Positions 1 through 30,495 of a stretch of 30,495 bases of DNA are shown one piece after another. Origin of the DNA: a virus (taxonomy: Duplodnaviria; Caudoviricetes); the IMG/VR virus record IMGVR_UViG_3300025848_000135, positions 1-30,495 of that record; one strand, 5' to 3'. The notes beneath the pieces are model-generated. The model made no database searches, had not been told where the DNA came from, and saw only the letters and a program-made list of their open reading frames with translations. Within the stretch, counting starts at the first letter, position 1, and each line of letters opens with the position of its first letter. Made by a program: the position numbers and the translations under genes.

Positions 1-148
1 GCGCGAGCTTCCACGCCTTGAGCTTCGGGCTTTCGCTTTCTTCCGTGCCGTTGTAGCCGCAGAAGTGGCAGCGTCCCACGTCGGAGTAGCATCCCCACTG
101 GCACAGGTGGCAGACGCCTTGCGGACGAATGAAGTGAAGTAGTTTCAT
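1..148 (-). CDS. Partial small Zn-ribbon protein (runs off the left edge)
   Basis: Manual translation from ATG at 148: MKLLHFIRPQGVCHLCQWGCYSDVGRCHFCGYNGTEESESPKLKAWKLAR, with two CxxC pairs. Preceded by GAAGATTCGCC, a variant of the left-arm RBS motif. Not in the ORF track. Confidence 0.6.
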   Translation of the reverse strand, partial: MKLLHFIRPQGVCHLCQWGCYSDVGRCHFCGYNGTEESESPKLKAWKLA

Positions 149-518
149 GGCGAATCTTCGGGAGGGTTTAATGGGTTGCGCGCACCCAGCCCCTTTTCCC
201 CGACCTCTGGGGTTCACCGCCTGAATCTCTGACCACGCGCTGGTCGGGTACTCGTTGCCGGGGTGGGCAGAGCGAGGTTTGCTGCGCGCGCGTGGAAGGC
301 TGATCCAGGTGCGCCGTGGGTTCTGGTCGGCCCACGTTCCCCAAGCCGGTTGCCCGGTCGTCGGTGCGCGCCTTTGTTCGCTCGGCTTTTCTGGCTTTTT
401 CGCGGTGCCGTGGCGGAAATCTAAACCGCGTTCCAAGACAAAACCCCGGCGAGAGGTGCGACGCTCGGGGCCGGGGCTTTGCTTGGGGAATCGTGTTGAG
501 TCCGAACGTCGCGTGACG

Positions 519-548
519 ATTATACCGCGCCTTCGTCCCGCGCGTCAA
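519..548 (-). promoter_or_regulatory. sigma70-type promoter (TTGACG-18-TATAAT)
   Basis: The minus strand reads TTGACG (548-543), an 18-nt spacer, then TATAAT (524-519). It points into the 149-510 region. Confidence 0.7.
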
Positions 549-753
549 GCGGATTCAACTTTTCCGCAAGATTTTTCAGACGCACGATGTCCAGCACCCC
601 GCCGCCGTTGGTCAGGGGCTTTAAAGCGATGCCCTTGGATCGGTAGTAGTTCGCGCGGGATCGGGCGTTGGCTTGGTTGATGCCCGTGCCATCACAAAAC
701 TCCGCGAGGGTTTGGGCGCTCTGCCAGCGTGTTACGAAATCTTCGGGTTTCAA
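520..753 (-). CDS. Small putative HTH-like DNA-binding protein (77 aa)
   Basis: TTG start at 753 overlaps the upstream stop (TTGA) and follows AAAGGA. MKPEDFVTRWQSAQTLAEFCDGTGINQANARSRANYYRSKGIALKPL has an HTH-like pattern. Confidence 0.6.
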   Translation of the reverse strand: MKPEDFVTRWQSAQTLAEFCDGTGINQANARSRANYYRSKGIALKPLTNGGGVLDIVRLKNLAEKLNPLDARDEGAV

Positions 754-1142
754 TGGTTGTCCTTTCGAGTTAGTGCGGCTTTGACCTTGGCCCAATAGCC
801 GTCGGTCGCCTTGCGGTTGCGGCGCCAACCTGGCCCCGCGTTGTGGAGGCGTGCGAGGGTCTGGGCATCGGCGTTGGCCCACGCCTTCGGTTCGTACCGC
901 TTCATGTACGCCTCGACCACGCGACGGGCGTAGTCCTGCTCCCGGCATCGGGCGTAGTCGCCGGCCACGCGGCTGTCGGTATGGTAGGACCGCCATATCT
1001 GGAACGGCCCGATTGCCCGGCCAGCGTCGCCGTCAGGCACGTTGGCGCGGTTGCCCGACTCGACGTACCGGATTGCGTCTAGAACGCGATCCTGGGCGGG
1101 CGTGGCGGAAAGGGCGACGATTAAAGCGAGTTCATGTATCAC
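750..1142 (-). CDS. Lysozyme-like muramidase (i-type/destabilase-like) with a hydrophobic N-terminus, 130 aa
   Basis: GTG at 1142 overlaps the upstream stop (GTGA). Motifs AIRYVES, DGDAGRAIGPFQI, YMKRY, ARLHNAGP and TDGYWAKV match the lysozyme-like/destabilase pattern. Confidence 0.75.
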   Translation of the reverse strand: MIHELALIVALSATPAQDRVLDAIRYVESGNRANVPDGDAGRAIGPFQIWRSYHTDSRVAGDYARCREQDYARRVVEAYMKRYEPKAWANADAQTLARLHNAGPGWRRNRKATDGYWAKVKAALTRKDNH

Positions 1143-1549
1143 GCCGCACCGCCTTCCGCCTTGGCGTGTTGGGGCATCTTCCAGCTTGCCGCCGGCCCGC
1201 AATAATCGCATTGCGTCGATGACTTCACGCACCACACATAACCGTTGAGCAGATACCAGAGTATTCCGCAGGATGTTGACGCAATGTTCCTTCCGTACCG
1301 GACCACGCACAACACCCGATCCGGTTCCGGCATCGCGTGGACGCGCAGCGAATACGCCTCGTACAGACCCGCGAGGAAGCCAGCCCCAACGTAGGTGCTG
1401 GCGTTGCCCTCCTGCTCCTCCTGCGCGATCAGGGCCGCCAGTTCCGCATCGTCTCGGCGTTCGGCAAAGGCCAGGCCCTGCAATCGGCCCGCCTCCCACG
1501 CCTGATCTTGCGTGGGGTTGATCGGATACATGACGTATGATGTTTTCAT
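1139..1549 (-). CDS. Hypothetical phage protein (136 aa)
   Basis: ATG preceded by AGGAG; the stop is coupled to the next gene. Confidence 0.65.
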   Translation of the reverse strand: MKTSYVMYPINPTQDQAWEAGRLQGLAFAERRDDAELAALIAQEEQEGNASTYVGAGFLAGLYEAYSLRVHAMPEPDRVLCVVRYGRNIASTSCGILWYLLNGYVWCVKSSTQCDYCGPAASWKMPQHAKAEGGAA

Positions 1550-1615
1550 TGCTCAATACTCCTATGGCGTGATTGCCTTACCCCGCCGCGCTACCGGCGG
1601 GTAAAGGCCGTCACG

Positions 1616-2020
1616 TCAATCGCAGCAAGCAACGCCGCGCGTGTAGTTGGTGTCGGTCAACGGTTCATCGGCAACGTACAACATACAACCCCGGCAATCG
1701 CCTTGATGGTAGAAGCTCAGGCCGTGCGCCTTGCAAACCTTCGCCACGCGGCGCAACGCTCCCGCCTCGCGGTCGGCGATGGGGAAGCGGCGCACGCTGT
1801 GCATGCGGTAGTTGTGGACAACCTCGAAGGGTTTTCCGGTCGTCTCGTCACGCTCGATGGCCCATGATGCGTGGTCGTTGCTGTTGCCACATTCAAGCTC
1901 TCCCCAGCGTTGCAACGTCATTTCCGCGCGCCGCAGGGTAGCGGCGTCGTCGCGCGTGATGTCGGGCGCGATGCGTTGTAGGCGGTTCCAGAGAAGGTCG
2001 ATCTTGTCTTGTGCGGACAT
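1616..2020 (-). CDS. Hypothetical phage early-type protein (134 aa)
   Basis: ATG at 2020 after CAGGAGATTCCACC. Sequence MSAQDKIDLL...LRRAEMTLQRWGELECG...YHQGDCRGCMLYV. Confidence 0.75.
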   Translation of the reverse strand: MSAQDKIDLLWNRLQRIAPDITRDDAATLRRAEMTLQRWGELECGNSNDHASWAIERDETTGKPFEVVHNYRMHSVRRFPIADREAGALRRVAKVCKAHGLSFYHQGDCRGCMLYVADEPLTDTNYTRGVACCD

Positions 2021-2082
2021 GGTGGAATCTCCTGCGGGCATAATCGCCCCAAGGCCGCGCCGTGGCGCGGATTGTGGGGGGA

Positions 2083-2349
2083 TTAGGCGTTGCAATATCC
2101 GAGCATATGGCGGAACGCCCACGCATCAACGCGAATCGTCGCGCCGTCGTTGACCTCGCCACAATACAGAGCGCGACGCCCGAAACACTCGGCAATTTCA
2201 CCGGGCGTCGGCTGCTGAATGAAAAGTTCGGCGTCGGGGTTGTTGCCACCATTACGCTCGATATCGCGTGCGAATCGGCGCGCGATACGGGAGTTTACGG
2301 GGCGTGCAATGACGTTGCCTAGTCGATCTTCAATCAGTGTAATCATCAT
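2083..2349 (-). CDS. Hypothetical protein (88 aa)
   Basis: ATG after GAGGAGATTCTAGCC; fits the gene/hairpin array. Confidence 0.7.
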   Translation of the reverse strand: MMITLIEDRLGNVIARPVNSRIARRFARDIERNGGNNPDAELFIQQPTPGEIAECFGRRALYCGEVNDGATIRVDAWAFRHMLGYCNA

Positions 2350-2444
2350 GGCTAGAATCTCCTCGCGCGATCCGGTCGCGCTCCGCCTGGACGACGGCCC
2401 AGGCCCTAGGCCCGCGTTAGCAGGCCTTCGGGCGCGGGTCGGCG

Positions 2445-2711
2445 TTAATCAATCCCTGATTCGGTGAGCGATTCGGCTATTTCCATAACACTAAGTGGGT
2501 CTCCGTTCTCCTCCATGATCCAGCCGTCAAACACTAACGCCACGCGTTCATCCTTAGATGCGGCTGTCATGCTGTTAAACACGCCTTCAACGACATGGCG
2601 CGTGCGAAGTGTTCCGATGATCTCAACGCGGCGAGTTGTAATGACTGCGCATGCGCCGATGAGCGCGTGAATCGAGGTTCTAAAACCGGGTGTTTGGTGA
2701 ATCTCGGTCAT
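2445..2711 (-). CDS. Hypothetical protein (88 aa)
   Basis: ATG at 2711 after CAGGAGATTCGACC (MTEIHQTPG...). Confidence 0.7.
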   Translation of the reverse strand: MTEIHQTPGFRTSIHALIGACAVITTRRVEIIGTLRTRHVVEGVFNSMTAASKDERVALVFDGWIMEENGDPLSVMEIAESLTESGID

Positions 2712-2712
2712 G

Positions 2713-3127
2713 GTCGAATCTCCTGCCGCCTGTGTTGCCCTGCGGCGGGGCCTGCAATCCCCAGCAGCGCCGTTAAGCGATGCTGGGCGATAGTGTGAGT
2801 TAGTCGGCGTAGGCAGACGGGATTCTCTCTCCCGTATCGTCACAGATCAACTCCGCATCTTCGTAGTTGATGTCACAGGCCTCCACCCGCCATCCGCTAT
2901 GGTCCCCATCCTTGATGGCGCGAGCGATGTAGGTAGCGTTATCGCGCGCTGAATCAAAGCTCAACACGCCGCCATCGCTGGTCAGGAAGTAGATCGGATA
3001 ACCGCCTGGCCATGCGTAGGGGCCTGCCTTGAGGGTTTCAAGGAATTGGCGTGCCGTCTTGATGGTGCGATGATGATAAGCTTTCACGTCGAATCTCCTG
3101 CCGCCTTGGTTAGCCCTGCGGCGGGGC
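2713..3127 (-). repeat. Two ~40-bp near-identical intergenic repeats (2713-2751 and 3088-3127) containing the RBS
   Basis: Plus strand gtcgaatctcctgccgcctgtgtt-gccctgcggcggggc versus gtcgaatctcctgccgccttggttagccctgcggcggggc. The core GAATCTCCT also occurs at 2025, 2355 and 3481. Confidence 0.9.
2800..3087 (-). CDS. Hypothetical phage protein (AWPGGYP motif), 95 aa
   Basis: GTG at 3087 after CAGGAGATTCGAC. Sequence YAWPGGYPIYFLTSDGG...INYEDAELICDDTGERIPSAY. Confidence 0.75.
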   Translation of the reverse strand: MKAYHHRTIKTARQFLETLKAGPYAWPGGYPIYFLTSDGGVLSFDSARDNATYIARAIKDGDHSGWRVEACDINYEDAELICDDTGERIPSAYAD

Positions 3128-3167
3128 AAGCCTCAGCGAGCCGGTAAAGGCGCGCGGAGGGGGGGGG

Positions 3168-3476
3168 TTAGGCGTTGTCGTCATCGCCGTACATCGAGCG
3201 AAGATCGCTCTCAAGGCTGCGCTTGTTGCGCGAGAATGTCCAGTCGGTGCAATCCAAGTAACCCGGCGCAGAGTAGCGCCCAAAATACCCCTTGACGTAG
3301 TGGACATCAGTAACTTCGCCGTAAACGTCGCCGATGGACACTTTGCGGCCCGTGCCGATCATCGCGCGGTAGTTATCCGCGTCGGGAGCGTTGATGTCGG
3401 GCGCGACAACATCGCCGCCGGTAGTTTCGATGATCCATCCGTCACCCTTAACGATTTGAAGTTGCATGAAAGCCAT
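3168..3476 (-). CDS. Hypothetical phage protein (SAPGYLDCTDW motif), 102 aa
   Basis: ATG after CAGGAGATTCGCAA; first gene downstream of the 3536-3564 promoter. Confidence 0.75.
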   Translation of the reverse strand: MAFMQLQIVKGDGWIIETTGGDVVAPDINAPDADNYRAMIGTGRKVSIGDVYGEVTDVHYVKGYFGRYSAPGYLDCTDWTFSRNKRSLESDLRSMYGDDDNA

Positions 3477-3535
3477 TTGCGAATCTCCTGTGCGGCGTTT
3501 GATGGGGTGTCGGCTTGCCGCGAACCGACAACATG

Positions 3536-3564
3536 AGATTAAATCTTCAATCGGCGATTGTCAA
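3536..3564 (-). promoter_or_regulatory. Strong sigma70-type early promoter (TTGACA-17-TAATCT)
   Basis: Minus strand TTGACA (3564-3559), a 17-nt spacer, TAATCT (3541-3536), with an AT-rich tract upstream in the divergent intergenic region. Confidence 0.8.
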
Positions 3565-3709
3565 GTCTATTCTTCACGATTTTACAAAAGATTTTAACGA
3601 TTCATCACAACTATTTGCAAAATCTAGGGGTACATTCTCGGAATTCGTGAGAAAAAAAGCGTTCCGTGGCAATAATTACTTTGTAAGCGCGCAGTGATTA
3701 AGCTCCACC

Positions 3710-4351
3710 ATGCTAGACCAAACCGCGAGAACCGGCGCGCAACAAGCTCTAGACTCCCTCGCACGCGCAGGCGCGCCGCCCCATCTCATTGACCGCATAT
3801 CCCGCGACGAGCTCGACGACATGACGCAGGAGGCCGCACTAGCCATCCTCGAATCGGGCGCTACAACGCCGGCACTCCAGGCGACCGTTGCCAAGCGCGG
3901 CGCGCTACGATGGCTGCGCCGTGAATCGCGCGAACGCCGGCGACTGCAACGATACATCGACCGCGCGAAAGACCTGCGGCGCGATGGCCAGGTGGAGGGG
4001 GGAAATGGTGGGATGGACAGTCTCCCCCCTCCAGCTTCACCAACGCCTCCACAATCTCTCGTCCACGCTGAAACGCTATCCCTTGCCGTTGCGACACTTG
4101 CGACGGTAAACGACGACGACCGGCGCGCGGTTGAGCGTGTCGTGATGGGCGGCGAGACGCTTGACGACGCGGCCAGGTGCGAGGGTGTGAGCAGGACGAC
4201 GATCGTGAGGCGGGTCGAGCGTGGACTGGACGCGGTGAGGCGGGGTGTCGAAGGGCGTCACCGGTTGGGGCGGGGGGCGGGGGGCGGAGTCTCACACCCC
4301 CCTTTAAGCGCCGGCCCTAACGGTGAATCGAACCCCTCCCCTTTTCAATGA
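3710..4351 (+). CDS. ECF sigma factor-like / sigma70 region-4 HTH protein
   Basis: Region-2-like DELDDMTQEAALAIL...ALRWLRRE and region-4-like LATVNDDDRRAVERVVMGGETLDDAARCEGVSRTTIVRRVERGL. Confidence 0.7.
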   Translation: MLDQTARTGAQQALDSLARAGAPPHLIDRISRDELDDMTQEAALAILESGATTPALQATVAKRGALRWLRRESRERRRLQRYIDRAKDLRRDGQVEGGNGGMDSLPPPASPTPPQSLVHAETLSLAVATLATVNDDDRRAVERVVMGGETLDDAARCEGVSRTTIVRRVERGLDAVRRGVEGRHRLGRGAGGGVSHPPLSAGPNGESNPSPFQ

Positions 4352-4359
4352 CCCAACGG

Positions 4360-4393
4360 CCCTGTCGGCGCTTGAACGCTGATGGGGTTTTTT
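4360..4393 (+). terminator. Rho-independent terminator
   Basis: Stem CCCTGTCGGCG / CGCTGATGGGG (with G-U pairs) followed by TTTTTT, just after the sigma-like gene. Confidence 0.7.
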
Positions 4394-4405
4394 CTTAGGT
4401 GGACG

Positions 4406-4654
4406 ATGGATTCCCGAGGTGTTGATCGAGAGAGTCCTTGGCTCGCTAAGGCGAGTCCTGATAAGGATTTCTGGGATTCCCAGGCTCGGTTGCGTGAGGG
4501 TGAGCGGTTGGCGCGGTTGTGTTTGGAGTTCCAGGTGGGTTTTGGGACTCCTGAGGGTTGGGAGTGGGTGGGTGGTACGGCGATGAATCCTGATCCGATG
4601 TTGGTTCCTGTGGGGTATGATCCGGTGTTCCATGACGGTAAAACTTCTAGCTGA
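4406..4654 (+). CDS. Hypothetical protein (82 aa)
   Basis: ATG at 4406 after AGGTGG; fills the gap before the next gene. Confidence 0.55.
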   Translation: MDSRGVDRESPWLAKASPDKDFWDSQARLREGERLARLCLEFQVGFGTPEGWEWVGGTAMNPDPMLVPVGYDPVFHDGKTSS

Positions 4655-4666
4655 AAGGAGTCATCC

Positions 4667-5299
4667 ATGAAACTGCTGACTCTTTTGTGCTTTGTGATGG
4701 CTTTTTTGCCCGGTTGTGGGACGGGCGGGATTGTGGTGCATAGGCCGGACGGGACGGTGGTGGAGGTGACGCAACCCCCAAAAGCGGTGTCCCCCGCGAC
4801 CTTGGCGTGGGGGCGGACGGAAGGCGATGGTGGGGATGGTGTGGCGGGTCGATCCGAGTCGTTGACGGTGGGGACGGGGGAGATGGCGGCACCGCCAAGC
4901 CCGGCACAGACGGCGATGGGGAGTTTGGTGTGGTTGGGCGCGGCTTTGCTGGTGGTGGGGGCACTGATTGCTTTCGTGCCGTACCTCCGGTTTATCCCCC
5001 AGGACTTCGGGTTCGTGATGATGGCACTTGGTGGTGGGATGATCGCGTTGCCGGTGATTCTCGAGCGCTACCTGACGTGGATTCTTCTGGGCGGGTTGGG
5101 GTACCTGCTGGTTCGGTCGGGGATGCTGGCGAAGGGGTTGGACTGGTTCAAGCGGGAGACAAGTCCCGAGAAGCAGATGGAGTTGAAGATGGCGGGGCAT
5201 CACGACGCGGCGGGGTCGTTGGCGTACCTGAACACGGCGGGGGATCGGTTGAAAGCGAAGGTGGTGGCAACGGAGTCTGGATCGCCGTCGGGTACGTGA
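4667..5299 (+). CDS. Lipoprotein with additional transmembrane helices (possible lysis/spanin-like protein)
   Basis: RBS AAAGGAG. Signal peptide with lipobox MKLLTLLCFVMAFLPG-C, then three hydrophobic segments. Confidence 0.7.
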   Translation: MKLLTLLCFVMAFLPGCGTGGIVVHRPDGTVVEVTQPPKAVSPATLAWGRTEGDGGDGVAGRSESLTVGTGEMAAPPSPAQTAMGSLVWLGAALLVVGALIAFVPYLRFIPQDFGFVMMALGGGMIALPVILERYLTWILLGGLGYLLVRSGMLAKGLDWFKRETSPEKQMELKMAGHHDAAGSLAYLNTAGDRLKAKVVATESGSPSGT

Positions 5300-5355
5300 C
5301 GTTGTTGGCGGTGGCTGGTGTTTCGGCGTTGTGGATGATTTTCGGTCGCAGGTGA
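5296..5355 (+). CDS. Putative 19-aa hydrophobic micro-protein
   Basis: GTGA overlap with the upstream stop; MTLLAVAGVSALWMIFGRR; its stop abuts the next ATG. Confidence 0.35.
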   Translation: MTLLAVAGVSALWMIFGRR

Positions 5356-5859
5356 ATGGGCTTAAAGGTCAATCCATACTGTCCGAACTTCCACCCTGAT
5401 GTCAGGTACGTTCAGTGTCGATATTGCAAGGAGCCGGTGGACTTGGCTGGTCCTTGGAACGAGCAGCCGACGAAACCGGCGCATCGGTTGTGTGAGAACA
5501 GTCAGATTCCGCCGCCCTTTACGGTGCCGTTGCGGATCACCGACTTGAAGATGATTAACACCGTGCTTGTGAACGGCTGGAACATGCCGCTGCTATGGTG
5601 GGAAAAGACCATTCGGCTGATCCGGCAGACGATGGACATGCACGACCCCAAGACCCCGGAATATGAGCCAGATCGTGACATCCACGCCAAGCGACAAGTC
5701 ATGGCCGCCGCCCTCCTCGCAAGAATCGTCGCCGTCCAATCGGGGACCAAGATTGCAGCTAGGAAAGGGCTTTCGGGCGAACAGATCAGAAAGAAACACC
5801 GTCGTACCCAATGGGCTTTTGGCGCTGAAAATAAGCAGCCGGGCGACGGAACTGTTTGA
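5356..5859 (+). CDS. Hypothetical protein with an N-terminal Cys/His cluster
   Basis: 167-aa ORF with YCP...CRYC...HRLC, upstream of the terminase. Confidence 0.65.
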   Translation: MGLKVNPYCPNFHPDVRYVQCRYCKEPVDLAGPWNEQPTKPAHRLCENSQIPPPFTVPLRITDLKMINTVLVNGWNMPLLWWEKTIRLIRQTMDMHDPKTPEYEPDRDIHAKRQVMAAALLARIVAVQSGTKIAARKGLSGEQIRKKHRRTQWAFGAENKQPGDGTV

Positions 5860-6268
5860 GCAGAACATCGAAAAGGGGTTGGCGAGCGAGAACCTGTACG
5901 TCAAGAACACGGCCCAGAAGTTCTATCTCGAAGCCCAAAAACTGAAATGGCTGGCGGAACAAGATGCCGATCGAAGGCGCAGACTCGACGAAAACAAGCC
6001 CACTGCGATCCTCGGCGGAGGCGGCGATATCCAGTCTGCGCTCGCTTCAATCCTCGGTGAAGTCTCTCGGCTCGAAGGCGAGATCGGACGAGGAGAGGCA
6101 GACGGTGCTGACGCTGGCGAGGAAAGCGGCCCCGCTGGCGGACTGGTTGAAGATCGAGAGCCTGTTCCTGACGGCGGGACCGAAACACCTGGAGATGGCG
6201 GAGGCGTTCCACGCGAAGCCGCGCCGGCACAACCGCTTCGCCTTAATCGGGGGGAATCGGGCGGGTAA
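5663..6268 (+). CDS. Putative terminase small subunit-like protein (start uncertain)
   Basis: Helical core ATELFEQNIEKGLASENLYVKNTAQKFYLEAQKLKWLAEQD...DIQSALASILGEV directly before terL; overlaps both neighbours. Confidence 0.5.
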   Translation: MSQIVTSTPSDKSWPPPSSQESSPSNRGPRLQLGKGFRANRSERNTVVPNGLLALKISSRATELFEQNIEKGLASENLYVKNTAQKFYLEAQKLKWLAEQDADRRRRLDENKPTAILGGGGDIQSALASILGEVSRLEGEIGRGEADGADAGEESGPAGGLVEDREPVPDGGTETPGDGGGVPREAAPAQPLRLNRGESGG

Positions 6269-7493
6269 GAGCGTGTGCGGCGGTCGCATGTGCTTTGCGA
6301 AGCATTTGCGTGACGACGCGAAGCAGGGGGCGATTTACTGGTGCGTGGCCCCGACGGTCGAGAAGTCCATCGCGGGCCAGCAGCGAGAGTTGTGGGAGTC
6401 GTTGCCGAGGTCTTTGCTTGGCGACGCGACCTACAACGAGCAGACTGGTTATGGCGGGCAGAGGCCGAGCCTCGTGGTCGATCCGGGTGGAAGGCGTGTC
6501 GTGATCCGCTTCAAGACGGCGGCACAATACGATTCCGACCCGGCGAGTTTCGAGCAGGAAAAGGTGAGTGGCGCGTGGGTGGATGAGACGGTTCCAGAGG
6601 GCGTTTACAAGCGTCTGGTGCCACGACTCATCGACCTCAACGGATTCCTGCTGGTCACGACGATCCCGGACGATGAATGGATCGACGAGGCGTTCGGCGA
6701 GGAGGATTGCGACGACTTGCAGCGTGGGATTTTCGTGCGTCGGCTGACGATGTACGACAACAAGGCGAATCTTTCCGAGGAGGGCATCCGCAACGCGGTC
6801 GAGTCCATGAGTGAGGACGAGAAGCAGATGCGGGTGTACGGGAAGTCGATACACAAAACAGGGCTGGTGTACAAGGAGTTCGTCAAGGATTACAAGCCAG
6901 ACGGACACCTCATCAGGCCCTTCAAAATACCGGCGGACTGGCCGCGATACCGGGCGATGGACGTTGGAAGGGACCATCCGACGGTCTGCCTGTGGGCGGC
7001 GGTTGCGCCTAACGATACGGTCTATGTGTACCGCGAGTACGTGGCGCGGAATACGACGGTGCAGGAGGACGCGGAAAAGATCACGGCAATGAGCAAGGGC
7101 GAGGTTTACGCCGCACCGTGCATCATCGACCCTGCGGCGTATGCCGTCACCAAGAGCAACCCCAAGAGCGTCGGATTGCAGTTCCTGGAGGCGGGGGTCC
7201 GGTGTATGCCGGGCGTGCGTAGCAACAAACACCCTTCCGGCGGCGAGTTCGCGTTGGTGCAGAATGTGAAGCGGTGGCTGGAGACTTACAAGCTGATCGT
7301 GTTCGATTCCTGCCCGTACCTGATTTCCGAGTTCCGCAAGTGGCGATACGTGAGGGACAAGGAGAACAACCCGGTCGGTCGTGGTCGGTTTGTGGACGCG
7401 AACAACGACGCGCTTGACGCGCTCAAGTACCTGCTGGCGGCGAATCCGACGCACGAATCAAAGGTGGTTGAAGTGGATAGCGTCGAATGGTGA
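6105..7493 (+). CDS. terL: Terminase large subunit
   Basis: Walker A GGNRAGKS, Walker B AWVDE, nuclease motifs AMDVG and NNDALDALKY. The frame is open from 5964; the best start is GTG 6105, after GAGGAGAGG. Confidence 0.93.
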   Translation: MLTLARKAAPLADWLKIESLFLTAGPKHLEMAEAFHAKPRRHNRFALIGGNRAGKSVCGGRMCFAKHLRDDAKQGAIYWCVAPTVEKSIAGQQRELWESLPRSLLGDATYNEQTGYGGQRPSLVVDPGGRRVVIRFKTAAQYDSDPASFEQEKVSGAWVDETVPEGVYKRLVPRLIDLNGFLLVTTIPDDEWIDEAFGEEDCDDLQRGIFVRRLTMYDNKANLSEEGIRNAVESMSEDEKQMRVYGKSIHKTGLVYKEFVKDYKPDGHLIRPFKIPADWPRYRAMDVGRDHPTVCLWAAVAPNDTVYVYREYVARNTTVQEDAEKITAMSKGEVYAAPCIIDPAAYAVTKSNPKSVGLQFLEAGVRCMPGVRSNKHPSGGEFALVQNVKRWLETYKLIVFDSCPYLISEFRKWRYVRDKENNPVGRGRFVDANNDALDALKYLLAANPTHESKVVEVDSVEW

Positions 7494-7524
7494 AACAGTG
7501 GTCCAACGTCGGAATGGGGGTCGC

Positions 7525-7680
7525 GTGAGCGTCATCGAAGTGCTGTGGCTTACCGCGCTGACCGCCGTGATCCTCTGGATGCTCTGGAACCAGTGGAGGC
7601 GGTACGAGGCCGACAAGAAGTTCGAGGAAATGATCGAGGATTCCAAGGCGATCGAGGAAGCATACCGAAGGCGATTTTGA
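7525..7680 (+). CDS. Small single-TM membrane protein (51 aa)
   Basis: GTG 7525; VIEVLWLTALTAVILWMLW followed by a charged tail; TGATG coupling to the next gene. Confidence 0.6.
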   Translation: MSVIEVLWLTALTAVILWMLWNQWRRYEADKKFEEMIEDSKAIEEAYRRRF

Positions 7681-8057
7681 TGAACATCAAACGAGGGATC
7701 GACGAAAAGACGGGTTTCGCGTGGATCGAGTTCCGGCCCCAGACCAACGACGAGGAGACATGGCTTCACTCCATGCGTCCCGCGCCGGGCCAGGCGATCG
7801 AGTTCTACGAGATCAAGGGTGAGCCGCTTTGGCGAGGGTTGCGGGTGGTGAATGATTCCCCCGCTCCCAAGTCGGCGCGACCGCCGGCGGAATCCGAGAA
7901 GCCCAAGCCAGAGTCGGAGGGCAACAAAGAGAACTTCGCACAGATGAACGAGGCGGACCTGCTGACGACCATCGCCGAGAAGGGCGTGCCAATGCCCAAG
8001 GTCAAGCGGCGTGGCGACCTCATCAAGGCGTTGCAGGACCACGAGGCCAAAAAGTAA
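7680..8057 (+). CDS. Hypothetical protein with a C-terminal HeH/Rho-N-like helical motif
   Basis: ATG 7680; C-terminus MNEADLLTTIAEKGVPMPKVKRRGDLIKAL. Confidence 0.65.
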   Translation: MNIKRGIDEKTGFAWIEFRPQTNDEETWLHSMRPAPGQAIEFYEIKGEPLWRGLRVVNDSPAPKSARPPAESEKPKPESEGNKENFAQMNEADLLTTIAEKGVPMPKVKRRGDLIKALQDHEAKK

Positions 8058-8060
8058 GCA

Positions 8061-10070
8061 ATGGAAGATTCCAAAACAACGTCGCTGGTGACAAACACCG
8101 ACGCCGACACGGTTCAGTACCTTGAAGGCCTTGTCCAAGAGGCTCAGGCGATCCGTTCGCGCGAGGAGCGTCGTTGGGATCAGAACTTCCGCCGCGTGTA
8201 TGGGGACCAGTGGGACAAGAAAGCCCCCGAGGGGTTGAAGCAGTTTACGCTCAACCTCACGCAGAACGCGATCATTGCGACGGTCGCGGTGCAGACGGAG
8301 CAGCGTCCCAGGGTGCGGATCACGCCTCGAGAGACAAGTGAAGATGGGCTTGTGTATTTGAAGCCCGCCGCCGCTCAGATGCTCGCCTCGATGGGTCTGC
8401 AACTCACGCCCGATGAGATGTCGGGGATGATGCCCATTTCGCAGGAGGCGACGGAGTTGGTCACGGCCAACTTTGGGGCGCTCAGTGAGCAGGACGCCTA
8501 CGTGGTGAACGACGCGGTGGTTGCCGAGGTGCTGACGAAGATTCTCGAAACGCTCTGGGATCGGGCGGACACGGACTTCCACCTGATCCAGAACGTGATG
8601 AACACGTCGGTCATCGGCCATCAGGCGATGCTCTGCCAGTGGGACGCGGGGACGAACTCGTACCAGTTGATGAACATCCACCAGATGAACGGGTGGATCG
8701 ACCCGATTTCGACGGGGATTCACGACGCGGAGTATTTCGTCTGGGATCAGGTGGTGAGTGCGGAGGCGGCGAAGGCGACATGGCCGGAACACGCGGCGTT
8801 GATTGATTCCGTCAAGCAAACCGGGAGTATCGGTAATGCCCAAGCCAGCGGCTTCATTGCTCAAATCGGCGCGCCTTATCGTGACGTCACTTTCGAGCGT
8901 CCTATGGTGCGGGTACAGACTGCTTGGCTCCGCAACTACCGCGTGCCTATCCCTCTGGACGAGGCTCTCCAAAGCGGCGCGGTTACTGTGGCGATGGTGG
9001 ATCAGCCCGATCCAGCCACTGGACAAGTAGCGCCAACGCAGGTTGACGAAACCTACATGCTTCCGACGGGTGAGTTGACCGCCCCGGACAATGAGAACTG
9101 GCCGCACAAAACGATAATCCGTCAGGTGCAGAGGATTCTTGACACGGTGATTTCCGATGTCGAGTGCCCGTACCGTGACATCCCGATCGGGTGGAACATC
9201 AACATTCCGATCATGTATTCCCCCTACGGTCAGGGCGAACCCGACCGCCTGGAGGACTTGCAGCAGAACGTGAACCGGGTCTTTTCGATCCTTCACAACC
9301 ACCTGCAATACTACCAGTCTCCGATGGAGGTCATGCCTCAGTCGGTGAAGGATGCTCTGAAAGAGAGCGAGCGTCAGACGTTCGCCCACCCGGGCCGGCA
9401 GATCAGCGTGCCCGACGAGTTGTTCACGATGTTCGGCGGCAACGTGTCGAGCATCATGCCGATGCCGCAGTTGCCGACGAGTTACGTCCAGTACGCGGCG
9501 CAGTTGATCGACATCTTCAAGTACATCAGCGGCAACGTAGATGTCCTGTCGGGTCAGGCGAAGTCGGATTGGTCGGGCGAGTTGGTCAAGGCGTTGCAGG
9601 GTTCGGCCCGTGGCCCGATCAGCTTCAAGTCCACGAACACCGAGCGGATGATCCGCCGCATCACGCAGTTGGTCCTTGGTTGCATCCTCGACCTCATGCC
9701 GGAATCGGAATGGGCGAAGATCGTCACCAAGTATCCGCCGCACGTGCTGAAGGCGATCCGCGACCGCGCCAAGGTGTTCGACCACGACATCATCGTGGAG
9801 GTCGCGTCGGGCAAAGGCGTTGTCAAGCAGGTCGAGAACGAGAAGTACCTGGCCCTGTACGACCGCAAGGCGCTGGACGTGCTGACGCTCTTGGAGAAGT
9901 TGGAAGTGCCCAACGCCGAGATGATCGTCAAGCGTCTGGGGTTGCAGGCGTCGGCTCAGGCGATGGCCGGTGCGGCGGCTGGCGGTCATACGGACGGCCA
10001 GCAGGATCAGCAGGGGCAAGCGGCCCCCAAGAAGGAACAGAACTCCCGTCCGAGTGGTTCGGGCGGGTGA
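8061..10070 (+). CDS. Portal protein (P22-like)
   Basis: 669 aa between terL and the scaffold. Motifs YGDQWD, LNLTQ, YGQGEPDRLEDLQQNVN and ISGNVDVLSGQ, with a Q/G-rich tail. Confidence 0.85.
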   Translation: MEDSKTTSLVTNTDADTVQYLEGLVQEAQAIRSREERRWDQNFRRVYGDQWDKKAPEGLKQFTLNLTQNAIIATVAVQTEQRPRVRITPRETSEDGLVYLKPAAAQMLASMGLQLTPDEMSGMMPISQEATELVTANFGALSEQDAYVVNDAVVAEVLTKILETLWDRADTDFHLIQNVMNTSVIGHQAMLCQWDAGTNSYQLMNIHQMNGWIDPISTGIHDAEYFVWDQVVSAEAAKATWPEHAALIDSVKQTGSIGNAQASGFIAQIGAPYRDVTFERPMVRVQTAWLRNYRVPIPLDEALQSGAVTVAMVDQPDPATGQVAPTQVDETYMLPTGELTAPDNENWPHKTIIRQVQRILDTVISDVECPYRDIPIGWNINIPIMYSPYGQGEPDRLEDLQQNVNRVFSILHNHLQYYQSPMEVMPQSVKDALKESERQTFAHPGRQISVPDELFTMFGGNVSSIMPMPQLPTSYVQYAAQLIDIFKYISGNVDVLSGQAKSDWSGELVKALQGSARGPISFKSTNTERMIRRITQLVLGCILDLMPESEWAKIVTKYPPHVLKAIRDRAKVFDHDIIVEVASGKGVVKQVENEKYLALYDRKALDVLTLLEKLEVPNAEMIVKRLGLQASAQAMAGAAAGGHTDGQQDQQGQAAPKKEQNSRPSGSGG

Positions 10071-10180
10071 GTCTCAATACCAGCGGAAGCAGGTCACTGA
10101 CGACCGTGGATCATGTCAAGCCTTTGGGCAGACCTCTGTGAAGCGCGAGACAAACCGAGCGGACGCGGAGCGTGAAGAAC

Positions 10181-11017
10181 ATGGCGGACGAAACGAAGGT
10201 GGAACCCGGCGCGTTGGATGGTCTGGTCAAGGAAGGTCAACCCGAACCGGAATCGGAAACGCCTCCGGTCGAGGAAACGCCGACCGAGACGCCCAAGGAA
10301 GAACCGGCTCAGGAGCAGGTCAACCCCGAAGCGGCCAAGCCCGCAGAGGACACCGAGCAAAAGGGCCACGAGTTCGACAAGGGCTTGCAGAAGCTCCAAC
10401 AGCGGCAGGCGACGTTCGAGCGAAAGCTCGACGAGTTGCTTGCCAAGATCGGCCAGCAGGGCGGCGTGGCGACACCCGCCCAACGCGAACAAGTCGCAAC
10501 CCTGCAACAGCAGGTGGACGACATCGACGTGCTGAGCAAGACCGAGCCCGATGAGATCGACCCGTACAAGGCGACCAAAATCCTTGCCAGCAAGGTCAAG
10601 GAACTCCAGACGCAGTTGGAAGAACGAAACCGCACCGATAAGGTACGGATTGAGTCCGTCCAGCAGACCGTGGGGCGTTTGCAGGACGAACGGGATCGGG
10701 CTGATTTTGCCCGACTGAATCCCGAGGTCGCCGACCAGTACGACAACCTCATCAACTCCACCCTCGAATACGTGAACTCGCTCGGCAACCTCACCCCCGA
10801 GGCCCGGCAGATTCACGCGACGTACACCTGGCAGGCCAAACTCGCGGAAGCGAAGGCTAAGGCCAAGCCCGTCGCCACGACCGCCACGCTCAAGACCACG
10901 CCCGACAAGTCAACCGTGGGTACGAAAGTGGCAACCAACTCGGCCTCGGCAGCGGGGCGAGGAAAGCCCGCATCAAGCACGATGGATTTCATCAACGGCT
11001 TGGTGAACGAGGCGTAA
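10181..11017 (+). CDS. Capsid scaffolding protein
   Basis: Acidic P/E-rich N-terminus and coiled coils; lies between portal and capsid genes. Confidence 0.75.
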   Translation: MADETKVEPGALDGLVKEGQPEPESETPPVEETPTETPKEEPAQEQVNPEAAKPAEDTEQKGHEFDKGLQKLQQRQATFERKLDELLAKIGQQGGVATPAQREQVATLQQQVDDIDVLSKTEPDEIDPYKATKILASKVKELQTQLEERNRTDKVRIESVQQTVGRLQDERDRADFARLNPEVADQYDNLINSTLEYVNSLGNLTPEARQIHATYTWQAKLAEAKAKAKPVATTATLKTTPDKSTVGTKVATNSASAAGRGKPASSTMDFINGLVNEA

Positions 11018-11035
11018 CAACAAAGGAAACCGGCT

Positions 11036-12151
11036 ATGGCCGTTTACAACAAGTCCGGGAACGCCATCAATCTTGATGGCTTCCACAACTACGCGGTGGG
11101 CGAACTCCTGCCCCAGCGTTTCAGTTCGTTCTACTCCCGCCTCCCCTTCTTCACCTACATCACCGGCAAGGCGAACAACACGGCCAACCTTGGCCGTCCC
11201 GCCTCGGGCGCGATCATCGGCAACAACCTGTCCCCCATCGACATGCAAATGGGCGGCGGCACCGAGATCACCCAGCGCCTGCAAACCGGCACCGTGGGCG
11301 GCTTCAAGTGGCTCGGCCTGCGTGACACGTCGGCCTCGACCGGCAACGACTCGCAGGACCAGCACAACGCGACGGCGACGTGGCGTTGGGCGCGTGCGCA
11401 GCAGCCGATCACCATCTGGAACAGCACGGTTCTCGCCTCCAAGCCCGACAAGTACAAGATCGCCGACGCCCTGCGTGAGGCGGTTGAGGAGGCCACCGAG
11501 CAGCTTTTCACCAACCTCAATCTCGCCTACCTGCGTGGCAACCCCACCAGCCAGTCCGCCGACGTTTGGGACAGCCCCCTCGGCGTTCTCCAGGCGATGG
11601 ACACGGACAACACCTACGCCAACCTCGACCGCGCCAGCGTGACCTCGTGGGCGTCGAACCGCGTGACCACGGCCAAGCCCATCAGCCTCTCGCTGATCGA
11701 CGACGCCAACATCACGCAGGGCGCTCAGGACAAAGGCCCCGGCATCGACTTCGTTCTCGTCGGCAAGGCCAACTACCTCAAGCTCAAGGGTGAAGCCCTT
11801 GCTCGTGGTCAGTCCGTCACGGTCGGCGACATGCCCGAGGCTTCCAAGGTCGGCGTCAAGCAGGAGTGCATCAAGTACGGCAACGTGACGATCACCTACG
11901 ATCCCACGTTCACCGGCAACTGGTCGTCCTACGACAGCGACGTGACCGACGCGACGAAGCTCATGCTGTGCTTCACCTCCGACTCGTGGAAGTGCTACTT
12001 CCACCCGGACGGCAACTTCAAGGTGTTCCCCTTCCACGACGAGTCTGAGCGTGCCGGTGGTCCTGACTGCGTGACCTCACGCATCCAGGTCATGACCATC
12101 CTCCGCTGTGCCAAGCCGTGGCAGAACGTCGCGTACACCAACGCCAGCTAA
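11036..12151 (+). CDS. Major capsid protein
   Basis: 371 aa, RBS AAAGGA, strong C-ending codon bias, follows the scaffold. Contains PLGVLQAMD...YANLDRA...W. Confidence 0.85.
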   Translation: MAVYNKSGNAINLDGFHNYAVGELLPQRFSSFYSRLPFFTYITGKANNTANLGRPASGAIIGNNLSPIDMQMGGGTEITQRLQTGTVGGFKWLGLRDTSASTGNDSQDQHNATATWRWARAQQPITIWNSTVLASKPDKYKIADALREAVEEATEQLFTNLNLAYLRGNPTSQSADVWDSPLGVLQAMDTDNTYANLDRASVTSWASNRVTTAKPISLSLIDDANITQGAQDKGPGIDFVLVGKANYLKLKGEALARGQSVTVGDMPEASKVGVKQECIKYGNVTITYDPTFTGNWSSYDSDVTDATKLMLCFTSDSWKCYFHPDGNFKVFPFHDESERAGGPDCVTSRIQVMTILRCAKPWQNVAYTNAS

Positions 12152-12187
12152 TCCCCCCTTCACCACAAACCATAAGGAGCAGTCGTT

Positions 12188-12511
12188 ATGGCTGTCACCC
12201 CTGTTGCGATCCAAGGAGCCGGCGCGTTCGGCGACTCCGAAACCACCATCGTCACTTTCGACATTGGTGAGTCCACCGTCGAGGTGCCCACCGGCCTCAC
12301 GGTCATCTACCGTGCCTCGGCGACGCCCATCGTGGGCACCGCCGCCTACAGCACGGCGTACCCCCTTCTGGCAATCAACGAGGTCGTCACCGCGACCGCC
12401 ACCGGCTCGTCCGCTGGCGCCACCGGGTTCGGCACTTCGTGGACCGCCGCCCTCAACGCGACCGCCGCTTCGGCTCGGTCGTACACCGTCACTGTGTGGG
12501 GTCAATCCTGA
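12188..12511 (+). CDS. Putative capsid decoration/minor structural protein
   Basis: RBS TAAGGAG; A/T/G/V-rich, beta-type sequence immediately after the capsid gene and before a terminator. Confidence 0.65.
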   Translation: MAVTPVAIQGAGAFGDSETTIVTFDIGESTVEVPTGLTVIYRASATPIVGTAAYSTAYPLLAINEVVTATATGSSAGATGFGTSWTAALNATAASARSYTVTVWGQS

Positions 12512-12520
12512 TCCCTTCGG

Positions 12521-12553
12521 CTCCGTAGGGGAGCAATCCCCTGCGGGGTTTTT
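12521..12553 (+). terminator. Rho-independent terminator
   Basis: CTCCGTAGGGGA-GCAA-TCCCCTGCGGGG followed by TTTTT. Confidence 0.85.
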
Positions 12554-12577
12554 CTCTCTTTCCAAGGAAACCCCATC

Positions 12578-12880
12578 ATGGCGTTCGTCACCAACAGTAA
12601 GAAGTTCTTTCAGGCCCGAGGCGGGCAGGAAGGATACGTCGAGGAATACGGCTCGGTTACGCTCGTGACCGGCACCGCCGCCCTTGACACCACCCTGCGC
12701 ACCATCAAGTTCTTCTCCTACGGCCTCGTCGGCACGTCGTCCGACACCGGCGTTCTGCGGCTGGACAAGGCTGCGAACACCGACGGCACCGAGACTGTCA
12801 GCGGCGGCTCGATCAACGTGGCTTCTTCTTCCACGACATCGACCGCGACGTACCAGATTCTTCTTCGCGGCCTTCCGTAA
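12578..12880 (+). CDS. Putative small structural protein
   Basis: RBS AAGGA; T/S/G-rich, 100 aa. Confidence 0.6.
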   Translation: MAFVTNSKKFFQARGGQEGYVEEYGSVTLVTGTAALDTTLRTIKFFSYGLVGTSSDTGVLRLDKAANTDGTETVSGGSINVASSSTTSTATYQILLRGLP

Positions 12881-12907
12881 GACCGCACAACTCGAAGGGA
12901 CAAAACA

Positions 12908-13780
12908 ATGCAGAGTCCGATCAACGGCGTGGTTGTCATGTCGGTCAACGACCGCATGATGTTCACCAAGACGGCCTTCAACCTGTTCGACTCGATCATC
13001 CGATTCGGGATGCCGGTCATGCGGGGTGCTGGTCCGTATTGGGAACAGTCGCTCCAGAACGCGATCCATAGCGCGGTCCACTCCAACCACCCCAACACCG
13101 GCAAGCCGTTCGACTATGTGATCTTCTTCGACGGCGACAGCGTGTGGGAACCGGACGACCTCCAGCGGCTTGTGACGGTGCTGGAAAAGAATCCGCAGTA
13201 CCATGCGGCTCAGGCGGTGCAGGCGGATCGCAACGCGGACAAGCCGCTTGCGTTCGCGTGGTTGCACGAGTTGGGCATCCAGTACGACCACGGCAAGCCG
13301 GTCACGGAGATCATCCACGGCCACTTCGGGTTTACGGTCATCCGTGCCGACGTGTTCCGTAAGATGTCCAAGCCGTGGTTCTGGTCCACGCCCAACGAGG
13401 ACGGGACGTGGGACCTGGGCCGCGTGACTTCCGAGAACGGCACGATCAAGTTCATCGGCAAGCGCGACCCGGACACCAACTTCTGGCTGAAGTTCAAGAA
13501 CGCCGGATTCAAGGTCGTGCAGGTCAATCAGGTCGTAGTCGGTCACATGGAGTTGATGTGCCGATGGCAGGAAGGCCCGCGTGTCGTTTCGCAGACGATG
13601 CGGGAGTTGGAGAACGACGGCAAACCCGAAGGACTCCGATCCCCGTTTGTCGGTGAGTTGACGCCCGATCAGATGTCGCGTGGACCGGGCGGGAATCCGC
13701 TGCCGCCCCCGCGATCAAATGTGGAAGTGAAGCCGCCCCCGATTGCCCCCGGTGATATACTACCGGAGGGCAACCAATGA
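12908..13780 (+). CDS. Glycosyltransferase, GT-A/GT2-like
   Basis: DxD motif in FDYVIFFDGDSVW, plus HFGFTVIRADVF and DPDTNFW...GFKV...VGH. Confidence 0.75.
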   Translation: MQSPINGVVVMSVNDRMMFTKTAFNLFDSIIRFGMPVMRGAGPYWEQSLQNAIHSAVHSNHPNTGKPFDYVIFFDGDSVWEPDDLQRLVTVLEKNPQYHAAQAVQADRNADKPLAFAWLHELGIQYDHGKPVTEIIHGHFGFTVIRADVFRKMSKPWFWSTPNEDGTWDLGRVTSENGTIKFIGKRDPDTNFWLKFKNAGFKVVQVNQVVVGHMELMCRWQEGPRVVSQTMRELENDGKPEGLRSPFVGELTPDQMSRGPGGNPLPPPRSNVEVKPPPIAPGDILPEGNQ

Positions 13781-14442
13781 TGGTCGTTTACACCCATCTC
13801 GGACTCGGCGACCACATTATCTGCAACGGTCTGCTTCGTGACTTGGCTCGCCGTCACGGTCGGGTGTTCACGTTCGTCAAGCCGCACAACTACGAGTCCG
13901 TGCGGGCGATGACGGCTGGCGCGAACATCAACACGATTGTCGCCGGCGACGCCGAGGCGATGGAACTCCTGTCGTGGATGGTTCCGCAGGGGTTCAAGGT
14001 CATCGGGCACACGCACCTCGACCGCTCGCTTGGATTCGACAAGTCGTTCTATCAGAACGCGGGCCTGCCGTTCGAGCGACGCTGGATCGGGTTTGACGGA
14101 ATCCGGTCAAAGATGCGGGAGTCCGACCTGATCGACAAGATCAAACTGCCGAGCGAGTTCGTGTTCGTGCATGACGATGTTTCGCGCGGGTACGTGATCG
14201 ACGATTCGATGGTCACGAAGTTGCCGGTGGTTCGCCCGCTGCCGGGATTGACCGCCAACATCTTCGACTGGATGGGCGTGATCGAGCGTGCGAAGTCGGT
14301 CCACCTGATCGAGTCGTCGTTCGCGTTCATGGTCGATTCGTTTCCGGCGATGGACAAGGAAATCGTGCTGCACCGCTACGTCCGCAAGCTCGATTACGGG
14401 TGCGTTCCGACGTACCGCCTGCCGTGGGAAATCATCGAATGA
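13777..14442 (+). CDS. Putative glycosyltransferase-like protein (HLGLGD motif)
   Basis: N-terminal YTHLGLGDHIICNG and C-terminal VHLIESSF, resembling GT-B/GT9-like patterns. Confidence 0.55.
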   Translation: MMVVYTHLGLGDHIICNGLLRDLARRHGRVFTFVKPHNYESVRAMTAGANINTIVAGDAEAMELLSWMVPQGFKVIGHTHLDRSLGFDKSFYQNAGLPFERRWIGFDGIRSKMRESDLIDKIKLPSEFVFVHDDVSRGYVIDDSMVTKLPVVRPLPGLTANIFDWMGVIERAKSVHLIESSFAFMVDSFPAMDKEIVLHRYVRKLDYGCVPTYRLPWEIIE

Positions 14443-14966
14443 AGGGCTACAAGGACGCGATCCGCAAGTCGATGGCGTTTCTTGCGAAGGACCGCAAGCG
14501 GGTTTTTCTCGGGTACTGCACGAAGGTCGGACTGGCGGGCGGAACGCTCGACCTCGTGAAGCCCAAGAAGCTGATCGAAATGCCCGCCGCCGAGAACCTG
14601 GTCGCGGGCGTCGCAATCGGGATGTCGCTTCGCGGGTACAAGCCGGTGGTGTGGTTCGAGAGGATGGACTTCATCCTCAACGCGCTCGACGCGATCGTGA
14701 ACCACGCCGACAAGATGGCGGAAATCTCGCGTGGCGATTACGTACCCAAGGTGATCTTCCGGGTGAACGTCGGCGGGAGTGCGAAGCCGCTCTACACCGG
14801 CCCGACGCACACGCAGGACTTCACCGAGTCGCTTCGGAAGATGATGACGACGATCCGGGTGTTGAACTGTAAGACACCGATGGGCGTGACGTTCAACTAC
14901 GAGATGGCGGCGGAGATCGCGGAGAAGGAATCAGTGATTGTGGTCGAACGAAGGGACTTGTGGTGA
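14439..14966 (+). CDS. TPP-dependent enzyme beta subunit (E1-beta/transketolase pyrimidine-binding domain only)
   Basis: ATGA coupling. LIEMPAAENLVAGVAIGMSLRGYKPVV...MDFILNALDAIVN...GPTHTQ; lacks the C-terminal domain. Confidence 0.85.
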   Translation: MKGYKDAIRKSMAFLAKDRKRVFLGYCTKVGLAGGTLDLVKPKKLIEMPAAENLVAGVAIGMSLRGYKPVVWFERMDFILNALDAIVNHADKMAEISRGDYVPKVIFRVNVGGSAKPLYTGPTHTQDFTESLRKMMTTIRVLNCKTPMGVTFNYEMAAEIAEKESVIVVERRDLW

Positions 14967-17050
14967 CAACGAACCGCTACAGCAACTACAAGTTGATCCG
15001 CTTCCCCGGCAAGATCAAGTCGTTCCTTGACGGGAAGATCACGGCCCCGCTGTACGTTCGCATCAAGCCGCTGAACGCCTGCAATCACAAGTGCAACTGG
15101 TGTCTGGTTGCGGGGACAATGATTGCGACGCCAGACGGCGACGTGCCGATTGAAAGGCTAACGATTGGCGACTACGTTTATGGCCCAACCGGTCGGGTAT
15201 GTCGAATCACAGAGACAAGCCGCCGCCATGTGGACCGGATCAACTGGATTGAATGTGGCGGGCGAAGGGTGGGGTGCAGCGACGAACACCCGATCCTTAC
15301 GCAAAGGTCATGGGTTCCAGCGAGTGATGTCCAGCACGGAGACGCCGCCGTTGTGCGAGTGCGGATGCGGGAATCGCGTCCTGTCGCATCGCGGAGTTTG
15401 GAACCGATTTCTGCAAAACCATCAGTTGCGTGGAGTGAAGTTGCCGGAGACGCGACGACAATCCATGTCGGATCGCATGAAGGCCAACAACCCGATGCGT
15501 CGGCCAGAGATTGCGGCGAAAGTCGCATTGAATCACAAGTTGAATCCAAAGAAGTTGGCGGACTGGCACATCAAGAAGCTCGCGGACCTATCGCGGAAGA
15601 GAATGATGGGCGATGGCAACCCGATGCGGAATCCGCAGGTTGCCATGAAGGTAGCGACAAAGAATCTTCTGGCGAGGGGAACATCGAAGTACGAGGACGC
15701 CTTCTGGCAATGGGTGATCGAGAACAACCTGCCCATCGAAAAGACCAGCACCGGGGAAATGTGGATTGGTCGGAGAAACCCGGACTTCCGCGTTCCGAAC
15801 CAAAAGAAGTGCATCGAGTTGACGCAGAACATGTGCTTCATCGGGTACGAACGTCGGATACGAACGATGGACAGCTACGCAATCCCGAGCATTCAGCACT
15901 ACAACAGCAAGGGATGGAACTGTCTGGTGATATACGGTCGGTCGAAACAGCGGTTCAAGATGGAGTTGGCGCAGGTCATTCTCGACTACGCATCGCCGGA
16001 ATCGAACTGGAGCGGGGTCTGGAACTACAAAGAGTTGATTCGATCCGACGCGAAACCGGTCGGTTTGAAGTGTTCAACTTTGCCTGCGACCCAGACGAGT
16101 CTTACGAGGCCAATGGCATCGTAGTGCATAACTGCATCTACGGCCACGGCACGAACGAAACCGTGATGCACGACGGCATGGACGACCGCGACAAGATCAC
16201 GACGCCACGCCTGACTGAAATCCTGGCCGACCTTGCCGACATCGGCGTGAAGGCGATTACATTTTCGGGCGGCGGCGAGCCGATGGCTCACCCCGGTATC
16301 CGAGAGGCGATGTGGACATGTGTGGATCGCGGGCTTGACTTCTCGTTCATCACGAACGGGTCATTCCTTCGCGGCGACAACGCGACGCTCGCCAAGCGTG
16401 CCAAGTGGATTCGCGTGTCGATCGACTATTGGGATGGCGACAGCATCGCCAAGTCGCGGGGCGTGAAGCCTGATGAGTTCTTGAAGATCGACGGCAACAT
16501 GCGCGGGTTCGTGGACATGAAGGAGGATTGTGAACTCACGATCAACTTCATCGTCACGCATGAGAATCACGAACGGCTGCTCGACGTTGCGACCTGGCTT
16601 CGCGGGGTGGGCGTTGACAATGTGCGGTTCTCGCCGGTGTGGATGGACAACTTCCACGAATACCACGAGCCGATCCGAAAATACGTCGAGGAACAGTTAG
16701 CGTGGGCGACGCGGTTGCAGACCGACAAGTTCAAGGTGTATTCGTCGTACCGCATCGACCCCAACGCGAAACTTCGCGGGTATGACAAGTGCTGGTTCCA
16801 GCAGGTCGTTCCGGTGATCGGTGCGGACGAGTGCGTGTACGCCTGCCACAACACGGCGTACAGCGACAAGGGGCGGATCGGCACGATCAAGGGCCGCAAG
16901 TTCAGCGACCTGTGGTTCAGCGACGAGGCAAAGGCGTGGTTCGATAAGTTCAACGCCCGCGAACAGTGCAACGGGATTCAGTGCGCCGCCGAGTCCAAGA
17001 ATGTGCTTTACAACGAGATCGTGAACTCGGGCACCGACAACTTTGTGTGA
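14963..17050 (+). CDS. Radical SAM enzyme with a SPASM/twitch-like C-terminus, intein-containing
   Basis: GTGA coupling. After intein removal the motif reads CNHKCNW-CIYG (CxxxCxxC). Also FSGGGEP, ITNG, RVSID and CWF...IGADECVYAC...IG. Confidence 0.9.
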   Translation: MTTNRYSNYKLIRFPGKIKSFLDGKITAPLYVRIKPLNACNHKCNWCLVAGTMIATPDGDVPIERLTIGDYVYGPTGRVCRITETSRRHVDRINWIECGGRRVGCSDEHPILTQRSWVPASDVQHGDAAVVRVRMRESRPVASRSLEPISAKPSVAWSEVAGDATTIHVGSHEGQQPDASARDCGESRIESQVESKEVGGLAHQEARGPIAEENDGRWQPDAESAGCHEGSDKESSGEGNIEVRGRLLAMGDREQPAHRKDQHRGNVDWSEKPGLPRSEPKEVHRVDAEHVLHRVRTSDTNDGQLRNPEHSALQQQGMELSGDIRSVETAVQDGVGAGHSRLRIAGIELERGLELQRVDSIRRETGRFEVFNFACDPDESYEANGIVVHNCIYGHGTNETVMHDGMDDRDKITTPRLTEILADLADIGVKAITFSGGGEPMAHPGIREAMWTCVDRGLDFSFITNGSFLRGDNATLAKRAKWIRVSIDYWDGDSIAKSRGVKPDEFLKIDGNMRGFVDMKEDCELTINFIVTHENHERLLDVATWLRGVGVDNVRFSPVWMDNFHEYHEPIRKYVEEQLAWATRLQTDKFKVYSSYRIDPNAKLRGYDKCWFQQVVPVIGADECVYACHNTAYSDKGRIGTIKGRKFSDLWFSDEAKAWFDKFNAREQCNGIQCAAESKNVLYNEIVNSGTDNFV
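15101..16132 (+). mobile_element. Intein, 344 aa, inserted before the third Cys of the radical SAM motif
   Basis: Block A CLVAGTMIATPDGDVPIERL, block B CSDEHPIL, block F VFNFACDPDESYEANG and block G IVVHN|C. Confidence 0.93.
15327..16124 (+). CDS. Putative homing endonuclease (Vsr/DUF559-like) nested in the intein in the +1 frame
   Basis: 265 aa from ATG 15327 (frame open from 15165). PLCECGCG...RF...H, two NPM motifs, and SKYE...RNPDF...KKCIEL...HY..KGWNCLVI. Confidence 0.8.
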   Translation: MSSTETPPLCECGCGNRVLSHRGVWNRFLQNHQLRGVKLPETRRQSMSDRMKANNPMRRPEIAAKVALNHKLNPKKLADWHIKKLADLSRKRMMGDGNPMRNPQVAMKVATKNLLARGTSKYEDAFWQWVIENNLPIEKTSTGEMWIGRRNPDFRVPNQKKCIELTQNMCFIGYERRIRTMDSYAIPSIQHYNSKGWNCLVIYGRSKQRFKMELAQVILDYASPESNWSGVWNYKELIRSDAKPVGLKCSTLPATQTSLTRPMAS

Positions 17051-17057
17051 GGCAACG

Positions 17058-17651
17058 ATGAACCGCGAAGGGTTGATCGCGTTTGAGAAGAAGGTCGAGG
17101 CGTTGTGGCTGGAGGGGCGCCTGCCGTTCCTGTTCCACCTGTCGGGCGGCAACGAGGACATCCTGCTCGACGTGTTCGCGGGGATTCGCAAGAACGACTA
17201 CGTGTTCTCGACGCATCGAAGCCACTACCACTACCTGCTCAAAGGCGGTGGTGAGGACAACCTGCTCGACATGATCCTCGCCGGTCGGTCGATGTTCGTG
17301 TTCGACAAGCGGATCAACTTCCTGTCGTCGTCGGTGCTTGGCGGGTGCTGTGGGATCGCGGCTGGCGTGGCGATGGGGTTGAAGATGTCGGGATCGAAGT
17401 CGTGGGTGCATTGCTTCGTCGGCGACGGTGCGGCGGACAACGGGCACCTGTACGAGGCGGCGAGGTTGGTGGACGCGAAGGGGTTGCCTTGCACGTTCAT
17501 CATTGAGAACAACGGGGTATCGGCTGGCGCGACAAGGGACGAGCGTGGTGCGAAGTCGATCCTCAACGCGGATTGCGTGTGGGAATACAACTACACGATG
17601 ACGCAGCCGCACTGCCAGACGAACAACAAAACGAAGGTGACGTTCAAGTGA
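17058..17651 (+). CDS. TPP-dependent enzyme alpha subunit (E1-alpha-like, short)
   Basis: HLSGGNE, STHRSHYH and the TPP-binding motif GDGAADNG...IIENN. Confidence 0.88.
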   Translation: MNREGLIAFEKKVEALWLEGRLPFLFHLSGGNEDILLDVFAGIRKNDYVFSTHRSHYHYLLKGGGEDNLLDMILAGRSMFVFDKRINFLSSSVLGGCCGIAAGVAMGLKMSGSKSWVHCFVGDGAADNGHLYEAARLVDAKGLPCTFIIENNGVSAGATRDERGAKSILNADCVWEYNYTMTQPHCQTNNKTKVTFK

Positions 17652-18280
17652 AGATCATCAGCTTTGCCTTGTGGGGCGACAACCCCATGTACGTTCGGGG
17701 AATGTTTCGCAACCTCGAACTCGCCAAGAGCATCTACCCCGAATGGGTTCCGATGGTCTGGATGGACTGGCGACCGTCCATCGCGGCGGAACTTTACCGG
17801 GCCGGCGCGTGGGTCGAGATGATGCCTAGTCACGGCGGCATCCAAGGCATGTTCTGGCGGATGCTGCCCATCACTTGGAAGTGTGCCGACGCGGTGATCG
17901 TCCGTGACGCGGATAGTCGGTTGAACGTGCGGGAGGCGGCGGCGGTCCATGCGTGGCTCGAATCCGACAAGGGCGTGCATGTGATGCGGGACCATCCGCA
18001 TCACGCACAATGGCCGATGCTCGGCGGGATGATCGGGTTCAAGAACGGTGCGGTGCCGAACATGACGACGCTGATGAACGATTGGTCAGCCAAGAACGTG
18101 AAACTAGACGACATGCGGTTCCTCGCGTCGGTCGTTTGGCCGATGGTGCAGGGCAACTGCCTCGTCCATTCGAGCGTGCCGGAACCGTTGGGCGGCGACC
18201 CGTTCCCGAATCATCCGCCGTCATACAGCGACTACGTGGGCCAGGTGTTCGACGCCGACGACAACAAGGACATGCGATGA
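17648..18280 (+). CDS. Putative GT-A-like protein
   Basis: GTGA coupling. ISFALWGDNPMY, MFWRM, IVRDADSR (DxD) and HVMRDHPHH...MLGGM. Confidence 0.6.
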   Translation: MKIISFALWGDNPMYVRGMFRNLELAKSIYPEWVPMVWMDWRPSIAAELYRAGAWVEMMPSHGGIQGMFWRMLPITWKCADAVIVRDADSRLNVREAAAVHAWLESDKGVHVMRDHPHHAQWPMLGGMIGFKNGAVPNMTTLMNDWSAKNVKLDDMRFLASVVWPMVQGNCLVHSSVPEPLGGDPFPNHPPSYSDYVGQVFDADDNKDMR

Positions 18281-18519
18281 GCGATGAAGGGAAAAACAGC
18301 GCGATGGAGAAGGCGATGCAACTTCTCTCCGAGCAGTACGACACCGTACAAATCATTGCATCGACGATTGACGACGATGGTGACACGGCGGTTCACTATT
18401 CGGGAAGTGGAAACTTGTACGGCAGGCTCGGCAGCGTCCGCGACTGGCTTCGTGAAACAGAGGCCAAGAGTGAGGCGGAAATGCATAGGCGGGTTCGTGA
18501 ATACATGGACGAGGACTGA
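18277..18519 (+). CDS. Hypothetical protein (80 aa)
   Basis: ATGA coupling; LLSEQYDTVQI...GSGNLYGRLG. Confidence 0.65.
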   Translation: MSDEGKNSAMEKAMQLLSEQYDTVQIIASTIDDDGDTAVHYSGSGNLYGRLGSVRDWLRETEAKSEAEMHRRVREYMDED

Positions 18520-18540
18520 TCCTTCAATCGAAAGTCAAAC

Positions 18541-18840
18541 ATGGCAAGCGTCAAGATCAAGGTTTCCGGGATGCCCGACTTCGCCGAGTTCATGGACTAC
18601 ACCAACGGCGATCCGAACGGCGAGTTTGTTCTGAATGAGGTTCAGCCGGGCTGGTATCTGTTCATCGGACCATGCACCTACAACATGCGGTGCGACGGGG
18701 CGGGTCGCTGGTGGTTCGGGTTCAACGACGGCTCGATCCACGAAACCGCGACGCGTCAGGGTTCGACAAGCGAAATCCCCACGGGTTCGTATGGCCCGAT
18801 TGACGGCAGCCTTGGCGCGATTGAAGTCCTGCACGATTAA
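18541..18840 (+). CDS. Hypothetical protein (99 aa)
   Basis: ORF fitting between its neighbours in the operon. Confidence 0.6.
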   Translation: MASVKIKVSGMPDFAEFMDYTNGDPNGEFVLNEVQPGWYLFIGPCTYNMRCDGAGRWWFGFNDGSIHETATRQGSTSEIPTGSYGPIDGSLGAIEVLHD

Positions 18841-18854
18841 CGAGACAACGCTAC

Positions 18855-19352
18855 ATGGCGAACAACTTTGAAATTGACTTGAACCCCAACGCCTTCGTGG
18901 TCCCGTCGAGCAACGGGCCGCTGCGTAAGATCGCCCAGGATCGTCCGTATCTCGCGTTTGACGCCAGCACGGAATGGAACACTTCGTCGGTCGCGTTCCA
19001 GTGGCCAGCATCCTATACGGGATCAGGAACCGTTAAGGCTGATATCGGCTACTTCATGGACTCCGCTACAAGCGGAAACGTCGTGTGGGGCGTGCAGGTT
19101 GAGGCGATCACGGATGGCGATTCGATTGACATGACCACCACCTCGTCGTTCGATACAACGAACAACGCAACTTCGGCGGTCCCCGGAACCGCCAAGTATC
19201 CTAAGTTGGCGACTATTACGTTGACCAACAAGGACAGTGTTGCGGCGGGCGATTGGGTTCGGGTCAATGTCGCCCGCAAGGCCGCCGACGGTTCGGACAC
19301 CGCGACAGGAAACGCGAATCTGTTTAGCGTAAGAATCCGCGAGGAGGCTTAA
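18855..19352 (+). CDS. Putative virion structural protein (beta-rich)
   Basis: 165 aa, T/S/A-rich; C-terminal AGDWVRVNVARKAADGSDT. Confidence 0.65.
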   Translation: MANNFEIDLNPNAFVVPSSNGPLRKIAQDRPYLAFDASTEWNTSSVAFQWPASYTGSGTVKADIGYFMDSATSGNVVWGVQVEAITDGDSIDMTTTSSFDTTNNATSAVPGTAKYPKLATITLTNKDSVAAGDWVRVNVARKAADGSDTATGNANLFSVRIREEA

Positions 19353-19355
19353 ACC

Positions 19356-20099
19356 TTGGCGCGGTACTTCGATAGTGCAAGTTCGCAATACCTGCAAAGC
19401 ACTTCGGTTGTTGTCAACCCGTTTCCGGTCAGCATCGCGGGGTGGTTCAATGCCGACTTGTTGACCGACGATTGCGTGGCTTCGCTTTGCACGAGCGGGA
19501 GCAACAATCTTGTACAGGTTTATGTCAGCGGCGGCAATAAACTGGCGTTGTATATCGAGAGTGGAGGAAGTTCCACAAATCTCGTTGGCGCAACTTCACT
19601 TTCGACCGGAACGTGGTATCACTTTGCGGCGATTTCCGATGGTGTGGATCACTCGATTTACCTCAACGGATCATCGGACGCGAGCAACAGCACAGTCGAT
19701 CTTTCGTTTGGTGCGTCGCTAAACCGAACGTGCATCGCGCACGCGGTCTATAGCGGATCGGAGACAAACTTCTTTAAGGGGTCGATTGCGGAGGTCGGGT
19801 TTTATTCCGGGACGCTCGCATCAGGCGACGTGTCGGCACTGGCGAACCGCTATTCTCCATTGCTGGTCAGGCCCGACATACTTGGATCGTATTACCCTTT
19901 GTGTAGTGACGACGGAGACTCGGACCAGGTTGGTCGCAACAACCTGACAGCAACAAACTCTCCGACGTACTCGAATCACATACCCGTGATTTATCCTCAT
20001 CGCAGCAACATTCAACTTGGCGTGGTTGCGTCTTTTTTCAGATTTCAACCGGCGTGGTCGCATAACGGCAACAGAGTGATCGGCGGCGGATTCGCCTAA
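19356..20099 (+). CDS. LamG/concanavalin A-like domain virion protein
   Basis: TTG after GAGGAGG. SIAGWF, GTWYHFAA, IYLNG and FKGSIAEVGFY. Confidence 0.8.
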   Translation: MARYFDSASSQYLQSTSVVVNPFPVSIAGWFNADLLTDDCVASLCTSGSNNLVQVYVSGGNKLALYIESGGSSTNLVGATSLSTGTWYHFAAISDGVDHSIYLNGSSDASNSTVDLSFGASLNRTCIAHAVYSGSETNFFKGSIAEVGFYSGTLASGDVSALANRYSPLLVRPDILGSYYPLCSDDGDSDQVGRNNLTATNSPTYSNHIPVIYPHRSNIQLGVVASFFRFQPAWSHNGNRVIGGGFA

Positions 20100-21454
20100 T
20101 GTTCAAACAAGCAACAGCCATCTCGAACTTCCCCTTCGCCTTCATCGGAACGGCGGGGGATGCTGTCACGACCGGAACCGCGTGGGGTTATTACTCGCAC
20201 GCATCCGGCACGCAGGCGGCGCTCACGGGGACCATCTCGCACCTGGGCAACGGCCAGTGGATCATCAACACGGTTTCGACGACCGAAATGAACAGCACGC
20301 TTGTCGGGCTGTTCTTCCGGCACGCGACCGCCGCGCCCGTCCACTTCACGATCCCCACCCAGACCAAGTTCGTGTCCGACCTCGTTGGCAGCGGCACCGC
20401 TGTAACGGTTGTCGGCTCCGTCGTGGTCGGCACGAACAACGACAAAACCGGCTACACCGCCATCGTGACAAGCGGCACGGTTACGACCGTGACCAACTCG
20501 GTCATTGCTGGCACGGTATCCGACAAGACGGGATATACCGCCATCGTTACGTCGGGTACGGTTACGAATGTGACCAACTCCGTCGTTGCGGGAACGGTGT
20601 CGGATAAGACGGGATACACGGCGATTGTCACGAGCGGAACGGTGACGACGGTGGTGAACTCGGTTGTTGCGGGCACGGTTCTCGATAAGACTGGATACGG
20701 CGCGACCATCACCGGGGCGGTCGTCGTGGGGACCAACAATGATAAGACGGGCTACACTGCAATCGTTACTTCGGGAACCGTCACGAATCTTACGAACCCC
20801 GTGGTGGTTGGAACGAACAACGACAAGACGGGGTACACCGCCGTCGTCACAAGCGGCACCGTCACCAACGTGGTCAACTCGGTTATCGCGGGCACTGTCG
20901 GCGACAAGACGGGGTACACCGCGATTGTTACGTCGGGCACCGTCACGACCCTGACCAACTCGGTCGTCGTCGGGACCAACAGCGACAAGACCGCTTACTA
21001 CTTGGCTGGCACGCAAAGTTTCAACAATACTGGACAAACGACGGTCTATCCCACCAGCGGCACGACGACGGCCAGCAGCGTCACGATCACGCCTATCGCG
21101 GCCATCGTTCAGTCGCCGGTGTACGCCATGCGGGACATCGACCTCGAACAGTTCTCGGCGGGCAACATCGCCTTCACCTGCGTCGATTCGACGGGTGCGG
21201 CCATCGACCTGTCCACCAAGAGTCTGCGGCTCGTGGCGATGAACGAGGCGGTTCGCCCCGGACTCATCTGGGCCATCGGCTCGTCGTCCATCAGCATCAG
21301 CGGAACGTCCAACAACGTCGCCACGGTGACATACGGTACGACCCAGACCAACACGCCATTCAACGGCAAGTATCGCCTGTGGAACGTGACCGACGACGTG
21401 CTGCTCGCGGCGGGTGAGCTTGACGTGAATCCTTCCTACAAGGCGGCAACGTGA
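20099..21454 (+). CDS. Thr/Val/Gly-rich repeat virion protein (fibre/collar-like)
   Basis: TAATG coupling; central tandem 27-aa repeats. Confidence 0.75.
   Translation: MFKQATAISNFPFAFIGTAGDAVTTGTAWGYYSHASGTQAALTGTISHLGNGQWIINTVSTTEMNSTLVGLFFRHATAAPVHFTIPTQTKFVSDLVGSGTAVTVVGSVVVGTNNDKTGYTAIVTSGTVTTVTNSVIAGTVSDKTGYTAIVTSGTVTNVTNSVVAGTVSDKTGYTAIVTSGTVTTVVNSVVAGTVLDKTGYGATITGAVVVGTNNDKTGYTAIVTSGTVTNLTNPVVVGTNNDKTGYTAVVTSGTVTNVVNSVIAGTVGDKTGYTAIVTSGTVTTLTNSVVVGTNSDKTAYYLAGTQSFNNTGQTTVYPTSGTTTASSVTITPIAAIVQSPVYAMRDIDLEQFSAGNIAFTCVDSTGAAIDLSTKSLRLVAMNEAVRPGLIWAIGSSSISISGTSNNVATVTYGTTQTNTPFNGKYRLWNVTDDVLLAAGELDVNPSYKAAT
20441..20998 (+). repeat. Coding tandem repeat, 81-bp/27-aa unit DKTGYTAIVTSGTVTxVTNSVVAGTVS
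   Basis: Seven DKTGY plus one DKTAY; one unit is shortened. Confidence 0.92.
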
Positions 21455-22257
21455 ACCTTGAAGAAGCCAGAATCGTGGTGCGGGACTCGGCCTTGCAGGC
21501 GAGCGAGGAAACCTACTCCGACGCCCGCGTGGACCGCGCCATCCGCGCTGCCCTGTCGGAGTTCGTGCAGCAGACCCGCTGCACGGTCACGTCGGGCACG
21601 GTCGCACTGACGGGATCGGTCGCGGCGTTCACCTCGACCACGCTCAGCAACTTCCGGCCCGAGCGGATCGTCCGAGCGCAGGCCCGCTACATCGACCGTG
21701 GCGTGTGGGGGACCGGCAACTCCTACGTTTACAACGACTTTGTGCAGGGCGACGGAAGCCCCGACTCGGCGTACTACATCTGCACACTCGCTCACACGTC
21801 GGGCACGTCCAACGAGCCGCCCAACGGCGCGTACTGGCGCGTGACCGCCGCGAACCTTGGGACGCCGGTGGACCTCGTGGACCTAAACACGGTGGTCTGC
21901 AACCTCGAATCGACGACCGCGAGCGACCCGACGATGTTCGCGTTCGAGGGCACGGCGAGCGGCTACGTCGCCCCGATGCCCGATTCGAACCGCATCTTGT
22001 GGGTGCAGTATTACCAGCCGCTTGTGGCGTGGGAGCCTGGAACGTCGAACGCCAGCACGATCACGCTCAACGTGCCGGATGAATACATCAACGACGCATT
22101 GTGGTACGGGGCGGCTTCGTTCCTCGAAAGCGCCGATCCGTTGTCGCGGATGCAGTCGCAGGGCTACAAGGCGTTCAAGGAAGCGATCCGTCGGGTGAAG
22201 GGCGAGGCCGGTCTTGAATCCGGTCCCGTGGTCAAGGACATCGACAAACTGGTGTAA
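21451..22257 (+). CDS. Putative head-tail adaptor/neck protein
   Basis: N-terminal helices (YSDARVDRAIRAALSEF) and C-terminal VPDEYINDALWYGAA, an adaptor-like layout. Confidence 0.65.
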   Translation: MNLEEARIVVRDSALQASEETYSDARVDRAIRAALSEFVQQTRCTVTSGTVALTGSVAAFTSTTLSNFRPERIVRAQARYIDRGVWGTGNSYVYNDFVQGDGSPDSAYYICTLAHTSGTSNEPPNGAYWRVTAANLGTPVDLVDLNTVVCNLESTTASDPTMFAFEGTASGYVAPMPDSNRILWVQYYQPLVAWEPGTSNASTITLNVPDEYINDALWYGAASFLESADPLSRMQSQGYKAFKEAIRRVKGEAGLESGPVVKDIDKLV

Positions 22258-22259
22258 TC

Positions 22260-22661
22260 ATGCCAACATACCTTCGTGGCCGAGGCGGTTCAATCGGCGG
22301 CATCATCTCGCAATCGGGAGCGACCTTCAACGGCAAGGTCGGCGATTGGCGTTTGGAGGCCGAGAAGAACGTGTACGACGTGAGCGGGTTCGGGGACGCG
22401 GGCAACACCTACTACGACGAGGGGACCGGCAAGTGGGCGTTCTCATGCAACGGGTTCGTGCTGTCGGGCGTGACGCTCGGAGCGGCCAAGATGTCGGGCA
22501 CAACGTCCGTCGCGGGCACCATCGCCTTGCAGGCGGACTCGGGTAAGGTGTTCTACGGTTCGGTTTACTTCCCGTCGATCAGCGTCACGACCTCGTACAA
22601 GGGCGGTCCCGTCGTGTTCACTGGACAGGGCGTCGGCAACGGCCCGCTGAATGAATCCTAA
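22260..22661 (+). CDS. Putative tail tube-like protein
   Basis: 133 aa; GDWRLE...YDVSGFGD...GKWAFS...FTGQGVG resembles tail-tube patterns. Confidence 0.6.
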   Translation: MPTYLRGRGGSIGGIISQSGATFNGKVGDWRLEAEKNVYDVSGFGDAGNTYYDEGTGKWAFSCNGFVLSGVTLGAAKMSGTTSVAGTIALQADSGKVFYGSVYFPSISVTTSYKGGPVVFTGQGVGNGPLNES

Positions 22662-22897
22662 TGGAAGATGTCAAACTCCCATCGCTGCCCGACGGTCCAC
22701 TGCTCCCCGACTCCAAGGGTGCTGGTGACGCCACGTCATCGGGCGGCAACGACTCGGCGGCGATTGAGCGGTTGACTGCCGCTGTGGAGGAGATCAAGCA
22801 GGGGCAGGCCGACGTGGTTCGGTTGCTCGAACAGATCAAGAACGTGCTGGAACGCATGGAGAACAGTTCGGGCGAAGTTGAGGTGAGCCTAGGCTAA
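22661..22897 (+). CDS. Short coiled-coil protein in the tape-measure position
   Basis: 78 aa, TAATG-coupled on both sides; AIERLTAAVEEIKQGQADVVRLLEQIKNVLERM. Confidence 0.6.
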   Translation: MEDVKLPSLPDGPLLPDSKGAGDATSSGGNDSAAIERLTAAVEEIKQGQADVVRLLEQIKNVLERMENSSGEVEVSLG

Positions 22898-23664
22898 TGG
22901 CAACCTATCAAAAAGACGAGTACAACGGCACGCGGATCACGTCCGGCATCCAAACATCCCGTGACGATTCGGCGATCACCATCGGCCACGTCACGGGGGT
23001 TACGGACGACATCGCGGGCCTGGTCACGGCGGCGCAGGCGGCGGCGGCGGCTCGTGGTCCGAATCACCCCAACAACTCGGCATTGCCGCTTCGACGGGTG
23101 GTGTCGTCGGCTCGTCCGCCCAACAAGGCTGTCGTGCGGCTGGAATACTCGCACAAGGCGGCGGGCGGTGCGTACAACTCGTCGATTTACTCGTTCACGA
23201 GTCCGATGGTCGATGTCGGGCATCACCCAGTGACCATGTACGAGTTCATGGGCACCGGCGTTGAGGCGACACCAACCAAGAACCTTTCCCTGTTCAAGCC
23301 GATCACGTTCCCGATCCCGATCTTGATTCTCACGGTTCCCGTCACGCTGTCGTCGAACGCCTTGGCGTCGGTGAACAGCAAGGTCAGTTGCGTGAACAAT
23401 GCGTCAGTGACGTGGGGCGGCGCGACGTTCGCGGCGAATACGGTGTTGTTTGAGGGTCCGCGTCAGCGGGTCCGCGTCGAGAACGGCAGCAACAAGTACG
23501 ACGTGGTGTATTGCTTCAAGATTCTCCAGACGACCGGAACCGCCGAGGGCGGCAACTACACCGGATGGTACGAGTACATCCCCAACGGCACTGGCGTTCT
23601 CCAGAAGGCGGTTCGGCTGTTCAGTCAAGTTTCGTTCGCTGGAGGGGCGTTCCCAACTAGCTAA
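22897..23664 (+). CDS. Putative distal tail/hub protein
   Basis: 255 aa; VNNASVTWGGATFAANTVLFEG...YDVVYCF; position after the tube gene. Confidence 0.55.
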   Translation: MATYQKDEYNGTRITSGIQTSRDDSAITIGHVTGVTDDIAGLVTAAQAAAAARGPNHPNNSALPLRRVVSSARPPNKAVVRLEYSHKAAGGAYNSSIYSFTSPMVDVGHHPVTMYEFMGTGVEATPTKNLSLFKPITFPIPILILTVPVTLSSNALASVNSKVSCVNNASVTWGGATFAANTVLFEGPRQRVRVENGSNKYDVVYCFKILQTTGTAEGGNYTGWYEYIPNGTGVLQKAVRLFSQVSFAGGAFPTS

Positions 23665-25595
23665 TGCGACCCGATTCAATCGACGAGTTTGAGCAGGGCG
23701 AGTCCGTCACGGACCCCACCTTCCGCGAGAAGCTGAACGCTCTCCGCGAAGTCGCCAACAGCGTCCGCAGCATCACGGGCGGCGGTCGCATCCGCGTGTC
23801 TCAGGACAACGACGGGGTGGTGATCTACGACGACGGCGCTGGCGACGGCGGATCGGCCATTGTCGATGTCCTTACGGTCAAGGTTACGTCGGCGGCGTCC
23901 CCGCCAGCGGGCGAATCCCCGCTTGGCTGGTATAGCTGGGAGGAGGTCGAGGCCGACGACCCGCGATCCAGCGCCAGCGAAGGACCGATGCGGGAGGTCA
24001 ACGGTCGTCAGGGCATGGAAACGGATGTCAATGTTTTCATGTGGGTGACGGCCAATGGCAAGTATCGGTTCGACACGTCGTATAGCACGCGGTCGGACGA
24101 CAAAGACCCCAGCGACGGCGGCGTGAACCCATACGATCAGGGGGCGAAAGACCCCAACGGTGACGTTTGGGACACCGACCTGCAACCGGCGACAGACTGG
24201 AATACTGGCGGAAGCGATCACTTTGGCGTCAAGCCGATGATCGTTACGAGGTTCCGGCAGTCGGAGATGGGCAGCAACGAACCCGCCCGTCTTTACACCC
24301 GCCGATTCCGCCACGACTCGACCGGCAACCTTGCCTACATTGAGGCTGAAAACGCCTTCGTGATTGGCACGATCACGAACGTCGTGTCGAGCGTGTATTA
24401 CAACGCGGGCACGTTGACCATCTACAAGATGAAGATCAACGTCCTCGGCACGGTGGCCGACGGCACGCAGGTGTTCCAGATCGGTTCGGCGTCGGGTGCG
24501 GACACCTACAAGGTGATGGTGACGGGTTCAGACGCATCGCCCGACTACCTCAACCCCAAGATCACGACGGATGCGGTGTGGATTTCGTCGTCGGTTCAGA
24601 ACGCCGGCGCGAACGAGAATCTGCTGATCTACCACATCGGCCCCGGCACGGCGTCGGGTTCGTCGCAGCAATACACGCACCTTAGTTACGACATCAACGA
24701 AGCCAACGTGGAAACGACGGGGTTACAGATTTACCCTTCGCACGGCACCACGACGTTTGACGCCAAGGGCCATCGCATCGCCTCGGGCACGACCTCGAAC
24801 GGCAACTGGTTCTACGTCCCGCAGGTGATCGGCGACCTTGCCGACGTTTCATCGAACGCGCCAAACGATGGCGACGTTCTCACCTACGACAACGGCGTTG
24901 GCGAGTGGGTGCCTGGCACGGTCGCGGTGACGGAGGATATCTTCGTCAAGGTGTCGTCGGCGGATACGACGGCGGGATACCTCAACAGCAAGCTGACGGT
25001 GACGGGTCCGTGGGTCACGAAGGCGATCCAGAACGGCGGGGCGAATGAGAACCTGCTCATCTCGCACGGGCTTGGCACGGCGGCGACGAGTGGCACGACG
25101 TTTCTGCAATCGGTCGCGGTAAGCGGCACGGTCGCGGGCGTGACGGGCGCGACGGTTACGTTCACCTCGGGCACGATCAACCTCGACGCGCAGAACCACG
25201 TTTTCAGCATCCCGGTTGGCGGCACGACGGCGGTGAAGGTTCCCCAGACGATCAACGACCTTTCCGACGTTGACACGACGGGCGCGGCGAATACGAACCT
25301 CTTGCAGTTCAACGGGACGGTCTGGGTTCCGGCGTCGCTTTCGACGCAGACGGTGGTGACGGACTGGCGGCTCAACGGCACGACGTTCGAGTACAAGACC
25401 CGTTCGATCTACTGCCTGCCCGCCGGTGCGGAATCGGGTTGGACGCAGACGAGCGGCGATCAGCCGGTTTCGCAGAGCGTGGTGTACGACACCGACTACA
25501 CCGATCCCAACTTCAAGGAGTTCAAGCGGCCCGTGTACGTGTTCGCTCCGGGCGCGACGACCTCGACGACGGTGTTCACGACGGCGACGTGCTAA
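23664..25595 (+). CDS. Tail tip/fibre protein with an internal duplication
   Basis: 643 aa; two copies each of YLN.K...QN.GANENLLI.H and DL.DV...L.(Y/F)...WVP. Confidence 0.7.
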   Translation: MRPDSIDEFEQGESVTDPTFREKLNALREVANSVRSITGGGRIRVSQDNDGVVIYDDGAGDGGSAIVDVLTVKVTSAASPPAGESPLGWYSWEEVEADDPRSSASEGPMREVNGRQGMETDVNVFMWVTANGKYRFDTSYSTRSDDKDPSDGGVNPYDQGAKDPNGDVWDTDLQPATDWNTGGSDHFGVKPMIVTRFRQSEMGSNEPARLYTRRFRHDSTGNLAYIEAENAFVIGTITNVVSSVYYNAGTLTIYKMKINVLGTVADGTQVFQIGSASGADTYKVMVTGSDASPDYLNPKITTDAVWISSSVQNAGANENLLIYHIGPGTASGSSQQYTHLSYDINEANVETTGLQIYPSHGTTTFDAKGHRIASGTTSNGNWFYVPQVIGDLADVSSNAPNDGDVLTYDNGVGEWVPGTVAVTEDIFVKVSSADTTAGYLNSKLTVTGPWVTKAIQNGGANENLLISHGLGTAATSGTTFLQSVAVSGTVAGVTGATVTFTSGTINLDAQNHVFSIPVGGTTAVKVPQTINDLSDVDTTGAANTNLLQFNGTVWVPASLSTQTVVTDWRLNGTTFEYKTRSIYCLPAGAESGWTQTSGDQPVSQSVVYDTDYTDPNFKEFKRPVYVFAPGATTSTTVFTTATC

Positions 25596-25988
25596 ATGTC
25601 GATCAAGACCAAAACCGGAAGCATCGTCAAGAAGGCCGACGGCACGATTGCGTCGGACTGCGACTGCTGCACGGGCGGGGGTGGTTCGTGTCCAACGGAT
25701 TGCGCGGCGTGCGCCACGACGTACACGGTAACGCTTTCGGGCGGAACCGGATACGACGGGACGTACACGGTGACGAGAAGCGGATGCACATGGAGCAACT
25801 TCGACAACCCATACGAGATTCGCATCGCGTGTGGCATCAATGGTGACGGTATTCTTTCGTGGACGGTTTATGTCGTTGATGGCTCCGACACATTCAAGAG
25901 CAAGGCAAACGTCGGTCTTGCGTCATGCCCACCAACCGGATCGTATGGCGCATTCGACGCCATCAGCGGATCATCGGCGGTTTCCTGA
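25596..25988 (+). CDS. Cys-rich tail-associated protein
   Basis: CDCC...CPTDCAAC at the N-terminus; 130 aa. Confidence 0.65.
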   Translation: MSIKTKTGSIVKKADGTIASDCDCCTGGGGSCPTDCAACATTYTVTLSGGTGYDGTYTVTRSGCTWSNFDNPYEIRIACGINGDGILSWTVYVVDGSDTFKSKANVGLASCPPTGSYGAFDAISGSSAVS

Positions 25989-26245
25989 TGGTGCAATGCT
26001 CCAAATGGTCTGACTGCGGCGTTCCATCGGGCGGCTGTTGCTCGGACGGCCACTTCGGCGGGCGTCCCTCGGCGGGCACCTGCATGATCGCGTGCGGGCA
26101 CTACGACGGACCATCGCGCGGCGTGGGTGACACAGTAGCGAAGGTGCTGGCGGTGGTGGGCGTGAAGAAAACAAGCGGATGCAACTGTGCGAATCGGCAG
26201 GTTGCCTTGAATCAGATGGTTCCTTACAAGAAGGACGGCGTATGA
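25988..26245 (+). CDS. Small Cys-rich protein (GxGDTVAK...GCxC..RQ..LN type)
   Basis: TGATG coupling, ATG 25988; 85 aa. Confidence 0.7.
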   Translation: MVQCSKWSDCGVPSGGCCSDGHFGGRPSAGTCMIACGHYDGPSRGVGDTVAKVLAVVGVKKTSGCNCANRQVALNQMVPYKKDGV

Positions 26246-27360
26246 GCGCACTCGGATCAATGTACTACCAAAACCAGCGGGCCGAGATGCTTCGTCAGAA
26301 GGCGATGGAGGACGAGCAGGCCAAGCGACAGCAATGGGACACCTTCCGCCAGAACTTGCCGGAACGTAATGACACCTACCAGCGATCCATTGGGTTCATC
26401 CCAACGCGATTGCAGGAACAGTTCATCCGAAATGCTGGCGGCGATGTTCAGCGTGGATTGTCGGACTACCAGCAACAGGATGCGCTCGAACGCGAGAAGC
26501 TTGGTTTGCCACCCAAGTATGGCGTCAACGACGCATTGAACCGCCGTATCCGTCCGCTTGGCGGCGCTCCCGGCATCCCGCGAATCCCTGATGCTATTGT
26601 CCAACGCATCGGCCACATCGACCGCGCGACTTCGATGGGTCTTTCTCCCGAAGCCCTAACCCAGCGCGACTTGCAAGAACAAGCCCAGCGATTCGGTCTT
26701 GACGCCCAGCGGTTGCAGAACGAACGATTCTCCACTGAAACCGGCGAGATCGCCCCCAACGCACTCGCCCAGCGTAACCTCATGGGTTCGCAGGGCGTGT
26801 TGTACGAGGGCCAAGGCGCGGCGGCTCGCGGGCAAGGCACGCTCTATGAGGGTCAGGCGAACGTGGCGAACACGAACGCGGACCTCATGCGTCGCGCCGC
26901 CCAGACCTGGGGCAACCGCCAACTCCCCGCCGACCCGGGGATCAGCCCGATGCCGCAACAGGGTGGTGATCCGATCCTCCCGCCCGGCTACACGTCGCCG
27001 AACAATCCGCCGCCGGTTCCCGCATCGGTCCAGTCGGCGTTGATCCGCCAGCAGACGCAGCGTGAATCGTCGCAGGCCGATGCGGATTTGAGAATGAAAC
27101 TGTCGGATCGTTCGTTTGCCGGCAAGGAGTGGGAGCGTCTAAATAAAATCCTCAACCCCTATTCCGGCGCATCGGACGAGGAAAAGCAGGCGGCGCGTGA
27201 ACAGATGGCGATCATCAGCAAAATGCACCCCGATATTTTCCAAACATCGGGCGGCGGTGGGAATATCCCCACGCCAAAGACTAAGGCTGAATACGACGCG
27301 CTGCCTTCCGGCACGGTTTACATTGACCCGCAAAGCGGCAAACAGGCAAAAAAGAGATGA
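26242..27360 (+). CDS. Putative internal virion/ejection protein
   Basis: ATGA coupling; Q/R/A-rich and helical; C-terminal KAEYDALPSGTVYIDPQSG. Confidence 0.65.
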   Translation: MSALGSMYYQNQRAEMLRQKAMEDEQAKRQQWDTFRQNLPERNDTYQRSIGFIPTRLQEQFIRNAGGDVQRGLSDYQQQDALEREKLGLPPKYGVNDALNRRIRPLGGAPGIPRIPDAIVQRIGHIDRATSMGLSPEALTQRDLQEQAQRFGLDAQRLQNERFSTETGEIAPNALAQRNLMGSQGVLYEGQGAAARGQGTLYEGQANVANTNADLMRRAAQTWGNRQLPADPGISPMPQQGGDPILPPGYTSPNNPPPVPASVQSALIRQQTQRESSQADADLRMKLSDRSFAGKEWERLNKILNPYSGASDEEKQAAREQMAIISKMHPDIFQTSGGGGNIPTPKTKAEYDALPSGTVYIDPQSGKQAKKR

Positions 27361-30300
27361 AAAGCGCCTTTGGCGATGACATCACGGATTCCGGCGAAAC
27401 GTCGGCGTTTGGCGACCCAATCCATATGGGCGACGGAACCAGCGCGTTCGGCGATCCGATCCATTCCGGCAGTCCCACGCGCCCTTCGAGCGGCGACGGA
27501 TTCACCGACTACGCCAAGCGGTTCGGCTCCGAACTTGCCACGCAGTACGGTGAGTTTGGGCGGTCGGCGGCTTCTACGCTCGGCAAGGTGGGGCTTGGGC
27601 TTCTTGAGATGCTCGGTCAGGGCGGCGACGCTCGATCCAGCTACGGCCCGCCAACCGGCAACGACGGGTTTGCCACGGCCCGCGAAGCCTTGAACCGCGC
27701 GTTGCCCACGGGCGGCGGTCAGGCCGATCCCATGTCCACGTTTGGCGGTCAGATGGCGGCAACCACGCTGCCCGCGATGGCGGCTCCGCAAGCCTACGCC
27801 CCCGTCGTTGGCGGCTTGCTGGCGGGCGGGTTGGGCTACACGACCGCCCGCGATCAAGGTGCGACGCCGAATCAGGCTCTTGGCTCGGCGGCGATCCAGG
27901 GCGCCGCTGGTGCAGCGATGGCCCGCATCCCGCACGCCACAAGCCTCCCACGCGCCATTGCGACCGCCTACCTCGCCCCCAAAGCGGGCGAACTCGCCAA
28001 CTACGCCTACGAGCGGGCGACGTATAACCCCAACGCGCCGACCCCGCAACTGATGTCCGAGCAGGACATCGTGAACACGGCGGTCGGTACGCTGGCATAT
28101 GCCGGTCCCCGCATCCCTGCGGCCCTGACCGCTCGTAACGACATGCTCAACGCCCGCGCCGAGCAGGCCCGTGCGATGGAGTTTGAGCGACAGTTGCGGG
28201 TGGGGAATGAGTTTGAGGCGCAGCAGCGGGCGGCGGAACAGCGATTCAGCCAGCAGAATCCCATCGAAACACGCCCGTCGATGGAGGATTCCGCGATTGC
28301 GCAGCAGGCGGCGGAACAGGCTCAAAGAACATCGGACGAGGTTTTCGCCCAGCGCGTTATGGGCCAGCCGACGCTTGGCGGCGATCTTGGCGTTCCAGAA
28401 GGTGAGTTGAAAACGGTTGCGAGAATCCAGGCTGAGCGAAGGTTTGACAGAAACTATCCCCCACAAGAATCGACAGTTCCACAAGATTACTCGCTTGGCG
28501 TTGGCGAAGAAGCTAATCGTCGTCAACAGGCAGATGCACAGCGTATTGCATCCGAAATGGCAAACTCTGGCGGCATGGAGGGTGGTGGCGCGGCTCCGTA
28601 TGGCGAAGATTTGGCCCAATCGAGGATGACGAGAGAGCAAAGGGCTGATCGTGCAAGGCAGATTCAATACGAGCGACAACTAAGAAAGTCGGCCCAATAC
28701 GAAGCCGCCCTTGCCGAAGCAGAAGCAAGATTTAACGCGCAATATCCAGTCGAAAGAACCGGAATCTCTACGGAAGATTCCGCCATCGCCCAACGTGCTG
28801 CGGATGTCGCATCGCGTATTGATTCCGAGCGATTCGCACTTCGCACGATGGGGATGTCTGGTCTTGAAGGCGACGCGGGGGTGCCACCGGGCGAAGCCCG
28901 TGCGGTTCAGGATCGCGGGGCTGTCCCCAGCCGTGGCGATATGGGCCAAGTCCCGCAGGATCGCGTGTCGCAGTTCTACAACCGCCAGCCGCAGGAGTCC
29001 CCGCTTCCAGAGTCCCCGTCTGGAATGGCGGCGATTGATCCAAAGACCCAAAACATCCTGTCGGCGCAGGCGGCAATGCGACCGGAAATCCCGCCGACCG
29101 TCACAACCACCGGCAACGAGCGGTATCTTGCCCGATCCGAGGCCGACGCCCAGCGATACGTCGCCTACCGCAACGCCCGAATGGGCGGCGGCGATATCCC
29201 GTTCACCTACCGCCCCAACACCGGATTGATGGCGGGGACGTTTGAGGTTGTCAGGGAGCCGTACCCCACCCCCAATAGACCGCCAGAATCGCGTCAGGAG
29301 CCTATTAGCCGCGTCCCACCCAAAGAACCGCCCAAGACTCCACCTTCGCAGCAGGAACCGCCCACGGCCAAAGCAAACGCCGAATCCGCCTACGCCACCG
29401 CCGACGAGGTATCTGCCGCAATGGCAGCCGAGGGCGTCACCCCCGAACAAGCGTCCGCGTCCATCGCCAAACTACAGGAGGCCCGCAATGCCGCTAATGA
29501 AAGGGTCCAGCCAGAAGGCAATCTCGGCCAACGTGAAGGAACTGATACGGGCGGGGCACGAACGGCGGCAGGCGATAGCAATAGCCCTGCGGCTGGCGAG
29601 AGGAAAGCCACGCAAAGCGGTAAACAACCAGCAGGATTCGGGAAGCGAGAGCTAGAAAAGAAAATCCTAGACTGGTATGACACGGTTGCGCCAACCGAGA
29701 ACGATCAAGCCGCTATGAACGATAGTGGCACTGAGTTTCGCGGACTGACAAAGGACGATCTGTCGGGACTTGCCGGGAAAGACCGACAGAAGGTACGCAA
29801 ACTCGTGCAAAGTGGCGGCGAGGATTTCCGCGCGTGGTTGATTGAAACTTACGGTGCCGAAGGCGGCGATCGCCGATACGAACGCTACAAGCAGGAAATG
29901 CTTGCCGGTCGTGGCGGTCGTTTGGAAGAAGCCAAGCGGGCCGCGATGGGTGCCGACCCAGAAATGGCTCTTGCCGCCTTCATCCACGACAACATGCCAC
30001 TGAATGAAGCGGCGGTTCCTCATCAGTCTGTCGATCCCAAGACGCTGAATGTTGGCGACACATTCAAGATTCATGGAACCGAGTGGACCGTCAAGGACGG
30101 GGAGTTTGGAAGGTTCCTAGAAAGTTCGTCGGCTAAGCACGATGTCCCCGTGGATTTCGTTGATTCGATCCCCGTCGAAAAGGGTTCATTGAAGCGTGTC
30201 CGCAGGCCGACGCAGCCTGGACTTCTTGGCGAAATGTTTGATAGCGGCGAAACCGGATCAAAGACCGGGGCGTTGTTTGGTGAGGAACCGCCCAAGGAAA

Positions 30301-30495
30301 CCAAGAAACAATCGTCTGTTGATGAGCGTATCGCAAAACAATACGATCCGACCGCAACGCCGGAAATGTTCCCGACGCCCAAGCCCCCCAAAGGCGTCCG
30401 CAACCGTGGCTTCGTTGACGTTGGCGAGGTCGGCGCCGCCGTCGAAGCCGCCGGTAAGAAGGTGATCCAACTCGCCAAACCCGTCGCCCAATCCG
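27357..30495 (+). CDS. Large putative internal virion/ejection protein, partial (at least 1046 codons)
   Basis: ATGA overlap at 27357. I read the frame manually to the window end with no stop. It starts MKSAFGDDI...SAFGDPI...SAFGDPI and is absent from the ORF track. Confidence 0.85.
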   Translation, partial: MKSAFGDDITDSGETSAFGDPIHMGDGTSAFGDPIHSGSPTRPSSGDGFTDYAKRFGSELATQYGEFGRSAASTLGKVGLGLLEMLGQGGDARSSYGPPTGNDGFATAREALNRALPTGGGQADPMSTFGGQMAATTLPAMAAPQAYAPVVGGLLAGGLGYTTARDQGATPNQALGSAAIQGAAGAAMARIPHATSLPRAIATAYLAPKAGELANYAYERATYNPNAPTPQLMSEQDIVNTAVGTLAYAGPRIPAALTARNDMLNARAEQARAMEFERQLRVGNEFEAQQRAAEQRFSQQNPIETRPSMEDSAIAQQAAEQAQRTSDEVFAQRVMGQPTLGGDLGVPEGELKTVARIQAERRFDRNYPPQESTVPQDYSLGVGEEANRRQQADAQRIASEMANSGGMEGGGAAPYGEDLAQSRMTREQRADRARQIQYERQLRKSAQYEAALAEAEARFNAQYPVERTGISTEDSAIAQRAADVASRIDSERFALRTMGMSGLEGDAGVPPGEARAVQDRGAVPSRGDMGQVPQDRVSQFYNRQPQESPLPESPSGMAAIDPKTQNILSAQAAMRPEIPPTVTTTGNERYLARSEADAQRYVAYRNARMGGGDIPFTYRPNTGLMAGTFEVVREPYPTPNRPPESRQEPISRVPPKEPPKTPPSQQEPPTAKANAESAYATADEVSAAMAAEGVTPEQASASIAKLQEARNAANERVQPEGNLGQREGTDTGGARTAAGDSNSPAAGERKATQSGKQPAGFGKRELEKKILDWYDTVAPTENDQAAMNDSGTEFRGLTKDDLSGLAGKDRQKVRKLVQSGGEDFRAWLIETYGAEGGDRRYERYKQEMLAGRGGRLEEAKRAAMGADPEMALAAFIHDNMPLNEAAVPHQSVDPKTLNVGDTFKIHGTEWTVKDGEFGRFLESSSAKHDVPVDFVDSIPVEKGSLKRVRRPTQPGLLGEMFDSGETGSKTGALFGEEPPKETKKQSSVDERIAKQYDPTATPEMFPTPKPPKGVRNRGFVDVGEVGAAVEAAGKKVIQLAKPVAQS
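29488..29655 (+). CDS. 55-aa basic protein nested in the +1 frame of the large gene
   Basis: AGGAGG at 29476-29481, a 6-nt spacer, then ATG. Sequence MPLMKGSSQKAISANVKELIRAGHERRQAIAIALRLARGKPRK... Confidence 0.75.
   Translation: MPLMKGSSQKAISANVKELIRAGHERRQAIAIALRLARGKPRKAVNNQQDSGSES

Follow-up and report, generated by a model that had tools for sequence, protein, structure and literature searches.

How can a single stretch of viral DNA carry a protein-splicing element in one reading frame and an apparent nuclease in another, and what would such an arrangement achieve? The question is raised by a radical SAM gene of a tailed-phage-type virus (Caudoviricetes; IMG/VR record IMGVR_UViG_3300025848_000135), which we analysed within a window of 30,495 nt, the whole stretch examined.

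A predicted intein splits the iron-sulphur motif of a radical SAM gene

The host gene and its neighbourhood are laid out as follows.

12908-13780, + strand: glycosyltransferase family 2, upstream
within 12908..14966, + strand: unnamed ORF between the glycosyltransferase and the transketolase-like subunit
14439-14966, + strand: transketolase-like subunit, upstream
14960..17050, + strand: radical SAM/SPASM protein precursor, 696 aa (Pfam, PHROG)
14960..15100, + strand: N-extein, its C-terminal end carrying Cys 1 and 2 of CX3CX2C (CNHKCNW; translation)
15101..16132, + strand: intein, 344 aa, with Cys1, block-B His and terminal His-Asn (Pfam, translation, intein-free joint)
16133..17050, + strand: C-extein, beginning with Cys+1, the third Fe-S cysteine (Pfam, translation)
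17058..17651, + strand: E1/TPP-binding subunit, downstream

The precursor ORF matched Pfam Radical_SAM at 1e-07, over the cut-off, and a radical SAM PHROG at 1.3e-05; SPASM (0.015) and Intein_splicing matches both fell under the Pfam cut-off. The predicted spliced product is 352 aa long, and the intein sits directly 5′ of the third Cys codon of CX3CX2C, a position that we call site A. An earlier note, made from the sequence alone, had placed an intein with intact splicing blocks at these coordinates, and they proved right: C1, H343-N344 and C+1 are all present. The terminal H and N, C+1 and the block-B His63 are invariant in 7/7 aligned inteins, and Pfam Hint_2 was matched over its cut-off (2e-07 to 6e-07). 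For a mini-intein of the same clade an all-beta domain was modelled with a pLDDT of 91.5, and a Hint fold is predicted. End residues, the Hint match with its block-B His and the precise insertion point to a class 1 (standard) intein, for which splicing is predicted.

As the note had also described, the middle of the intein is rich in E, G, S, R and D (49% over codons 91-300, with F and Y each below 0.5%), and the in-frame Pfam search of the precursor gave no endonuclease family. Four further precursors matched a profile of this spacer (E 1.6e-22 or better).

The +1 frame encodes a conserved protein

Over the same DNA, the +1 frame carries the following features.

15162..16124, + strand: +1 frame open from stop to stop, 320 codons (ORF list, homologues)
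15326..15370, + strand: 5′ overlap constrained in both frames, with intein strand GDAAVVR lying over nuclease TPPLCECGC (identities, model)
15338..15353, + strand: candidate ribosome-binding site GGAG, 9-nt spacer and TTG start (anti-SD duplex)
15354..15422, + strand: predicted zinc finger C10, C12, C14, H32 (alignment; low pLDDT)
15447..15668, + strand: helical stretch carrying two R-M-x(4)-N-P-M repeats, predicted to bind DNA, NUMOD3-like (alignment, model)
15675..16049, + strand: Vsr/I-Bth0305I-like nuclease domain, residues 117-241 (Foldseek, VIA, alignments)
15971..16045, + strand: 3′ overlap constrained in both frames, with intein IAGIELERGLELQRVDSI lying over nuclease SPESNWSGVWNYKELI (identities, models)

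The product has at least 17 other homologues at 35-48% identity, and the finger is duplicated in some of them (loci L003, L004 and L007). NUMOD3 occurs on 39-77% of members among the Atlas neighbours of the product, which we take as a lead only; Pfam gave no match to a NUMOD-like N-terminal region in the product or its family. A chance +1 ORF was rejected on the 17 homologues and on synonymous shuffles of the +1 frame, which left a mean of 6.8 stops in the intein frame and none in only 1/5000.

Both frames are open in 7/7 distinct family loci for which DNA was available, the +1 layout recurring in six loci besides this one (L002, L003, L004, L006, L007 and L008). Between the splicing blocks the homologues conserve the +1 frame and not the intein linker (identity 0.41 against 0.19), as the hypothesis of a real second gene demanded, and in the blocks themselves the pattern is reversed, with frame 0 above +1. 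Selection measured per frame agreed: over 21 pairs, pN/pS was 0.53 in the +1 frame and 1.24 in the intein frame, values that are rough because pS is near saturation.

Synonymous shuffles and 15 free-standing relative loci served as controls on the open intein frame. Across the family loci, T ended 0/317 of the codons at risk of creating an intein-frame stop against 255/1085 other codons. The suggestion that a generally low T content at third positions keeps the intein frame open did not hold here, T being found at 31/143 harmless sites but at 0/51 stop-making ones; intein-frame stops are removed specifically by selection. The middle of the intein is under purifying selection in +1 and under stop-avoidance alone in frame 0. 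Since a synonymous T-to-C change avoids every intein-frame stop, the +1 offset is costless to the nuclease. None of the 15 free-standing loci had an overlapping open frame on the same strand.

The ends of the overlap are constrained in both frames. At the 5′ end identity is 0.37 for the intein and 0.55 for +1, over strand 82-86 of the mini-intein model; at the 3′ end the values are 0.49 and 0.52, with strands there in both the nuclease and mini-intein models.

Such a layout could in principle descend from an in-frame endonuclease displaced by two compensating indels, a matter of origin only that would leave present-day homing identical. Other intein lineages do have Vsr-like nucleases in frame (L061, L067 and L164). 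A screen of 7324 candidates between 610 and 2000 aa long turned up no family member with the nuclease in frame, a weak counter-argument, and the nuclease has its own stop, an N-terminus like that of free-standing proteins and overlaps with splicing strands at both ends. We regard this origin as unlikely. Out-of-frame invasion by a free-standing gene, which we infer instead, fits the free-standing relatives.

A predicted Vsr-like fold with an altered active site

The +1 product had no match in Pfam or PHROGs, and the best hit of a family-only profile against PDB sequences was just E 0.68; because these searches missed it, a fold search and the free-standing relatives were needed. The predicted structure bore out the suspicion of a nuclease-like domain, which appears Vsr-like by both Foldseek and VIA. 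The top four Foldseek hits were Vsr and I-Bth0305I, with probabilities of 0.99-1.00 and E-values of 5e-3 to 1e-2 (all >0.001). VIA matched model residues 117-241 to 1cw0 (Z 10.5, rmsd 4.0, 119 aligned), 1vsr (Z 9.3) and 3r3p (Z 8.5, rmsd 3.4, 97 aligned). A profile including the free-standing relatives matched 3r3p at 2.7e-05. Pfam DUF559 matched 9/12 of those relatives, at E up to 0.1, and 0/18 family members.

Residues E123, D153 and E164 are invariant in 18/18 homologues at about 45% identity. The first two are equivalent to Glu170 and Asp196 of the EDxHD homing endonucleases (prototype I-Bth0305I, PDB 3r3p; Taylor et al. 2011, PMC3239194), as placed by motif and structural range, the sequence alignment with 3r3p starting C-terminal of both. 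By contrast, the EDxHD general base His213 aligns with F171 in 18/18, in the sequence alignment only, and Asp222 with A/G185 in 18/18 (A185 here), a register counted back from a conserved Gly-aromatic pair. EDxHD membership was dropped, and catalysis would require an altered active site since the His and second Asp are replaced.

These replacements are also what might be expected if the product no longer cleaved, being kept as a DNA-binding protein in an intein that is non-homing or moved in trans; in the part of PMC3239194 available to us, His213 and Asp222 are required in I-Bth0305I. Against this stand the invariance of the three acidic residues and the free-standing relatives L011 and L013, which likewise have no EDxHD His. 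As L011 is the top free-standing match to the family profile, the His-less variant is probably older than the invasion. Furthermore, the nuclease domain has been deleted in several lineages, leaving part-deleted and mini forms, as expected of a selfish nuclease. We hold a dead nuclease to be improbable.

Internal initiation is the likelier route to the nuclease

A 265-aa ORF at 15327-16124 had been proposed. Its extent and its stop, 8 nt before the end of the intein, stood; a start at ATG 15327 is not established. Counted from TTG 15351 the nuclease would be 257 aa long. The anti-SD duplex is -6.6 kcal/mol for TTG 15351 vs -3.6 for ATG 15327, and -6.2 to -7.1 at the equivalent position in L002, L003 and L006; the TTG/GGAG start is absent from L004 and L008 (2/6 loci checked). 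The codon position of the TTG is L in 8/13 aligned rows covering it, and the candidate GGAG is built from the Gly-Asp codons of the intein.

Programmed +1 frameshifting within the intein would instead yield a nuclease joined to the N-extein along with some of the intein. In six loci the +1 frame does open 18-64 codons 5′ of the zinc finger, and there is no start codon that all of them share. However, aligned upstream DNA inspected by eye contained no common shift motif, the open stretch of L004 has just 18 codons, a TTG with an SD-like sequence lies at one position in 4/6 loci, and in several free-standing relatives a Met lies 1-3 residues before the equivalent finger. Internal initiation, with TTG 15351 as the best start, is thus suggested by these sequence features to be likelier, and frameshifting appears very improbable.

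Empty alleles, divergent hosts and two insertion sites

The intein-free allele that homing calls for was found in run X10, where a contig joins 15100 to 16133 exactly (1032 nt absent); its 72 nt upstream of the joint are identical, and its 79 nt downstream carry 2 differences. This is a single contig of 151 nt at depth 2.8, and the run, labelled RNA-Seq and flagged as probably DNA, serves as an allele record only; no RNA run was listed among those carrying the locus. Separately, the empty junction lies within a TGCA-N5-TGCA palindrome; arms of 4 bp easily arise by chance. In run X13 the extein parts alone were covered (95-99%), a coverage hole that is not proof of an empty allele.

Inteins of one clade (96/93 support) have splicing blocks 39-54% identical to those of the 15101-16132 intein in exteins only 23-48% identical. 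The extein tree rejects the carriers of this clade as a single group (p-AU 2.5e-11). The site-B group was not rejected (p-AU 0.18); for the 15101-16132 intein with P0030, p was 0.023, on a long branch and for a group defined only once the tree had been seen. The clade occupies divergent hosts and two sites, A and B, three codons apart. Empty alleles interleaved with full ones could have come about by loss or by gain, and together with the patchy distribution they are consistent with homing. When viral contigs were searched with the C-extein, only a near-self contig came up, and no relative of the nuclease turned up in the GTDB genomes (0/25 pattern matches).

A second assembly, L001, has an identical intein and differs from the window at 12 positions, all outside 14884-16842, a number too small for a co-conversion tract to be called. 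Displacement of an in-frame nuclease by two indel errors in assembly, which the earlier note had asked to have excluded, can be dismissed, given this identity, contigs of runs X2, X4, X7 and X9 that show no indels, and an equal offset in six divergent loci. The observation of a predicted intein with an out-of-frame, predicted nuclease is confirmed as real.

A probable homing element of two genes on one strand

We consider it likely that the locus is a homing element in which a frame-0 predicted intein and a separately made, +1 predicted Vsr-like homing endonuclease share one strand. The intein would splice itself out of the radical SAM precursor and restore CX3CX2C, the third Cys acting as +1 nucleophile and a spacer of ~210 aa probably being looped out. 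The nuclease would be made from the shared mRNA by internal initiation, for which TTG 15351 behind GGAG is the most likely start. Its zinc finger and NPM helices may recognise a long target site that extends across the Cys codons, with E123, D153 and E164 putatively holding the catalytic metal. It would cut intein-free alleles, and repair would then copy the whole element in. Presumably a free-standing Vsr-like gene had entered a mini-intein, and later deletions may have produced mini-inteins that retain the nuclease ends as scars.

A more elaborate interpretation, which we offer tentatively and think doubtful as a whole, is that the two genes have become interlocked through the ribosome-binding site in the Gly-Asp codons and overprinted C-terminal strands. 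The extra C-terminal strands of the nuclease would have arisen by overprinting the intein's own beta-strand, and neither gene's ends would be free to change, because of the shared codons and the overprinted strand. A Vsr-like active site cutting without the EDxHD His and Asp would define a new subfamily of homing nucleases. The element may also have slid three codons along CX3CX2C by misalignment between Cys codons, gaining a new insertion site with no new nuclease specificity required.

The general layout is known. The suspicion that out-of-frame intein endonucleases had been reported in actinobacteriophages was well founded, the layout being described in preprints of 2025-2026. In the available part of the first (Gosselin, Arsenault and Gogarten, bioRxiv 10.1101/2025.01.02.630785), actinobacteriophage inteins are themselves intact, their in-frame middles are unstructured and a separate ORF encodes the nuclease; Vsr-like (EDxHD-like) nucleases are included and an origin by invasion of a free-standing gene is proposed, as here. 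As described there, however, the Vsr-like nucleases are antisense and the same-strand case is EndoVII-like in frame 3, whereas ours is Vsr-like, same-strand and +1; the inteins interrupt polymerase, minor capsid, terminase and thymidylate synthase genes rather than a radical SAM gene; and their second ORFs are typically located beyond the splicing domain, whereas here both ends overlap predicted splicing strands. The dnaX intein of cyanobacteria, which also has its nuclease out of frame (Phillips, DeSimone and Gogarten, bioRxiv 10.64898/2026.09.14.751524), resembles ours in its overlapping same-strand nuclease ORF, putative Shine-Dalgarno site, frame-dependent dN/dS and empty, mini and full alleles, and differs in its LAGLIDADG nuclease, cellular host gene and single insertion site. 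The ShiLan element, as far as the available text of Arsenault et al. 2025 (PMC11855218) describes it, shares an out-of-frame nuclease and an insert open in the host frame, but has an HNH nuclease and no splicing domain.

In the part of PMC3239194 at hand, EDxHD enzymes are associated with introns, with split inteins and with free-standing genes. From the same part, I-Bth0305I is like the +1 product in its C-terminal Vsr-like fold and Glu170 and Asp196 equivalents, and perhaps in its NUMOD-like N-terminal region; the +1 product differs in its Phe and Ala/Gly for His213 and Asp222, its extra C-terminal strands and its N-terminal Cys3-His finger. What is distinct here is a same-strand, predicted Vsr-like nuclease that overlaps predicted strands of the splicing domain at both of its ends, together with one intein clade's use of two sites three codons apart, apparent deletion derivatives and the absence from the alignments of the EDxHD His and Asp. 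Literature searches, with subscription journals sparsely covered, gave no match for an intein with an overlapping DUF559 endonuclease or for an overprinting homing endonuclease and, by title and abstract, nothing on this +1-nuclease intein family among reports of inteins in radical SAM genes.

MoaA is a radical SAM enzyme. Its intein in Pyrococcus abyssi (Callahan 2011, described in PMC10663303) has an N-extein Cys near Cys1 in an oxygen-labile enzyme and, similarly, Cys(-3) and Cys1 form CxxC at site A; the available part of that account describes no out-of-frame nuclease. At site B, a MoaA-type redox trap in CxxC form is not expected.

In the available parts of the cited reports, out-of-frame intein nucleases are described computationally alone, with no expression or cleavage reported. 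The present family forms a compact test set, in which a near-identical empty allele stands beside full, part-deleted and mini forms and two sites are occupied, and makes testable the translation of a nested nuclease gene, the spread of inteins to new sites and cutting by a Vsr fold without the His and Asp. More widely, a nuclease match in another frame was seen in 12/64 other long inteins examined, so that inteins annotated with a degenerate nuclease can conceal an intact one in another frame.

Host gene, intein and nuclease frame

The intein of the window interrupts a radical SAM/SPASM gene, and in translation splits its Fe-S motif into CNHKCNW, intein, then C.

14960-17050: radical SAM/SPASM precursor ORF, 696 aa (Pfam)
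15101-16132: intein, 344 aa, starting with Cys, ending with His-Asn and followed by Cys
15162 to 16124: open frame at +1 on the same strand, 265 aa from ATG 15327

These features bear out the earlier note, which had placed an intein here with a +1 product of that length, an E/G/S/R/D-rich middle and no in-frame nuclease: these residues make up 49% of the intein-frame middle, and Pfam matched no nuclease family in the intein frame.

A terminase, a P22-like portal and a major head protein upstream of the host gene identify the window as phage. The host gene is flanked by two transketolase/E1-like subunits with a glycosyltransferase nearby, all lying between capsid and tail-like genes (12908-18280). 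Glycosyltransferase, methyltransferase or E1-like neighbours were found in 5/7 related loci scanned (L002, L004, L006, L008, L026), and such neighbours suggest a sugar-modification role for the radical SAM enzyme. Two radical SAM genes lie close together in some loci (L026:464-1705 and L026:2321-3772; L002:4733-5476); of the L026 pair, the first lacks an intein and the second bears a mini-intein. An ORF at 750-1556 (-) of the window matches Destabilase (lysozyme-like; Pfam, E 8.5e-07).

Predicted fold and active site of the +1 protein

Besides the window's copy, 17 homologues of the +1 protein were found, at 35-48% identity. Its structure model (pLDDT 82, built from 18 sequences) gave Vsr and I-Bth0305I as the best four Foldseek matches (E 5e-3 to 1e-2), VIA structure comparison of residues 117-241 scored Z 10.5, 9.3 and 8.5 for this fold, and a family profile with 12 free-standing relatives added matched 3r3p at 2.7e-05. 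The nuclease-like domain suspected earlier was thus supported by the predicted structure. For I-Bth0305I, Taylor et al. (PMC3239194) name the EDxHD residues Glu170, Asp196, His213 and Asp222. E123, D153 and E164 of the +1 protein were invariant (18/18 homologues). In the sequence alignment, the His213 position is F171 in 18/18 and the Asp222 position is A/G185. The protein is therefore like EDxHD enzymes in fold and layout but differs at two defining residues, and for this reason we do not class it with them. The His is also missing in the free-standing relatives L011 and L013, which suggests that the altered active site probably predates the intein.

Selection on the two frames

Over intein codons 91-290, mean identity across seven loci was 0.41 in +1 vs 0.19 in frame 0 (the intein frame), in an alignment guided by, and hence tilted towards, +1; the same alignment gave 0.18 and 0.36 for codons 1-75, and 0.27 and 0.57 for codons 316-344. 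For 21 pairs pN/pS was 0.53 in +1 vs 1.24 in frame 0; in these comparisons pS is close to saturation. The per-frame comparison proposed earlier thus favours the nuclease frame in the middle of the intein.

The earlier note saw low third-position T as helping to keep the intein frame open, which is incomplete. An intein-frame stop arises where a nuclease codon ending in T is followed by AA, AG or GA; T was used at 0/317 such sites vs 255/1085 other T-capable sites, and synonymous shuffles of the nuclease ORF produced 6-9 intein-frame stops per locus. The spacer is therefore held open by specific selection. Since each amino acid with a T-ending codon also has a C-ending one in the standard code, the +1 offset has no amino-acid cost to the nuclease.

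Two further segments were conserved in both frames, codons 76-90 (0.37/0.55, frame 0/+1) and 291-315 (0.49/0.52). In the structure predicted for the 146-aa mini-intein of the clade (pLDDT 91.5) these correspond to strands 82-86 and 109-113, while residues 229-240 of the nuclease model form confident strands. The C-terminal piece carrying the latter is absent from the 12 free-standing relatives aligned and may therefore have arisen by overprinting. By comparison, Gosselin et al. (10.1101/2025.01.02.630785) state that the splicing domain is typically not overlapped by their second ORFs, whereas here the nuclease ends overlap predicted splicing strands.

Candidate translation starts of the nuclease

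For ATG 15327 the SD score is weak (-3.6). TTG 15351, with GGAG nine bases upstream, scores -6.6 (background 10th percentile -5.8), and the equivalent TTG scores -6.2 to -7.1 in L002, L003 and L006, though not so in L004 or L008. Several free-standing relatives have Met one to three residues ahead of the predicted zinc finger. Internal initiation is the best reading of nuclease production; frameshifting is less likely.

Assembly checks and an empty allele

Compensating indel errors, raised earlier as a possible source of the offset, were rejected: a second assembly (L001) is identical throughout the intein, and contigs from four runs showed no indels. Run X4 contigs cover the whole stretch; run X2 may be the window's source sample. 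The search for an intein-free allele yielded one 151-nt contig from run X10 in which 15100 is followed directly by 16133. It has no mismatch to the window over 72 nt on one side of the joint and 2 over 79 nt on the other; this single low-depth contig represents an empty allele in a close relative. Strain differences gather away from the intein and the sequence next to it (14769-14936 and 16843 onward), with none within 14884-16842 in L001 and none after 14883 in X4.

Recurrence and mobility

Nuclease homologues were found in 4 loci of viral contigs (one near-self) and 20 of metagenomes (one self). In L002, L003, L004, L006, L007 and L008 the host is again a radical SAM gene, the intein frame stays open and the nuclease is offset by +1; the 5' junction is missing from L007 and L008, and L009 was left out, being identical to L006 over its match. 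The other 15 (L010-L024) are free-standing Vsr/DUF559-like genes, and in 0/15 did another frame of the same strand stay open for 100 codons across the match. The spacer profile matched four further precursors known as protein records (P0021, P0023, P0025, P0027; E 1.6e-22 or better). The predicted zinc finger of the nuclease occurs in two or three copies in L003:2710-3675, L004:2626-3603 and L007:3-920, lengthening the intein to as much as 419 aa with its frame still open.

Fourteen inteins form one clade (support 96/93), using two sites in the CX3CX2C motif.

Site A, before the third Cys: window, L002, L006, P0021, P0023, P0025, P0028, P0030, L026; L007 and L008 by C-extein
Site B, before the second Cys: L003, L004, P0027, P0029

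Their splicing blocks are 39-54% identical to the window intein, and exteins of the same records 23-48%. Carriers as one group were rejected on the extein tree (p-AU 2.5e-11), which shows intein gain or loss, either one. Site-B inteins cluster (93/93), and the extein tree does not reject their carriers as one group (p 0.18). Short inteins of 194, 173, 147 and 146 aa all retain a VRV(R/H)-type scar that in full members, read in +1, is the zinc finger. P0029 is nested within full inteins (98/91) and P0030 retains part of the spacer (E 6e-05), so these two, among the short forms, are probable deletion products. An unrelated in-frame LAGLIDADG intein also occupies site A in P0022, a record in which radical SAM and transketolase-like domains are fused; judged by sequence, two nuclease types would compete for this site.

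At 15092-15103 a CxxC is made up of Cys(-3) of the N-extein and Cys1 of the intein. This resembles the redox-trap intein of MoaA (Callahan 2011, as described in PMC10663303); by this likeness, splicing at site A could be oxygen-sensitive.

Other inteins with displaced or in-frame nucleases

In a side survey, 12/64 other long inteins had a nuclease match in another frame (7 at +1, 1 at +2, 4 antisense, one antisense weak); as the sample comprised the best matches to the window intein in scans that covered part of the data, with boundaries set by regular expression, this is not a frequency estimate. A second, unrelated intein lineage, inserted at the DE|CH motif of helicase-like genes, has a DUF559 nuclease at +1 on the same strand, and IE(V/I)DG-x-x-H is kept in all four of its nucleases viewed.

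L054, L068, L069, L078, L084, L100, L143: DE|CH lineage (Pfam E 1e-9 to 4e-12)
L143:2631-3338: DE|CH example, Ktedonobacter racemifer DSM 44963
L056:354-1055 (+), L057:2519-3241 (-), L063:2435-3469 (-), L066:2402-3292 (-), L087:2462-3304 (-): inteins with +2 (HNH_3) or antisense (HNH_3, DUF559, weak MTES_1575) nuclease
L096:920-1759 (-): antisense HTH protein only

Vsr-like nucleases also occur in frame with the intein C-terminus (L061/L062/L067:1847 onward; L164:123-1181). In L164, an archaeal radical SAM gene, the intein lies within the Cys motif, and the L061-type nuclease likewise lacks the His.

Relation to published systems

The out-of-frame-nuclease layout is already published and, among environmental phages, common. 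Gosselin et al. describe Vsr-like intein nucleases on the antisense strand and EndoVII-like ones in frame 3, with an invasion model, and a dnaX intein with a same-strand nuclease was described by Phillips et al. (10.64898/2026.09.14.751524); the latter shares per-frame selection and an allele series with the present family, its nuclease being LAGLIDADG. In the open-access literature and the main text of the preprints, we found no publication on a same-strand Vsr-like intein nuclease or on the present family. We conclude with good confidence that the dual-coding mobile element is real and is most likely a homing intein that remains active, its Vsr-like nuclease being translated separately. Its doubly constrained ends, two adjacent sites, altered active site and an empty allele at hand make it a good experimental case.

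What the first reader, a model, noticed from the sequence alone, without database searches (positions are those of the whole stretch)
29476..29655. Small basic gene with a perfect RBS fully nested in the giant ejection-type gene
Seen: AGGAGG-6 nt-ATG opens a 55-aa +1-frame ORF (MPLMKGSSQKAISANVKELIRAGHERRQAIAIAL...). The host frame turns into a low-complexity linker (NAANERVQPEGNLGQREGTDTGG...) over exactly this span. From memory it resembles a small phage protein family (MPLKKG.S.K.IS.NI.E....G....QA.AIA) that is usually free-standing. Inference: a real overprinted gene that standard gene callers miss.
Basis: partly seen in the sequence, partly recalled or inferred. Interest (0 to 1): 0.7.

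Follow-up and report, generated by a model that had tools for sequence, protein, structure and literature searches.

The report
Head-protein gene nested in giant gene
A 55-residue, very basic protein gene of a widespread phage family lies complete, one base out of frame, inside a giant phage virion-type gene; related phages conserve the small gene's reading frame there, the same nesting recurs in many dissimilar giant genes, and the product is likely a DNA-binding protein packed inside the phage head.

Summary
Confirmed. AGGAGG (29476-81), ATG 29488 and stop 29655 give a 55-aa protein (pI 11.4) in the +1 frame of a giant ORF (27357 to the contig end). It belongs to phrog_2423 (E 2e-15). RBS plus ORF alone is weak evidence (3-7% of shuffles); the family score is not (75 bits against at most 27). 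In related contigs, listed changes in codons 1-37 are silent in the small frame at 7 codons and alter 2, while all 9 affected host codons change amino acid; outside the overlap 33 of 38 listed changes hit host third positions. Sixteen further nested copies with DNA, all in the same phase, sit in other giant genes (the 12 hosts compared share almost no similarity), and the nested copy is the only one in 10 of 10 records checked. Most relatives are free-standing, often beside head genes; a Pbunavirus member was found in virions by mass spectrometry. The small gene is probably the older frame, engulfed rather than overprinted de novo. DNA binding inside the head is inferred; translation is not shown. 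This scan noted the same phenomenon earlier in other genomes; I found no paper on it.

The parts
29476..29481 (+). Shine-Dalgarno AGGAGG of the nested gene (host frame reads Q-E-A across it)
   Evidence: no variant listed at 29455-29507 in contigs of four other runs
29488..29655 (+). Nested 55-aa gene, phrog_2423 family, +1 frame relative to the host gene; pI 11.4, 11 K/R against 4 D/E
29488..29598 (+). Conserved core, codons 1-37: N-terminal arm plus predicted helices 9-21 and 26-38; selection acts on the small frame
   Evidence: alignment A2, AlphaFold model mean pLDDT 80, variants
29599..29655 (+). Variable tail and TAG stop; not constrained in the small frame, replaced by a different tail in two other runs
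   Evidence: P0003
27357..30494 (+). Host giant ORF, 1046+ aa, cut by the contig end; Gly/Ala-rich N-terminal part and low-complexity linker; likely the large internal virion (ejection/polyvalent) protein
   Evidence: third-position variation on both sides of the overlap; no PHROG or Pfam assignment; class inferred from gene order and from other hosts
26179..27360 (+). 393-aa ORF directly upstream of the host gene; context, likely the middle gene of an ejection-protein set
   Evidence: inferred from the same gene order in other nested cases; no family hit
5964..12151 (+). Context: terminase large subunit (5964-7493), P22-like portal (8061-10070), major head protein (11036-12151); no free-standing copy of the small gene here or elsewhere in the window
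   Evidence: six-frame profile search of the window

Best explanation
The 55-codon frame is a conserved phrog_2423 gene nested in the +1 frame of the giant gene's linker, likely translated from its own Shine-Dalgarno site on the late mRNA into a small basic two-helix protein that is likely packed inside the head, where it would bind DNA. Shown: coordinates, family membership, selection on the small frame in codons 1-37 and on the host frame on both sides, recurrence of the layout, sole-copy status in the records checked. Inferred: independent translation (about 0.9); that the small gene is the older frame and was engulfed or inserted, the linker tolerating whatever the -1 reading spells once T-ending codons are purged (about 0.8); that this happened more than once (about 0.65); virion location (about 0.7); DNA rather than coat or portal as partner (about 0.5).
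For: Family: phrog_2423, E 1.9e-15 over residues 1-45. Selection: listed variants in codons 1-37 are silent in the small frame at 7 codons (7, 16, 19, 23, 26, 32, 36) and change 2 (H24, R27, both variable columns in A2); all 9 host codons hit change amino acid; host third positions take 2 of 13 core sites against 33 of 38 listed sites outside, Fisher p 6e-6. SD and ATG show no listed variant. Recurrence with DNA: 11 other viral-contig cases (L061, L251, L252, L256, L259, L274, L277, L284, L304, L306, L233) and 5 of 75 matches in genome bins (L334, L340, L342, L348, L395), all in the same phase, locus GC 0.32-0.60; 10 of the 12 cases tested carry an SD-like motif. Nine full-length hosts are 1241-2470 aa and mostly close a run of two or three genes of rising size; hits include internal virion protein phrog_6651, virion structural phrog_6958 and LPD38. 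A profile of the host-frame reading found 205 proteins among 1.84 billion; 24 of the best 150 are 1000 aa or longer, 6 of 23 scanned carry polyvalent-type or enzyme domains (LPD38, LPD23, PBECR5, InPase, methylase-helicase). Sole copy in 10 of 10 records, 5 of them at least 90% complete. Older frame: the family is mostly free-standing (245 of 249 loci); the 12 hosts compared share one weak blastp pair; nested copies carry at least three insert types that also occur free-standing; T at third positions of codons 17-37 is 4% nested against 20% free. Virion role: 25 of 51 free-standing loci have a terminase, portal, head morphogenesis, scaffold, capsid or adaptor neighbour; Pbunavirus SCUT-S1 gp22, a member, was found in virion ghosts with 7 peptides and 77% coverage (PMC6521218 Table 1); the module is the N-terminus of head maturation proteases. 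DNA binding: pI 11.4 and chromosomal members beside non-phage genes such as PfpI, UDG, DUF72 and topoisomerase IB.
Against: No transcript, ribosome or peptide evidence for the nested copy. The variant counts are small, come from assembled contigs of depth 2-12 that are related to each other, and the lists are cut (40 of 208 rows; 19 of 21 differences of the X10 contig); I assigned X13 variants to two contigs by their depth values. The tree of 105 small proteins is unresolved (1 of 101 branches starred); nested copies are not clustered (11 changes, shuffled mean 11.6), but the AU test does not reject a single clade (p 0.29). The tuned DNA patterns favour nested copies, so 13 of 61 and 5 of 75 are not frequencies. 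The compatibility scores are partly circular. The SCUT-S1 protein was seen in DNA-stripped ghosts, which fits binding to the shell as well as to DNA. The window's host has no family match and is cut at the contig end; the window is a partial genome, so a second copy could lie outside it.
Confidence: 0.7

Rival explanations
1. The gene is real and translated, but its product is a capsid-targeting or scaffold-like helical hairpin that binds the inner coat or portal (or escorts the giant protein into the prohead) rather than DNA.
For: Predicted two-helix hairpin like the coat-binding helix-turn-helix described for P22 scaffold and Pa193 gp24 (PMC11456595 passages); fused to the N-terminus of head maturation proteases and other proteins; often next to portal genes; retained in DNA-stripped ghosts.
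Against: Members occur as lone chromosomal genes among non-phage genes; they occur with very different capsids (Pbunavirus, Acinetobacter, Caulobacter, cyanophage records); no scaffold domain among the top fold matches (inconclusive for so small a fold).
Confidence: 0.3
2. The frame is a silent relic: a free-standing gene was swallowed by read-through and now serves only as host linker sequence.
For: No direct expression data; the tail (codons 38-55) drifts in the small frame (8 amino-acid changes, 2 silent in X10).
Against: Silent-only changes at 7 core codons while every affected host codon changes; invariant SD and ATG; complete ORFs in 16 other nested cases; no second copy in 10 of 10 records.
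Confidence: 0.05
3. The small frame is used through programmed frameshifting, giving a fusion with the N- or C-terminal part of the giant protein rather than a separate protein.
For: The module is naturally fused to other proteins; all nested cases share one phase.
Against: The family's own Met-Pro start is kept in all nested cases and an SD in 10 of 12; no slippery heptamer in the window's gene, 4 of 12 nested against 55 of 205 free-standing. The shared phase may simply be the one that can stay open and hydrophilic.
Confidence: 0.07
4. Classical overprinting: the small gene arose de novo inside a giant gene once, and the free-standing copies escaped from it.
For: A single clade of nested copies is not rejected (p-AU 0.29).
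Against: Free-standing and fused forms are far commoner and span many phage groups and bacterial chromosomes; hosts are dissimilar and carry the gene at residues 43 to 1137; nested copies resemble different free-standing subtypes.
Confidence: 0.08

Closest known systems
phrog_2423 small phage proteins (e.g. Pbunavirus SCUT-S1 gp22, KPP22 ORF084; N-terminal module of BcepB1A gp26 head maturation protease)
   Same: Same sequence family; same Met-Pro start, invariant N15, G23, Q28 and AIA motif; late or head-gene context.
   Different: Known examples are free-standing or N-terminal fusions; here the gene is out of frame inside a giant gene. No function is assigned to the family.
Embedded spanin pair Rz/Rz1 of phage lambda (recalled, from no call)
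   Same: A complete small gene with its own start in the +1 frame of a larger late gene, with separated forms in other phages.
   Different: Rz/Rz1 are two parts of one lysis machine and homologous as a pair. Here the inner gene is a soluble basic protein, hosts are 20-50 times longer and mostly dissimilar to each other, and no functional link between the two products is known.
Phage polyvalent / giant ejection proteins (PMC5512222; phi24B gp47, bioRxiv 10.64898/2026.04.10.717836)
   Same: Other hosts of the nested gene carry LPD38, LPD23, PBECR5, InPase or methylase-helicase domains and lie among virion genes.
   Different: The window's host has no such match in the 1046 residues held; a term search of PMC5512222 found no mention of overlapping genes ('overlap' 0 hits).
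DUF6496 (PF20106)
   Same: An ESM Atlas cluster at cosine 0.89 has DUF6496 on 38% of members: a lead only.
   Different: No Pfam match for this protein at E 0.1 or for two relatives at E 1.

Membership tests
phrog_2423 | Significant match to the family profile over most of its length | tested here: met
   E 1.9e-15, residues 1-45 on profile 1-45 of 52
phrog_2423 | Conserved motif columns M1 P2 L3, N15, G23, Q28, A31 I32 A33 | tested here: met
   invariant in the 35 rows of A2, which include the window protein
DUF6496 (PF20106) | Score above the Pfam gathering threshold | tested here: not met
   no Pfam hit at E 0.1; Atlas lead 0.89 only
Fully nested out-of-frame gene pairs (Rz/Rz1 layout) | Inner ORF with own SD and start wholly inside an open outer ORF | tested here: met
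Fully nested out-of-frame gene pairs (Rz/Rz1 layout) | Both frames under purifying selection | tested here: met
   small frame in codons 1-37, host frame on both flanks; small counts
Fully nested out-of-frame gene pairs (Rz/Rz1 layout) | Both products are made | not testable with these tools
   no ribosome or proteome data for this phage
Spanins (Rz/Rz1) | Inner gene is a lipoprotein, outer gene a small membrane-anchored protein in the lysis cassette (recalled definition) | tested here: not met
   inner protein has no Cys and no signal-like hydrophobic stretch; outer ORF is over 1000 aa
De novo overprinted gene | Inner frame is younger and narrower in distribution than the outer frame | tested here: not met
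   inner family is widespread; the host frame over it found no relative in viral contigs and host residues 560-1046 none among long proteins
Large ejection / polyvalent virion protein (host gene) | Recognised polyvalent or internal-virion domains | tested here: inconclusive
   none in the window's truncated host; present in several other hosts
Large ejection / polyvalent virion protein (host gene) | Largest, last gene of a set downstream of head and neck genes in a phage with a P22-like portal | tested here: met
   same order in other hosts
Scaffold coat-binding helix-turn-helix (P22 gp8 type) | Binds the inner face of the coat protein | not tested

The most novel reading that the evidence does not exclude
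Linkers of giant ejection/polyvalent genes are recurrent landing sites for small head-protein genes, and the nesting is functional: it ties synthesis of a small basic partner to the giant protein that it helps load into, or release from, the capsid. Overlap would then arise by an old gene being engulfed by a new frame, many times over, and part of the 'low-complexity linker' sequence of these proteins in databases would be the shadow of hidden genes.
Probability: 0.25. Interest if true: 0.85.

Novelty: new variant of a known kind. Interest (0 to 1): 0.62.

Why it matters
Nested genes in tailed phages are known from a few pairs, and overlap is usually explained by a new gene arising inside an old one. 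Here an old, widespread gene sits inside many dissimilar giant genes, which points to the reverse route and gives natural replicates for studying how overlaps form and are recoded. Practically, a virion protein family is missed wherever it is nested, and motifs in giant-protein linkers can be artefacts of the hidden frame. The family's function can be tested now in cultured Pbunaviruses, and the nested layout in Tunturi_3.

Tried and rejected
Direct tblastn of the 55-aa protein against cultured phages: no match at E 0.01; a more typical member found 478 records. Host-frame peptide and capsid protein as queries in viral contigs: no relatives; host residues 560-1046 against long proteins: none. 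Host-frame peptides against cultured phages: nothing meaningful; of 9 annotated regions opened only Tunturi_3 is nested, in a 222-aa ORF. No RNA holder was listed for the stretch, which says nothing on expression. Solved-structure and fold searches: no specific match (best Z 4.4); the viral fold library and the complex prediction (capsid protein with the small protein) were not available, so binding partners are untested. Tree: unresolved, single origin neither shown nor rejected. Rejected as likely chance open frames in GC-rich DNA: L134 (557 codons, GC 0.70), L392, L194, L181, L225 and shorter ones; L353 is not a family member. Frameshift signal: no enrichment. Literature: searches (listings and abstract starts only) showed no paper on small genes nested in giant virion genes; the library lacks most subscription papers, and no supplements were read.

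Full report
Observation. The window is a 30.5-kb partial phage genome with a terminase, a P22-like portal, an SU10-type capsid gene and adaptor. Its last ORF starts at 27357 and is open at the contig end (1046+ aa). Inside it, AGGAGG at 29476-81 is followed after 6 nt by ATG 29488 and a 55-codon frame ending at 29655, one base ahead of the host frame. An SD plus a 50-codon out-of-frame ORF appears in 147 of 2000 synonymous and 60 of 2000 codon shuffles of the host, so that alone proves little; the product, however, scores 75.3 bits on a family profile where shuffles that keep the host protein reach at most 26.6, and it matches phrog_2423 at E 1.9e-15. No Pfam family matches; DUF6496 is a lead from the ESM Atlas at 0.89.

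Selection. Contigs of related phages from other public runs were laid on the gene. Of the 40 variant rows shown (168 more were cut), 38 lie outside the overlap and 33 of these are at host third positions, on both sides of the nested gene, so the host frame is a real gene through and beyond it. In nested codons 1-37, 13 variable sites were listed in four runs; only 2 are host third positions (Fisher p 6e-6). In the small frame they are silent at codons 7, 16, 19, 23, 26, 32 and 36 and change H24 and R27, both variable columns; in the host frame all 9 affected codons change amino acid. No variant is listed over 29455-29507, which holds the SD and start. In the tail the pattern reverses (X10: 8 changes and 2 silent in the small frame; 6 silent and 4 changes in the host frame), and runs X11 and X16 continue after 29598 with a different tail that reads as P0003, a database protein identical over residues 1-37 (read by eye, open in both frames over the letters shown). 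Limits: few sites, low-depth contigs, related haplotypes, truncated lists.

Recurrence. In the three least-biased samples, 4 of 249 family loci were nested in a giant-type frame: 1 of 80, 0 of 49 and 3 of 120 (L134 set aside as a GC-rich open frame running on from a terminase-like ORF). With about 7400 matching stretches estimated for that pattern in IMG/VR, this suggests a hundred or more nested cases, a rough figure. A pattern tuned to nested copies gave 13 of 61 matches inside frames of 1000+ codons (10 distinct) and 5 of 75 in genome bins. In all, 17 distinct cases with DNA including the window, all in the same phase, at locus GC 0.32-0.60. Nine full-length hosts are 1241-2470 aa and usually close a set of two or three genes of rising size; among the 12 hosts compared by blastp only one weak pair appeared. 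Their hits are internal virion protein, virion structural protein and LPD38. A profile built from the host-frame reading of 15 loci found 205 proteins among 1.84 billion representatives; 24 of the best 150 are 1000-4547 aa, one of them the L061 host. Each of 26 long hits tested can encode the family in +1 at that place (scores 100-117 against at most 44 at sampled other offsets; partly circular), and 6 of 23 scanned carry LPD38, LPD23, PBECR5, InPase, methylase-helicase, FtsK-gamma or zeta-like domains, most of them domain types of phage polyvalent proteins (PMC5512222, passages; phi24B gp47 proposed as an ejection protein, bioRxiv 10.64898/2026.04.10.717836, passages). The nested copy is the only one in 10 of 10 records, 5 at least 90% complete, and in the window. 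The cultured phage Tunturi_3 has a 54-aa member with AAGGAGG in the +1 frame of its annotated 222-aa gp128; gp128 has no PHROG match, and passages of PMC11924767 show no proteomics.

Origin. The inner gene is the widespread one: free-standing in Pbunaviruses, cyanophages, Caulobacter and Clostridium phages, fused to the front of head maturation proteases, and present in bacterial chromosomes. The host reading over it has no constraint of its own. Nested copies sit at host residues 43 to 1137 and include at least three insert types that also occur free-standing; each of 12 scores best against a free-standing gene, though those are far more numerous. They avoid T at third positions (4% against 20% in codons 17-37), as needed to keep the outer frame open. 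This favours engulfment or insertion of an existing gene, probably several times. The tree cannot settle it: nested copies are scattered (11 changes, shuffled mean 11.6) but only 1 of 101 branches is firm and a single clade is not rejected (p-AU 0.29).

Function. AlphaFold gives two helices (9-21, 26-38; mean pLDDT 80, tail about 58) with no specific structural match. Of 51 free-standing loci, 25 have a terminase, portal, head morphogenesis, scaffold, capsid or adaptor gene as nearest long neighbour, others tail or lysis genes, 11 no annotated neighbour. SCUT-S1 gp22, a family member between head morphogenesis and protease genes, was identified in virion ghosts (7 peptides, 77%; PMC6521218, passages and Table 1); KPP22 ORF084 is annotated 'virion protein'. 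I commit to an internal head protein that binds DNA (basic charge, lysine/arginine tails in most relatives, chromosomal members near PfpI, UDG, DUF72 and topoisomerase IB genes), with a coat- or portal-binding hairpin as the main rival (helix-turn-helix scaffold domains in PMC11456595, passages; protease fusions; retention in ghosts). Neither was tested. Frameshift fusion is unlikely: no slippery heptamer here and no enrichment.

Comparison and verdict. The layout is that of Rz/Rz1 (recalled), but the genes are unrelated to spanins and the history looks reversed relative to overprinting. Paper searches (listings only) showed no description. This scan's own notes hold 30 findings of this kind in other genomes, unchecked AI notes, one for the same family and several for a second family, phrog_1375; none for this genome or sequence. 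I treat them as leads, not support. Verdict: a real nested gene, new variant of a known kind, interest 0.62; expression and partner remain to be shown.

Noticed in passing
window 12908-17651: Between the capsid gene and the tail/adaptor genes lie a family-2 glycosyltransferase-like gene, two halves of a thiamine-pyrophosphate enzyme (14400-14966 and 17043-17651, both matching phrog_34187) and, between them, a radical SAM/SPASM gene with a Hint/intein match (14960-17050): a possible virion- or surface-modification cluster.
   Followed up: no
window 7545-8057: ORF with a weak endonuclease VII match (E 0.002) between terminase and portal, possibly a free-standing homing endonuclease.
   Followed up: no
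L331, L370, L351, L346, L347, L372 (genome contigs): phrog_2423 members occur as lone chromosomal genes in Paraburkholderia, Bacteroidota, Gemmatimonadaceae, Gallionella and Alphaproteobacteria records, next to PfpI, UDG, DUF72, DUF488, topoisomerase IB, YegS-like or HU-like genes: a possible cellular stress or DNA-protection role.
   Followed up: partly
L323:2278-2946 (Tunturi_3, PP885686): A 54-aa family member with AAGGAGG is nested, unannotated, in the +1 frame of annotated gp128 (222 aa), a host that is not giant.
   Followed up: partly
L318 (G010) and L320 (G004): The giant gene appears split into two ORFs in these phages; in L318 the nested gene starts at residue 43 of the second part, which may show how engulfment proceeds.
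   Followed up: no
P0041, P0043, P0047, P0152: Four related hosts share the upstream motif IYDS..KA..K or similar before the nested gene's shadow, one with a PBECR5 domain right after it: a set suitable for two-frame dN/dS.
   Followed up: no
L314:6474-12890 host residue 939; L320:6902-10714 host residue 891: Further +1-frame ORFs (55 and 73 aa) with AGGAG sites inside two other hosts; not basic and not tested against families.
   Followed up: no
L064, L100, L065, L056, L146, L254: The module also forms the N-terminus of unrelated 200-320-aa proteins besides head proteases.
   Followed up: partly
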